64,000 nt of DNA from Octopus vulgaris. Taxonomy: Eukaryota. Below, piece by piece: positions 1-64,000 of this stretch. Position 1 is the first letter of the stretch, and each line of letters begins with the position of its first letter. Under the pieces are notes generated by a model. It saw only the letters and a program-made list of their open reading frames with translations. It did no database searches and had not been told where the DNA came from. The DNA lies in the NCBI GenBank assembly GCA_951406725.2, contig OX597828.1, positions 40,858,001 to 40,922,000 on the forward strand, given 5' to 3'. A program made the position numbers and the translations under genes.

Positions 1-367
1 CAGTAAGATGTAATTTGAGGTAGATTTGGCTGCTGTTTGTTGCAAGCCAAGCAACTATATAGAGGCTCTTTTATTGGCTTTTTTTGTAAAAGTATTTCTT
101 GTTTAACTGGAAAGATGACAAGACGTGAGGAGAGACAGGAATGTCAAGTAATAAAAAAAAAGTGGTAATTTGCACTTTACTTGTTGAAAATTACAGACTC
201 CATTGTAGTATAACAGAAATGGACAGAAGAATCAACGTCTGTGAGTCAGTGGGTATACCTGTTGTTGTTGCTGTTAGCTCCTGGCTAGCCCTGATCCACC
301 AAACTTAACACCAAAAGTGTTCCTGCCAAGAACATTCATTTGTCTTTATTCATGCAAAGTGTATCTA

Positions 368-534
368 TAGACACAAGCATGGCTGTGTGGTAAGAAGCTT
401 GCTTCCCAATCATGTAGCTTTGGGTTCAGTCTCAGTGCATGGCACCTTGGACAAGCGTCTTCTACTATAGCCTTGGGTTGACCAAACCCTTGTGAGTGAA
501 TTTGGTAGACAAACCGACAAAAGCACATTGTATG

Positions 535-560
<26 letters not shown>
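368..560 (+). mobile_element. tRNA-derived SINE family A, 5' half
   Basis: Head TGGCTGTGTGGTAAGAAGCTTGCTTCCCAATCATG...GGTTCAGTCTC (A/B-box-like) matches more than 15 other copies in the window; runs into (TA)n. Confidence 0.8.
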
Positions 561-580
<20 letters not shown>

Positions 581-583
<3 letters not shown>

Positions 584-915
584 CTTTTATTCTTTTACTT
601 GTTTCAGTCATTTGACTGTGGCTATGCTGGAGCACCGTCTTTAGTCAAACAATTTGACCCCAGGACTTACTCTTTGTAAGCTTAGTACTTATTCTATTGG
701 TCCTTTTTGCTGAACCACTAAGTTATAGGGATGTAAACACACCAACATCGGTTGTCAAGCAATGGTGGGAAGACAAATACAGACACATAAATACATGCAC
801 ACACACACACACGTGTGTGTTTCTGTCTACCAAATCCACTTACGAGGTTTTGGTTGGCCTGAGGTTATAGTAGAAGACACTCACCCAAGGTGCCACGCAG
901 TGAGACTGAATCCAG
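581..915 (-). mobile_element. SINE family A, reverse copy (followed by a partial + copy at ~919-1070)
   Basis: Reverse complement of the family A tail (CAGTCAAATGACTGAAACAAGTAAAAGA) and body. Confidence 0.8.
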
Positions 916-1538
916 TATTGGCGTGTTTACATCCCCATAACTTGGCAGTTTGGCAAAAGTGACTGATAGAATAAATACTAGGCTTAAGAAATAAGTTCTG
1001 GGGTCATAAAAGCCTTCAAGGCAGTGCTCCAGCATGGCCACAGTCAAATGACTGAAGCAAGAAAGAGAGAGAACTATAACAAAACCATCGTATGTGTCCT
1101 TCATCCTTTTATCTTTTAAACGGCATTGCATGATTTGTAGAGTAGCAGTTGATATTTCTAGGTTGCCAAGTGACCTTGTAGGGGATTCATCATTATTAGC
1201 TCAGGTGTTTGTAGTGTGTTGTTGTGGAAAGCTTTTCCAGTTAGATGACATCAAATGCAAGCCTAAAAGCCTGCTATGGATCTCATCTACAATGTATGTG
1301 TGTGTGTTTGTTTGTATCAGAAGCAGCATCCCAGATATGTAAGCCATTACTCTAGAGTATGTACATGAAACTACATAAGATGGCTTCTTGGTTCAAAAGC
1401 CATTGGTGCAGAAGCTGGATGCTTTTAAGGTTATTCCACTTGATTTGAATGAAATGGTGCTGTGATTAGTATATTTTTCACAGTAATAGCAGCTTCTGAA
1501 ATTAAGAGAACATGTACCAAACTTTTGGAAGAGTGGTA

Positions 1539-1772
1539 AGGCGGCGAGCTGGCAGAAACGTTAGCATGTCAGGCGAAATGCGTAGCTGTATTTCGTCTGT
1601 CATTACGTTGTGGGTTCAAATTCCGCCGAGGTCGACTTTGCCTTTCATCCTTTCGGGGTCGATAAATTAAGTACCAGTTACACACTGGGTCAATGTAATT
1701 GACTTAATACCTATGTCTGTCCTTGTTTGTCCTCTCTATGTTTAGCCCCTTGTGGGTAATAAAGAAATAGGT
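1539..1772 (+). mobile_element. tRNA-derived SINE family C
   Basis: GGCGGCGAGCTGGCAGAAACGTTAGC...GGTTCAAATTCC...GACTTTGCCTTTCATCCTTTCGGGGTCGATAAATTAAGTACCAG; many copies in the window. Confidence 0.8.
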
Positions 1773-2192
1773 GAGTCTGCATATTTAAAAATTTGCTACT
1801 CTGCTTCCTGAAATCTATTTTCAGTTTCTCAAGGTTTTTTTTTTTTTTTTTTTTTCCAATCTGAGACTAAATTGGGAAATTCACCAATCTCTTTCTTTCC
1901 TAAAACGATGGTTTAGATGGATTGGGGGTGACGAATTCTCCTTAGAAATATAGAAATATTATCGTTTGGTTATATATTGACACCCTTGTTGTGATGCTGT
2001 GTCACAGAAAAAGTCTGATGAAATTGGAATACCTTTATATTATTTCACTGTGTGGTTGTGGCAGAGAGGAGAGCATAAGCAGATTAAAGGTGAATTAGTC
2101 CAATTCCGATTTTCATAAACCTGTTTCCGATCATATTTTAAACATCAATAGTACGGTAAATATCTGTCTTTCAACATTATCATTCTCATGTT

Positions 2193-2228
<36 letters not shown>

Positions 2229-2497
2229 CTGTCTATCTATCTTACCCCTCCCCCCATTGTGTTATTTGTTTTCTATTCTCATCACTTTTCTACTTTCATC
2301 CATTTTCTTCCGTTATTTTTTCTGTCTTCTTTTTCTTCTCATCCTTTTCTGTCTATCGCTTTGCCTGTCATCTTTGTCATTGTCTTGTTTGTTTTATTGT
2401 AGTTGTTGTCATTTTTATTGATGTTGCTGTTGTTCTTCTTCTCTAGTTTCACCTGAATAGAAACAAATTACAATATATCTGTTACTGTTATCATAAG

Positions 2498-2543
2498 TCA
2501 TCATCATCATCATCATCACCACCATCATCGTCGTCGTCATTGG

Positions 2544-2581
<38 letters not shown>

Positions 2582-2620
2582 CCATCATCACCATCATCAC
2601 CATCATTGTTGTTGCTATTG
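2498..2620. repeat. (ATC)n/(ACC)n trinucleotide microsatellite
   Basis: Direct reading. Confidence 0.95.
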
Positions 2621-3293
2621 TTATTCTTAGTCCCAAGCCAAGTCTGCCATTCACTTCTGATTTTATGTAAAATATTCAGCTGCACACTTGTCTCAAACAT
2701 TCCCTGAGGAAAAAAGCATGAGTGCCACAGCTTCCGTTTATTTTTCTACTAGAAAATGTTAAGTTTCAGGCTTAAGGAAGAAATTCTTTTTAATCGAAGT
2801 ATTTTCTCCCTTTTTTAATCTTTTAGTCTGGAGGGGAGGCTGTGCCTGTCACCCCTTTACAAGATGTCCAAAGAATGATGGGGAGGAGGGAAAGGAGCAA
2901 GGTATCCTCAAACCAGAAGTCTGGCTCAAATAGATCCAACAGTGTGGATGGGCCCAACAAACAGCACCCAAGGTGTTGGGCAGCAGCGTTAAAACCCAGG
3001 CCACAGATTAAGTCTACTACCCAAAATCTGAGTATGTGAGGGATGGAGAATGACCTTCACATTTGAGGACCGAATTGGAGATTATTATCATTTAATTTGG
3101 TACGTTACACTCTGGGTTCAAACCCTGCCATGACTAATTTTGACTTTACCCATTTACACACTCTGGGAGAAGGTGACAATGCCCAAGCATAGTACCTGCT
3201 CCAGTGGTTGAAACAAATAAAAGAAGCAAAAAATTCAAGTCAGTTATTACTATATCTCCCATCTTTACAAAGAAAAGTCTTGTGACTAGAAAA

Positions 3294-3542
3294 CAGGGCT
3301 GTGGAGTCGAAGCAAACAACTTCGGCTCCGACTCCTGTACCATTGGCACCTCTGACTCTGATTCCACATGATGTAAAGCATATGCATATGCTTGTACTTT
3401 AAGTAGGCCTATATGTTATAACTGGTTTATATTAAAGAATAAAGATATTGTGAGTCAGAATCAGAGTCGGTATAGTTTTACCGACTCTGACTCTGACTCC
3501 AGCTATCCCTTAATTGTTTCTGACTCTGACTCTACAGCCCTA
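3294..3542. mobile_element. hAT-type MITE
   Basis: TIRs CAGGGCTGTGGAGTC / GACTCTACAGCCCTA; perfect 8-bp TSD CTAGAAAA at 3286-3293 and 3543-3550; subterminal GACTC(C/T) hexamers. Confidence 0.85.
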
Positions 3543-3559
3543 CTAGAAAATATATTATA

Positions 3560-3600
<41 letters not shown>

Positions 3601-3644
3601 GTAATTCTATCTATTAGTATTTGTATGTCCTGGATATAACTTGA

Positions 3645-4285
3645 ACCTTTTAGCATTCAAACCAACCATATTTGGCTAAAATATTCTACTTGTTTTATGC
3701 TCAAACTGGCCAGATTCAGACTCTCACACCTACCCTAAAATGTCGTTCTAAACATATACAGTCATATCATCAAAATCTCAAAGCTACATGATAATACTTG
3801 ATTAATTCAAAACAGTGTGAATAGGCGCAGGAGTGGCTGTGTGGTAAGTAGCTTGCTAACCAACCACATGGTTCCAGGTTCAGTCCCACTGCGTGGCATC
3901 TTGAGCAAGTGTCCTCTGCTATAGCCCCGGGCCGACCAATGCCTTGTGAGTGGATTTGGTAGACGGAAACTGAAAGAAGCCTGTCGTATATATGTATATA
4001 TATATATATATAAGTGTGTGTGTATATGTTTGTGTGTCTGTGTTTGTCCCCCTAGCATTGCTTGACAACCGATGCTGGTGTGTTTACGTCCCCCGTCACT
4101 TAGCGGTTCGGCAAAAGAGACTGATAGAATAAGTACTGGGCTTACAAAGAATAAGTCCCGGGGTCGATTTGCTCAACTAAAGGCGGTACTCCAGCATGGC
4201 CACAGTCAAATGACTGAAACAAGTAAAAGAGTAAGAGTAAATAAGCATTACTTTTGACAGAATAATGTGAATGCTTAAGGGCTAA
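3645..4285 (+). mobile_element. TTAA-type MITE family D interrupted by a SINE A copy
   Basis: Homologous to the intact copy at 49180-49400; SINE A occupies ~3822-4240. Confidence 0.7.
3822..4240 (+). mobile_element. SINE family A, full length
   Basis: TAGGCGCAGGAGTGGCTGTGTGGTAAG head, internal (TA)n(TG)n, tail GACTGAAACAAGTAAAAGAG. Confidence 0.85.
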
Positions 4286-4658
4286 AACTACATACAAGTG
4301 TAGGGGCCCTGGTTTGCGAGTTTCAGGGTTTTGAAGAGTTTCGAACCACCTGTTAGCTATTATGGTCCTTAAGTATGCTCTAATCTGGAATAGTAGCACC
4401 TGTAAAATCCCCAGCTATTGGTAAATTAACATGTCATGGAATTGCCTCTGGAAGGAGGTCACTCACAGACACCCAAACAGACCCGGGACAGATGATGACC
4501 TTCAGCTCTGTTAAATGCATCACTTATTTATTGTCATTGTTTTGAATTAATCCTGTATTATCTCATAGCTTCAGGATTTTGATGATGTGATGGTTTGTTT
4601 TTAGAATGACATTGTTGGGTAGGTGTAAGAGGCTGGATCTGGCCAGTTTGAACATTAA

Positions 4659-4878
4659 CCCTTTCAGTACCAACCCGACTGAAACCGGCTCTTGCTTTGA
4701 GTACAAATGTCTTGTTTTCATAAGTTTTGAATTAAAATCTTCCACCAAACCTTAGTCACAATTTATGTTTCTAACACTAGTTGAATGATAACTAAGTTAT
4801 TCTACTAAATTCTTTGTTATATTTAACATAATTCAAAGAAACACAGAATATCTCAAAATAAATACAGTATCAAAAGGG
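4659..4878 (+). mobile_element. piggyBac-type MITE family E nested in a reverse family D copy (~4540-4928)
   Basis: TTAA-CCCTTT...AAAGGG-TTAA ends (TTAA at 4655-4658 and 4879-4882); second copy at 20842-21143. Confidence 0.8.
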
Positions 4879-5269
4879 TTAAGCAATGTTTTGGCTAGAC
4901 ATGGCTGGTTTAAATTCTGAAGGGTTAAGGTGGTGGGTTTAAAACCCACTGAGGTCAGTTTTTGGTTTTAATCTTTCCATGGTTGATGATTACCTGTCAA
5001 GTACTAGAGTTGGTTCTTTGCTGTTTCTGTTCTCTCTATCTCTGTCTGTTTGTTTGTCTTTCTCTCTCAGAATTGGCTATGATACACTGTGAAATGTTTT
5101 ATTATGAGGTGCCACTCTCTATTTCCTCTTCTTTTGTGAAGTAGGGGAGGTTTGAGCAAGGGGTTAGCAACTCAGTCTCCTCCTAGCAGACTACAAATGT
5201 TATGCAAAGACATGAGAGAACATGGCAGAGATGGATAGACCAATATACCGTACAGGACAGAACAATTAA

Positions 5270-5303
<34 letters not shown>

Positions 5304-5320
5304 CCATGTGCTTATATATA

Positions 5321-5366
<46 letters not shown>

Positions 5367-5369
<3 letters not shown>

Positions 5370-6200
5370 GCAGGAGTGGCTGTGGTGTAAGTAGCTTGCT
5401 TACCAACCACACGGTTCCGGGTTCAGTCCCACTGCGTGGCACCTTGCGAAAGTGTCGTCTACTATAGCCTCGGGCCGACCAAAGCCTTGTGAGTGGATTT
5501 GGTAGGCGGAAACTGAAAGAAGCCTGTCGTAAATATATATGTGTATATATATGTGTGTGTGTGTTTTCCCCCCAACATCGCTTGACAACCGATGCTGGTA
5601 TGTTTACGTCCCCGTTACTTAGCGGTTCGGCAAAAGAGATTGATAGAATAAGTACTAAGCTTCCAAAGAATAAGTCCTGGGGTCGATTTGCTCGACTAAA
5701 AAAGGCTGTGCTCCAGCATGGCCGCAGTCAAATGACTGAAACAAGTAAAAGAGTAAAGAGTTCGCATATAGGAGTGTCTTTACTGGTGCAGGAGTAGCAG
5801 TTTGGTAAGTAGCTTGCTTACCAACCACAGGGTCCCAGGTTCAGTCCCACTGAGTGACAACTTGGGCAAGTGTCTTCTACTATAGACTTGGGCTGACCAA
5901 AGCCTTATGAGTGGATTTGGTAGATGGAAACTGAGAGAAGCCCGTCGTATATATATATATATATATATGTATACATTTGTGTCTGTGTTTATCCCCCCAC
6001 CATTGCTTGACAACTGATGTTGGTGCGTTTACATCCCCATAACTTAGCAGTTCAGCAAAAGAGACTGATAGAATAAGCACTAGGCTTACAAAGTCCTGGG
6101 GTCGATGTGCTTGACTAAAGGCGGTGATTTGTTGATTTGTTCGACTAAAGGCGATGCTCCAGCAAGGCTGCAATCAAATGATTGAAACGAATTAAAGAAT
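5367..6200 (+). mobile_element. Two tandem SINE family A copies (~5367-5760 and ~5784-6200)
   Basis: Head, body and tail each present twice. Confidence 0.85.
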
Positions 6201-6213
6201 ATACATACATACA

Positions 6214-6317
<104 letters not shown>

Positions 6318-6583
6318 CAGATAGATTGATAGATAGATATAGTTATAGATATACAGATATATAAGTATATGTATGCATGTTTATATATATATATATATCA
6401 GCTTGAATATGCAATGTTACAATGTCTAGTTGTGTTGTCTGTAGTATCCCATGTCCGCATGACAATGTAAATGCTATCCGAATATCTGATCTTGTTTCTT
6501 TGCCAATATTGATCAGTGTTCCAATTATAATATAGACCTATATACGTGTGAGTGTATATGCATACATATATACATACAAAAAA

Positions 6584-6659
<76 letters not shown>

Positions 6660-7211
6660 AGTATATATAAATATATATAAATACATATATATGTACATAC
6701 ATACATATATACACACACATGCACTCATACACATGTATGTACGTATATATATATTTATTAATACAGTGTCTTGTATAATGTTGTATTCTGTATCTCCTCT
6801 TACCAGGACAGTGGAGAGAATATTATTCTAATATCTGTTCTTGTTTCTTTGCCAACATTGCTCAATGATCCCATTGTAATGGGAGCAATCATTGTTAGCA
6901 TTTACTATATCCATTTTATTTACAGTTCTTTTAACTTGTATGCCCTCTTGGGTGTTTTAGAATCTATACACCTCTTCCCCTCCCACCCATATATATGCAC
7001 ATACATATGCATGTGCGTTTATGTATACAGACATACATATGCATATATACATATATATATGTGTGCATGTGTATGTGTGTATGTGTATATATATGTATAT
7101 ATACACACACACACACACATACACATCTGTATATATATATATAATACAGTGTACATTTAAACACATTAAGAGGTATCCATCATAGGACTCCCTTACGCTA
7201 GAAGGAACAGC

Positions 7212-7334
7212 TAAAGTCCAAACCACTAATTAGGAATAAAATCTCGAAGGGAATGAAAAATAAAAACATTTACCATCTATTTTTAATTTTCGTTCCCTTT
7301 GAGATTTTATCCCTAATTAGTGGTTTGGACTTTA
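7212..7334. repeat. Fold-back inverted repeat with ~55-bp arms
   Basis: TAAAGTCCAAACCACTAATTAGGAATAAAATCTCGAAGGGAA... versus ...TTCCCTTTGAGATTTTATCCCTAATTAGTGGTTTGGACTTTA. Confidence 0.9.
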
Positions 7335-7351
7335 TATATATATATATATAT

Positions 7352-7795
7352 ATCTAATATAGGATAAAATTTTTTGAAAAAAATTTTATCAATGGCCAGC
7401 ATATTAAAAAATACCTTTAAAGGTTATGTCATATATGCCGAAAATAGACAAATTGTCAATAACCATATAATTTATCACTATAAACATGCATCTCGAAAGA
7501 AGCCGACAGAAATTTCTAAAAAATTCCATTACTATTGTATCGGTCCCGATTTCAGAGTTAATTCATAAGAATTTTCTTCTCATCAGCGATAAATACATAA
7601 GACATAAATGAAATACTTACTCATACCCATGGAAGAAGCAAGCACCAAGTCATGAGTAGACCTAAGTACCCCAAATATATCCAAAATAGAAAATCTCCAG
7701 CACATCTCGAGACACGTGTGATTCGAACTGAAAACTCTCACAGAGTGAGAGAGTCTGGAAGTGAACACTATTAAATTTACATCTAATATAGGATA
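7352..7795 (-). mobile_element. 429-nt non-coding hammerhead-containing element with terminal direct repeat (retrozyme-like or Penelope pseudo-LTR-like)
   Basis: 15-bp direct repeat ATCTAATATAGGATA at 7352 and 7781; internal HHR; abuts (TA)n. Confidence 0.65.
7532..7592 (-). ncRNA. Type I hammerhead ribozyme
   Basis: Minus strand: TTATCG-CTGATGA-GAAGAAAATTCTTATGAATTAACTCT-GAA-ATCGG GA CCGAT-A-CAATAG; intact CUGAUGA/GAAA core, helix III, AUA triplet; helix I has one mismatch and helix II is imperfect. Confidence 0.7.
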
Positions 7796-8091
7796 TGTAC
7801 CAGTTGTTTGATGAAATGATCACAGAGCCATGTGAAATAAAGTGCTTTGCTCAAGAACACAGCGTAATGTCCGGTCTGGGAATTGAACCCACAATCTCAC
7901 AACCATGAGTGCAACACCCTAACCACTAAGTCATGCACTTTCACTAATTGATGTGTACAGTATTATATATCCATTATGACCGATCTTACCGATCAGTTTT
8001 GCACTAGGGCTTCAATGGAGTGTTAGGTAACAGTCCGATTATGTAACTCTGTGCTCTTCAGAGATGGCAGTTATGGAATGAAATATGGCAA

Positions 8092-8130
<39 letters not shown>

Positions 8131-8139
8131 CATGTAATA

Positions 8140-8538
8140 TTTGCAAGTGAGATGTGGGCTACTACGAAGAGGCTATAACATTGATTGGTTACAATGCGAA
8201 AGGTCATGGAAAGGCCCATGCTAGGAATATCATTAACAGAACATGTTCAAAATGAGATAATTCAAGAATAGAGTGGCGTGAATGATGTGATTACAGAGTA
8301 CTGAAAGCACCAAATTCCACTGGTCCAGACACATCTAAGGGTTCACAAACAACAGGTGGACTCATGAAGTTACTGAATGGTATCCAAGAGATCAGAAAAG
8401 GCCACTTGGAAGGCTTCCACAATGATGGGAAGACCATTTAGTTAAACAATTTGGGTCATGATAGAAAAGATTAACACAAGACAGAATTGGGAGCACATTG
8501 TGACCAGTGATGTATAACAGCATATGATGGTCTGGTCA
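8140..8538 (+). pseudogene. Highly degenerate RTE LINE 3' remnant
   Basis: ASEMWAT-like codons at ~8143; 3' end CATTGTGACCAGTGATGT...GATGGTCTGGTC matches the RTE 3' end at ~17100-17160. Confidence 0.5.
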
Positions 8539-8842
8539 ATGGCACGTAAAAAGCACTATCCGAACGTGGCCGATGCCAGCGTCGCCTTGACTGGCTTCCG
8601 TGCCGGTGGCATGTAAAATGCAACAATCCGATCTTGGCCGTTGCCAGCTTCGCCTGGCACGTAAAAAGCACTCACTATACTCACGGAGTGGTTGGCGTTA
8701 GGAAGGGCATCCAGCTGTAGAAACACTGCCAGATCAGACTGGAGCCTGGTGCAGCCTTCTGGTTTCCCAGATCCCGGTCGAACCGTCCAACCCATGCTAG
8801 CATGGAGAATGGACGTTAAACGATGATGATGATGATGATGAT
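8539..8842 (+). mobile_element. Repeat family B (RTE-associated 3' UTR / bipartite element ending in (GAT)n)
   Basis: Tandem GGCACGTAAAAAGCAC units, GGCGTTAGGAAGGGCATCCAGCTGTAGAAAC, tail GGACGTTAAACGATGATG; more than 10 copies in the window. Confidence 0.75.
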
Positions 8843-9458
8843 ATATTGTGATATATATATAAAATGATATATTATATATATTATATATATTGTATATATT
8901 ATATATATTGTGATATATATAAAATGAGCTAAGAGAAGTAATGCTAACTGACAAGTGGCATGAATGTGAACAACAATGATGGGTGAAGGTTATTAAATGC
9001 TATGCATGGTTAATTCATGAGTTATTGGAATTGTCTTTGCTTTCATAGAATGTAAAACAATCACCTAAAGATGATTGGGGCCAACTCTAAATGAGAAGAG
9101 GAGATAATCTTAAGATATTACTAATACATGACATGCTAATATTTTTGTCTTTACTGCAGAAAGCAGAAACATCCACTTCAGCTTTCATTACCCTTAACTG
9201 CAGTAATCAATTTTATATATCAGTCTTGTTTCTAACTATTTTTTGTCGAGATGCTGTAAATCAAGTTTCTTGGGGCAACATGACTTGCAGAAAACACCAA
9301 CTCTATTTTTTGATTGATATTTAACATCATTTCTGGAATAAGCATGAAATTTAATTTTGCCATAAACGGGTTAATGATGATATCTGGGAGTTAACTTCCA
9401 ACGTCCTTTATGTATTGACTGATATATTCCAATTGTTGTTATGTTTCCCATACATCAT

Positions 9459-9843
9459 GGATGGAAGCACTCCGTCGGTTACAACGATGAGGGTACCGGT
9501 TGATCCGATCAAGGGAACAGCCTGCTCGTGAAATTAATGTGTAAATCGCTGAGCACTCCACAGACACGTGTACCCTTAACGTAGTTCTCAGGGATATTCA
9601 GCGTGACACAGAGAGTGACAAGGCCGGCCCTTTGAAATACAGGTACAACAGAAACAGGAAGTAAGAGTGAGAGAAAGTTGTGGTGAAAGAGTACAGTAGG
9701 GATCACCACCATCCCTGCCGAAGCCTCGTGGAGCTTTAGGCGTTTTCGCTCAATAAACACTCACAACGCCCGGTCTGGGAATCGAAACCGCGATCCTACG
9801 ACCGCGAGTCCGCTGCCCTAACCACTGGGCCATTGCGCCTCCA
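9459..9843 (-). mobile_element. tRNA-derived SINE family F, full length with TSD
   Basis: Head TGGAGGCGCAATGGCCCAGTGGTTAGGGCAGCGG...GGTTTCGATTCCC (A and B boxes); 12-bp TSD CCCATACATCAT at 9447 and 9844. Confidence 0.9.
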
Positions 9844-10162
9844 CCCATACATCATACACTGTATTGCAATAATTTGTGTCTCTACCGTCTTTTTTATTAC
9901 TTACGTTACTCTTCTCACTTAACGCATATTCATGAGAATATACCCACCATCTTTTCTGTCTCTCTCTCAAAACATATTTTTATTTAGCTTTTAAAGGTAT
10001 AGGTATGTCTGTGTGGTTAAGAAGGTTACTTTGCAGTCACGTGGTTTCAGGTTCAGTCCCGCTGCACAGCACCTTGGCCGGGTATCTTCTACTATAGCTC
10101 TCGACTGATCAATGCCTTGTGAGTGAATCTGGTAGAATGGAAACTATGTAGAAACCTGTTCC

Positions 10163-10194
<32 letters not shown>

Positions 10195-10768
10195 CTTTGT
10201 GCTTTTCCACACCACCACTTGACAAACGGTGTTAGTTTGTTTAGCAAAAGAAGCCAGTAGAATAAGTATTGAACTTTAAAAAAATAAATAAGTATTGGGG
10301 TCATTTTGTTTGACCGATCCCTTCAAAGTGGTGCCCACAATCTTATGACTGAAACAAGTACAAGATATAAGATATAAGCGATAGGACATCCAGAGATGTG
10401 GTTGACTGTTTTTGTCACATTGCTCATAGAACCTACATTTAGGATCAATCCACCCACCCCATCGTATTCTTTTTTTTTTTCGTATGTTTCTGTTTCAGTG
10501 TCTTTGTTGTAATGAATGTATCTAGTAACCAGTATGAGATCTTGGACTGCCACCAGCATTAACACTGCTGTTACTACTACTATTGCTGCTGTTGTTGTTT
10601 TTATTTTATAGAATTTAGCTCAGCCCTGACTAAACAGACCTATTACAAATATAAAAAAGGACAGCAAAAAGCCCCATTCCAATTGTAAGCAGCCCATCTT
10701 TATTTTTAGGTATTACATTATTCGATGCATTCTTCCTTTTCAAAGATGATTGAGTGCAATATATATAT

Positions 10769-10902
10769 CAGTTTAAACGAAAGCTAATACAACAGTTTAA
10801 ATCGAAGCTATTGGAATAGTTTGAATGCTTGCTAATAATAGAACCGTTTAAGCCAAAATCTGATAGAATAATTTAACCCAAAGCTGATAGAACAATTTAA
10901 AC
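10769..10902. repeat. Degenerate ~24-bp minisatellite, 5-6 units
   Basis: Recurring CAGTTTAAAC(G)AAAGCTAATAGAA-like unit. Confidence 0.65.
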
Positions 10903-11232
10903 CCCTTCCTCCCAAACCAATAAAAGATAACAAATTTTATCAATAATCTTGAAAAATATATGATTATTACTAAAACAAAAATAACTTTACTGTTAGCAAA
11001 GACCAGAATGAAGATGCTGCCAATGAAAAGGACAGCAAGACTGCCAAATTCCAGAGGGTGATTGTTGGTATCACTGTGTGATAGATAGGTTAGCCAAATC
11101 AGAAACTAGAAATAGGAAAGGAATCTCAATGGAGACAAGCCTTCAGGGCAAAAGAGGTGAAGAATCATTCAGGAGTAGTAAACGTTCTCATCCAAATTTC
11201 CCTCTCCCCTACCTGTCCACCTGCTGCTGCTG

Positions 11233-11296
<64 letters not shown>

Positions 11297-11497
11297 AATA
11301 TTTGTTCCAGCTCTTTATGTTCTGAGTTCAAATTCAGCCAACTTTTCTTTCGTCCTTATCACATACCTTGTTGTCTGCTGGGTATGCTATATCTATGATT
11401 CAGCATCGTTTGCTTTCTTTCTCAATTAACACTATATCTGGTTTCCTATTCTCTATCTCATGGTCACACTGAATCATAAAATCCCATAGGACCTTTG

Positions 11498-11558
<61 letters not shown>

Positions 11559-11561
<3 letters not shown>

Positions 11562-11657
11562 TAGTCTTATATTTATAACATGCTTTCACTGCACTACCGA
11601 GCACAGCTCTGTGTGCCTTGGGTATGTTCTGAAGTTTGTCATGATGCTCTTATATTA
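11559..11657 (-). mobile_element. 3' UTR remnant of the Dong/R4-like element, abutting (TTA)n
   Basis: Reverse match to 24845-24943 (CCCAAGGCACACAGAGCTG.GCTCGGTAGTG.AGTGAAAGCA...CTACTG). Confidence 0.8.
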
Positions 11658-11659
11658 CC

Positions 11660-12392
11660 CATCCCCGGAACGCATTAGAAAGTTCCTTTGGATTGTTCCA
11701 GGAAATCCCCCTGACTTTTCCAGGAAGTCAACATCCCCGGACATTTCCAGGATCTCCCCCCATGGATCTTTCAGGAAACCACATCCTCGGAATTTCCAGG
11801 AAATCCCACTCCCTCGGAATTTCAATGACGTAGCCTTCCACGGAATTTCCAAGGGGTCCCCAACTTTTCCCGAAATGCCCTCATCTTCATATCTTTCCAT
11901 GAAGTACCCAATCCTTGGAACCTTCCAGGAAATCCACCGAACTTTCTAGAAAGTCCTCAGAACTTTCCAGAAAGTATATCATCCTCGGAACTTTCCAGGA
12001 GGTGCCTCATCCTCGGAACTTCCCAGGAAACCATTGGAACTTTCCAGGGGTCCCATCCACGGAATTTTCCAGGAAGTCCCGTCATCGGTTTTTCCGAGGA
12101 AGTGCTTTATCCTTGAAACTTTCCAGGAAATCCCCTCCTCGGAACTTTCCAGGAAGTGCATCACCTCGGAACTTTCCAGGAAGTCCTTGGAACTTCCCAA
12201 GAAGTCCCCCGGAAGTTTATATAAAGTGCCTCATCCTCGGAATTTCCAGGAAATCCTCGTAAGTTTCTAGGATGTCCCTCCTCGGAACTTTCCAGGAAAT
12301 CCCACCTTCGGAAATCTCCAGGAAGTGTCCGTTCCTTGGAACTTTCCAGGAAGTGCCTCATCCTCGGAACTTTCCAGGAAATCCTCGGAAGT
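11660..12392. repeat. GC-richer degenerate minisatellite with core CCTCGGAACTTTCCAGGAA(G/A)T
   Basis: More than 20 copies of the GGAACTTTCCAGGAA-like core with variable linkers. Confidence 0.9.
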
Positions 12393-13221
12393 GAATTTAG
12401 ATGCTTTAGGTAGGGGCAAAATACAATGCACAGTTCAAGATTTGAACTTAAAAACTATGCAGTCAGTAACCCTGTGCCATAACCTAACCTAATAGCCCTT
12501 TCAGATATTGTTTGTTTCAAATTGTAGGTTTAATAACAAAACTTTGTTCAATGAAAATATTTTGGTTTTAAGAATTTTAAAATTTCCCAATCTGTAAGAG
12601 AAAGAAAAAAAAAGAACTGTAAAGAAAACAATTAAAAACATGTAAAATAAAGAAAAGATGTTTAAGTAAATATTTAAATAAAATTTAAATAAAAATTGCC
12701 ATTTCTGAATAGAAGAATATTGGAAAATTTATACGAATAAGGTGATATGTTGCAGAAAAATATTATTGATTGGAAAGAACAGAGAGAAGAGCTGCTACTT
12801 AATGGTTGATGCCAATGGGATATTTGCACATGCTATCTGTGCAATTTTACTTCAGAAAAACAACTGCAAGAACAACAATGAAAACTACATAGAAGTATTT
12901 CTGTTTCAGGAGGTAAAAAAAAAAAAAAATGAAGCCGCCTAACTGTCTCCAGAAAATCTTATGTTGTGAGTTAAGTTATACATACAGCCATTGCATGTAT
13001 GTGTGTGTGTGTGTGTATGTGTGTAGACCCACATGTATTTCGGTTTCTTCTGCATTTATGATTGTCAGAATAAGGCTTATAGAATCAAAATAAAGTACTC
13101 GATATTTCAAGAAAGAGAGTGCGGTGTGGTGTGTGTATGTGTCTATGTTTATGTGTATGTTTGTATGTGTGTGGTTATATATATGTATATGAATATATGT
13201 ATGTATGTATGTATGCATGTG

Positions 13222-13278
<57 letters not shown>

Positions 13279-13279
13279 C

Positions 13280-13353
<74 letters not shown>

Positions 13354-13776
13354 GTATGTATGTATATAGTGAATCCAAACAAAAAAGAAACATGAAAAAA
13401 CAACGTGCAGACAAGTAATGTATTATCAGACACTCAGTGTATATATGTGTGTGTGTGTATATATATAATTTGGTGATGCTCCCTCTGCATATACATACTT
13501 ACACACACACACATACATATATATCTCAGATACATGCATGTATCTATATATATATATACATGCATATATGTGTGTGTGTTTGTATTCATACACACATATG
13601 CACACCTATCAATATCCATATCTATCTGTCTACCCATATAATTGTATGTGTGTGAGGTATGTAAGTAGATCATGTGTCACATTCAAGAAGACTAAGATAT
13701 AAAAAAAAAGTACTCGGTACAAGGAAGTGTAGAGCAAATAAAATTGTCCATAAGCAAATACCTTACTGTAAACACA

Positions 13777-14098
13777 TCCTGTGACCTCTTCAGCAACTCT
13801 CCATTCCATGTTCCTCTTCCCATTCTGTTTAGTCCATTCTGCTTTTCTGTGTATCCTTATCTGCACAGTGTTTGCATCTGTATCTGTGTGTGTGTATGTG
13901 TGTGCACGTGCATGTGTGTACTTGCATATATGTGGGCTTGCTTACTGAAAATTGTGCATGCACACACACACACACACACACAACACACATACAGATGCAA
14001 ACATATGTGTAGATAAGGATACACAGAAAGTTGGAATGGATGGAACAGAACAGGAGGAGACACATGGGATGGAGAGCCGTTGAAGAGGTCACAGGAGG
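13777..14098. repeat. Diverged inverted repeat (~115-bp arms around a (TG)n/(CA)n centre)
   Basis: TCCTGTGACCTCTTCA...CTGTGTATCCTTATCT versus AGATAAGGATACACAG...TGAAGAGGTCACAGGA. Confidence 0.8.
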
Positions 14099-14168
14099 TA
14101 TGATGAAAGATTTCAGACAAAGGACACTAAAATAAGAGGATGTGTGTGTGTGTGTGTCTAAATGTCTG

Positions 14169-14201
<33 letters not shown>

Positions 14202-15579
14202 GTGTATGTGAAGAAATCAGTGCATATGTTAACTCTTTGATAGTACTTCAGTGTGCTATAGAATCCGTTCATTATTTTATGTGTGTAACATATGCAACAT
14301 ATATGTTTATGGATGTGTGTGAGTGTGTATGTGTGAGTGTGTATGTGTGTGTGTATATGTGTGTGTGTGTGTATGTATTTATAATATAAGTACCAACATG
14401 CACACGTCCACACACATGCATATACATTGCCTGTAATTTCATGTGTTTGTTTAATCTCATCTGATGAAAGCTTTCAAGCTTATCACTTTTATTGTTGACA
14501 ATTCACTTGTATTAATCAATTTATCCTCTTGTATTCATCATGAAATATACAACTTAACGAACATTCTCTCCATTCAGAATGAAGAACGATGAGAACTCGT
14601 TAGCTTTGCCAGCTATTATTTTATTTACTCTCCTTCAGTAGAACCTTTTAGTTAGATGATGCTGTTGTTGTTGCTGTTGTTGTTGTTGTTGTTGTTGTTG
14701 TTTTTGCTGTAGCTATTGTTGCTGTTCTTCTTCTTACTGTTGTTGTTGTTGTTGTTGTTGCTGGTCTTGTTCTTGTTGCTATTGTCATTGCTGCTATTGT
14801 TGTTGATGTTGTTGTTACTGCTGCTGCTGCTGTTATTGTTGTTTTTGTTTAGCTCTGTCAGCTCTGAACAAACCCATGACCAGAGAGAGGTATTCAATCA
14901 TAATCCAAGTCAACAATGTGTTTTTCAAGATGGTATGAGGCAATCAGAAGAAGATTCAACTGCTATTTCTAGTAGTTCAAGCACCCACTTAGAGGACACC
15001 CCCCCCCATCCCCGGCAGCTATTGATGGGGTTATTTTTAACACCAGGCCAGCTTTGATCAAACACTAGTCAATCACAACTATTCTACCTTATATTCAGAC
15101 ATAGTGTATCTAGGACTACTTGATCCTAAGTGACCTTTTTGTATAACAATTGGGAATGATTTGAAGGAGATTTAACTAATGTTGTGGCTTTACTCTTTGT
15201 TTGTGTATTCATTCATCTGTTTGTTGTTTTGTTAGGCTATCCTTTTACCCAGTGGCAGACTAGCCAGGTTCCCAGATTTCCTAATGGCAAGTGGGCCCCT
15301 GTGCCTTTAGAATCCATATATGGGGGCCCGTGTTAGTATCTAAGGGGCCCATCCCCTCAAGTTTGAGTATTCTTTATTCACTTCTGGAGGAATGCATTAA
15401 TTATTTCAGCCTAGCTGTGTTTGTAGACGGTTGAAAAGAATACTTTTAACAAAAAATAAAAAAATAAATGATAGCATTGTAGTTGTGGGTGGACCCCCTT
15501 AGTCTCCTTTTTTTTTTCTGCCTTTAACCCTCCAATGAGGAGTATAGGCCACTTATAATTGAATTCCATGTCACATAAT

Positions 15580-16025
15580 TTTTGGCTTCTATACTTATAC
15601 TCTGCCATGAATGTCCCCCTTTCTCTAGTTCCTTTTGTGTTGATCTACGCCATGTGTTCTTAGGCCTACCTTTCTTTCTATATCCATTCGGATTCTACTG
15701 CCAAGCACTTTTCACTACATTTGGTGTGTCTTTTCTAATTGTGCTACCAATCCACTTCCACTTTTTCTTAAATATTTGCTCTCTAATCGAAACTTGATTT
15801 GCTCTTTGCCATAGCTCCATATTGCTTATGTGTTCGGGCATCTAATTTTAAGTATACTACGCAAGCATCTATTGATGAATGATTGTATTTGCTTATTTGA
15901 CTTAACTGTTCACCATGTCTCAGCCCCATACAATAACACTGCTTTTATGTTAGTGTTAAAAATTCTTATTTTGTTCTTTATTGAAATTACACTTGCGCTC
16001 CATACTTTTTTTAACAATATTTTTA
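15580..16025 (-). pseudogene. Degenerate RTE LINE ORF2 C-terminal fragment
   Basis: Minus-strand translation gives LYGAETW and NPNGYRKKGRPKNTWRRS, typical of RTE C-termini; stop codons present. Confidence 0.7.
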
Positions 16026-16643
16026 GACCCAGTCTGCCACTTCTTATACTCATCACTTACATTCACATAACGGCAAAGATCTACTCACCAGATTATAAAC
16101 ATATTGCATCACATACACCAACACTTTGTGTATGTTCTCTGCTGTTTTTCATCATCATCGTTTAACGTCTGCTTTCCATGGGTTGGACGGTTCAACTGGG
16201 GTCTGGGAAGCCCGAAGGCTGCACCAGGCCAGTCAGATCTGGCGGTGTTTCTACAGCTGGATGCTCTTCCTAACGCCAACCACTCCGTGAGTGTAGTGGG
16301 TGCTTTTTATGTGCCACCGACACAGGTGCCAGACGAGGCTGGCGAACGGCCACGCTCGGATGGTGCTTTTTACGTGCCACTGGCACGGAGGCCAGGCGAG
16401 GCTGGCTTTGAAATCGTCCTCTGAAGAGGGAGCTGGTTTCTAACAGAGATACAAAGCTCCATCATTCGAATGTAGATAACAAAAACAATGTCACATTTTA
16501 AACTTGAGAAAAGTCTTGCATATTTTTACTGTTCCACTTACAGGTTCTATTTGTAATGTGTGTGTCATCTGGTTTGCTTTTTCTAAAATTTCTAGCTTAT
16601 CCTGGTTATTACTTGATGTTTTACTCACAAAACCAAATGCTCT

Positions 16644-16806
16644 GAAGACAGGTGGTGTAGACAACAATCAGATGTATTAGTATAATGCTTGGGAAGTGAA
16701 AAAGTCTTTAACATTTCGAGCTTACGCTCCTCCACAGAAAGGAACACAGAAAGAAACAGGGAGAGGAAATAAAGAATGTGTAGTGGCTAGCAATCTATCA
16801 TGGTGA
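16644..16806 (-). mobile_element. Diverged 3'-end remnant of the Penelope-like family, including its minimal hammerhead (16705-16742)
   Basis: Aligns by eye with 28935-29115: GTCTTTAACATTTCGAGCTTACGCTCCTCCACAGAAAG versus GTCTTTAACGTTTCGAGCCTACGCTCTTCAACAGAAAG. Confidence 0.75.
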
Positions 16807-17094
16807 ATATATATATGTGTGTGTGTGTGTATATATATTGTAAAAAGCACCATTTGAGTGTGGCTGATGCCTGTAGAGCCTGACTGGCCCTCGTGACGGT
16901 GGCACGTAAAAGCACCTACTACATTCTTGGAGTGGTTGGTGTTAGGAAGGGCATCCAGCTTTAGAAACTTTGCCAGATCAGATTGGAGTCTGGTACAGCC
17001 TTCTGGCTCACCAGCCCTCAGTCAAACTGTCCAACCCATGCCAGCATGGAAAACGGATGTTAAACGATAATGATGATGATGATATATCTATATG

Positions 17095-17765
17095 TCACCT
17101 TGATCACCTTGACCGAACAGTCCATCAGGCATCCATTTGACACCGCTGGTCACAGCACACTGTCCACTCCTCTCTGGATCGCGCCTTTCTCATCCACATG
17201 ATCCCAATCGTCCTCCTGAAATTGCAACTCCACCGTCGTGGAGGTCTTCTGGGTGGTCTTTTCCGCTCACGCGGGTACCACTCTACAACTGCGTGCATCC
17301 ACCAATTATCGGTGAGCCGGGCGACGTGTCCAGCTCATCTATACTTGCTGTGTGTATACTCTGCGATGACATCTCTCACGCTGGACTTCTTTCTGATGAT
17401 CTTGCTACTTATGTGCTCTCTCAATGAGATACCAAGCATTGACCTTTCCATGGCTCTTTGAGCTGTTACCAGTCTTTGCTCTTCTCTCTTTGTGGTAGCC
17501 CATGTTTCACTACCATATAACATTGAAGGCAGAACTGCACTGTTAATGAGGTTGGTGCAGGTGGTCCTGTCCAACCTTCCCTTGAGCACATCCCTTATGC
17601 CATTGAACGCCTTCCATCCGGCCCTTACTCTCCGTGAGATCTCCTTTTCGATATCTCGGCACATATTTACTTCTTGTCCCAGGTAGACATATTCCCTCAC
17701 CTCCTCTATTTCATCACTGCCGATCACCATTCGACCTGTTGGTATGTTGTCTGACCGCATGAACT
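17095..17765 (-). pseudogene. 5'-truncated RTE-clade LINE (ORF2 C-terminus plus 3' UTR)
   Basis: EYVYLGQ...EISRRVRAGWKAF...MLYGSETWA...AQRAMERSMLG, in-frame stop, then AGHVAR...WYPRERKRPPRRP; tail (TCAAGGTGA)2. Confidence 0.9.
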
Positions 17766-17775
17766 TATATACATA

Positions 17776-17812
<37 letters not shown>

Positions 17813-17820
<8 letters not shown>

Positions 17821-18330
17821 AAGTTATTTTATTCCACATGGGTAGAAATATAGGAAAAAGCCTTAATCAGTTTCACAGTTTATACGGATTTTCAAACTGT
17901 TCAAATAGAAAGACGTGGCTTGTGTTGCAGCTGTCTTGCTCCTGAATAGTGTTTGAAGCTTGCCCTATTTTTATAGGGAGTTCATCGCTGAAATTATAAT
18001 ATATATTTTGAATAGGATTTGATTGGTAGAGGATAGTCACCACTGGTCTTAGAAATTTTTGTAGTTTCCTCGCTACGTCCGTCCGTTCCTGTGTTAGTGT
18101 CAAGTGACAGTGTTTGGCATTGTAAGTTAAGGCTGACTCGGTTGACTGAATGTGTCCAAACAATCAATGCTCCGAATGTTTTCTGTCAAGTGTTTGTAGT
18201 GAATGAACACATGATTAAGTTTATAACGTTTATACGTTTCCTGTTACGTCTGTGCGTTAGTGTTACGTGATGGTATATTTTGTGCTTAAAAAGAAGGCGA
18301 ACATGGTTTTCAACTTCTACTTTTCATATA
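17813..18330 (-). mobile_element. Unclassified insert between (TA)n tracts with a degenerate hammerhead-like fold near its end (17860-17914)
   Basis: Minus strand: GTCTTT-CTATTTGA-ACAGTTT(loop)AAACTGT-GAAAC-TGATT-AAGGC; the catalytic core deviates from CUGANGA. Confidence 0.35.
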
Positions 18331-19195
18331 TATATACCAGGCATTATCCACGTTACTGTGCTTTTGTCACTGGATCTATGTCAGGAATTCCTAGACACAC
18401 GTTGGGTATATTTTAAATGATTGATATGGAAGATGGAGTGTAACTAAAAGCTTTATTCTGATCAAAAATCATTTCAGCTTCCTTCATTTCAGCAATGCAT
18501 CTGATGTCATTACATCATTCTCCACCGACTAAGGAGCAGTGCAGAAGACAGCCAAAATGATTGTTGTGCTACATAAAACTTCTACATTTCATTATATTGG
18601 CTATAAGGCCTTACACAGAGAAAGGAAGCTACCAAATCCACTCACAAGGCTTTGGTTGGTCCGAGGCTATAGTAGAAGACACTTGTCCTAGGTACCAGAA
18701 CCATGTGGTTGGTAAGCAAGCTACTTACCAAGCTACATAAATAGACAATGGAATCTGGTGTGGCTTCTGGCTTGCCAGTTCCTGTCAAACCATCCCATCC
18801 ATGCCAGTATAGAAGATATATGTTTGATGATGATGAGGATAATGATGATGATTGTTATAATGTGAGATCCTCATCCACAGGTATGTTGTTGTCAGCACTA
18901 ATATTCTTGCTGCCACTATTATGTTGTGGCGGTATTCCACGTCTTATCTTTGACTTGTCTGTCATGCTATTGGTGATAGCTCCGCAAGACAACGACTTTG
19001 AAATATCTACCTTGACAGTAACTCGAACTCACATAACAGACACTGACTCCAGCTGAGAACTCATGCAACGACTCTTCTACTACTGACTTCCCACAACAAT
19101 TGACTGTCTGACTTTATAGTGGCTGGTTCATACCACTTTGTCACGTAGGAAGGAGTATACCATTTTTCTACAACAATAATGATGTTGATGATGGT

Positions 19196-19230
<35 letters not shown>

Positions 19231-20077
19231 CACTATTGAGCAGACTATCAACAATGTTATATACCGCTGGTCACAATGTCTTCCTTGCATTATTATAGCT
19301 TTTGAACAATGCCACCCCACTGGCTAGGTTGGGCTGGCCAACATTGCCTCTGAATGGAATGCCATTCCATTATAATGTTAACCATTTACAGTTGCTGAAT
19401 GGACTGGAGGAATGTGAAACAAAGTGTGTCAATCAAGAACACAATACAACACACTGCCAGTCTGGGAGTTGGAACCACGATCTTTCAATTGTGAGTTGAG
19501 TGCAACGCCCTAATCACTAGGTCACACACTTTCTCAAACACACACACATATGTATATGTATGCATGTAAGTGTTCACACACTTACACACATCCTTGCATA
19601 TATATTATAATTCAACTGACTGACTTTGATGGAGAAAGAGGATGAAGGGGATGATGAACGTAGCGCAATGGGGAAGCGAGCTTGTTTCTATAAATAAATG
19701 GGAATCTTCGATAAGTGATTGTTATCCAGCTAAAATGTCAGTAACAATTGGAAGCTTCGGTAACTAATTTTTACTGTTACACTCATTTGGTTTCTTTTCT
19801 TTTCTTTTTCTTTGTTTTTTTTTTGTTTTTTGTTTGTTAATGCTTGTTTCACTTAACATGCATGCGTGCATGTTGCAGTTCGCTGATTGGTTGGTTAGTT
19901 GGTTGTTTCAGCAGCTCTGCTGAACCGATGGATAATTACATTTTACATATCCACACACACACACACACACATTTATATCCATACATATAAATATATATTG
20001 TGTATATGTATGTATATATATGTATATACATATATATACACATATATATACTTATATATATAATATGCATGTATATA

Positions 20078-20137
<60 letters not shown>

Positions 20138-20151
20138 GATATACATGTGTG

Positions 20152-20196
<45 letters not shown>

Positions 20197-20369
20197 GCAT
20201 ATTATATATCTAATGTATCTATCTCTCTCTTTATATATATATATATATAGTTATATATATCCACACATATGTATTGTGCGTCTGAATGTGTTTGAGTCTC
20301 TACAATGTGTGTTAGGATCTTTGGAAAGACACATTACAGCTGTTCTTCTTTAAACTGTACAGATGATGA

Positions 20370-20404
<35 letters not shown>

Positions 20405-20611
20405 TTACTAACCTTTACCCTTGACCAACCAGTCTTATATATCTAGGACTATAATATCATTATGTGGTAGGAAGTGGTGGTGGTTAACATCTTAATTAAA
20501 AATATGATTAAGGAAAAGTAGATGTTGTGACACTAATGCTTTTCTCAAAGAAATTTATATGACATGATATTCAGCTGCATTTCTTAAATTACTTTCTCCA
20601 ATTTTTGTGTT

Positions 20612-20662
20612 TCATCACTGTCGTCGTTGTCGTTGTTGTCGTCACCATCATCATCATCATCG

Positions 20663-20711
<49 letters not shown>

Positions 20712-20837
20712 TCATCATCATCATCATCGTCATCATCATCATCATCATCATCGTCATCCATCATCATCGTCATCCATCATCATCGTCATCGTCATCATCA
20801 TCGTCATCATCATCGTCATCATCATCATCATCATCAT
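20612..20837. repeat. Long (ATC)n/(GTC)n microsatellite
   Basis: Direct reading. Confidence 0.95.
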
Positions 20838-20841
20838 TTAA

Positions 20842-21143
20842 CCCTTTTATTACTGTATTTATTTTGAGATGCTCTGCATTTCTTTCAATTACTTTAAATA
20901 TAACAAACATCATCATCATCATCATCTTCATCATCGTTTAACGTCCGTTTTCCATACTAGCATGGGTTGGACCATGGGGGGGGGGGAAACAATTTAGTAA
21001 AATAACTTGGTTATCATTAAGCTAGTGTTAGGAACATAAATTGTGACTAAGGTTTGGTGGAAGATTTTAATTCGAAACTTATGAAAACAAGAGATTTGTA
21101 CTCAGAGCCAGAGCCGGTTTTAGCCAGGTTGGTATCAAAAAGG
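20842..21143 (-). mobile_element. piggyBac-type MITE family E, interrupted by a family B fragment
   Basis: TTAA flanks; reverse homolog of 4659-4878. Confidence 0.75.
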
Positions 21144-21611
21144 TTAATGTCTGTTTTGCAAGCTGGGTTGATCGATTTAACAGGATCTGGCAAGCTGCAA
21201 GGGTGTGCCAAGCTGCAGTGTCAGCTTTGGTACATTTTCTATGTCTGAATGCCCTTCCTTAATATCAACTGGATGGGGTTTTTTTTGTATGTGTATGTGC
21301 TGGATATTTTTTCTCATTTATGTTTTATACCAGATATGAGCAACCTGTGTTTGGGAAACAGGCTGCATTAGACTTGGCTCATCAGCATTACTAAAAAAAA
21401 AATTCAAGGTCATTTTTTTATATTAAGTCTGCCATGGTCTACAGTTTGCTCATAACTAATTCAAACTTTGTTTAAACCCATGACAACAGTTTTTTTATCA
21501 GGCAGCATGCACTGTTTATTTATATAAACTGTCACTGGGCGGAACACTCCTGTGGTATTACTGTGGAAATAAAATCACTAGACAGTGTTAGAAGAATTTG
21601 CTGAACATGTA

Positions 21612-21760
21612 CGAATTTACATTATTTACATTTGACGGATATTTGTCCACATCTCTGTTGTTAACACGTTTTGGCTGATATACCCTCCAGCCTTCATCAG
21701 GTGTCTTGGGGAAATTTCGAACCTGGGTTCTCATTCCTAAGGTTTTTTCCAATGTTATTA
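21612..21760 (-). mobile_element. Hammerhead-bearing 3' tail of the SINE-like element at 61262-61620
   Basis: Minus strand GACAC-CTGATGA-A-GGCTG GAGGGTATAT CAGCC-AAAAC-GTGTT (21663-21705); homologous to 61475-61620. Confidence 0.7.
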
Positions 21761-21831
21761 TTATTACAATTATTATTATTGTTGTTGTTGTTGTTGTTAT
21801 TATTATTAATTATTATTATTATTATTATTAT

Positions 21832-22389
21832 TGAGTGAGAGAGCAGTGCATGCCATCAAAGTGACACTGGGGTAAAATATACGAAGCCCAATATACCCAT
21901 CATGACTACCTGTCTGATAAAGGTACACCAGGCACATGCATCACAACCATATGTGCGCGACATGGTGATCTCATATCAAGATAAACAGCACATGACCTTG
22001 CAGGTGGGGCCCAGTTAGAATTTTCTTCAGGTTGAGTAGCCCATCCCGCTCAAAAGGTCCCTGAATAAGGGTTGTTTAAGGATGTTGAAAGAACCACCCA
22101 TGTTTCCAGAGGTGAATTATTCAAACCCCAAAGAATCCCTCTCAACACATGGCTATGATGCTCCCCTGCTACTTCTGCTCGTGATCAGAGATGCACATAT
22201 CGTCAGCCACTAAGGGACATGCTCAACTGGTTAAGGTCAAACAACTGACAAGCAAATCTGTGGTATTGAGCAGAATATTTGCTGTAGCCCATCTTTTATA
22301 CCAAGACAAAACAATGTACATAATAACACTTCCAATCAGTTAAGATCAGAAGCCATGAGAGCCACTGCCTGGTACTGCATCAGGGCATT
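21832..22389. mobile_element. Unclassified ~560-bp non-coding insert inside (TTA)n
   Basis: Complex sequence flanked on both sides by (TTA)n; no ORF. Confidence 0.5.
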
Positions 22390-22416
22390 TATTATTATTA
22401 TTATTATTATTATTAT

Positions 22417-22485
22417 ATGGCGTAGTGGTTAAGAGCACGGGCTACTAACCCCAAGATTCCGAGTTCAATTCCAGGCAGTGACCTA
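22417..22485 (+). mobile_element. tRNA-like SINE head followed by (AAT)n
   Basis: TGGCGTAGTGGTTAAGAGC (A box)...GAGTTCAATTCC (B box); same head as at 61262-61327. Confidence 0.7.
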
Positions 22486-23783
22486 AATAATAATAATATC
22501 ATTGGCACTTATCAAATACGAATTTGGCCATTGTCACTCTATAACTTCTTCCTATTATTAATGTGTGTGTGTGTGTGTGTGTATCTCATTGTTTTCTCAA
22601 TGGACCCGGAAGTTGTTGCTCACGAACAGCAACAGTAATTTTCTTCAGCTGAATACATATCATTGATTGGTTAAAATTACCCAAATACGACAACTTTAAC
22701 ATGAAATAATTTCTAAAATACAAAATTTTATCAAAAACATTAAGAGTAAACTCTGTTCTATGTGACACATTCTACCAGTACCCGAAGTTTCAAAGTGTTC
22801 AATTAAAAAAAAAATCAATTAAAAAATCTGGCCGTCAAATTGAATAGATCCCATGCTTGTCATCATCATCTACAACATTGACATCATCAGTCATCCCCAT
22901 CATGCATCCAGTTTCGATGCTAGTATATATTTCTTTACTGCCCACAAGGGGTTAAACATAGAGGGGACAAACAAGGACTGACAAAGGGATTAAGTTGATT
23001 ACATCGACCCCAGTGCGTAACTGGTACTTTATTTATCGACCCTGAAAGGATGAAAGGCAAAGTCGACCTCGGCGGAGTTGGAAGGATCATCTTGCTGTGA
23101 GTCAGTGCTTAGACAGAGTTATTGCCCTTCCTTTATGGACCAGGCATCACATCTTTCTTACACATTCCCTTTTTGGCATGGTTTCTATAGCTTGATGCTC
23201 TTCCTAACATCAACCACTTTACCGAGTGTAGTGAAAGCATTTTACCTTGGCACCAACACCAAAGAGGTTGTCATTTCTTCAAGTATAGAAAATTCTCCTG
23301 ACCCTACTTTGTCTCTGTTTGTCAATTTACAGGCTACTGAGTGTATAGTCTTTAAAAAAAATGGTTGGGCAGGAAATATTGGATAATGTAATCTGAAAAG
23401 ACTGGATTGTCATGGCTAGAATACCTTTTGGCCTAGGGTTAATCAACAACTGGTTCTCATATTGTGTTGAAAATTCTGGTAGACTTTAGAATAGAGAGGG
23501 GATAAAGCTGCCATATTTTCCAGCATACAAGTTGAATTTTTCAGACCAAAATTTACAGTGAAAGCGAAGGTCAACTTATATACTAATATGAATGTAGATG
23601 TAAAAAAATTCCATGTGAAATGTGGCAGGATTTGGAAAGATAGCGAAAGCACTGAATGTTTGCTGTATATGTTTACACTATATGCTTTGACAACTTCTAT
23701 GTCAGAAAATATGGTAAAGACACTGAAATCTCTAGGCTGATGCTGTAACCATTTCTGCCATCCACCCATCTCTCTTTCATATG

Positions 23784-23840
<57 letters not shown>

Positions 23841-23841
<1 letters not shown>

Positions 23842-24943
23842 CACCATAGGACTGCAAAAATATCTACTTCAGAAGGAAGGAAAACTGATCCAGATAGCGG
23901 CAAAACACGAGCAAAACAAAAAACTGTTCTCAGTATTTAAGGAAGCTGACAAATACAAACAAGAAATCATACCACCTAATAAACACGAAGAAGAAGAAGA
24001 AGATGAAGAAACAACAAAAGCTATAAAACAAATGAAATCCAAACTAAAAATAGAACAGCAACGAACCATGATAAAACGATGGCAAGAAAAGCCCCTTCAT
24101 GGTAAATACTGGACTAAACTAAACGCAAAAGAAATAGACAAAGAAAAATCCCAGCAATGGTTGAGAAGCTCAGGACTCAAAGCAGAAACAGAGGGATTTT
24201 TAATTGCAGCACAAGACCAAAGCCTCCCCACCAGAAATTACCAAAAACATGTAATGAAAAGAAATATTACAAGTAACTGCAGAATATGTGGAGATGGACA
24301 AGAAACAATAAATCATATTATCTCTAGCTGCCCAGTCTTGGCTAAGAAGGAATATATTCACAGACATGACAGAGTTGGAACCTACATACATTGGAAGCTA
24401 TGCCAACATTATGGAATAACAACAGAAAAAAGATGGTATAGGCACACACCAGAAAAGGTCACAGAAAACGAGAAAACAACCATACTCTGGGATATGCCGA
24501 TACACACAGATAGAGAAATTAAGGCCAACAGACCAGATATAGTTGTCAGAGATCATGAAGAAAAAAATGCTTTCTAATTGATGTATCAATACCGGCTGAT
24601 GACAACGTGTCTCTAAAAGAAATGGAGAAACTCTCAAAATACAAAGACCTGGAAATAGAGGTAACTAGAATGTGGAATCTGAAAACAGAAACAATTCCTA
24701 TCATAGTAGGTGCATTAGGCATGATAAAAAAATATTCAGACAAATACATAACAAAAACACCAGGACTTACAAACACATATAACATACAGAAAATTGCACT
24801 ACTAGGCACTGCACACATCCTACGCAGAACACTTTCCATACAATAACCATCAGAGCATCACAACAAATCACAGCACGTACCCAAGGCACACAGAGCTGCG
24901 CTCGGTAGTGAAGTGAAAGCACGCTATAAAAATAAAACTACTG
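23841..24943 (+). mobile_element. 5'-truncated Dong/R4-clade RLE non-LTR retrotransposon inserted in (AAT)n
   Basis: WQEKPLHG, ETEGFLIAAQDQSL, CCHC knuckle CRICGDGQETINHIISSC, RHD, RLE motif RPDIVV..IDVSIP..EKLSKY, PIIVGALG; frameshift in the A-run at ~24565; (AAT)n on both flanks. Confidence 0.92.
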
Positions 24944-26426
24944 AATAATAATAATAATAATAATAATAGTAATAGTAATTGGATATCCAATATTAATTTG
25001 AAGCCTTTGTAGAATTATCCAATTTTGGAAATATTTCTCTGTTCTCGCAAATCTAGTGAATTCACTTACTTTAGAATTCAATCGAGTTAAATATTAATGT
25101 GATTAACAGCATTTGTTAACATTAACATCTGTTAATATTAACAGCATTTGTTCATGATCTTTCAACTTGCTAGACATAGCAACCAAATCACCTTCAAGCC
25201 TTGCCACACCATTCAAAACAAAAAGAAAACGGAAAAAAAAAAAATGCTGGATAATGTTTTCTTTAATTTGAGAAGAAAAGTTGGTATGGTATGGTATGGC
25301 TGGAATATTCTTTGATTACAGATCTGTCTGGTAACATTCTTTAAGAACTATAAACCAAAGACAGAGTTTGTATGTGGTCAAAATCTCCCTCAAACTGTAT
25401 TGTACCCTCTTGTAAAACAACATAATGGATAATATCATTGTGGGTATCAAGGCAGCGGTGGAGGCATATGGCCTAATGGCTAGAGCAGCGGACTTGCGGT
25501 CAAATCTCAGGGATCGCAGGTTCAAATCTCAGACCAGGTGATGTGTGTGTTTATGAGTGAAACACCTAAGTTCCACATGGCTCCAGCAGAAGATAATGGC
25601 GAACTCCTGCTGACTCTTTCGCCACAACTTTCTCTCACTCTTTCCTCCTATATCTTGCACCCCATCCAGGTGGGGAACCTATATGCCAAGGAAACCGGGA
25701 AACCGGCCCTAATGAGCCAGGCGTGGCTCAAGAAGGAACAAACAATCAAGGCAGCAAGCAGGCAGAAACATTAGCATGCCAGGCAAAATGCTTAGCAGTA
25801 TTTTGTTGGTCTTTACATTCTGAGTTCAAATTCTGCCAAGGTTGACTTTGCCTTTCATCCTTTTGGGGTCGATAAATTAAGTACCAGTTGCGTACTGGGG
25901 TCAATCTAATCGACTGGTCCCCTTCCCCCAAAATTTTGGGCTTTGTGTCTAGAGTAGAAAAGAATACTATTGTGGGTATCCTATTTCAGGAAAATGATGA
26001 TATGGTTATGGATGGATTGGCCTTCGGTTATAGATCTATCTGCTCTATCAGGACTGATATCATGCTGAACAACATGCTGCCTATTTTGCTAGTTATAATG
26101 GCAGAAATGTAAAATTTCCTCATGTTAGCCACCACCTGTTTACAAGTGAATAATAATCTACCGTAAACAGGACACGCGTTCCACCATTGAAACAAAGCAA
26201 TCCTTCGAATTTCTCTATTTGTTTTAGAAGAGCTTTGTTCTTATCAATGTGAAGAGTACGGTGTATATGTTGAAAGAATTTAGAACCTTCAGGACATGAA
26301 ATAATTTGCTTTTCATGATAAATCTCAAAGTGGACTCAAGTCCCATGAGCAGCCTTTGACTTTTTCTATCCAAAGTAATTTTAACCCAATATTTGCATTC
26401 TGATGTGAATGATTGAAAAAAAATCT

Positions 26427-26686
26427 TGTGTCTTGGGAGGGTTGTTACGCCAATAATAATAAACCCTCACACTGGTTCAATATCACTTCTTTATTGTTAG
26501 TCAATCAGTTAAATAAACAACCAACTAACTAGTCGATCATTTGTCTGATTATTTAACCAACACATTAAGCAAATCATCAATTAGTTAATAATTTTTGGTT
26601 ATATTTAAACAACTAACAACAAAGAAGTGATATTGAACCAGTGCATGTGTTTATTGTTACTGGTGTAATGACCCTCTCAAGACACA
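26427..26686. mobile_element. Fold-back / MITE-like element with ~75-bp imperfect inverted ends
   Basis: TGTGTCTTGGGAGGG...CACTGGTTCAATATCACTTCTTT versus AAAGAAGTGATATTGAACCAGTG...CCCTCTCAAGACACA. Confidence 0.75.
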
Positions 26687-27021
26687 ACTGCAGACTATCA
26701 TTTATAGCTTTATCTACTTCATATTCCATTGTTGAAAACAAATTATTTCTCATCGCTCAAAATTTCTAAATTCTTATGATGGAAACTATATAAGTATATC
26801 ATCATCATCGTCGTTGTCATCATCATCGTCATCGTCGTCATCATCATCATCAACTTCATCAACATTATCATCATCATTTAACATCAGCTTAACAGGAGCT
26901 AGCAAGTCAGAGGACTGCACCAAGCTCCACTGTCTGTTTCAGCATGGTTTTTACAGCTGAATGCCCTTCCTAACACCAACCACTTTACATGCATACACAT
27001 GCACACAAACACACACACATA

Positions 27022-27220
27022 TCTATTATATAAAATCCGTTCTGTCTGTCTGGGCGTGTGTCTTCTAGGATCTCGGGCATCCTCCACCTGATTGCGCTCA
27101 AATTTGATATGTAAATACCGACAGTATCAGGGCATGTATAAGTCTTGAAATAATTACAAAAATCGATTCCAGGTGAGAATGCGATCGATAAAGCATTCTT
27201 TTGCTGGTGTCTCAAATTTA
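27022..27220 (+). mobile_element. Probable non-autonomous Helitron 5' fragment
   Basis: A|TCTATTATATAAAA start, then (CTGT)n and GATTGCGCTCAAATTTG, a layout typical of invertebrate Helitron 5' ends; no 3' CTRR end found. Confidence 0.45.
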
Positions 27221-27959
27221 GGTTAAATCAGTGTTTCTCAAAGGGGAGGCCTATGGGACGGTTGGACAAGTTGTTTTGAGAAAATTTGGTTTAAATGTTT
27301 GACAACTCAGCACCGTCCATTGGACGGGGGGGGGGGCGTTTCGCTTATGTGCTTATATATGTGTGTGTTTGTGTGTACTCATGCATCATCATCATCATCA
27401 TCATCATCATCATTTAAATGCCCTCTTTTCCACGCTTGCATTGATCAAATGGAATTCATTGAGGCAGATATTTTACAGCTGGATGCCCTTCCTGTTGCTA
27501 ACCCTCACCTGTTATGATTGAGCAAGGTCATAATTCCCCATGGCCAAAAATGCTTTTCATGAAAGAACAACCTTGCTTGTATGATGGTGATGTTCATTTA
27601 TAACTCTCGCATGATGTCAAGACAAGAGTACAATACACACACATACACACGCATGCACACACACATGCACACGCATACACACACATGTAGAATGTTTGCA
27701 TATGAAAGTGTGTATGTGTATATGTTTTTACAGATGTGTGCGTACATGTATAATTGTGAGAATATGTGCATATGGGAGACTATATGATCATATGTATACG
27801 TATGTGAATATGCGTGTGTTTGTATACATGTGTGTACATATATGAATGTTTATGTATTTTTGTGTATACATGTGTGTGTGTGTACATGTGCAAATGCGTA
27901 AGTGTGAGAGTGTGTAAATGTGAAAGTATATACATGGGAGTCTATGTATGAGGGGGGAG

Positions 27960-28160
27960 GGTATGCAATTTCTACTCTTCTCCTCTGGAAGCCATCTACT
28001 CGCAATACCAGAGGGCGCACACTCTCCTACCCTGATGTAATCTCCAGGGATACAGGCATCCAGCAACAGGACCTCCGTAATGCTATGATGGACCGTGAAG
28101 TCTGGCGTAGCATGGTAAATTCCATTGTCTCGGCCACGGTCGAACAATGATGATGATGAT
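27960..28160 (+). pseudogene. RTE-group LINE extreme 3' end
   Basis: LLLWKPSTRNTRGRTLSYPDVISRDTG...AMMDREVWR, stop codon running into a (TGA)n tail. Confidence 0.75.
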
Positions 28161-28863
28161 GTACATATGTGTGTGTGTGTGTGTGTGTGTGAGTAAGAGA
28201 GAGAGAGAGAGAGAGACTGTGTACACATATGCATGTGTGCCCTTGAGAATGTGTGCATTTTGATGTGTGTACCTGTGGGAACCTGTACATTTGTGTATAA
28301 TTGTTTGTATGTGTGTGTGTGTGTGTACACGTCAATGTATGTGCATGTGTGTGTATGTGTATGTGTGTGCGTGTGCATAGATCATATCATATACATTTAT
28401 ATGCAACAATTGTTTTCACTCTAGTTATAATTGTTTCTTGTGTTGTTTTGCTTTTGCTTGTTGTTGTTGTTGTTGTTATTGTTGTTGTGCTTTTTGTTGC
28501 TTCAATAGAAATTCAATGTTGCAATTCAAATTGAAGCAGAGGAATGGTTTGTTTGGACCAAGTCACCTTGTTTTGGCTTAAGATTTGAAACCTCTGGGGA
28601 GAATTTGGTTGAGTGGAGTGTAGGCTTTGAGTAAAAGTCTGGTAAAGTAATCTACCTTCTGTTTGGAATTTTGTTCCACCTTGCAAACATTGCTCTGTTG
28701 GAACTGTTGTTATTTAATTGTGGCCAACTCTGCTGAAAAACTGTCATAGTAAATATCTGTCTACCTACCCACCTACCCACCCACCTACATACATATATAT
28801 GTGAACAGAAGTATACACATATATATATAATAAATATATGCCAGATTTTGTTATAATGTATAT

Positions 28864-28906
<43 letters not shown>

Positions 28907-29003
28907 CGGGAAGCTTTATGAAAATAAACAAAAGACGAAGGCAGGTGGAAAACAAACGAACAATTGTATTAGTATGGCGCTCAGGAAATATAAATAAAAC
29001 AAG

Positions 29004-29041
29004 TCTTTAACGTTTCGAGCCTACGCTCTTCAACAGAAAGA
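29004..29041 (-). ncRNA. Minimal type I hammerhead variant in the Penelope 3' end
   Basis: TCTTT-CTGTTGA-A-GAGC GTAG GCTC-GAAAC-GTT-AAAGA. Confidence 0.65.
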
Positions 29042-29577
29042 TACACAGAGAGAGAAAAACACAGAAAGAAGGAGAGAAAAAAATGCGTGCAGTAGCTAAC
29101 GAATCAACATGGCGATCTGATTTCGGCCAGAGGTCAAAGATCAAACATGAGACGCGAGAGCGAAATAAGGGGAGATAATAGGGTTGATAAATGGGTTGAG
29201 GGACCAGCTAAAAGTGCGTGGGAGGGGTCTGGATGTGTGTATGTATAGGGTTGGTGTATGTATTAGTATGTATAAGGGTGTGTGTGTGTGTGTGTGTGTA
29301 TGAGAGAGTATTAGTGCGTAAGATTGGTCTGGACGTGCGTATGTATGGGGTTGGTGTATGTATTAGTATGTATTAGTATGTATTAGTACGTATTGGTATG
29401 TATAGGTGTGTGTGTGTGTGTGAGAGAGAGTATAAGTGCGTATGCGGGGTCTGGACGTGTGTATGTATAGGGTTGGTGTAAGTATTAGTATGTACTAGTA
29501 TGTATTAGTACGTATTAGTATGTATTAGTTGGTGTGTGTATTAGTATGGCACATCATATGTGATGTGATGTGTAAAG

Positions 29578-31146
29578 TCATGTGGTGTAGTGAGGAGAAG
29601 AGGGGGAGGGGGAGAAGAGGGGAGGGGGAGAAGAGGGGGAGAGAAGGGGAGGGGAAGAAGAGGGGGAGGAGAAGGGGGGAGAGGAGAGGATGGGGGAGAA
29701 GGAAGGGGATGAGGGGGATGAAGGAGGAAAGAGGGAGAGGGGGAGAGAGAAGGGGAGAGAGGGAGTGAGGGAGCAGAGGGAAGGGGAAGAGGGAGGGAGA
29801 AAGAGGGAAGAAGGGAAGGGGAGTAGGGGTGAAAGGATGAAGGACTGAAGAAGTAGGGGTCGGGGAGAAAGGATAGGTGAGGAGGGGGAGAGGGGGTTAG
29901 ATGAGGAGGGGGGAGAGTTGAGACCAAATGGCGTATAAGAGCGAAGAGAGAAGATTAATTCCTGTTCACGGCGCAAACGGGAATCCGGATGGCCTCTGTG
30001 TAAGGACAAACCGAACACAGATAGGTGTTGCAAGGAGTGACCGGTGGAGCGGAAATGGCGTGAGACCGGTGTGTCGTTCGTAAGGTGGATGTCACGAAGG
30101 TGTTCCGCGAACCGGTCAGCCAAGCGGCGTCCCGTTTGTCCGATGTACAAGGAATTGCAGAGAGAGCAAGAGATGCAATAGATAATATTGCTGGAGGTGC
30201 AGGTGAAGGAGTGGATGATGGGATAGGGTCGATGGTGGGTGCTAGTGAGGCGGGTGGTGTTGGAGAGGTAAGGGCAAGTGCGGCAACGTGGGCGGGAGCA
30301 GGGGAACGAGCCGGGTTGGGAGGTAGGGTCAGGGAAGGAGCTATGGACCAAAAGGTCTCGAAGGTTGTGGGCTCGTTTGAAAGAGGGGAGGGGTCGGTTA
30401 GGGAAGAGGTGTGAAGTGGACGGGTCGGACTGGAGATGACGGAAAGCTCGAAGAATGGTGCGTTGGAGACGTAGGGTCGTGGGGTGGTAAGTGAGGGGAA
30501 AAGGGAGGCGGGAGACTACAGGGCGGGTTCGGGGAGAGAGAGCAGATACACGGTCCACGGACCGTGCTCTGGCAAGGGCGGTGTGGATAGTGGTGAGGGG
30601 GTATCCACGTAGGGTGAAGTGGTGAGCCATACGTTGAGACTGAGTCTCAAAGTCATGGTCGTCACTACAGAGCCTACGTAGACGGAGGAATTGGGAATAG
30701 GGGATGGAAAGCTTGGTGTGTTCTGGGTGGGAGGAAGAGAAGTTGAGGTATGAGTGTGAGTCTGTCTGTTTGTAGTGAATGGAGGTGGTAAGAGTGGAGT
30801 GAAGAATGCTAACCGAAATATCGAGGAAGGAGACAGAGGTGTTGGAGATAGTGGAAGTGAAGTGGAGGGCTGGATGGAAAGATTGGACGAAAGAGAGGAA
30901 GGAATCTAGATGTTCGCGGGAGAGTGAGGTGGCACCGATAATGTCGTCAATGTAACGACCATATAGTTCAGGAGTGGGACCAGTGAAATTAGAGAATATT
31001 TGGGCCTCAACATAGCCAACGAACAGGTTCGCATAGTTGGGGCCCATTCGCGTTCCCATGGCCACTCCCGAGACCTGATGGTAGAACTCGCCCGCGAACG
31101 AGAAGCAGTTCAGAGTAAGGACAAGTTCGGCCAGACGAATGAGTGT
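29578..31146 (-). CDS. Penelope-like RT C-terminal half, Cys-rich linker and GIY-YIG endonuclease (partial; no genuine start codon)
   Basis: QVSGVAMGTRMGPNYANLF, YGRYIDD, SFLD, HYKQTDSHSYL, CSRPRCRTC linker, IIYCISCSLCNSLYIGQT..RFAEH; real similarity ends at FGLN (~29920), the rest is read-through of a low-complexity tract. Confidence 0.9.
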   Translation of the reverse strand, partial: TLIRLAELVLTLNCFSFAGEFYHQVSGVAMGTRMGPNYANLFVGYVEAQIFSNFTGPTPELYGRYIDDIIGATSLSREHLDSFLSFVQSFHPALHFTSTISNTSVSFLDISVSILHSTLTTSIHYKQTDSHSYLNFSSSHPEHTKLSIPYSQFLRLRRLCSDDHDFETQSQRMAHHFTLRGYPLTTIHTALARARSVDRVSALSPRTRPVVSRLPFPLTYHPTTLRLQRTILRAFRHLQSDPSTSHLFPNRPLPSFKRAHNLRDLLVHSSFPDPTSQPGSFPCSRPRCRTCPYLSNTTRLTSTHHRPYPIIHSFTCTSSNIIYCISCSLCNSLYIGQTGRRLADRFAEHLRDIHLTNDTPVSRHFRSTGHSLQHLSVFGLSLHRGHPDSRLRREQELIFSLRSYTPFGLNSPPSSSNPLSPSSPILSPRPLLLQSFILSPLLPFPSSLFLPPSSPSLCSLTPSLPFSLPLSLFPPSSPSSPSFSPILSSPPFSSPSSSPPLLSPSSPPPLFSPSPSSPHYTT

Positions 31147-31204
31147 AGATAGATAGATAGATAGATAAATAAACAAATATAAAGTTGCATATGTATGTAT
31201 GTAT

Positions 31205-31246
<42 letters not shown>

Positions 31247-31323
31247 ACATACATACATATATATATATATATATGTATGTATACATACATACATATACAA
31301 CTTTGTATTTGTCTTTTTATCTA

Positions 31324-31415
<92 letters not shown>

Positions 31416-31450
31416 CTGATATATGTATATATGTGTGTATATATCTTTAT

Positions 31451-31481
<31 letters not shown>

Positions 31482-31924
31482 CCATTACTCAATCTTTATT
31501 ATATTAAGCAAAGTTATAGATTTCTCCCCTGGGGGATGGGGGAAGAAACATTTTTCTTTTCAAGCTATGCCAAGGTTTATCTTTACATAATGAAGTTTTG
31601 CCTATTTACTTCTATATCTCGGTTATGGAAATGAAAGGGTTTGCCGCTTTGATATGTCTGTTCGACATATTGAATATATAATTACCACACCATGATGCAT
31701 GACCTCCTATTCCCTGCCACGTCTGTATGTATGGAGCAGGGTAGGAAAAGGGTATCAACATCTGATATTAAACTTGAATATCTGAGGAAGTTTCCATTGA
31801 AGCAAGATGAATCAAGTGTGTGTTTGTGTATATGTATTCTTTGTCTATGTACATGTGTGCGTGTGTGTGTGTGTGTGCACATGCTGTGAGGTTATATATG
31901 CATACATAAATATATACATATATG

Positions 31925-32025
<101 letters not shown>

Positions 32026-32377
32026 ACATGCATGTGCGTGTGTGTCTGTGAACATACGATGGGGAAGTGACAGAGGTAATGATGATGATAATAATATCAC
32101 ACCAACTGGTAGAATATGTTATCTACTCCTACATTGTGTGTATGTGTGTGTGTCTGTATATATATATATATACATATGTGTATGTATGTATAGTATATGT
32201 GTGAATGTGTGTATATATAAATACATATATATATATATATATGAGTGTGTGTGTATATTTAAATTTATATGTATTTTGTGTGTGTGTGTATGTATGTATG
32301 CATGTATGTATATATGTATGTATGTATAGTATATGTGTGAGTGTGTGTGTATATTTAAATTTATGTATATATATAGA

Positions 32378-32673
32378 GAACCATCCGAACGTGGCCCTTG
32401 CCAGCGCCGCCCCGACTGGCCTCCGTGCCGGTGGTACATAAAAACCACCATCCAATCGTGGCTGTTGCCAGCCTCGCCTGGTACCTGTGCCGGTGGCACG
32501 TAAAAAGCACCCACTACACTCATAGAGTGGTTGGCGTTAAGAAGGGCATCCAGCCGTAGAAACATTGCCAGATCAGACTGGGCCTGGTGCAGCCTTCTGG
32601 CTTCCCAGACCCCAGTTGAACCGTCCAACCCATGCCAGCATGGAAAGCGGATGCTAAACGATGATGATGATGA
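32378..32673 (+). mobile_element. Repeat family B copy
   Basis: Family B body and (GAT)n tail. Confidence 0.8.
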
Positions 32674-32697
32674 TATATATATATAATATGTGTATTT

Positions 32698-32738
<41 letters not shown>

Positions 32739-32851
32739 CTGTGTGCGTGTATGTGTGTGTGTGTATATATATACATATATATATATATATAATAGAAATA
32801 TTAAAATTACTAAGTCTCTATAAAAGAGATTACGGCAGCGTTTACTGGAAA

Positions 32852-32891
32852 TTAATTGTTATCGCCATATTAATATGGCGATAACAATTAA
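32852..32891. repeat. Perfect 40-bp palindrome with no spacer
   Basis: TTAATTGTTATCGCCATATT|AATATGGCGATAACAATTAA. Confidence 0.95.
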
Positions 32892-32911
32892 ATTATATAT
32901 ATATATATATA

Positions 32912-33152
32912 TCATCATCATCATCGTTTAACGTCCATTTTCCGCGCTAGCATGGGTTGGACGGTTTGACCGGGGTCTGGGAAGCCGGGGTCTGGGAAGC
33001 CGGGGGCTGCACCAGGCTCCAGTCTGATCTGGCAGAGTTTCTACAGCTGGATGCCCTTCCTAACGCCAACCACTCCGCGAGTGTAGTGGGTGCTTTTTAC
33101 GTGCCACCTGCACAGGTGCCCGGGGGGGTCCGGCATCGGTCACGATCGGTTG
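32912..33152 (-). mobile_element. Repeat family B, reverse copy, joined directly to Penelope copy 2
   Basis: (ATC)n GTTTAACGTCC...GGATGCCCTTCCTAACGCC; internal 16-bp duplication CCGGGGTCTGGGAAGC. Confidence 0.8.
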
Positions 33153-35348
33153 GAGCTTGTCCTTACTCTAAAAGCTTCTCGTTCGCGGGCGAGTTCTACC
33201 ATCAGGTCTCGGGAGTGGCCATGGGAATGCGAATGGGCCCCAACTATGCGAACCTGTTCGTTGGCTATGTTGAGGCCCAAATATTCTCTAATTTCACTGG
33301 TCCCACTCCTGAACTATATGGTCATTACATTGACGACATTATCGGTGCCACCTCACTCTCCCATGAACATCTAGATTCCTTCCTCTCTTTCGTCCAATCT
33401 TTCCATCCAGCCCTCCACTTCACTTCCACTATCTCCAACACCTCTGTCTCCTTCCTCGACATTTCGGTTAGCATTCTTCACTCCACTCTTACCACCTCCA
33501 TTCACTACAAACACACAGACTCACACTCATACCTCAACTTCTCTTCCTCCCACCCAGAACACACCAAGCTTTCCATCCCCTATTCCCAATTCCTCCGTCT
33601 ACGTAGGCTCTGTAGTGACGACCATGACTTTGAGACTCAGTCTCAACGTATGGCTCACCACTTCACCCTACGTGGATACCCCCTCACCACTATCCACACC
33701 GCCCTTGCCAGATACACGTAGACCGTGTATCTGCTCTCTCTCCCCGAACCCGCCCTGTAGTCTCCCGCCTCCCTTTTCCCCACACTTACCACCCCACGAC
33801 CCTACGTCTCCAACGCATCATTCTTCGAGCTTTCCGTCATCTCCAGTCCGACCCGTCCACTTCACACCTCTTCCCTAACTGACCCCTCCCCTCTTTCAAA
33901 CGAGCCCACAACCTTCGAGACCTTTTGGTCCATAGCTCCTTCCCTGACCCTACCTCCCAACCCGGCTCGTTCCCCTGCTCCCGCCCACGTTGCCGCACTT
34001 GCCCTTACCTCTCCAACACCACCCTCCTCACTAGCACCCACCATCGACCCTATCCCATCATCCACTCCTTCACCTGCACCTCCAGCAATATTATCTATTG
34101 CGTCTCTTGCTCTCTCTGCCATTCCTTGTACATCGGACAAACGGGACACCGCTTGGCTGACCGGTTCGCGGAACACCTTCGTGACATCCACCTTGCAAAC
34201 GACACACCGGTCTCACACCATTTCCGCTCCACCGGTCACTCCCTTGCAACACCTATCTGTGTTCGGTTTGTCCTTACACAGAGGCCATCCGGATTCCCGT
34301 TTGCGCCGTGAACAGGAATTAATCTTCTCTCTTCGCTCTTATACGCCATTTGGTCTCAACTTTCCCCCCCCCCTCATCTAACCCCCTCTCCCCCTCCTCA
34401 CCTATCCTTCCCCCCGACCCCTACTTCTTCAGTCCTTCATCCTTTCACCCCTACTCCCCTTCCCTTCTTCCCTCTTTCTCCCTCCCTCCTTCCCTCTTCC
34501 CCTTCCCTCTGCTCCCTCACTCCCCTTCTCTCTCCCCCTCTCCCTCTTTCCTCCTTCCTTCTCCCCCTCCTCTCCTCCCCTCCCCGCCCCCTCCTCTCCT
34601 CTTCCCCCCTCTCCTCCCCCTCTCCTCCTCTCTCCACACTACACCACACGACTTTACACATCACATCATATATGATGTGCCATACTAATACATACACCAA
34701 CTAATACATACTAATACGTACTAATACATACTAATACATACTAATACATACACCAACCCTATACATACACACGTCCAGACCTCTCATACGCACTTATACT
34801 CTCTCATACACACACACACACACTTATACATACTAATACGTACTAATACATACTAATACGTACTACTAATACATACTAATACATACACCAACCCCATACA
34901 TACGCACGTCCAGACCTATCATACGCACTAATACTCTCTCATACACACACACACACACACACACACACCCTTATACATACTAATACATACTAATACATAC
35001 ACCAACCCCTTACATACACACGTCCAGACCTCTCCTACGCACTAATAGCTGGTCATTCAACCCTATTATCAACCCTATTATCTCCCCTTATTTTGCTCTC
35101 GCGTCTCATGTTTGATCTTTGACCTCTGGCCAAAATCAGATCGCCATGTTGATTCGTTAGTTACTGCACGCATTTTTTTCTCTCCTTCTTTCTGTGTTTT
35201 TTTCTCTCTGTGTATCTTTCTGTTGAAGAGCGTAGGCTCGAAACGTTAAAGACTTGTTTTATTTATATTTCCTGAGCGCCATACTAATACAATTGTTTGT
35301 ATGTTTCCCGCCTGCCTTCGTCTTTTGTCTATTTTCATAAAGCTTCCC

Positions 35349-35350
<2 letters not shown>
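33153..35350 (+). mobile_element. Penelope-like retroelement copy 2, 5'-truncated and frameshifted
   Basis: Near-identical inverted copy of 28906-31128; net 4-bp deletion and stop at ~33710-33721, +1 insertion at ~34240; YIDD and GIY-YIG motifs present. Confidence 0.95.
35215..35252 (+). ncRNA. Minimal type I hammerhead variant in the Penelope 3' end
   Basis: Identical to the motif at 29004-29041. Confidence 0.65.
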
Positions 35351-35401
<51 letters not shown>

Positions 35402-35449
35402 CATATGTATATATATGTATATATACATATAAGTATATATACGTATATA

Positions 35450-35512
<63 letters not shown>

Positions 35513-35521
<9 letters not shown>

Positions 35522-35802
35522 CAAATGAGGTACTCAGAAATTCGGATGGTTTGATATTTACAGATATTTATTTGTATATTACATGTTTTTATACACCATA
35601 TAACTTAAATCATATATTAGTGCTTTCTCCGATTCTAGTGGGGTTTTCAAATCGAACTGTTCAATTTGAAAACCCCACTAGAATGGGAGAAAGCGCTAAT
35701 ATATGATCTAAGTTATATGGTGTATAAAAATATGTAATAAAACTAAATTTCTGTAAATATAAAACCATCTGAATTTCTGAGTACCTCATTTCTTCTAATA
35801 TA
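35513..35802. repeat. ~290-bp fold-back palindrome (~143-bp arms, essentially no spacer)
   Basis: AAATGAGGTACTCAGAAATTC...CTAGTGGGGTTTTCAAAT-CGAACTGTTCA-ATTTGAAAACCCCACTAG...GAATTTCTGAGTACCTCATTT. Confidence 0.92.
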
Positions 35803-36305
35803 AAATACGTGTACATCATCTCCAAACCTTCCAATATATATATATACGTACACATATACATAAGCATATGTATATTTGTGTGTGTGTGTGTGTGTATTTA
35901 TGTAATGTGTCACTGATGTAGTCAGTGACAATAGTATAATAATCACTCCAGTGCAAAAGATACCAGTTAATATGTTGCTTGAAGCTGTAATGTAGGAAAC
36001 CTATTAATTCTGATACATTGTTACTGTTTCAAACTTAATTTCACCATCATAGATATTGAGAACATGTCCTCTGTGTGTGTGTGTGTGTGTCTGTGTGTGT
36101 CTATGTCTGTGTGTGCATGCCTCTATGCACACACATATATATATATATGTACATATACACACACACATATGTATATACATGTGGGATAGATATACATACG
36201 CGTGTGTATATGCATGTGTGTAAGTATGTATATGTATGTGTTTGTCATTATGTATAGTTAGACTTATGACCATATATCCAGATACACAGACACAGGTGTG
36301 TGCAT

Positions 36306-36342
<37 letters not shown>

Positions 36343-36857
36343 TGCACAAACACACATATACATGTATATTTAGAGACTGTATTTTGTTTGGAAACAAAGA
36401 AGCAAAACATTACATTGCAAAGACAATACAATGTCAGAGGGTTTCAGTCAAAATTCCTTCCTGTTCATTTCAAATTCCTCCAAACTCTTTTATTGAGAAT
36501 AAGTCTATATTCTCATTTATTCTCCTTCAAATTTTATTCATTTTCTTCCTACAGACAGACGTCATTCATATTATTCTTCCAAATTTTCTTCCTTGCTGCA
36601 GTTTTTTTGTTTCATTGATCATTTTCTCTTTGTACCTTTCTGTGTTGATCAAGTATTGGATAATTATTTGACTGTATTTCTTGGGTAAACCAGGTAAATT
36701 AATAAAAGAAGTGAAAATGGTAGAGTGTTGATCAATTGCTTTATGGCATTTTATTCTCTGTTCATTATGTTTCGAGTTCGAATGTCATTTCAGCTGGGTT
36801 TGTCTTTCCCAGGTTTGTCATGGGTTCAATAAAATATTTAAAAAAATATTTCTATCA

Positions 36858-37047
36858 TAGGTGCAGGCATGACTGTGTAGTAAGAAACTTGCTTCCCAAC
36901 CACATGGTTCCGGGTTCACTCCCACTGCATGGCACCTTGGACAAGTGTCTTCTACTATAGCCTTGAGCCGATCAAAACTTTGTGAGTGGACTTGGTAGAT
37001 GGAAACTGAAAGAAGCCTGTTATATACATATGTGTGTGTGTGTTTGT

Positions 37048-37102
<55 letters not shown>

Positions 37103-38040
37103 TTTGTGTCTATGTTTGTTCCCCCACCATCACTTGACAACTGATGTTGGTGCGTTTACATCCCTGTAACTTAGCAGTTCAGCAAAAGAGATTAATAGGA
37201 TAAGTACTAGGCTTTCAACGAATAAGTCTTGGGGTCGATTTCTTCTAATAAAACCCCTTTAAGGTAATGTTCTGGCATGGCCACTGACAAATGACTGAAC
37301 CAGGTAAAAGAATAAAAGTGTAGGCACAGGTGCTGCTGTGTGGTATGAAGTTTGCTTCCCAAATACATGGTTCTGGGTTCAGTCCCACAGCATGGCATGG
37401 TGGGCAAGTGTCTTCTACTGTAGCCTCAGGCTGACCAGAACCTTGTAAATGGATTTGATAGATGGAAACTGAAAGAAGTCCATCACATATATATGTATGT
37501 GTATTGTGTGTGCTTAACAACCAGTTTTGACTTGTATATGTCCCTGTAACTTTCCAGTCGATTAGATTAACCCTAGTTGCAACTGGTACTTTATTTACTG
37601 ATCTCAAAAGGATGAAAGGCAAAGTCGACCTTGGCGGAATTTGAACTCAGAATGTAAAGACAAGCGAAATACTACTAAGCATTTCACCCAGCTCACTGCC
37701 TTTAATTTTTTTTTCTACTCTAGGCACAAGGCCTGAAATTTCTGGGGAGGAGGCCATTTGATTAGATCGACCCCAGTTCACAACTGGTACTTTATTTATC
37801 AACTCCAAAAGTTTCTGCCAGCTTGCCCCTTTGCTGCCTTCAATCATCATAATAATAATAATCCTTTCTGCTAAAGGCACAAGGCCTAAAATTTTGGAAA
37901 AAGTGGGTATTTGATTACATCGACTCCAGTACTTGACTGGTACTGATCTTATTGACCCTGGAAGGATGAAAGGCAAAGTTGACCTTGGCAGGATTTGAAC
38001 TCAGAACATAATGTAAAGACAGACAAAATGCTGCTAAGCA
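36858..38040. mobile_element. Cluster of two SINE A copies (+) followed by tandem SINE C fragments (-)
   Basis: Family A heads at ~36858 and ~37321; three GGTACTTTATT/GATGAAAGGCAAAGT family C segments. Confidence 0.75.
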
Positions 38041-38589
38041 TGCTTTTTTACTCATCATCATCATCGTAATTTAACATCCATTTTCCATGCTGTTTTGGGT
38101 TCGATGGTTCGACTGGAACCAATGAACCAGAGGGCTGTGCTGAGCTCCTTAGTCTGCTTTGGTATGGTTTTTACATAAGTACAGGGCCGTGAATTTTAGA
38201 GGAAGGTCCAGGTTTTTACATTGACCTCTTCCACCCTCTCTCTGCTAGACACAACAATTAACTAGGCCTTTAGTTTTATTGGCCTATAGTTTTAAAAGAA
38301 TGATTAACTCTAACTTGGTTGCATTTGAATATAAAGGGTGTTTTTTTTCTTAATTTTCTTTAGAAAAATTAAAAAGAAAAGCTTTTGTTATGAAAGCAGT
38401 GCTACAGCTAAAGAACTAAAAAAAAAACAAAAAAAATTTATACAACATTCAACTATTATTTTTATTATTATTATTATGTTGTATGATTATTATATTGCAT
38501 AATACTGTGTGGTGAGCTACCATCAGTGAAACTTAGAAACCACAGTCACCATGCATTTTGTTTAAAATAAAATATATACCATTGAAGCT

Positions 38590-38623
<34 letters not shown>

Positions 38624-38995
38624 GGTGAGGGAGGGCAATGTAAGGTGGATGACAATGGCAGCAGTGGCAGTTGTTGGTGGTGGTGGGAGGTGATGCTAAT
38701 AGTCATGATGATGGTGTGGGTGGTGAGTGGTGGTGTTGGTGGTGGTGGTGGCAGCGGTGGTGGCTGCAGCGATGGTGGGGACACTAGCAGAAGTGATGGT
38801 ATTGGTGGGATGACATTAATAGTAGTGATGATGGCAGTTGCGATGATGATGATGATGATGATGGTGGTGGTGGAGGTGGTGGTGGTGGTGGTGGTGGTTG
38901 GTGGTGGTGGTGGTGGTGGTGGTGGCGGTGGTGGCGGCGACGGTGGCTGTGGCGGTGATGATGATGGTGGTTTTAGCAGTGGCGGTGGCGTCAGT
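38590..38995. repeat. Compound (TAG)n/(GGT)n/(GAT)n low-complexity tract
   Basis: Direct reading. Confidence 0.9.
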
Positions 38996-39174
38996 AACTG
39001 TCGGTTTATTACATTGGTACAAACATTGTAAATGTTTGAATTGGTGAAAATCAATAGAGACAACAATGAGATTTAGTAAATCTATGAACTGGTACTGACT
39101 GTTGGTGGAGCTAGGTATTGTTTGAATGGTGGATGCTGTATGTGGAGTGAAGCTAGGTCTCACATTAATAAGCA

Positions 39175-40145
39175 TTTTTACTATAGGTACAAGGTCTGAA
39201 ATTTTGTGAGGAGGGGGCTAATTGATAGCATCTACCCCAGTGATCAACTGGTACTTATTTCATTGACTCCAAAAGGATGAAAGGCAAAATTGACTTAGGC
39301 AGAATTTGAACTCAAAACCTTTTGTCTGACATGCTAACGATTCTGCCAACTCACCGCCTTAGGTCTCAGAGTAATAGTGGTTTCAAATTTTGGCACAAGG
39401 CCAGCAATTTCAGGGGAGGGTCTAGTTGATTACATTGACCCCACTCCACAGCACTCACCACCACCCTGTAATTACCTCTTAGATCTAGCTCCCCTCCACA
39501 ATGCTGATCACCTCTATCATTACCCCTGGAGCTCTCTACTACCCCCCCCCATCCTTCCACCCCAGTTAAACACTCAGGGTTACAAGTACACACCTCAAAA
39601 ATATGAAAGCCAAAGTTGACCTTGATAGAATTTGATCTCAGAATGTAAAGTCAAGTGAACTGCTGCTCAGCATTTTGCCAGCTCACAGCTCTTAAACTGA
39701 TATTGATTTAAAATTATGGCACAAGGACAGTGATTGCAGGAGAGGGATCCAGTCAATTACATTGATCTTAGTATTCAACTGATACTCATTTCATCGATCC
39801 TGAAAGGATGAAAGGCAAAGTTGACCTTGATGGAATTTGAACTCAGAATGTAAAGACAAGTGAAATACTGCTATGATTTTTTTTTTCCAGCATGCTTACA
39901 ATTTTGCCAGTTCACAGCTCTTAAAATGATATTAATTTGAAATTTTGGCACAAGGACAGTAATTTCAGGGGAGGGGGTCTAGTAAATTACATTGATCCTA
40001 CTGTTCAACTGGTATTTATTTCATTAATCCCGAAAGAATGAATGGCAAACTTGACCTCTGTGGAATTTGAACACTGGACATAAATACAGGAGAAATGCTG
40101 CTAAGTGTTTTGTGAAGCGTGCTAACGATTCTGCCAGCTCACTGC
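39175..40145 (-). mobile_element. Tandem array of about four diverged SINE C copies
   Basis: Repeated GGCACAAGG...ACTGGTACT...GAAAGGCAAAGTTGACC...GAACTCAGAA...GCCAGCTCAC units. Confidence 0.75.
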
Positions 40146-40311
40146 TTTTAGGTCTTACAGAAATAATAAAGTAGGAAAATATCAAGATTTTACTGAGGTG
40201 AGGTGGTCATATTTATGGGATACCTTTGCAGTGTGATGCTCAAAACATTCATAAGTGGTAATTTGGATATGTATCTATTACAGAACTATAGGTAAGAAAT
40301 ATATGAAGTAC

Positions 40312-40700
40312 TAGGCGTAGGAGTGGCTGTGTGGTAAGTTGCTTGCTTACGAGCCACATGGTTCCAGGTTCAGTCCCACTGTGTGGCACCTTGGGCAAGT
40401 GCCTTCTACTATAGCCTCGGGCCAACCAAAGCCTCATGTGTATATATATGTGTGTATGTGTGTGTGTATATTTGCGTGTCTGTGTTTGTCCCCCCCCCCC
40501 CCCAACACCGCTTGACAACCGATGCTGATGTGTTTACGTCCCCTAACTTAGCGGTTCAGTAAAAGGAGCCCGGTAGAATAAGTACTAGGCTTACAATGAA
40601 TAAGTCCTGGGGTCGATTTGCTCGACTAAAGGCGGTGCTCCAGCATGGCTGCAGTCAAATGACTGAAACAAGTAAAAGAGTAAAAAAGAGAGAGAGAGAG
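40312..40700 (+). mobile_element. SINE family A with internal deletion
   Basis: Head and tail present; the GTGGATTTGGTAG segment is missing. Confidence 0.8.
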
Positions 40701-40702
40701 AG

Positions 40703-42010
40703 TACTATGTGGCAATGAGGACATGTTTTATTACCATGTGGTAATGAGGATATGCTGTGAGAAATACACTGGGGTACTTAGAACATAAAGTACAGTGTGG
40801 TGATGAGGGTGGAGCCACATGGCTTAATGGCTAGAGTGTTGCACTTATGATTGTAGGATTGTGGTTTTAATTCCTGAACTGGGTGCTGTGTTGTGTTCTT
40901 GAGTGAAACACTTCATTTCATGTTGTTCCAGTCCACTCAGATGGCAACAATGAGTAATCCTGTGAGAAACTGGCCTCCTGTCCTAGGTAGAAATTATATC
41001 TATATTAGAATCTGGGAAACTGGTCTTGTTCAAGAATGACCTTTGGTCCCTCTTTTTGTAGTAATGGGGGTGATGTTTGAGTGGTGTAGTAATGAGATTT
41101 TTCTGTGAGATGCAGTGTGCTGGTGAGGTTATGTTGCATGAGATATGATGGAATGGTTACAACATGTATCAGGTACAGTAGGTAGTGGGAGTATGTGCAA
41201 GGTACAGTGTGATAGTGGGGACATGTATGAAGTACAGTAGGGTAGTGAGAACATATTTTGTGAGGTACAGTGGTAGTGATAAAGATATGTTATTTGAGGT
41301 ACAGTGTGGTAGTGAGGGTATCTTGTGTAAGGTACAGTGAAAATAATAAAGACATTATTTTATGAGGTACAGTTTGATAGTGAGGACAGAAATTGTAAGG
41401 TACAGTAAAGGTAATAAAGGCAATAATGTGTGAGGTACACTGAAGGTAATAAATACAGTATTGTGTGAGGTACTATGTAGTGATGAGGATACAAATTGTA
41501 AGGTACATTGAAGGTAATATAGGAGCACTCCGTCGGTTACGACGATGAGGGTCCCAGCTGATACGATCAACGGAACAGCTTGCTTGTGGAATTAACGTGC
41601 AAGTGGCTGAGCATTCCACAGACACGTGTACCCTTAACGTAGTTCTCGAGGAGATTCAGCGTGACACAGAGTGTGACAAGGCTGGCCCTTTGAAATACAG
41701 GTACAACAGAAACAGGAAGAAAGAGTGAGAGAAAGTTGTGGTGAAAGAGTACAGCAGGGTTCACCACCACCCCCTGCCGGAGCCTTGTGAAGCTTTAGGT
41801 GTTTTCGCTCAATAAACACTCACAATGCCCGGTCTGGGAATCGAAACCGCGATCCTACGACCGCGAGTCCGCTGCCCTAACCACTGGGCCATTGCGCCTC
41901 CACTTTGAAGGTAATAAAGACAATACTGCATGAGGTGTAATTTGGTAGTGAAGACATGTGAGTTGCAGTATAGTCCTGTTGTATGATGCACAATGTGACA
42001 GTGAGGTCAT
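40703..42010. repeat. Degenerate ~33-bp minisatellite (GAGGTACAGTGTGGTAGTGAGGATATGTTGTGT-like), interrupted by SINEs
   Basis: AGGTACAGT core recurs about every 31-34 bp from 41100 to 41520 and resumes after 41905. Confidence 0.75.
41520..41904 (-). mobile_element. SINE family F, full length with TSD
   Basis: Close match to 9459-9843; 12-bp TSD TTGAAGGTAATA at 41508 and 41905. Confidence 0.9.
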
Positions 42011-42229
42011 ACACTGTGGGTCACACAGTCTGGCAATCAGCGCATATTATGCGAGATGAATTGTGTCAGTCAAAGCATGTGGCATGTTATGTATGGGTGC
42101 AGTGCAGTGTGACTAGAATGTTGCATCTGCAATACTGTCACAACAGCAACGTATTGCTAAATCTTGGTTGCAGTTCTGAATATATCTGAGAGTGTAGTTT
42201 TGGTATGAGATGGAAGGTAGACAGCAGTA

Positions 42230-43270
42230 AGAGAAAATCGAATGAAACAAACAAGAAATAGTAATAGGAAATACTTAGAGAAAAATGGCTTTTAAAAACT
42301 GATATTTTGTTCTTAATTGATTTTAGAATATTGTTGCTGAACAGGAATTTTCTGGAATTAGTGTGAAAGCAGACAGAATAAATTAGAGAAAGATAAAAGT
42401 ATGGAAGGATAGAATGAAAGAAAAAAATTTTTTTTTCTTTTAATGGAAAGAATGAAGTAGATAGAAAGTAAGGAATTTAAAAGGAAGAAATAGAAAAGAG
42501 ATGAAAATGAAAGAGAGAAACAGAGGAAAGCAAAAGGAAAAAAAAATATTTATGGAAAGAAAGGAATAAATAAACAAATTGAAAGAAAGTACAAAAGACA
42601 AGTAAAAGTAAAGGTAAATGAAATGGAAAGAAGGAGAACCCGAAGAAAAAGAAAGAAGCAAATAATTAGAAGGTGAAAGAAAGAAAGAAAGAAAGAAAGA
42701 AAGAAATTTCAAAAGAATAAAGGAGAAGGAAGAACTGGATAGAATAAAAAAGGAAAGAAAGGAAGAAAAAAGATGAATGTGAAGAAGAAATAGTCAGAAA
42801 AAATAATGAAAAGTCAAGCAAATGAAAGTAAAGAAATCAAGACAAACTGGAAGGAAATGAATGAAGAAAGACACAAAGAAGAAAATAATATAAAAACTAG
42901 AAAAATACTAAAAATAGAATAATGGAATGGTAGGGAAGAAGTCTGAAGTGGTTGGAATTGAAGGAGATCAATGAAGGAAATAAAAAGAAATGAGAATGAA
43001 AATCAAAAAAGTGGAGAGGAGGATAGTAATAAATGAAGGAAAGGATGAGGAGGATAGTAATGGACAAAGGGGAGAAGAAGGATGGAAAGTTAAGAAAGAA
43101 ATAGAGAAGGAAAACTGAAAATGTGGGAAAAAGAAGAAAAAGAGTAAAGGTGAAAAAGGAAAGATTTTTTTAAAATAAATAAAAGAAAGGAAAGGAAAAA
43201 ATCGAATGATAGGCTGAAGGACAGAATAGTTGAAAAAATAACAATAAGGAAAGAAAAGATAGAAAAAATA
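42230..43270. repeat. ~1-kb purine (A/G)-rich low-complexity tract
   Basis: Strong strand asymmetry, degenerate (GAAA)n. Confidence 0.85.
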
Positions 43271-43659
43271 ATTTTATTTCTCCTATAGACACGAGAAAAA
43301 ATTTCGAGGGAGTTGGGCAGTGGGGGTTAGTTTATTAAGTCGGTCCCAATACTTTGGCCCCTTTCAGTTGTGGGCCGACTGGGAGTTGCACTTTTTGTTG
43401 TTCTAGATTTCTGTTTGGCTGAAGCAGTTTTGCTTGTGACTGAAAAAATACCGACATGGGAATGATAGGTAGTCTCTGTTGCAGAAGATCCCATTTAAGA
43501 ATGGCCATTGGTTTATTGGAACTACTGTTATCCTTTATGCATGCCTGCTTTTATGCTGCAATGTTCATTGGCTTCTTTCTGTCTTGAAGTACCAGTTCTT
43601 CATAATCTTCTATCTCATGGGTTTGGTCGCAAGGCTCTCCATAGGTTCCATAATGATCC

Positions 43660-44160
43660 TTTCAATAATAGGTACAAGGCCTGAAATTTGGTGGAGGGTG
43701 ATAGTTGATTACATCGATCCCAGTACTCAACTGGTACTTAATTTATCGACCCCAAATGGATGAAAGGTAAAGTTTACCTTGGTGCAATATGAACTCAGAA
43801 CGTAGTGACGGGTGAAATACCACTAAGCATTTCGTCCAGCGTGCTAATAATCCTGCCAGCTCACCTCCTTGTAGGTTCCATAATAATATTGAGTAACTTT
43901 ATGTAAAGACAGACGAAATACCTATTTCTTTATTACCCACAAGGGGCTAAACACAGAGGGGACAAACAAGGACAGACATAGGTATTAAGTCGATTACATC
44001 GACCCCAGTGTGTAACTGGTACTTAATTTATCGACCCCGAAAGGATGAAAGGCAAAGTCGACCTCGGCAGAATTCGAACTCACAACGTAACACAGACAGA
44101 CGAAATACCATTAAGCATTTTGCCCAGCATGTTAACAATTCTGCCAGCTTGCCACTTTCT

Positions 44161-44202
<42 letters not shown>

Positions 44203-44400
44203 CTTTCTAATTTTGGTACAAGGCCAACAGTTTTGAAGGGCAAGGTAAGTCAAATGATGAAAGGCAAAGTTGACCTTAGTAGGGTTTGAACTCAGAATGT
44301 AAAGACTTAGAACAAATACTGCAAGGAAATTTTTATGACTTTCTAATGATTCTACCAGCTCATTACCTGTATAATTTCTGATATAGGCACAAGGCCTAAG
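43660..44400 (-). mobile_element. Cluster of SINE C copies
   Basis: Includes a well-preserved copy at ~43905-44155. Confidence 0.75.
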
Positions 44401-44547
44401 AGGAGCAGTTAGTCAATGCCATCAACTCTAACACTTGACGAGTACTTTATTTTATCAATAAAGGTAAAGCTGGCCTCAGTGAGACAGATAGACAGGCAGC
44501 TTTGTAGGTAGTCACACACACATTCTAAATATATACGTGTGTGTATG

Positions 44548-45098
44548 CGCCATTTGAGCGTGATCATTACCTGCGTCACCTTACTGGCACTTGTGCTGGT
44601 GGCACGTGAAAAAACATTTGAGCGAGGTCGTTGCCAGTGCTGCTGGACTGGCTCCTGTGCAGGTGGCACATAAAAAGCACCATTTGAGCATGGCCATTGC
44701 CAGTACCACCTGACTGGCACTCATGCTGGTGACACGTAAAAGCACCCAGTACACTCTCAGAGTGGTTGGCATTAGGAAGGTCATCCAGCTGTAGAAACTC
44801 TGCCAGATCAGATTGGAGTCTGGTGCAGCCATCTGGTTTGCCGGACCTCAGTCAAATCATCCAACCCATGCTAGCATGGAAAGCAGACGTTAAACGATGA
44901 TGATGATGATGATGATGATATATATATATATAGGCGCAGGAGTGGTTGTGTGGTAAGTAGCTTGCTAACCAACCACAAGGTTCCGGGTTCAGTCTCACTG
45001 CGTGGCATCTTGGGCAAGTGTCTTCTGCTATAGCCCCGGGCCGACCAATGCCTTGTGAGTGGATTTGGTAGAGGAAACTGAAAGAAGCCTGTCGTATA

Positions 45099-45165
<67 letters not shown>

Positions 45166-45352
45166 TTGTCCCCCTAGCATTGCTTGGCAACCGATGCTGG
45201 TGTGTTTACGTCCCTGTCACTTAGCGGTTCGGCAAAAGAAACCGATAGAATAAGTACTGGGCTTACAAAGAATAAGTCCCAGGGTCGAGTTGCTCGATTA
45301 AAGGTGGTGCTCCAGCATGGCCGCAGTCAAATGACTGAAACAAGTAAAAGAG
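44548..45352 (+). mobile_element. Family B copy (~44548-44918) followed by a full SINE A (~44931-45352)
   Basis: Diagnostic family motifs. Confidence 0.8.
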
Positions 45353-46228
45353 TATGTGTGTGTGTATACATGTGTGTATGTATGTATATATGTATATGTA
45401 TGTGTGTATATATAAATATAATATGTGTGTGTATGTACACACACATAGACATATTTTTTTATCTATTTGTTTAACCATCTACTAGTATGTCTGTCCCCTG
45501 ACCAACCTGTCTGTCTCTATATTTATTTACCTGTGTTCTTATCTACATACCTACCTGCCTACCCACCAGCCTCCATGCCTCATGGTCTGTTTGGTTTTTC
45601 CATTTTTTGTTTTTAATAAGTCTGTGTCTTTTAAGAAGCATTTCCTGTACATCTAGATAGTTCTATCATGACAGCTACTATTAATTTAACCTGACTTTCT
45701 AATATTATTTTAATAATTTTTTTTTCATTTTAGCTTTTCTATTTTTTTCCAGATAATATTTTTTCCTCTTTCTATACACATTTCATTTATTCCTTGTTTT
45801 TAGCTAATCTGTCTGATATTGTTTGAAATTATTTCTTGGTTAATACTATATTGAGAGAGTAAACTAGGGAATAAATATATGGTTACTCAATTGCTAGAAA
45901 TAACAGCCTAATATTGCTCAAGCCATACCTTTATGATTTTGAAAAATGAACCTTCCATTTATATATTTGATTTTGATTTTTGATTTTTCCAGTTTCAGCT
46001 CATGAGCTGTGGCCATGCTGGGGCACCACCATTGTTTTAAATATACTAAATCTCAAAAAAAGACCGGATCATTACTACTGGAATCTATTTGATCATGGGT
46101 CAACTAAATCAGGGCTCATCTGGTGTTAAACAACAGCAACAAAGTTTCCAGTTTACCAAATCCTTGTCTCAGTTTCACTACACAGTAACAAGTGCTTTGT
46201 ATCATATATGTATGTATGTATGTATGTA

Positions 46229-47200
46229 TAGGCGTAGGAGTGGCTGTGTGGTAAGTAGCTTGCTTACCAACTACATGGTTCCTGGTTCAGTCCCACTTCA
46301 TGGCACCTTGGGCAAGTGTCTTCTACTATAGCCTCAGGCCAACCAAAGCCTTGTGAGTGGATTTGGTAGACAGAAACTGAAAGAAGCTTGTCATATAAGT
46401 ATATATATATATGTATGTATGTGTGTGTGTATGTTTGTGTGTCTGTGGTTGTCCTCCCCAACATCGCTTGACAACCGATGCTGGTGTGTTTATGCCCCTG
46501 TAACTTAGCAGTTTGGCAAAAGAGACCAATAGAATAAGTACTGGGCTTACAAAGAATAAGTCCTGGGGTCGATTTGTTCGACTAAAAGTGGTGCTCCAGC
46601 ATGGCCACAGTCAAATGACTGAAACAAGTAAAACAGTAAAAGAAAGAGTATGTATGTATGTATGCATGTATGTATGTCTGAATGAATGAATGAATGTATA
46701 TTGATCAAACCATACAGTATTATAGATCTATTACAGCTGATTTTATTGATTGGTTTCATACCTGATGTTAGATAATGCGATGGTTATCTTCAGGGATTGC
46801 CATCCCTGAAGAGCAGTCACCATACTTTTTCCATATATGCTTTCCTTGAAAAGCACACATATGTCAGTACCCCTTGATTGGCTCCTGTGCCAGTGGCACG
46901 TAAAAAGCACCATCCAAATGTGGCCAATGCCAGTACCCCCTGACTGGCTCCCCATGCCGGTGGCCCTTAAAAAGCACTATCCAAACGTGATCAATGCCAG
47001 GCTTGCTTGACTGGCTCCTGTGCAGGTGGCATGTAAAAAGCACCCACTACACTCTTGGAGTGGTTGGCATCCAGCTGCAGAAGCATTGCCAGATCATATT
47101 GGAGCCTGGTGCAGCTGCTGGCTCTCTAGACCTCAGTCAAACCGTCCAACCCATGCCAGCATGGAAAACAGACGTTAAATGATGATGATGATGATAATGA
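46229..47200 (+). mobile_element. SINE A (~46229-46650) and family B copy (~46865-47200)
   Basis: Diagnostic family motifs. Confidence 0.8.
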
Positions 47201-47339
47201 TTAGCTAACTCTCCTGTTATCTAACATCTGGTGCAAAACTGATTGGTGAAATTGGCTGTAATTTATCTATAATCCCATATGCTTTGATTAATATCCACAC
47301 TACTTACAGACATACATGTGTATATTTTTTTCTGATTTA

Positions 47340-47640
47340 TGGATTCTTAGATTCTTTGAATGAACAGCCTTGGAGCGAACAAAATGGAGATTGTTGTGTC
47401 AAAATGGTATAAGAAACTTTGTTGCAACCAGCATTAACAAGCTTAGGAGTGCAAAGCAAAGGAGCCAAGCAGCTGCAAATATACCACCAGCACTGAACTG
47501 TAATCCTCATAGTTGCAACGTCTGTGGTCTTCTTCATGAACTGTTGGTGGGACTTAAATGTCACATTTGATATAAGCTTTGTGATTGACAAAGAAAGAGT
47601 AGGTTGTCAGATCCTCATACACCGAAACTGATGGGAGAGT
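47340..47640 (+). pseudogene. RTE (BovB-like) LINE 3' end with degenerate C-terminal zinc finger
   Basis: ALERTKWRLLCQNG...HSCNVCG...VGLKCHI resembles the A.DR..WR...CxxCG...GL.SH terminus of RTE ORF2. Confidence 0.6.
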
Positions 47641-47647
47641 ACATGAT

Positions 47648-47683
<36 letters not shown>

Positions 47684-48410
47684 GTTTAACGTCCGTTTTC
47701 CATGCTAGCATGGGTTGGACGGTTCGACTGAGGTCTGGGAAGCCAGGAGGCTGCACCAGGCTCCAGTCTGATCTGGCAGTGCTTCTACAGCTGGATGCCC
47801 TTCCTAACACCAACCACTCCGTGAGTGTAGTGGGTGTTTTTTATGTGCCACTGGCACAGGGGCCAGAGGAGGTTGGCAAACGGCCACGATTGGTTGGTGC
47901 TTTTACGTGTCACCGACACGGATGCCAGTCAGGCGGCGCTAGCATCTGCCACATTCGGACGGTGCTTTTTATGTGTCATCGACACAGGTATCTTAACTAC
48001 AATTTCCATTTGATTTTTATTTTGATGTTGATGTTGACATACTTGATTCAATAGGTCTCCTCAAGAACAGCGGGTCACTCTATGATCCGAGGTTAGCACA
48101 GCAGGCCGTCCTGCGGTGGCCCAAAAGTAGGTTTACAGTTATCACATAGGCACTTTAAATTTCTTTCGAAACATTTTATTACATTATATTAAATTTCTAT
48201 CTTACAATCATATTGTTTATATACATTTTGAACAGACATGTATGTATTTACATACATTTTGAATAGGCGTAGGAGTGGCTGTGTGGTAAGTAGCTTGCTA
48301 ACCAGCCACATGGTTCCAGGTTCAGTCCTACTGCGTGGCATCTTGGGCATCTTGGGCCGACCAATGCCTTGTGAGTGGATTTGATAGACGGAAACTGAAA
48401 GAAGTCTGTC

Positions 48411-48456
<46 letters not shown>

Positions 48457-48660
48457 TTGTATGTCTGTGTTTGTCCTCCTAGCATTGCTTCACAACCGAT
48501 GCTGGTGTGTTCACGTCCCCGTCACTTAGCGGTTCGGCAAAAGAGACCAATAGAATAAGTACTGGGCTTACAAAGAATAAGTCCCGGGGTCGAGTTGCTC
48601 GACTAAAGGCGGTGCTCCAGCATGGCCGCAGTCAAATGACTGAAACAAGTAAAAGAGTAG
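47648..48660. mobile_element. Family B reverse copy (~47648-48115) and SINE A (~48264-48660)
   Basis: Diagnostic family motifs. Confidence 0.8.
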
Positions 48661-49179
48661 ACAATGTTTAATCTCTCATTTGCTCAAAATGTCCTCCTTC
48701 AACATTGCAACCTTCTTCAAACCTATTCAGAACACTCTGACTCACAGTGTAGCACAAATTCCGATCTCCATAAATGCAAAAGAGACCGATTGAATAAGTA
48801 CTAGGCTTACAAAGAATAAGTCCTGGGGTTGATTTGTTCGACTAGAGGCAGTGCTCCAGCATGGGTGCAGTCAAATGACTAAAACAAATAAAAGAATATA
48901 TGATGGAGTAGTTTTTGTGCTCCTTCTTGAGCACCACACCCAACTCAATAACTCTCTACAAACACACTGCTTAATTAGCCACCAAATATAGAAGTATTTT
49001 ACATATTACACACATTCTTGGTAACTGATACTCTTCATTTTGCAGAGATTCTGAGACTGGTAGAAGGAAGAGAAGAGATTCTCAAAATGGAGACCTGGAT
49101 ATTGTCCACTCTTTGCACCTGAGTAGACTCTACCCACACTGGTAACCAGAGACCAAGTAATGGTGTTAAACCAGATTAA

Positions 49180-49400
49180 CCCTTTAGCATTTAAACCGGC
49201 CATATCCGGCCAAAAGTATTCTGCCTGTTTTATGTTCAAACTGGCCAGATCTTGTCTCTCACACCAACCCTACAATATCGTTTTAAAAATTAACAGCTAC
49301 CTCATCAAAATCTCATAACTACAAGATAATGCCTGATTAATTCAAATCAATGTGGATAAAAAAGGATTAACTTTGGCAGAATAATGCGAACACTAAAGGG
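49180..49400 (+). mobile_element. piggyBac-type MITE family D, intact
   Basis: TTAA-CCCTTTAG...CTAAAGGG-TTAA; further copies at ~3645, ~4540-4928 and ~51720-51837. Confidence 0.85.
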
Positions 49401-50006
49401 TTAAATCTACCTGATCACCTGCCTGCTTCCTTCTCTGTTCCCTCGTCTTTTGTTGCCTCCTCCTCTGACACCTCCCCCCTCCACACCTCCTCTTCATCAT
49501 CACCATCATCATCGTTGGTGTTGGTTCTGTTCTCACTTGCCATAAACATCATCATCACCATCATTGTCATCATCCTCTTAATCATAAGCATTGTTATCAT
49601 TACAGCATCATCATCATCATCTTCATCATTGTTATTGATACTATTCTCCTTTATCATTATAAACATCATCTTAATCATCATCACTATTACCATCCTCAAT
49701 TATTGATTCAAAAGAAACCGAAATAATTCCTGCTGTCAGTGTTTTAAAGACACATCTATGGCTGCTGTGTGTGTGTCATGTTGTGTTTATAAAGTCTGGA
49801 ACTCAGAAACTTATATTTGGCAGAGATGCTAAGTTTCCGTAAACTAATTGAATAAAAGAGACACAATTGGTGCTGTTCTCATTACTCAAATGTTAGAAAT
49901 TGAAGACTTAGTGAAGCTGTATGTGTGTGTGTATGCATGCATGTATATATTGTTGTATGTATATATGCAGCACACACGCATATGAGTGTGCGTATGTATA
50001 TATATA

Positions 50007-50089
<83 letters not shown>

Positions 50090-50109
50090 GATTATAATTA
50101 TATATATAT

Positions 50110-50409
50110 GTGGAGGCGCAATGGCCCAGTGGTCAGGGTAGCGGACTCGTGGTCGTAGGATCATGGTTTCGATTCCCAGACCGGGCGTTGTGAGTGTTTA
50201 TTGAGCGAAAACACTAAAGCTCCACAAGGCTCCGGCAGGGGGTGGTGGCGATCCCTGCTGCACCCTTTCGCCACAGCTTTCTCTCACTCTTTCTTGTGTT
50301 GGCCTGCTCACTTAGCCAGCGGGGTGGCGTCATTTGAAGGATAAAAACAATGCGAAGCGCATTGTGGCCATCGACGTATAGCAACAGCTGATAGCCTGGT
50401 CGGTCACGG
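50110..50409 (+). mobile_element. SINE with family F tRNA head and a different RTE-derived tail
   Basis: Same head as 9459-9843; tail GCGCATTGTGGCCATCGACGT...CTGATAGCCTGGTCGGTCAC resembles the RTE 3' end at 17095-17160. Confidence 0.8.
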
Positions 50410-50921
50410 TACGAAATTTTTTGCCACCCTATATTGATTAATTATGAATTTTCTGGTTAATTCCGTAATGGAATCGGCGGCTTATATTTGCTGCCGATAA
50501 ATTTGGCGCGAGTGCGATGATTTGAAAATTTTAGGTCAGATATTGCCGAGGCAGGGATAGTGGTGCCTCGTGATAATATCTGCTCGGATCTGGCTGTTCT
50601 TACTGAAGAATCTATCGGCCTATGGAAGATTGGCTTGATTTAATTTAATCAGGTTAGTTTACCATTAAACAATAGATGAAATGGTGCATCGTATAAGAAA
50701 TTACAGGGTAAATGTTTTTTAATTTTCTCCTGGTTTGCGGAATTAATGTTATTTTGCGGTTGAAGCTTTGGCTGTTATTTCTAGTGGGTGAATGGCCTAT
50801 TATGGCCATTCCTTGATTGTGATGTTGAACTTATAAATGGTCTATGACTATTTAATTTTTCCCACTAGCCGCTGGTGGCAAATAAATTCTACGAAATTTT
50901 TGCCACCCTATATTGATTAAT
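50410..50921 (+). mobile_element. 480-nt highly structured non-coding hammerhead element with ~32-bp terminal direct repeat (retrozyme-like or Penelope pseudo-LTR-like)
   Basis: TACGAAATTTTT(T)GCCACCCTATATTGATTAAT at 50410 and 50890; internal HHR; multiple G-U-containing stems; followed by (TA)n. Confidence 0.75.
50597..50699 (+). ncRNA. Type I hammerhead ribozyme with long helix II
   Basis: Helix I TTCTTA/TAAGAA; core CTGAAGA; helix II ATCTAT...ATAGAT; GAAA; helix III ATGG-TGCA-TCGT; GUA triplet, predicted cut after 50693. Confidence 0.85.
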
Positions 50922-50986
<65 letters not shown>

Positions 50987-51030
50987 CATATATACATCTA
51001 CATACACACACACACACACACATATATATA

Positions 51031-51510
51031 CAGGGTGCGATGGGTAAATTGTCACTGTTTTATATTTTTATATATGTTCATTGTTTGTTTTGGATTTTGT
51101 TGACTCATTATCTGTGAGAAAAACAGCACCATGATGCAATTCACTCTGCCAGAAATTTTGGAAATGACATGTTGTACTGCATGGCATTCATGCCAGAAGC
51201 TCCAATATGAACATTTCAGAGTGTTTGGGTGTCAATCTGAGGACATGTACCGAGAGTGATAAAAATCAAACATCCAGTCAACATTACGGTGTTTGGAGTG
51301 ATCACAAGTGATGGCGACATTATGCCTCCATTCATCTTCCCACATGGCCTCAGCCTCAACTGAGAGGCCTACATCAAGTGCCTGGAAGGTAGTGCTGCCC
51401 TGGGTCAAGAGGGTGGCTGCTGGAAGATCATATGTCTGGTAATAGGACTCTGCATCATGTCAGACAATTTTTGTGACCACATCAGCCCTAACAACTGGCC
51501 ACTAACTCCT
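51031..51510 (+). pseudogene. Degenerate Tc1/mariner (maT/DD37D-like) transposon fragment
   Basis: TA|CAGGGTG left end; KHPVNITVFGVITSDGDIMPPFIFPHGL...VLPWVKRVAAGRSYVW..DSA...NWP; stops and deletions. Confidence 0.75.
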
Positions 51511-52521
51511 AACTTGTTCCCGAGGTAGAAGTTGCTATTAGAAAATCATTGTGTGATATTTAAGTATATCCTATTGATTGGCTTTGTCTTTCAGCCTTCT
51601 GAGGTTGATAAAATAGAGTACCAGTCAAGTACCAAGATCAATACAATTTATTAAACTTTCCCCAAGTTTTTTTTTTGTGTTGTGTAATATGTAAGAAATT
51701 ATTATTTAATCTGTTTATCACTTTGTTTAGAATGACATCATAGTGTAGTTGTAAGAGACTGGAACTGGCTGGTTTGAACATAAAATAGGTAGAATTTTGG
51801 GGTCGGATATGGGCTGGTTTAAATACTAAAGGGTTAGGCAAGATATGTCCCATCAGCTGGTTTACTCTAGGTATACTACATAAGGGTGAACTCTTCAATG
51901 TAGTACCTATGATGTACTCACTGGTTTACAGGACTCACTATAACCATCATATTCTATTTATTACTTTTTTTTTATTGGGCACTAGGGGTAAGTTTTACAT
52001 GGAAAAAAACAGAAGAGATAAAAAAGAAAGGCCTTTAAATTCTCAAACACAGATCTCAGATTTTCTTTTACCTTTAGGAAAAGAGAAAAATACAAAATTT
52101 TTTTCTGAGGAAAAGGGAAGAACATATGTCCTCTCCCCACTAATAATAATAATAATAATAATGAACTGCTCTCTCACTCAATAATAATAATAATAATAAT
52201 ACTTTCTACTGGAAGCACAAGGCCTCAAATTTGGGGGAAGGGATTAAGTCGATTACATTGACCCTGGTATTTACTTAATCGACCCCGAAAGGATAAAAGG
52301 CAAAGTCAATCCTGGTGGAATTTGAACCTAGCAGCAGATGAAATACTACTAAGCATTTTGTCCAGCGTGCTAATGATTCTGCCAGCTCACCGCCTTGATA
52401 ATGATAACAACATCAACAACAACAATAATAATGACAATAATAATTAATGATAAAATAATAAAAATAATGATGATGACGATGACGATGACGACAATAATAA
52501 TGATGATGATGATAATAATAA

Positions 52522-52565
<44 letters not shown>

Positions 52566-53361
52566 TAATAATGATAATAAATAATAATAAAATAGTAGAC
52601 AAATAAGCATTGAAGATATCAAGCATTGTGTGGCTGGTGGTCTGATTTTCTGATTCTGAAAGTGCAATGATCAAAGGGATTGTTGCATAATTTGGAAGGG
52701 AACAAACAGGGTATGAAACAAAGATGTAGCTTGATTTTGTGTCAATATCTATTGTTGGCAGATGATTCTGTTTAAAAATGGCCAAAAATAAATTTCCATT
52801 TCCCTCCACACCACCCACCTCATTCCCTCAGTAAATGCATGATGTAACAGTTCTAAGTGGAAAACAAAAACAAAACAAAACAAAAACAGGATGGATATAA
52901 AAATAAAGGTAAAAAAAAAAAAAAAAACCCATCATCCTTCTATCTGCAAATACATTTTTAGCTTTGTCCTTCATCAGAATGGCTTTTTAGGAAAAATGTT
53001 CCAGATTTTGGCAAAGAAAATAAATGAAGTAAAATAAAACAAAACTCATAGAGAACAAAAATAAAATGTTCTCTTAGCTTTTAGATGACTGAATTTTTTG
53101 TTTGTGTTTGTGTAAGGTGTGTCTTCTCTTGTATCTCTGATTCTAAAAGCCTGTTCTGCTGTCAGGAGACTGTTTCTTTCTTTACACTCCTTTCTGGTAT
53201 AATCTAAATGGGAATGAAGTAAGGGCAAATAAAGTATGTATTTTTTTTGTTCCTTTTTTTTTTTTTTTAGATTTTTCCCCCTTTCTTTTTTTTTTTTTTT
53301 TGTCCCTTGCATTCCGTCAGCAGAAGACAGTTTATCAAAGTTGGCAAAGTATCAAAACTTG

Positions 53362-53395
<34 letters not shown>

Positions 53396-53877
53396 TTTTC
53401 TATGAAGCAGAAAGTTATCTCATTTCATGTTACATAATACCATACCTGCCTCCCCACTCCCCAAAAAGAGACAAAATTCTATATAATTTAGCTGGTGACT
53501 CTGTTGCTTCTCCTGTTCTCTGTTCAATACTGATGTGATGTAATAATGTCCCTGATGTTGACACACTAACATTGAAAGCAAATGAGGTTTGGAAACCATA
53601 TTTAACCCAAGATCAAAACTGACTGAGCAGAACTACAATCACAGGCATTTTAATTGTGACCATCCTGTCTTTTCTTTTCGTTTTTTTTTTTTTTTTCAGA
53701 CACTACATATCTAGTGCTGCATTATATACAATGAGCCAATCTGTTGTTTTCTAGCAGCTTCAGCAACCCCTTTGAAACCCCTGACTCTTTATGTGGTACT
53801 TGCTCTTCTAGAAATAACAGCTGAAGCTTCTCAGCACCCTACTGTTGTTAAACGGTAGAGGGTAATAGAAAAAGGTA

Positions 53878-54350
53878 AGGTGGCGAGCTGTCAGAAACAT
53901 TAGCATGCTGGACGAAATGCTTAGTGGTATTTCATCTGCGGCGAACTGGCAGAAGCGTTAGCACGCCGGGCGAAATGCTTTGCAGTATTTCGTCTGCCGT
54001 TATGTTGTGAGTTCAAATTCCGCCGAGGTCGACTTTACCTTTCATCCTTTCGGGGTCGATAAATTAAGCACCAGTTACGCACTGGGGTCGATGTAATCGA
54101 CTTAATACCTATGTCTGTCCTTGTTTGTCCCCTCTATGTTTAGCCCCTTGTGGGTAATAAAGAAACAGGTATTTCATCTGCTGTTACGCTCTGAGTTCAA
54201 ATTCCACCGAGATTGACTTTGCCTTTCATCTTTTGGGGTCAATAAATTAAGTACCAGATACACACTGGGGTTGATGTAATCGACTTAATCCCTTTGTCTG
54301 TCCTTGTTTGTCCCTTCTATATTTAGCCCCTTGTGGGCAATAAAGAAAGA
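53878..54350 (+). mobile_element. Nested/tandem SINE C copies
   Basis: A complete copy (~53938-54170) lies inside another; GGTATTTCATCTGC is duplicated at ~53926 and ~54168. Confidence 0.8.
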
Positions 54351-57267
54351 AGAAGGTAATAGAAAATGCAGTCCTACTGAGCACCATTTTTTTCTTCTTT
54401 TCTTATCTTTCTGTTAGTAGGAAAGATGGTGGCTAAGACCCTTCTGAGGGAGAATAGGTATCCTCCCACTTGAAATCTGGCCCAAATGCTTACAACAGAT
54501 TTGGAGCCCTGCTAAAGCAGAGGTCCCTGACCACTGAGTTGCGAACAAGTACAGGACCACCGATCATTTGATACCAAACTGCACAGACAGAATAAATTTT
54601 TAAATTTTGAGTTGTATTATTTATATATATTGGTTTCAAATTTTGACACAAGGCTAGCAATTTCAGGGGAGAAGTTAAATCAATTACATCGACCCCAGTA
54701 CTCAACAGGTACTTATTTCATCAAACCTCACCCCCCACCCCCAACTGAAAGTATGAAAGGCAAAGTCGACCTCAGCAGAATCTGAACTCAGAACATAAAG
54801 ATGGACGAAATATTGCTAAGCATTTTGCTCAGTCTGTTAACAATTGTTAGCTTGTTGCCCTAGCTGTGTTATCTATGATAATAATCACAAAATTCTGTCT
54901 GTCTGGGACCCCTGTTTCTCACTCTCTATGCTCTACATAGAGATATTATACCTTTTCAGAATCAGGATGATCCTCGGATTGAAAATCTGCCCTTCATTTG
55001 CTTTTTGAACATCCAGCATTGGGATCTGATTTAAAAGTATTTGGGTTGCTATTTCTAGCTGATTCACACCATTTTGGTTGGTGTTTGTCAGAGATCAAGA
55101 GGGAGATAAATGACTTTTGTTTTTGTTAATTTTATGTCAAGATAAGAACTTTAGGACAAATTGGCCAACAGTTTGAATTCAAATTGGGTCTGGAAAAATA
55201 GAATGATTGCATTACAGAATTAATTCTCATCTGTCCTTAACACCACTGGGGCATATAGTCATTATAGATGTATTATAATCATGCTATCTAGCTATCTTTA
55301 GTTTTGGGCCACAGGCCCATTTAACCCTCCACAGGATCTAGTTTAAAAGTCAGCATGGAGGGCAGCTTTTAAGCTAGTATATATGACAATGTAATAATTA
55401 CTACATTTGCATTAAATATGTAACAATTAAATTATATATTATGCACTTTATTGCGTTTTGTTATGTGTAAATGTTTGGAGGACAACTGCGTAAAAAGGCA
55501 CCCAAAGAGCCAGATGATGATGTTAAACCAGGTGATGGTGTGAGTCTACTATGCAAATAGGCTTTGGTGGGATTTGAACTCAGAATACAAAAAGCCAAAC
55601 AAAAAAATACCACGAGGTGTTTGGTTTGATGTTCTTACAGTTCCTCAAATTCATTGCATTGGATTGGAACTATTTTATTGGACCCTGAAATGATGAAAGG
55701 CAAAGCTGACTTCAAGGTGAAATAATCAGGGCTGCATTGTCTTTGATCATAGGTTTGCTATCTTAGGACATATGTGGAGCTAAACAGTGATGATGACATC
55801 TTGAGTGATCTCACAGTAACTGTTGCACCCAACAAGCTCTAACTTCCTTATTTCTCACACGCACACCTTACACTTCACCTGTCTCACAATAACCTCGATA
55901 ACCTCATTCATTTATTAGTAATGTATATAATATATTTGTGGAGGCATGTGGCCTAGTGATTAGGATGTTGCATTCATGATTGCTAGATTGTGGGTTCAAT
56001 TCCCAAGCCGGACAGCACATTGTGTTCTTGAGTCAAACACTCCTTTTCCCATTGTTCCAGTCCACTCATCTGTAAATGGAGAACCCTGCAATGGAATAGT
56101 CTTCTGATCGAGGGGAACACCGTCCTGCTCACCTAGCTAGGAGGATGGCATCATTCTAAGGCTAAATCAATGCAAAGTGCACTGTGACCAGGCAATGTAT
56201 TACAACATCTGATAGTCTGTGATATAATGTATTTAACTAGTGTTGTATATTATTATTAAATTCATGATGAAACTAAGTCTGTGATAATGTTTTGCTTCAG
56301 TTAAGTTTGTGTCATTTCAGCTATGTCACAAATACCCTTACGGAAAAGAGAAGACTGTTCCACCATCTCATATATCGTACTCCACCTCTTCTATAAAACC
56401 AAAACTTTGTGTCTATATATAAAAAAAAAAGAAAGGTAAAAAAATAATAAAGAATGAAATAAAATGTTTGGGTAGTAGAAATTTGATGAAAAAACAAATC
56501 AATATTGTATTTGATTGCATGTTTTTGAAACACTGACCTTTTAACAGCCGATATTCAATTCAACACCCTATGAAAGATATTGATACTCTATAACGAAAAT
56601 AAGTTGTTTTTTTTTATAAATATTCAATGACTGCATGGTCCTTCAACTCATCCTTCTCCTTCACCACCACACATACACACAAATCAGTGTTATTGTAAAA
56701 TCATTGATAATGTTTGATGTTCAAACTCATTGTTAGCAGATGTCTAATTGTTATTCCAATCAAAATATTCAGTAAAAAATAATTACCTGTTTGATAAATC
56801 CCAATATTATTTTAAAATTTAGAAAAATAAAACAAAAACAAAACAAGACAGAAAAGAACAACAACAATAGCAATAATAATAGGTAAACAAATAAATAAAG
56901 GAAGCCTTACATTATTTATTCAATATGCTTTATTTACAAAGTGTAGAATGGAAATTCTCCATCAATTCTTCTCATATCTATTTAATATGTCATGGTTTTG
57001 GTTCTGGGTTTTGTGTGGAGTTTTTATCTTTTTTCTTTTACTTAGGTTAAATATAAAACAACACAAACAATATCGGAGAAAATTCTTTATTCAGCTTAAT
57101 TATGTTGTATTATTATCATATACAATACATTACATTTAATTCATTCAATTCTTAACCTCTTCTGCTCCTATTTCCAACTTTGTTCTCTCTCTCTCTCTTT
57201 CTCACACACACACACAGACACACACAGCTAAAGCAACTTGGATAGACCAATTTGCATTTATCATGGT

Positions 57268-57443
57268 GCAGGTTTGAATCTGTAATTGGGAAAAATTGCT
57301 TCCTAGCCACATGGTTTTTGGTTCTATCCCTCTGTGTGACAACCTGGTGTCTTCTACTATAGCCTCAAGCCAATCAAATCCTTGTGAGACTATTTGGAAA
57401 ATGGAAACTGAAAGAAGCCTTTGAAATATGTGTGTGTGTATGC

Positions 57444-57493
<50 letters not shown>

Positions 57494-57700
57494 TCTTTTA
57501 TTCTTTCAGTTATTTTGACTGTGGCCATGCTGGAGCACCACCTTTAGTCAAGCAAATCGACCCTAGGACTTATTCTTTGTAAGCCTAGTACTTATTCTGT
57601 TGGTCTTTTGCTTAACCGCTAAGTTATGGGGATACAAACACACCAGCGTCGGTTGTCAAGTGATGTTGGGGAGGATAAACACACACACACACAAACATAT

Positions 57701-57764
<64 letters not shown>

Positions 57765-57890
57765 ATACGATGGGTTTTTCTTTCAGTTTCTGTCTACCAA
57801 ATCCACTCACAAGGCTTTGGTCGGCCTGAGGCTACAGTAGAAGACACTTGCCCAAGGTGCCACGCAGTGGTACTGAACCTGGAACCAACC
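57268..57890. mobile_element. SINE A 5' half (+) followed by a reverse SINE A
   Basis: Same arrangement as 368-915. Confidence 0.75.
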
Positions 57891-58859
57891 ACTGAATAAC
57901 TAGTTCAGTTGCAGATGGGTCTCTTCTGGTGATTACAAGATGTATCTCATTAAAATAACGTCTATTCCACAAGAGTTCTTCTAGGTTCGTGTATAGAAAA
58001 GCAGCAAATTAAGGGACACAGCTTTGTTATTACAGAAGATCAATAATAAATATCAAATGCAAAAAAAAAAACAAATACACAATACAATGTGTGTGTGTGT
58101 GTGTGTGTGTCTATTTGTGTGTATAACTGTGTATGGTGGTGTCTCCCTGTCCTGACATTGTGTGATAGTTTCAAATGAGTGTCTCTTTCATACAAGCTGT
58201 TCATTTCCAATATTCAACAGAAACAAGTTCGGGCATGAGGGAATATTACCTTAATTGCAAACAGGTGAGGGTTGGGCATCCAGACATAGATTTCAAAAAT
58301 CTGCTTCAATAAACTTTGTTTGACCCATGCAAGCATGGAAAATTGGTCATAATAGAGATGAGGATCAATGCAATTATGGGGGCTAGTTTGATCAATAAAG
58401 TACTAATGCATTTACAGCATTTGTCAATATATAGTGTTGTTTAAAAATCTATAGATATGTTCTGTAGTAGAGTAGGACATTGAAACAAAACACTTCAATA
58501 CATGGTAATATAGATGTAGTCTGTGTACAACAGAAAAAATATAAATCTTGATCATCTTAATTTGTTTTTATGGGATTTTTCTTCTCTCTGGAAGCATGTG
58601 AGAATGTTTGATATGGTTTTCTCAAAGACACCCCATTTTATCAAGGTTCCATGGATTCCTTGACTTTTGAGTTTCCAGATATATTGGAAAAGAGATGTAG
58701 AGTCGATTCTGTATCTGGATCTGAAGGAGTGTATCTGTTGTGTGTATTGAGTTTGAAAGATGTTCTATGTAAGCCATTTATAGGCTTTTATGCACAATAG
58801 CTTTCAATAAGCGTTTATCATAACTTTATTACTTCACATTAGATAAACTCACTGATTTA

Positions 58860-59330
58860 ATAATAAGGACCAAAAATAGGAAAGCATCTGGCCTTGATAA
58901 CATACCACAAGAAGGTTGGAAAGCAGAGGCATTCAGTGATAACCTTTCTCAATTTTGAAATGCTACATATGATCAAAACCCAACAGGGAGCTGAACTGAA
59001 AGTTGCAGTCTTCCATTCCACTCCTGAAAGAAAGGGATTTAAGCTTGGCTAAAAATAACTGAGGGTCCACTTTTAAAGTGATAGAAACAAATATTTACAA
59101 CAAATTGTTGTCTAACTGTATATAGCCAGAATCCTAGAAGGTTTTACAAAGAAACCAAAATGGGTTCAGGACAGATTTAAACAATCTGAAGAATCACCAA
59201 GAGAGACAGGAATTACAAAATCTACAAGCAGTCTTAGTGTTTGTAGACTTCTCATAGACTTTAGATTCTGTCCTCAGATACAAAATGGAACAAATTCTCA
59301 TCACATATAGTGACCCTCAGAAAGTTTTTA
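58860..59330 (+). pseudogene. Highly degenerate LINE reverse transcriptase N-terminal fragment
   Basis: KASGLDNIP, KKG.L...NNRG, RNQNGFR and AVLVFVDFS motifs interrupted by stops and frameshifts. Confidence 0.7.
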
Positions 59331-59599
59331 GCATCAGAAGTTTTCACTATCATCATTCAATGTCTGGAAAACAGACATCAAATGATGGTGGTGATGATGA
59401 TGGTGATTGTTTTAAATCCTCTTTTTCATGCTTGTTTGGATCAGATGGAACTTAGTCAACCGAAATTGCGAGGATGATCCAGTTCTTGACTGAAGATTAG
59501 AGGCTTCGAATGACCCGTCCGTTTTTTGTATCGTCTATTTGAATGTTTTGCGTTCTAGTCCCATTTTGTATTTATATATATATATATATTTATATATAT

Positions 59600-60175
59600 A
59601 TCATCATCATCATCATAATTGTTTAACGTCCACTTTCCATGCTGGCATGGGTTGGATGTTTTGATTGAGGACTGACAACCCAGAAGGCTACACCAGGCTC
59701 CAATTTGATCTAGCAAAGTTTCTACTGCTGGATGTCCTTCCTATCACCAACTACTCCGTGAGTGTAGTGGGTGCTTTTTACGTGCCAGACAAGCAGCACT
59801 GGCAATAACCATGCTTGAATGGTGTTTTTTTTATGTGCCACCAGCACAGGTGCCAGTCAGGTGATACTGGCATCAGCCACGACAATGATTTCTCTTGACT
59901 CAACAGGTCTTCTCAAGCAGTTTATTGCCCAATGATTGAAGGGTACTCTTAAATAGGCCAGTTATGCTGCACTGGCGTAGTCCACGGTTATGGTCTCACT
60001 TGGCTTTCCGGGTCTTCTCAAGCAGAGCATATTTCCAACAGTCTTGGTTGCTCATCATTGCCTCTGTGAGGCCCAACATTCAAAGGTCATGCTTCACCAC
60101 CTCATCCCAGGTCTACCTCTTCCACAGGTTCCCTCCACTGTTAGGGTGTGACACTTTTTCACACAGCTGTCCTCA
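59600..60175 (-). mobile_element. RTE LINE 3' end: ORF2 terminus continuous with the family B sequence
   Basis: EDSCVKKCHTLTVEGTCGRGRP on the minus strand, followed by the family B body and (GAT)n tail. Confidence 0.7.
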
Positions 60176-60232
60176 CACACACTCATACATGCACGTATGT
60201 ATATATATATATATTTAAGTATATATATATAA

Positions 60233-60277
<45 letters not shown>

Positions 60278-60430
60278 CAAACTAATAATAATATGACAAC
60301 AAAAGAATGAATGAGACCTCGATATTATGTAAATAGAGGAATCTATCTATAATAGAATATGTGACAATTAGTCAGTTGCCATGTAACATATTTTATTACA
60401 TATATATATATATTTAAGTATATATATGTA

Positions 60431-60462
<32 letters not shown>

Positions 60463-60558
60463 CATACATATATATATATATATACTTAAATATATATTTA
60501 AGTATATATACGTATGTGTATATATATATATATATATATATTTAAGTATATATATGTA

Positions 60559-60618
<60 letters not shown>

Positions 60619-61261
60619 CTTAAATATATATTTAAGTATATATACGTATGTGTATATATATATATATAGTATATATATATATACCACACACACACACATA
60701 TACACACATTCGTGGGTGTGTATATAAACTTATATGTATGCTTATACATGTACAAAGAAACTTGCTCAACAAAAATCTTGGTGTTGTATGAATGAATGCA
60801 TTGTTCTTCTATCACGAACTGGTGCATTTCTAAACATTTTTTTCTCTATTTCACCGACTCACATCAACTAAAACTTTCCATGCCACTCCATTTCAATTGT
60901 CCATCTTTTATTTTTGAAGTTCTGTGCCAACACGAGGCAATGGTTTCTGACACTCACTGTAAATCATTGTCAGGATTTTCCTCTGTAATATATCTCTTTT
61001 CACGTGAAAGTTCTTAGAGATGTAACAGATGCTTCTTTTGATATATGCTATGGTTTGCATTGATGTATGCTATAGCATTATGCTTCTCTGTTTCGACTCT
61101 GCCTTTCATCTCTCATTTCCCTCCCTCTCTCTTTTGTATTCTCCTTCTTTCTTTCTTTTTTTCTCTCTTAGATTGGTAAATACCAGTAATATATCCATAT
61201 CTGGACATTCACCTTGTTATTTAGTGGTATGATTATTTGAAGAAGTAGGCACAAGTTGCTT

Positions 61262-61322
61262 CCAAGTGGTTATGAGTGCAGGCTACTAACCCCAAGATTC
61301 TGAGTTTGATTCCAGGCAGTGA

Positions 61323-61410
<88 letters not shown>

Positions 61411-61417
61411 GATAATG

Positions 61418-61468
<51 letters not shown>

Positions 61469-61620
61469 TCAAGTACCTTAGGAATGAGAACTGAGGTTCG
61501 AAATTTCCCCAAGACACCTGATGAAGGTTGGTGGGTATATCAGCCCAAACGTTGTGTTAACAACAAACAAGATGAGGACAAATATCCGTCAAATATAAAT
61601 AATGTAAATAATGTAAAAAT
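61262..61620 (+). mobile_element. SINE-like element: tRNA head - (AAT)n - hammerhead-bearing tail
   Basis: AGTGGTTATGAGTGCAGGCTACTAACCCCAAGATTCTGAGTTTGATTCC head; GACAC-CTGATGA-A-GGTTG GTGGGTATAT CAGCC-CAAAC-GTT-GTGTT at 61513-61558. Confidence 0.7.
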
Positions 61621-61961
61621 TGGGAAATACAATGACAAAACCAGATTAATCCACTCTATTGCAAAACTCCAGTAATCACTGTCTATTTACTATCCTTTTC
61701 AGAAGAGGAGTCCCCACTTGAAATGTTTTTATCTTCTTTTAAGTGCCCATGTGCAGGTAGCTTTGTCTTTTTAATTGGTTAAGAGAAATATATCAAGAAT
61801 AAGTCTGAATAATAGGTCTAGATAGGCGAACCATTTGATAATGTTACAAAATAAATGTATATGTGTGTGTATATATGTGTGTATATGTGTATATATATAT
61901 GTGTATATATATGTGTATATATATGTGTATATATGTATATTATATCTTATATGTGTGTATG

Positions 61962-61997
<36 letters not shown>

Positions 61998-62655
61998 TAT
62001 ATGCATACATTTATCATATACATAAACACACACATATAATGTGTGTGTATACACACATACATGCATATACATATATTTACACATCTATATTACTTGTGTT
62101 TACAGTCTATTTGATTAGTCTTGTGTCTTGTCCAAGTTGAAAGGATAAATAAAATAAAGTCTTGTAAGGGAGACAGGGGTGGGGTGGGGTTGTTTTTATT
62201 TACTTTCACTTTTTGTAGTCTTTCCAAGTGAAGGCAGCAATAGTTCCTGACTGTATGCCATGGAAAAATCAATTGAATTGTAATTATATGTCTACACACG
62301 TACACACACGCACACATACACACACGCACATACACACACACCTCACACATAGATATATGCACGTATGTAATAGACATACATATAATCATATATGTATGTG
62401 TATGTGTCATATGAGTTTGTATGTATATGTGTGTGTGTTTGTTTGTATATGTGTGCGTATATGCAGTCATATAAAGGTACATTATGTACATGTCTGTGTA
62501 TGCATGTATGAATGTATACATGCATACACACTCATATTTATAGCTAGATAGACAGATTGATGCATAGATATATGGACACAGACTTGCAGGGAGAGAAAGA
62601 GTCAAGAGATGGATAGATAGGAGAGAGAGAGAAGAGATAGATAGGACAGACAGAC

Positions 62656-62703
<48 letters not shown>

Positions 62704-62712
62704 GGATAGATA

Positions 62713-63963
62713 CAGTGGGGGGAAATAAATATTTGTATTCCATTTTCTACCATATCTTCATTTATTCAAAGATATAAAACAATCGGGAATTGTTGAAAAC
62801 AGAATAAGATCCAGTGCACCATGCAAGATTTCCCCTAGATCTTTAAGAAAAATGAAGCGAAGAATCGAAAAAACGCAATGATCACCAGAAAGGAGTTGCA
62901 GGAAGATTTGTTAGCTTCAGGGACTAGTGTTACACTACGAACAATCAGCAATGAACTTCATAGGAATGAACTGAAATCACGCTCTCCTAGAAACACTCCG
63001 CTGTTAACTAAAAGGCATAGAGATGCCCGTTTAAAATTTGTTTATGAACATAAAGATAAATCTGATACATTCTGGGAAAATGTTCTATGGACAGATGAGT
63101 CAAAAATTGAATTGTTTGGATGAACTTTTGAACAATAATTTATGGGACTATGTAGAAAAGCTCCAGCTTTGTGGAGGGTGGGTTTTACAACAGGATAACG
63201 ATCCTAAGCACACGGTGAAGTCTACCAAAAAATGGATTGTCAATCACAATATAAAATTATTAGAATGGCCAAGCCAGTCACCTGACTTGAACCCCATTGA
63301 GAATTTGTGGCATTATTTGAAAATTAAAATTCATTCATGAGCCCCAACGTGCATTACAGATTTGAAGAAAATTTGTCAAGAAGAATAGGAAAAAATTCCT
63401 AAAGAAACATGCAGGTCATTGATTAAGAACTACAAGAAGAGATTGGTTGACGTGGAACTGAATAATGGTTATGCTACGAAGTATTAAATCAGAATAATCA
63501 GTTATTTATGTTCTGTACGAATACTTTTTTCACCCCTAAATATTTATAATTGAATATATATTTCTTTACTACCCACAAGGGGCTAAACACAGAGGGGACA
63601 AACAAGGACAGACAAACGGATTAAGTCGATTACATCGATCCCAGTGCATAACTGGTACTTAATTTATCGACCCCGAAAGGATGGAAGGCAAAGTCGACCT
63701 CGACGGAATTTGAACTCAGAACGTAACGGCAGACGAAATACGGCTACGCATTTCGCCCGGCGTGCTAACGTTTCTGCCAGCTCGCCACCTTTCTTATAAT
63801 TGAATATAAATTCCTTAGTTACTATAATTTATTAGCTTCTTTTGCATATTCTTAGTTTATGCATCTGTATGCAAATATAGTATTGGTATATCCCATTCAT
63901 GTTCATTAGAAATTAAATAAATAAAGGATTTTGACGTGTACGAATATTTATTTTCCCCCACTG
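62713..63963 (+). mobile_element. Internally deleted Tc1 transposon (DD34E)
   Basis: TA TSDs; TIRs CAGTGGGGGGAAATAAATATTTGTA / TACGAATATTTATTTTCCCCCACTG; VLWTDESK, QQDNDPKH and WPSQSPDLNPIENLW with 34 residues between D and E; stops and a deletion. Confidence 0.93.
63559..63793 (-). mobile_element. Young SINE C inserted in the Tc1 3' region
   Basis: 15-bp TSD TTATAATTGAATATA at 63544 and 63794. Confidence 0.9.
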
Positions 63964-64000
63964 TAGATAGAAGACGGACAGGGAGAGAAAGAGTCAAGAG

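Follow-up and report, generated by a model that had tools for sequence, protein, structure and literature searches.

A tandem hammerhead retrozyme family of Octopus vulgaris with insertion ends of Penelope type

The element at 50410-50921 of the 64-kb stretch of Octopus vulgaris DNA analyzed here (the window) is, with a probability of roughly 0.85, a 5'-truncated copy of a non-coding, ~484-nt tandem retrozyme family, likely copied in trans into (TA)n by the reverse transcriptase (RT) and GIY-YIG endonuclease of a Penelope-like element (PLE). Judged by its sequence, it belongs to a new family within the known class of non-LTR retrozymes; it has likewise the characters of a non-autonomous PLE derivative and does not have those of a solo PLE pseudo-LTR (pLTR). 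The window copy is a degraded member, and the interest lies in the mechanistic record preserved across copies. What is new here is evidence at the level of insertions: twin ends of PLE type, an almost strict rule pairing one end (A) with the other (B), and breakpoints at the predicted ribozyme cut.

The window copy and its family

The preliminary description started from a ~32-bp direct repeat 480 nt apart. This repeat is present at 50410-50442 and 50890-50921, identical except for one T within a T run, and the parts of the element are listed in Table 1. Terminal redundancy as a defining trait had to be given up: of two fixed points, the 3' end occupies one, and the 5' end arose by truncation at random, which in this copy fell 32 nt beyond a full unit. 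An LTR-like redundancy was likewise rejected as a family trait, since arm lengths range from 37 to 4,478 nt and the overlap is one length among many.

Table 1. Features of the retrozyme copy and its flanks (positions in the window)
Feature	Position	Strand	Remark
Retrozyme-family insertion arm	50410..50921	+	1.07 units, 5'-truncated, type A 3' end
Repeat copy 1 (32-33 bp)	50410..50442	+	End piece of preceding unit; 5' truncation point random
Long-range helix	50457-468/50735-746 (50457..50746)	+	Encloses hairpins 50473-498 and 50537-582 and the ribozyme
Type I hammerhead	50597..50699	+	Motif scan, family alignment
Hammerhead stem I	50597-602/50694-699	+	6 bp
Hammerhead core	50603-609	+	CUGAAGA at 50603
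Hammerhead stem II	50610-615/50672-677	+	6 bp; long extension 50622-665
Hammerhead GAAA	50678-681	+
Stem III	50682..50691	+	Ten bases, self-complementary; predicted dimer pairing
GUA triplet and cut site	50691..50694	+	Triplet 50691-50693; predicted cut between 50693 and 50694
Hairpin, then fixed 3' end B	50790..50823	+	Hairpin 50790-811; end internal in window copy
End B	50823	+	Second putative RT initiation site, 130 nt 3' of cut
Tail between ends B and A	50824..50921	+	~100 nt; hairpins 50834-854 and 50874-907; also 3' arm (50861-868) of helix starting at 50781-788
Repeat copy 2	50890..50921	+	Terminates at fixed 3' end A; putative RT initiation site, 232 nt 3' of cut
(TA)n target array at 3' end	50925..50975		Such a flank shared by nearly all family copies
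tRNA-derived SINE	50110..50409	+	Fused straight onto element 5' end; outside the retrozyme family

The window copy carries private letters. At N7 it reads A (1 of 38 close units), and at position 15.2 (50682) it has U where the family has C (1 of the 38 close units, 1 of 147 units); with this U, the computed energy of the dimer duplex is -13.9, as opposed to -17.5. With one ribozyme and a weakened stem III, the copy is probably inactive and dead, and it could not release a monomer by itself. In our best explanation, it is a one-armed product that crossed the ribozyme site once and was then joined to the SINE.

The SINE has an A-box-like site near 50122 and a B-box-like site near 50166, and it is present without its last 7-11 nt and TA run; ARAGORN found no tRNA in 49500-51500. 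The junction could have arisen because target DNA was deleted or because copying switched templates, passing from retrozyme RNA to SINE RNA, the latter being considered because TA arrays flank the SINE and the element as a pair. Elsewhere in the window, frame fragments of non-LTR retrotransposons lie at 23741-24577 (+), with a zf-RVT match, and at 17335-17823 (-).

A genome search (2.8 Gb, 227 contigs) returned 1,982 candidates, of which the 40 scored gave 140 matches in dispersed tandem arrays; full-length matches are 94-98% identical. Exact patterns identified at least 767 ribozyme cores, at least 667 places with the A end followed by (TA)n and at least 507 with the B end followed by (TA)n, each control giving 0. 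Close units measure 480-486 nt (38 units), the typical unit being ~484 nt and the overall range 474-491 nt. The longest stop-free frame of a natural dimer is 60 aa, and its GC content is 37%. In the arrays, which reach nine units, each unit joins the next head to tail and no other sequence intervenes. The idea of a retrozyme-like family was borne out. No sampled copy is attached to an RT frame, and the longer copies run into another unit, contrary to what an ordinary pLTR joined to an RT ORF would give.

Older subfamilies are 88-94% and ~85% identical to the unit; those at ~85% and ~72% are ORF-less tandems too. A sister family with a 474-nt unit, ~70-75% identical over its whole length, surfaced through a stem III pattern search aimed at the PLE partner (283 pattern matches versus 6 in the control). 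It retains the whole fold and both 3' ends, and its stem III palindrome is perfect. Assembled contigs from four public runs with four organism labels hold the unit and show its presence only, two of these runs being guessed to be RNA; one contig shows the B end followed by TA, and the contigs of run X1 have C at 50607 and 50682, unlike the window copy. In the nine-unit array (G000 C8:30046872-30051349; L029, L030), variant patterns recur with a four-unit period, which may stem from DNA duplication, from copying of a tetrameric circle or from an assembly artefact. From this higher-order repeat, DNA-level expansion may be an additional process in arrays.

Conservation of the hammerhead and the fold

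A motif scan of both strands found a single type I hammerhead in the window, the complete one with a GUA site that the preliminary description had recognized. The Rfam hammerhead models, proposed there as a check, gave no match either at the gathering score or at E<=10, probably because the long stem II defeats the covariance model. The family is invisible to Rfam, and similar families may be missed.

CUGA.GA and the stem I 5' arm are invariant across 113 pieces, in which every base occurs at N7 (A 5, C 71, T 32, G 5) and H17 is A or C. The ribozyme core is intact in 143 of 147 units, in which stem I occurs in several compensated forms and stem III is self-complementary in all but one (146/147). 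Among 30 chosen sequences, 96.1% of the ribozyme-stem cells are paired as opposed to 29-43% in slid controls, and 35 cells change on both sides, a count that relatedness among sequences inflates and that none of 500 shuffles reached. Within stem I, four of the seven pairs show changes in both partners. The total of six covarying pairs did not beat the shuffles (185 of 500 as good). Position 10.1-11.1 is mostly A-U instead of the usual G-C. As a hairpin, stem III is marginal at -0.1 kcal/mol, compared with -17.5 for the dimer duplex; a dimer design is usual for animal type I hammerheads according to the accessible text of PMC4209133. The invariant core together with covarying stems I-III indicates that the ribozyme is under selection. 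Another type I hammerhead, unrelated in sequence and with a six-base palindromic stem III, was seen in locus L041 near 2482 (+).

All hairpin arms listed in the preliminary description lie where it placed them. The + strand of 50410-50921 folds at -154.3 kcal/mol (z -5.4, 0 of 100 shuffles as good) and at z -5.3 in circular mode, while the minus strand reaches z -5.2 (linear) and -6.1 (circular) against its own shuffles. Circular folds of six natural units range from z -5.0 to -7.1 for the + strand and from -2.5 to -7.0 for the minus strand. Folding is thus far beyond chance, yet the folding energy does not discriminate the strand: circular folding of the + strand exceeded the shuffles as predicted, but the choice of strand could not be based on it.

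The ten helices proposed from the window copy are paired in 94.1% of cells across 17 units, with 8 covarying pairs and 28 varying on one side. The long helix 50457-468/50735-746 is paired in 90% of cells, the hairpin 50473-498 in 99% and the inner stem of 50537-582, the weakest helix, in 81%. For pairs changing on both sides in these ten helices, 162 of 500 shuffles were as good, and chance was not beaten. Paired cells and the intact cores uphold the RNA-level conservation that had been suggested. The accompanying argument from G-U pairs stood in part. In a strand-symmetric variant test on pairs common to the folds of both strands, G-U and A-C variants numbered 26:25, 14:13, 11:6 and 9:4 as the carrier threshold was raised, none of which was significant (p=0.33 for 11 versus 6), whereas the variation in the stem II extension is 99% paired, mostly via G-U.

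Insertion ends, arms and breakpoints

Copies sit inside (TA)n and have 3' ends at A (50921-25) or B (50823), ~100 nt apart, and ragged 5' ends. We sorted 94 insertion clusters, four of them cut by locus edges. Among the 90 complete insertions, 55 are inverted A+B, one is B+B, none is A+A, six are inverted with one odd end, 26 are one-armed (17 single A, 9 single B) and two consist of other pieces. Inverted insertions with standard ends are A+B in 55 of 56 cases, in which the partner end alone is informative, as the loci were chosen by one end. A second test, which partly overlaps the first in loci, used all exact ends listed on contigs C1 and C2 (92 A, 84 B); all 26 outward-facing pairs are A+B (p=1.4e-8). 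In the sister family, six of seven inverted loci are A+B and one is A+A. An older Hydra-type PLE in the same genome pairs a long with a short end in 8 of 9 inverted loci.

Fixed 3' ends, ragged 5' ends, inverted 5'-truncated partners and the (TA)n target are signatures of PLE insertion, and the ~100-nt segment from B to A corresponds to the PLE tail. A candidate signal shared by both ends, a hairpin followed by UUGAUU, holds in the young family and was rejected, as the sister family alters it before B; the hairpins and positions, not UUGAUU, are retained as common features before the A and B ends. A further hammerhead family (L165:3760-4110; 2,744 candidates) is not tandem and has no ORF in two longer loci; its inverted partners, in 8 of 8 cases listed, end ~110 nt short of the long end.

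With homopolymer-adjacent positions masked, the divergence between tandem units of one insertion is 0.62% of sites (147 pairs), and that between opposite arms is 0.57% (102 pairs). The nearest relative of an arm is its own partner arm in 35 of 45 insertions, and the two arms frequently cover one segment of the unit in common; therefore, reverse transcription either went over a single template twice or drew on two sister RNAs. Subsequent gene conversion may also have contributed to the arm identity.

The 5' breakpoints cluster at the ribozyme site. Among 145 arms of 30 nt or more with a standard 3' end, 31 stop at 50688-50719 compared with 11.3 expected under constant hazard (p=2e-7), an interval that ranks top of 56 sliding windows and was drawn after the cluster was seen. 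The excess is present in A arms alone (16 versus 5.3 expected) and in B arms alone (15 versus 6.0), and the next windows reach at most 1.5-fold. Stops are asymmetric about the cut, with 28 at 50694-50719 versus 6 at 50675-50693, and occur in 24 of 117 first passes, compared with 3 of 34 and 2 of 11 later passes. For 51 inverted insertions (the 55 minus four with unclear junctions), both arms stop at the site in 8, one in 5 and neither in 38 (p=6e-6). AT-rich filler is found in 6 of the 8 double-stop junctions; of all 51 junctions, 32 are overlapping or blunt. In the sister family (L247-L254), one one-armed copy has its 5' end near the cut site.

In the simplest reading, the cluster looks as if cDNA synthesis had run off a ribozyme-cut 5' end, suggesting that cut RNA can serve as template in vivo. 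About a fifth of the arms reaching the site stop there and 93 of 119 cross it; therefore, uncut multimers or ligated circles would be the commoner template, and the data do not separate these two.

From these observations we infer the following scheme. Arrays would be transcribed as multimers. Stem III, being palindromic, could bring neighboring ribozymes together in pairs that excise monomers, and ligation may turn some of these monomers into circles. At the target, a PLE enzyme acting as a dimer would nick the TA array on both strands and start reverse transcription at internal sites of the RNA: B for one strand, A for the other. The resulting cDNAs would extend inward until short overlaps or AT-rich filler join them. 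If the RNA is linear and cleaved, both cDNAs would end by run-off at the cut; if it is an uncut multimer or a circle, they would continue past the site, giving rise to arrays. We would put at slightly better than even odds the specific proposal that an asymmetric enzyme dimer uses two different fixed sites on a single RNA to prime the two target strands, and that ribozyme-cleaved monomers, besides circles or multimers, are real templates in vivo.

The most serious competitor, which we consider unlikely while granting it real weight, holds that the ribozyme is irrelevant to mobilization, the templates being uncut transcripts and the cluster the result of RT stalling at RNA structure. Most arms do cross the site, and PLE insertion in vitro was unaffected by ribozyme mutants (PMC11167929). 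The stops spread over ~25 nt 3' of the cut, where a hairpin (50705-50731) and stem I are located, so stalling may have contributed to the cluster, and arms copied from one shared template could be coupled by a strong stall as well. However, no comparable pile-up occurs at the stronger helices 50735-746, 50790-811 and 50874-907, and the excess of stops on the 3' side of the cut also argues against stalling, as do the joint stops of both arms, which are far above chance and mostly carry AT-rich filler. Moreover, the core is under purifying selection.

If the proposal of an asymmetric dimer and cleaved templates is true, retrozyme spread would be tied directly to the PLE machinery, tail asymmetry and inverted insertions would be explained, PLE-type hammerheads would gain a role, and a 484-nt RNA would be a minimal substrate for testing PLE integration.

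Relation to retrozymes and Penelope-like elements

According to the accessible text of PMC7229834 and bioRxiv 2026.07.22.740005, animal non-LTR retrozymes share with the octopus family a tandem arrangement of non-coding units, a single canonical type I hammerhead per unit, a GC content below 50%, the lack of LTRs, strong self-pairing and co-occurrence with PLEs. The octopus unit is longer than the ~170-400 nt given in the part of PMC7229834 at hand and lies inside the 51-972 bp given in that of the bioRxiv preprint. It differs from animal retrozymes, as far as these texts describe them, in its long branched stem II, its ten-base palindromic stem III and the absence of an Rfam match. Twin fixed 3' ends, A+B pairing and breakpoints at the cut are seen here and have no counterpart in the descriptions in the accessible text of the retrozyme papers. 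There, multimer cleavage and circular RNA are reported for mussel, coral and axolotl retrozymes (PMC7229834), so circles are demonstrated for published animal retrozymes, whereas for the family presented here they are putative. In the available portion of the preprint, one of nine predicted Xenopus retrozyme dimers cleaved in vitro, and animal retrozymes are argued to derive from PLEs on the basis of 35 genomes, none of them from a mollusc (bioRxiv 2026.07.22.740005). The giant squid paper, in the part accessible, counts 235 hammerhead loci without analysis (PMC6962438).

Among PLEs, the closest parallel is Poseidon PAc of Anolis, whose tail is delimited in vitro by a pair of initiation sites (PMC11167929). 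Shared with the octopus family are two internal RT start sites (putative in the latter) bounding the tail, an AT-rich target, extension on both strands, and tandem and inverted copies. By contrast, the tail is ~100-105 nt here versus 30-40 nt in Poseidon PAc, and there is no ORF here. The genomic ends pair A with B almost strictly, whereas the Poseidon PAc start sites act alike on both strands in vitro; and the octopus insertions bear signs of cut-RNA templates, whereas uncut RNA was dominant in Poseidon PAc in vitro, where insertion proceeded without ribozyme cleavage (PMC11167929). PLEs in general show partially tandem copies, inverted partners with 5' truncation, tails and TA targets (PMC8557442), and the Hydra clade also shares canonical hammerheads and (TA)n insertion (PMC8557442).

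The octopus genome contains a very young Neptune-like PLE family and at least three Hydra-type families, two of them with intact frames; these families are TA-targeted and carry ribozyme motifs. The Neptune-like PLE (26,013 candidates; top 101 matches 99-100% identical) has open frames of up to 1,214 aa with an RVT_1 match, and its 3' end contains a minimal hammerhead variant and terminates in (TA)n. The two young intact Hydra-type families (L171:1453-3633 and L201:1890-4040) encode 727 and 717 aa with a DKT motif, carry ribozyme-like motifs at TA targets and have no Pfam match; in the 717-aa family, the core is altered and the two ends lie ~65 nt from each other. The older Hydra-type family (L129-L170; 17,414 candidates) combines a branched-stem-II hammerhead with two 3' ends ~145 nt apart. 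Like the retrozyme, the Hydra-type DKT families of this genome have type I ribozymes with a palindromic stem III and two ends, ~65-145 nt apart.

Between the unit and the four PLE families sampled (Neptune-like and three Hydra-type), a single weak match (E 0.065) was the only sign of sequence homology. The unit sequence is absent from all three Hydra-type families examined; the partnership is guessed from the likeness of the ends. Long tails and a branched stem II would make Hydra-type enzymes a better guess than Neptune-like ones. The suggestion of mobilization by a Penelope RT/GIY-YIG enzyme is therefore supported by the PLE-type ends, the TA targets and the inverted insertions, but a partner sharing sequence did not emerge among the four families.

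That the unit is merely the pLTR of an autonomous PLE, the window copy being a solo pLTR left by 5' truncation, we regard as improbable. Such an origin would account for the PLE-type ends and target, autonomous PLEs with 3'-end hammerheads are abundant in the genome, and Xenopus retrozymes resemble pLTRs according to the accessible text of bioRxiv 2026.07.22.740005. It does not fit units that abut head to tail in arrays of up to nine. Moreover, where fragments of PLE proteins occur close to sampled copies, TA arrays lie between them and the unit, no sampled insertion runs into an RT/GIY-YIG frame, and the ORF-less tandem state of the ~85% and ~72% subfamilies implies long solo propagation. A satellite or other DNA-level repeat (unequal crossover, or a MITE-like hairpin element) whose folding reflects mere inverted repeats would suit the equal folding of both strands against shuffles and the four-unit higher-order repeat of one array, but it is scarcely tenable in view of the scatter of short arrays over many contigs, the conservation and covariation of the ribozyme on one strand and, above all, fixed 3' and ragged 5' ends, whose polarity largely refutes it.

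In a search of largely open-access literature, we found no paper on an octopus retrozyme or Penelope-hammerhead family, nor, in literature on PLE tails, inversion and truncation, any describing ends that pair strictly or breakpoints that coincide with the cut. The origin of tails and inverted insertions, the role of PLE hammerheads and the mobilizer of retrozymes are stated as open in the accessible text of PMC8557442, PMC11167929, PMC7229834 and bioRxiv 2026.07.22.740005, in which the published link between retrozymes and PLEs consists of co-occurrence and pLTR similarity. These questions become testable with a short RNA and young intact PLE frames from the same genome. Within the window itself, 29578-31320 (-) and 32951-34381 (+) form an inverted pair of 5'-truncated copies of the very young Neptune-like PLE.
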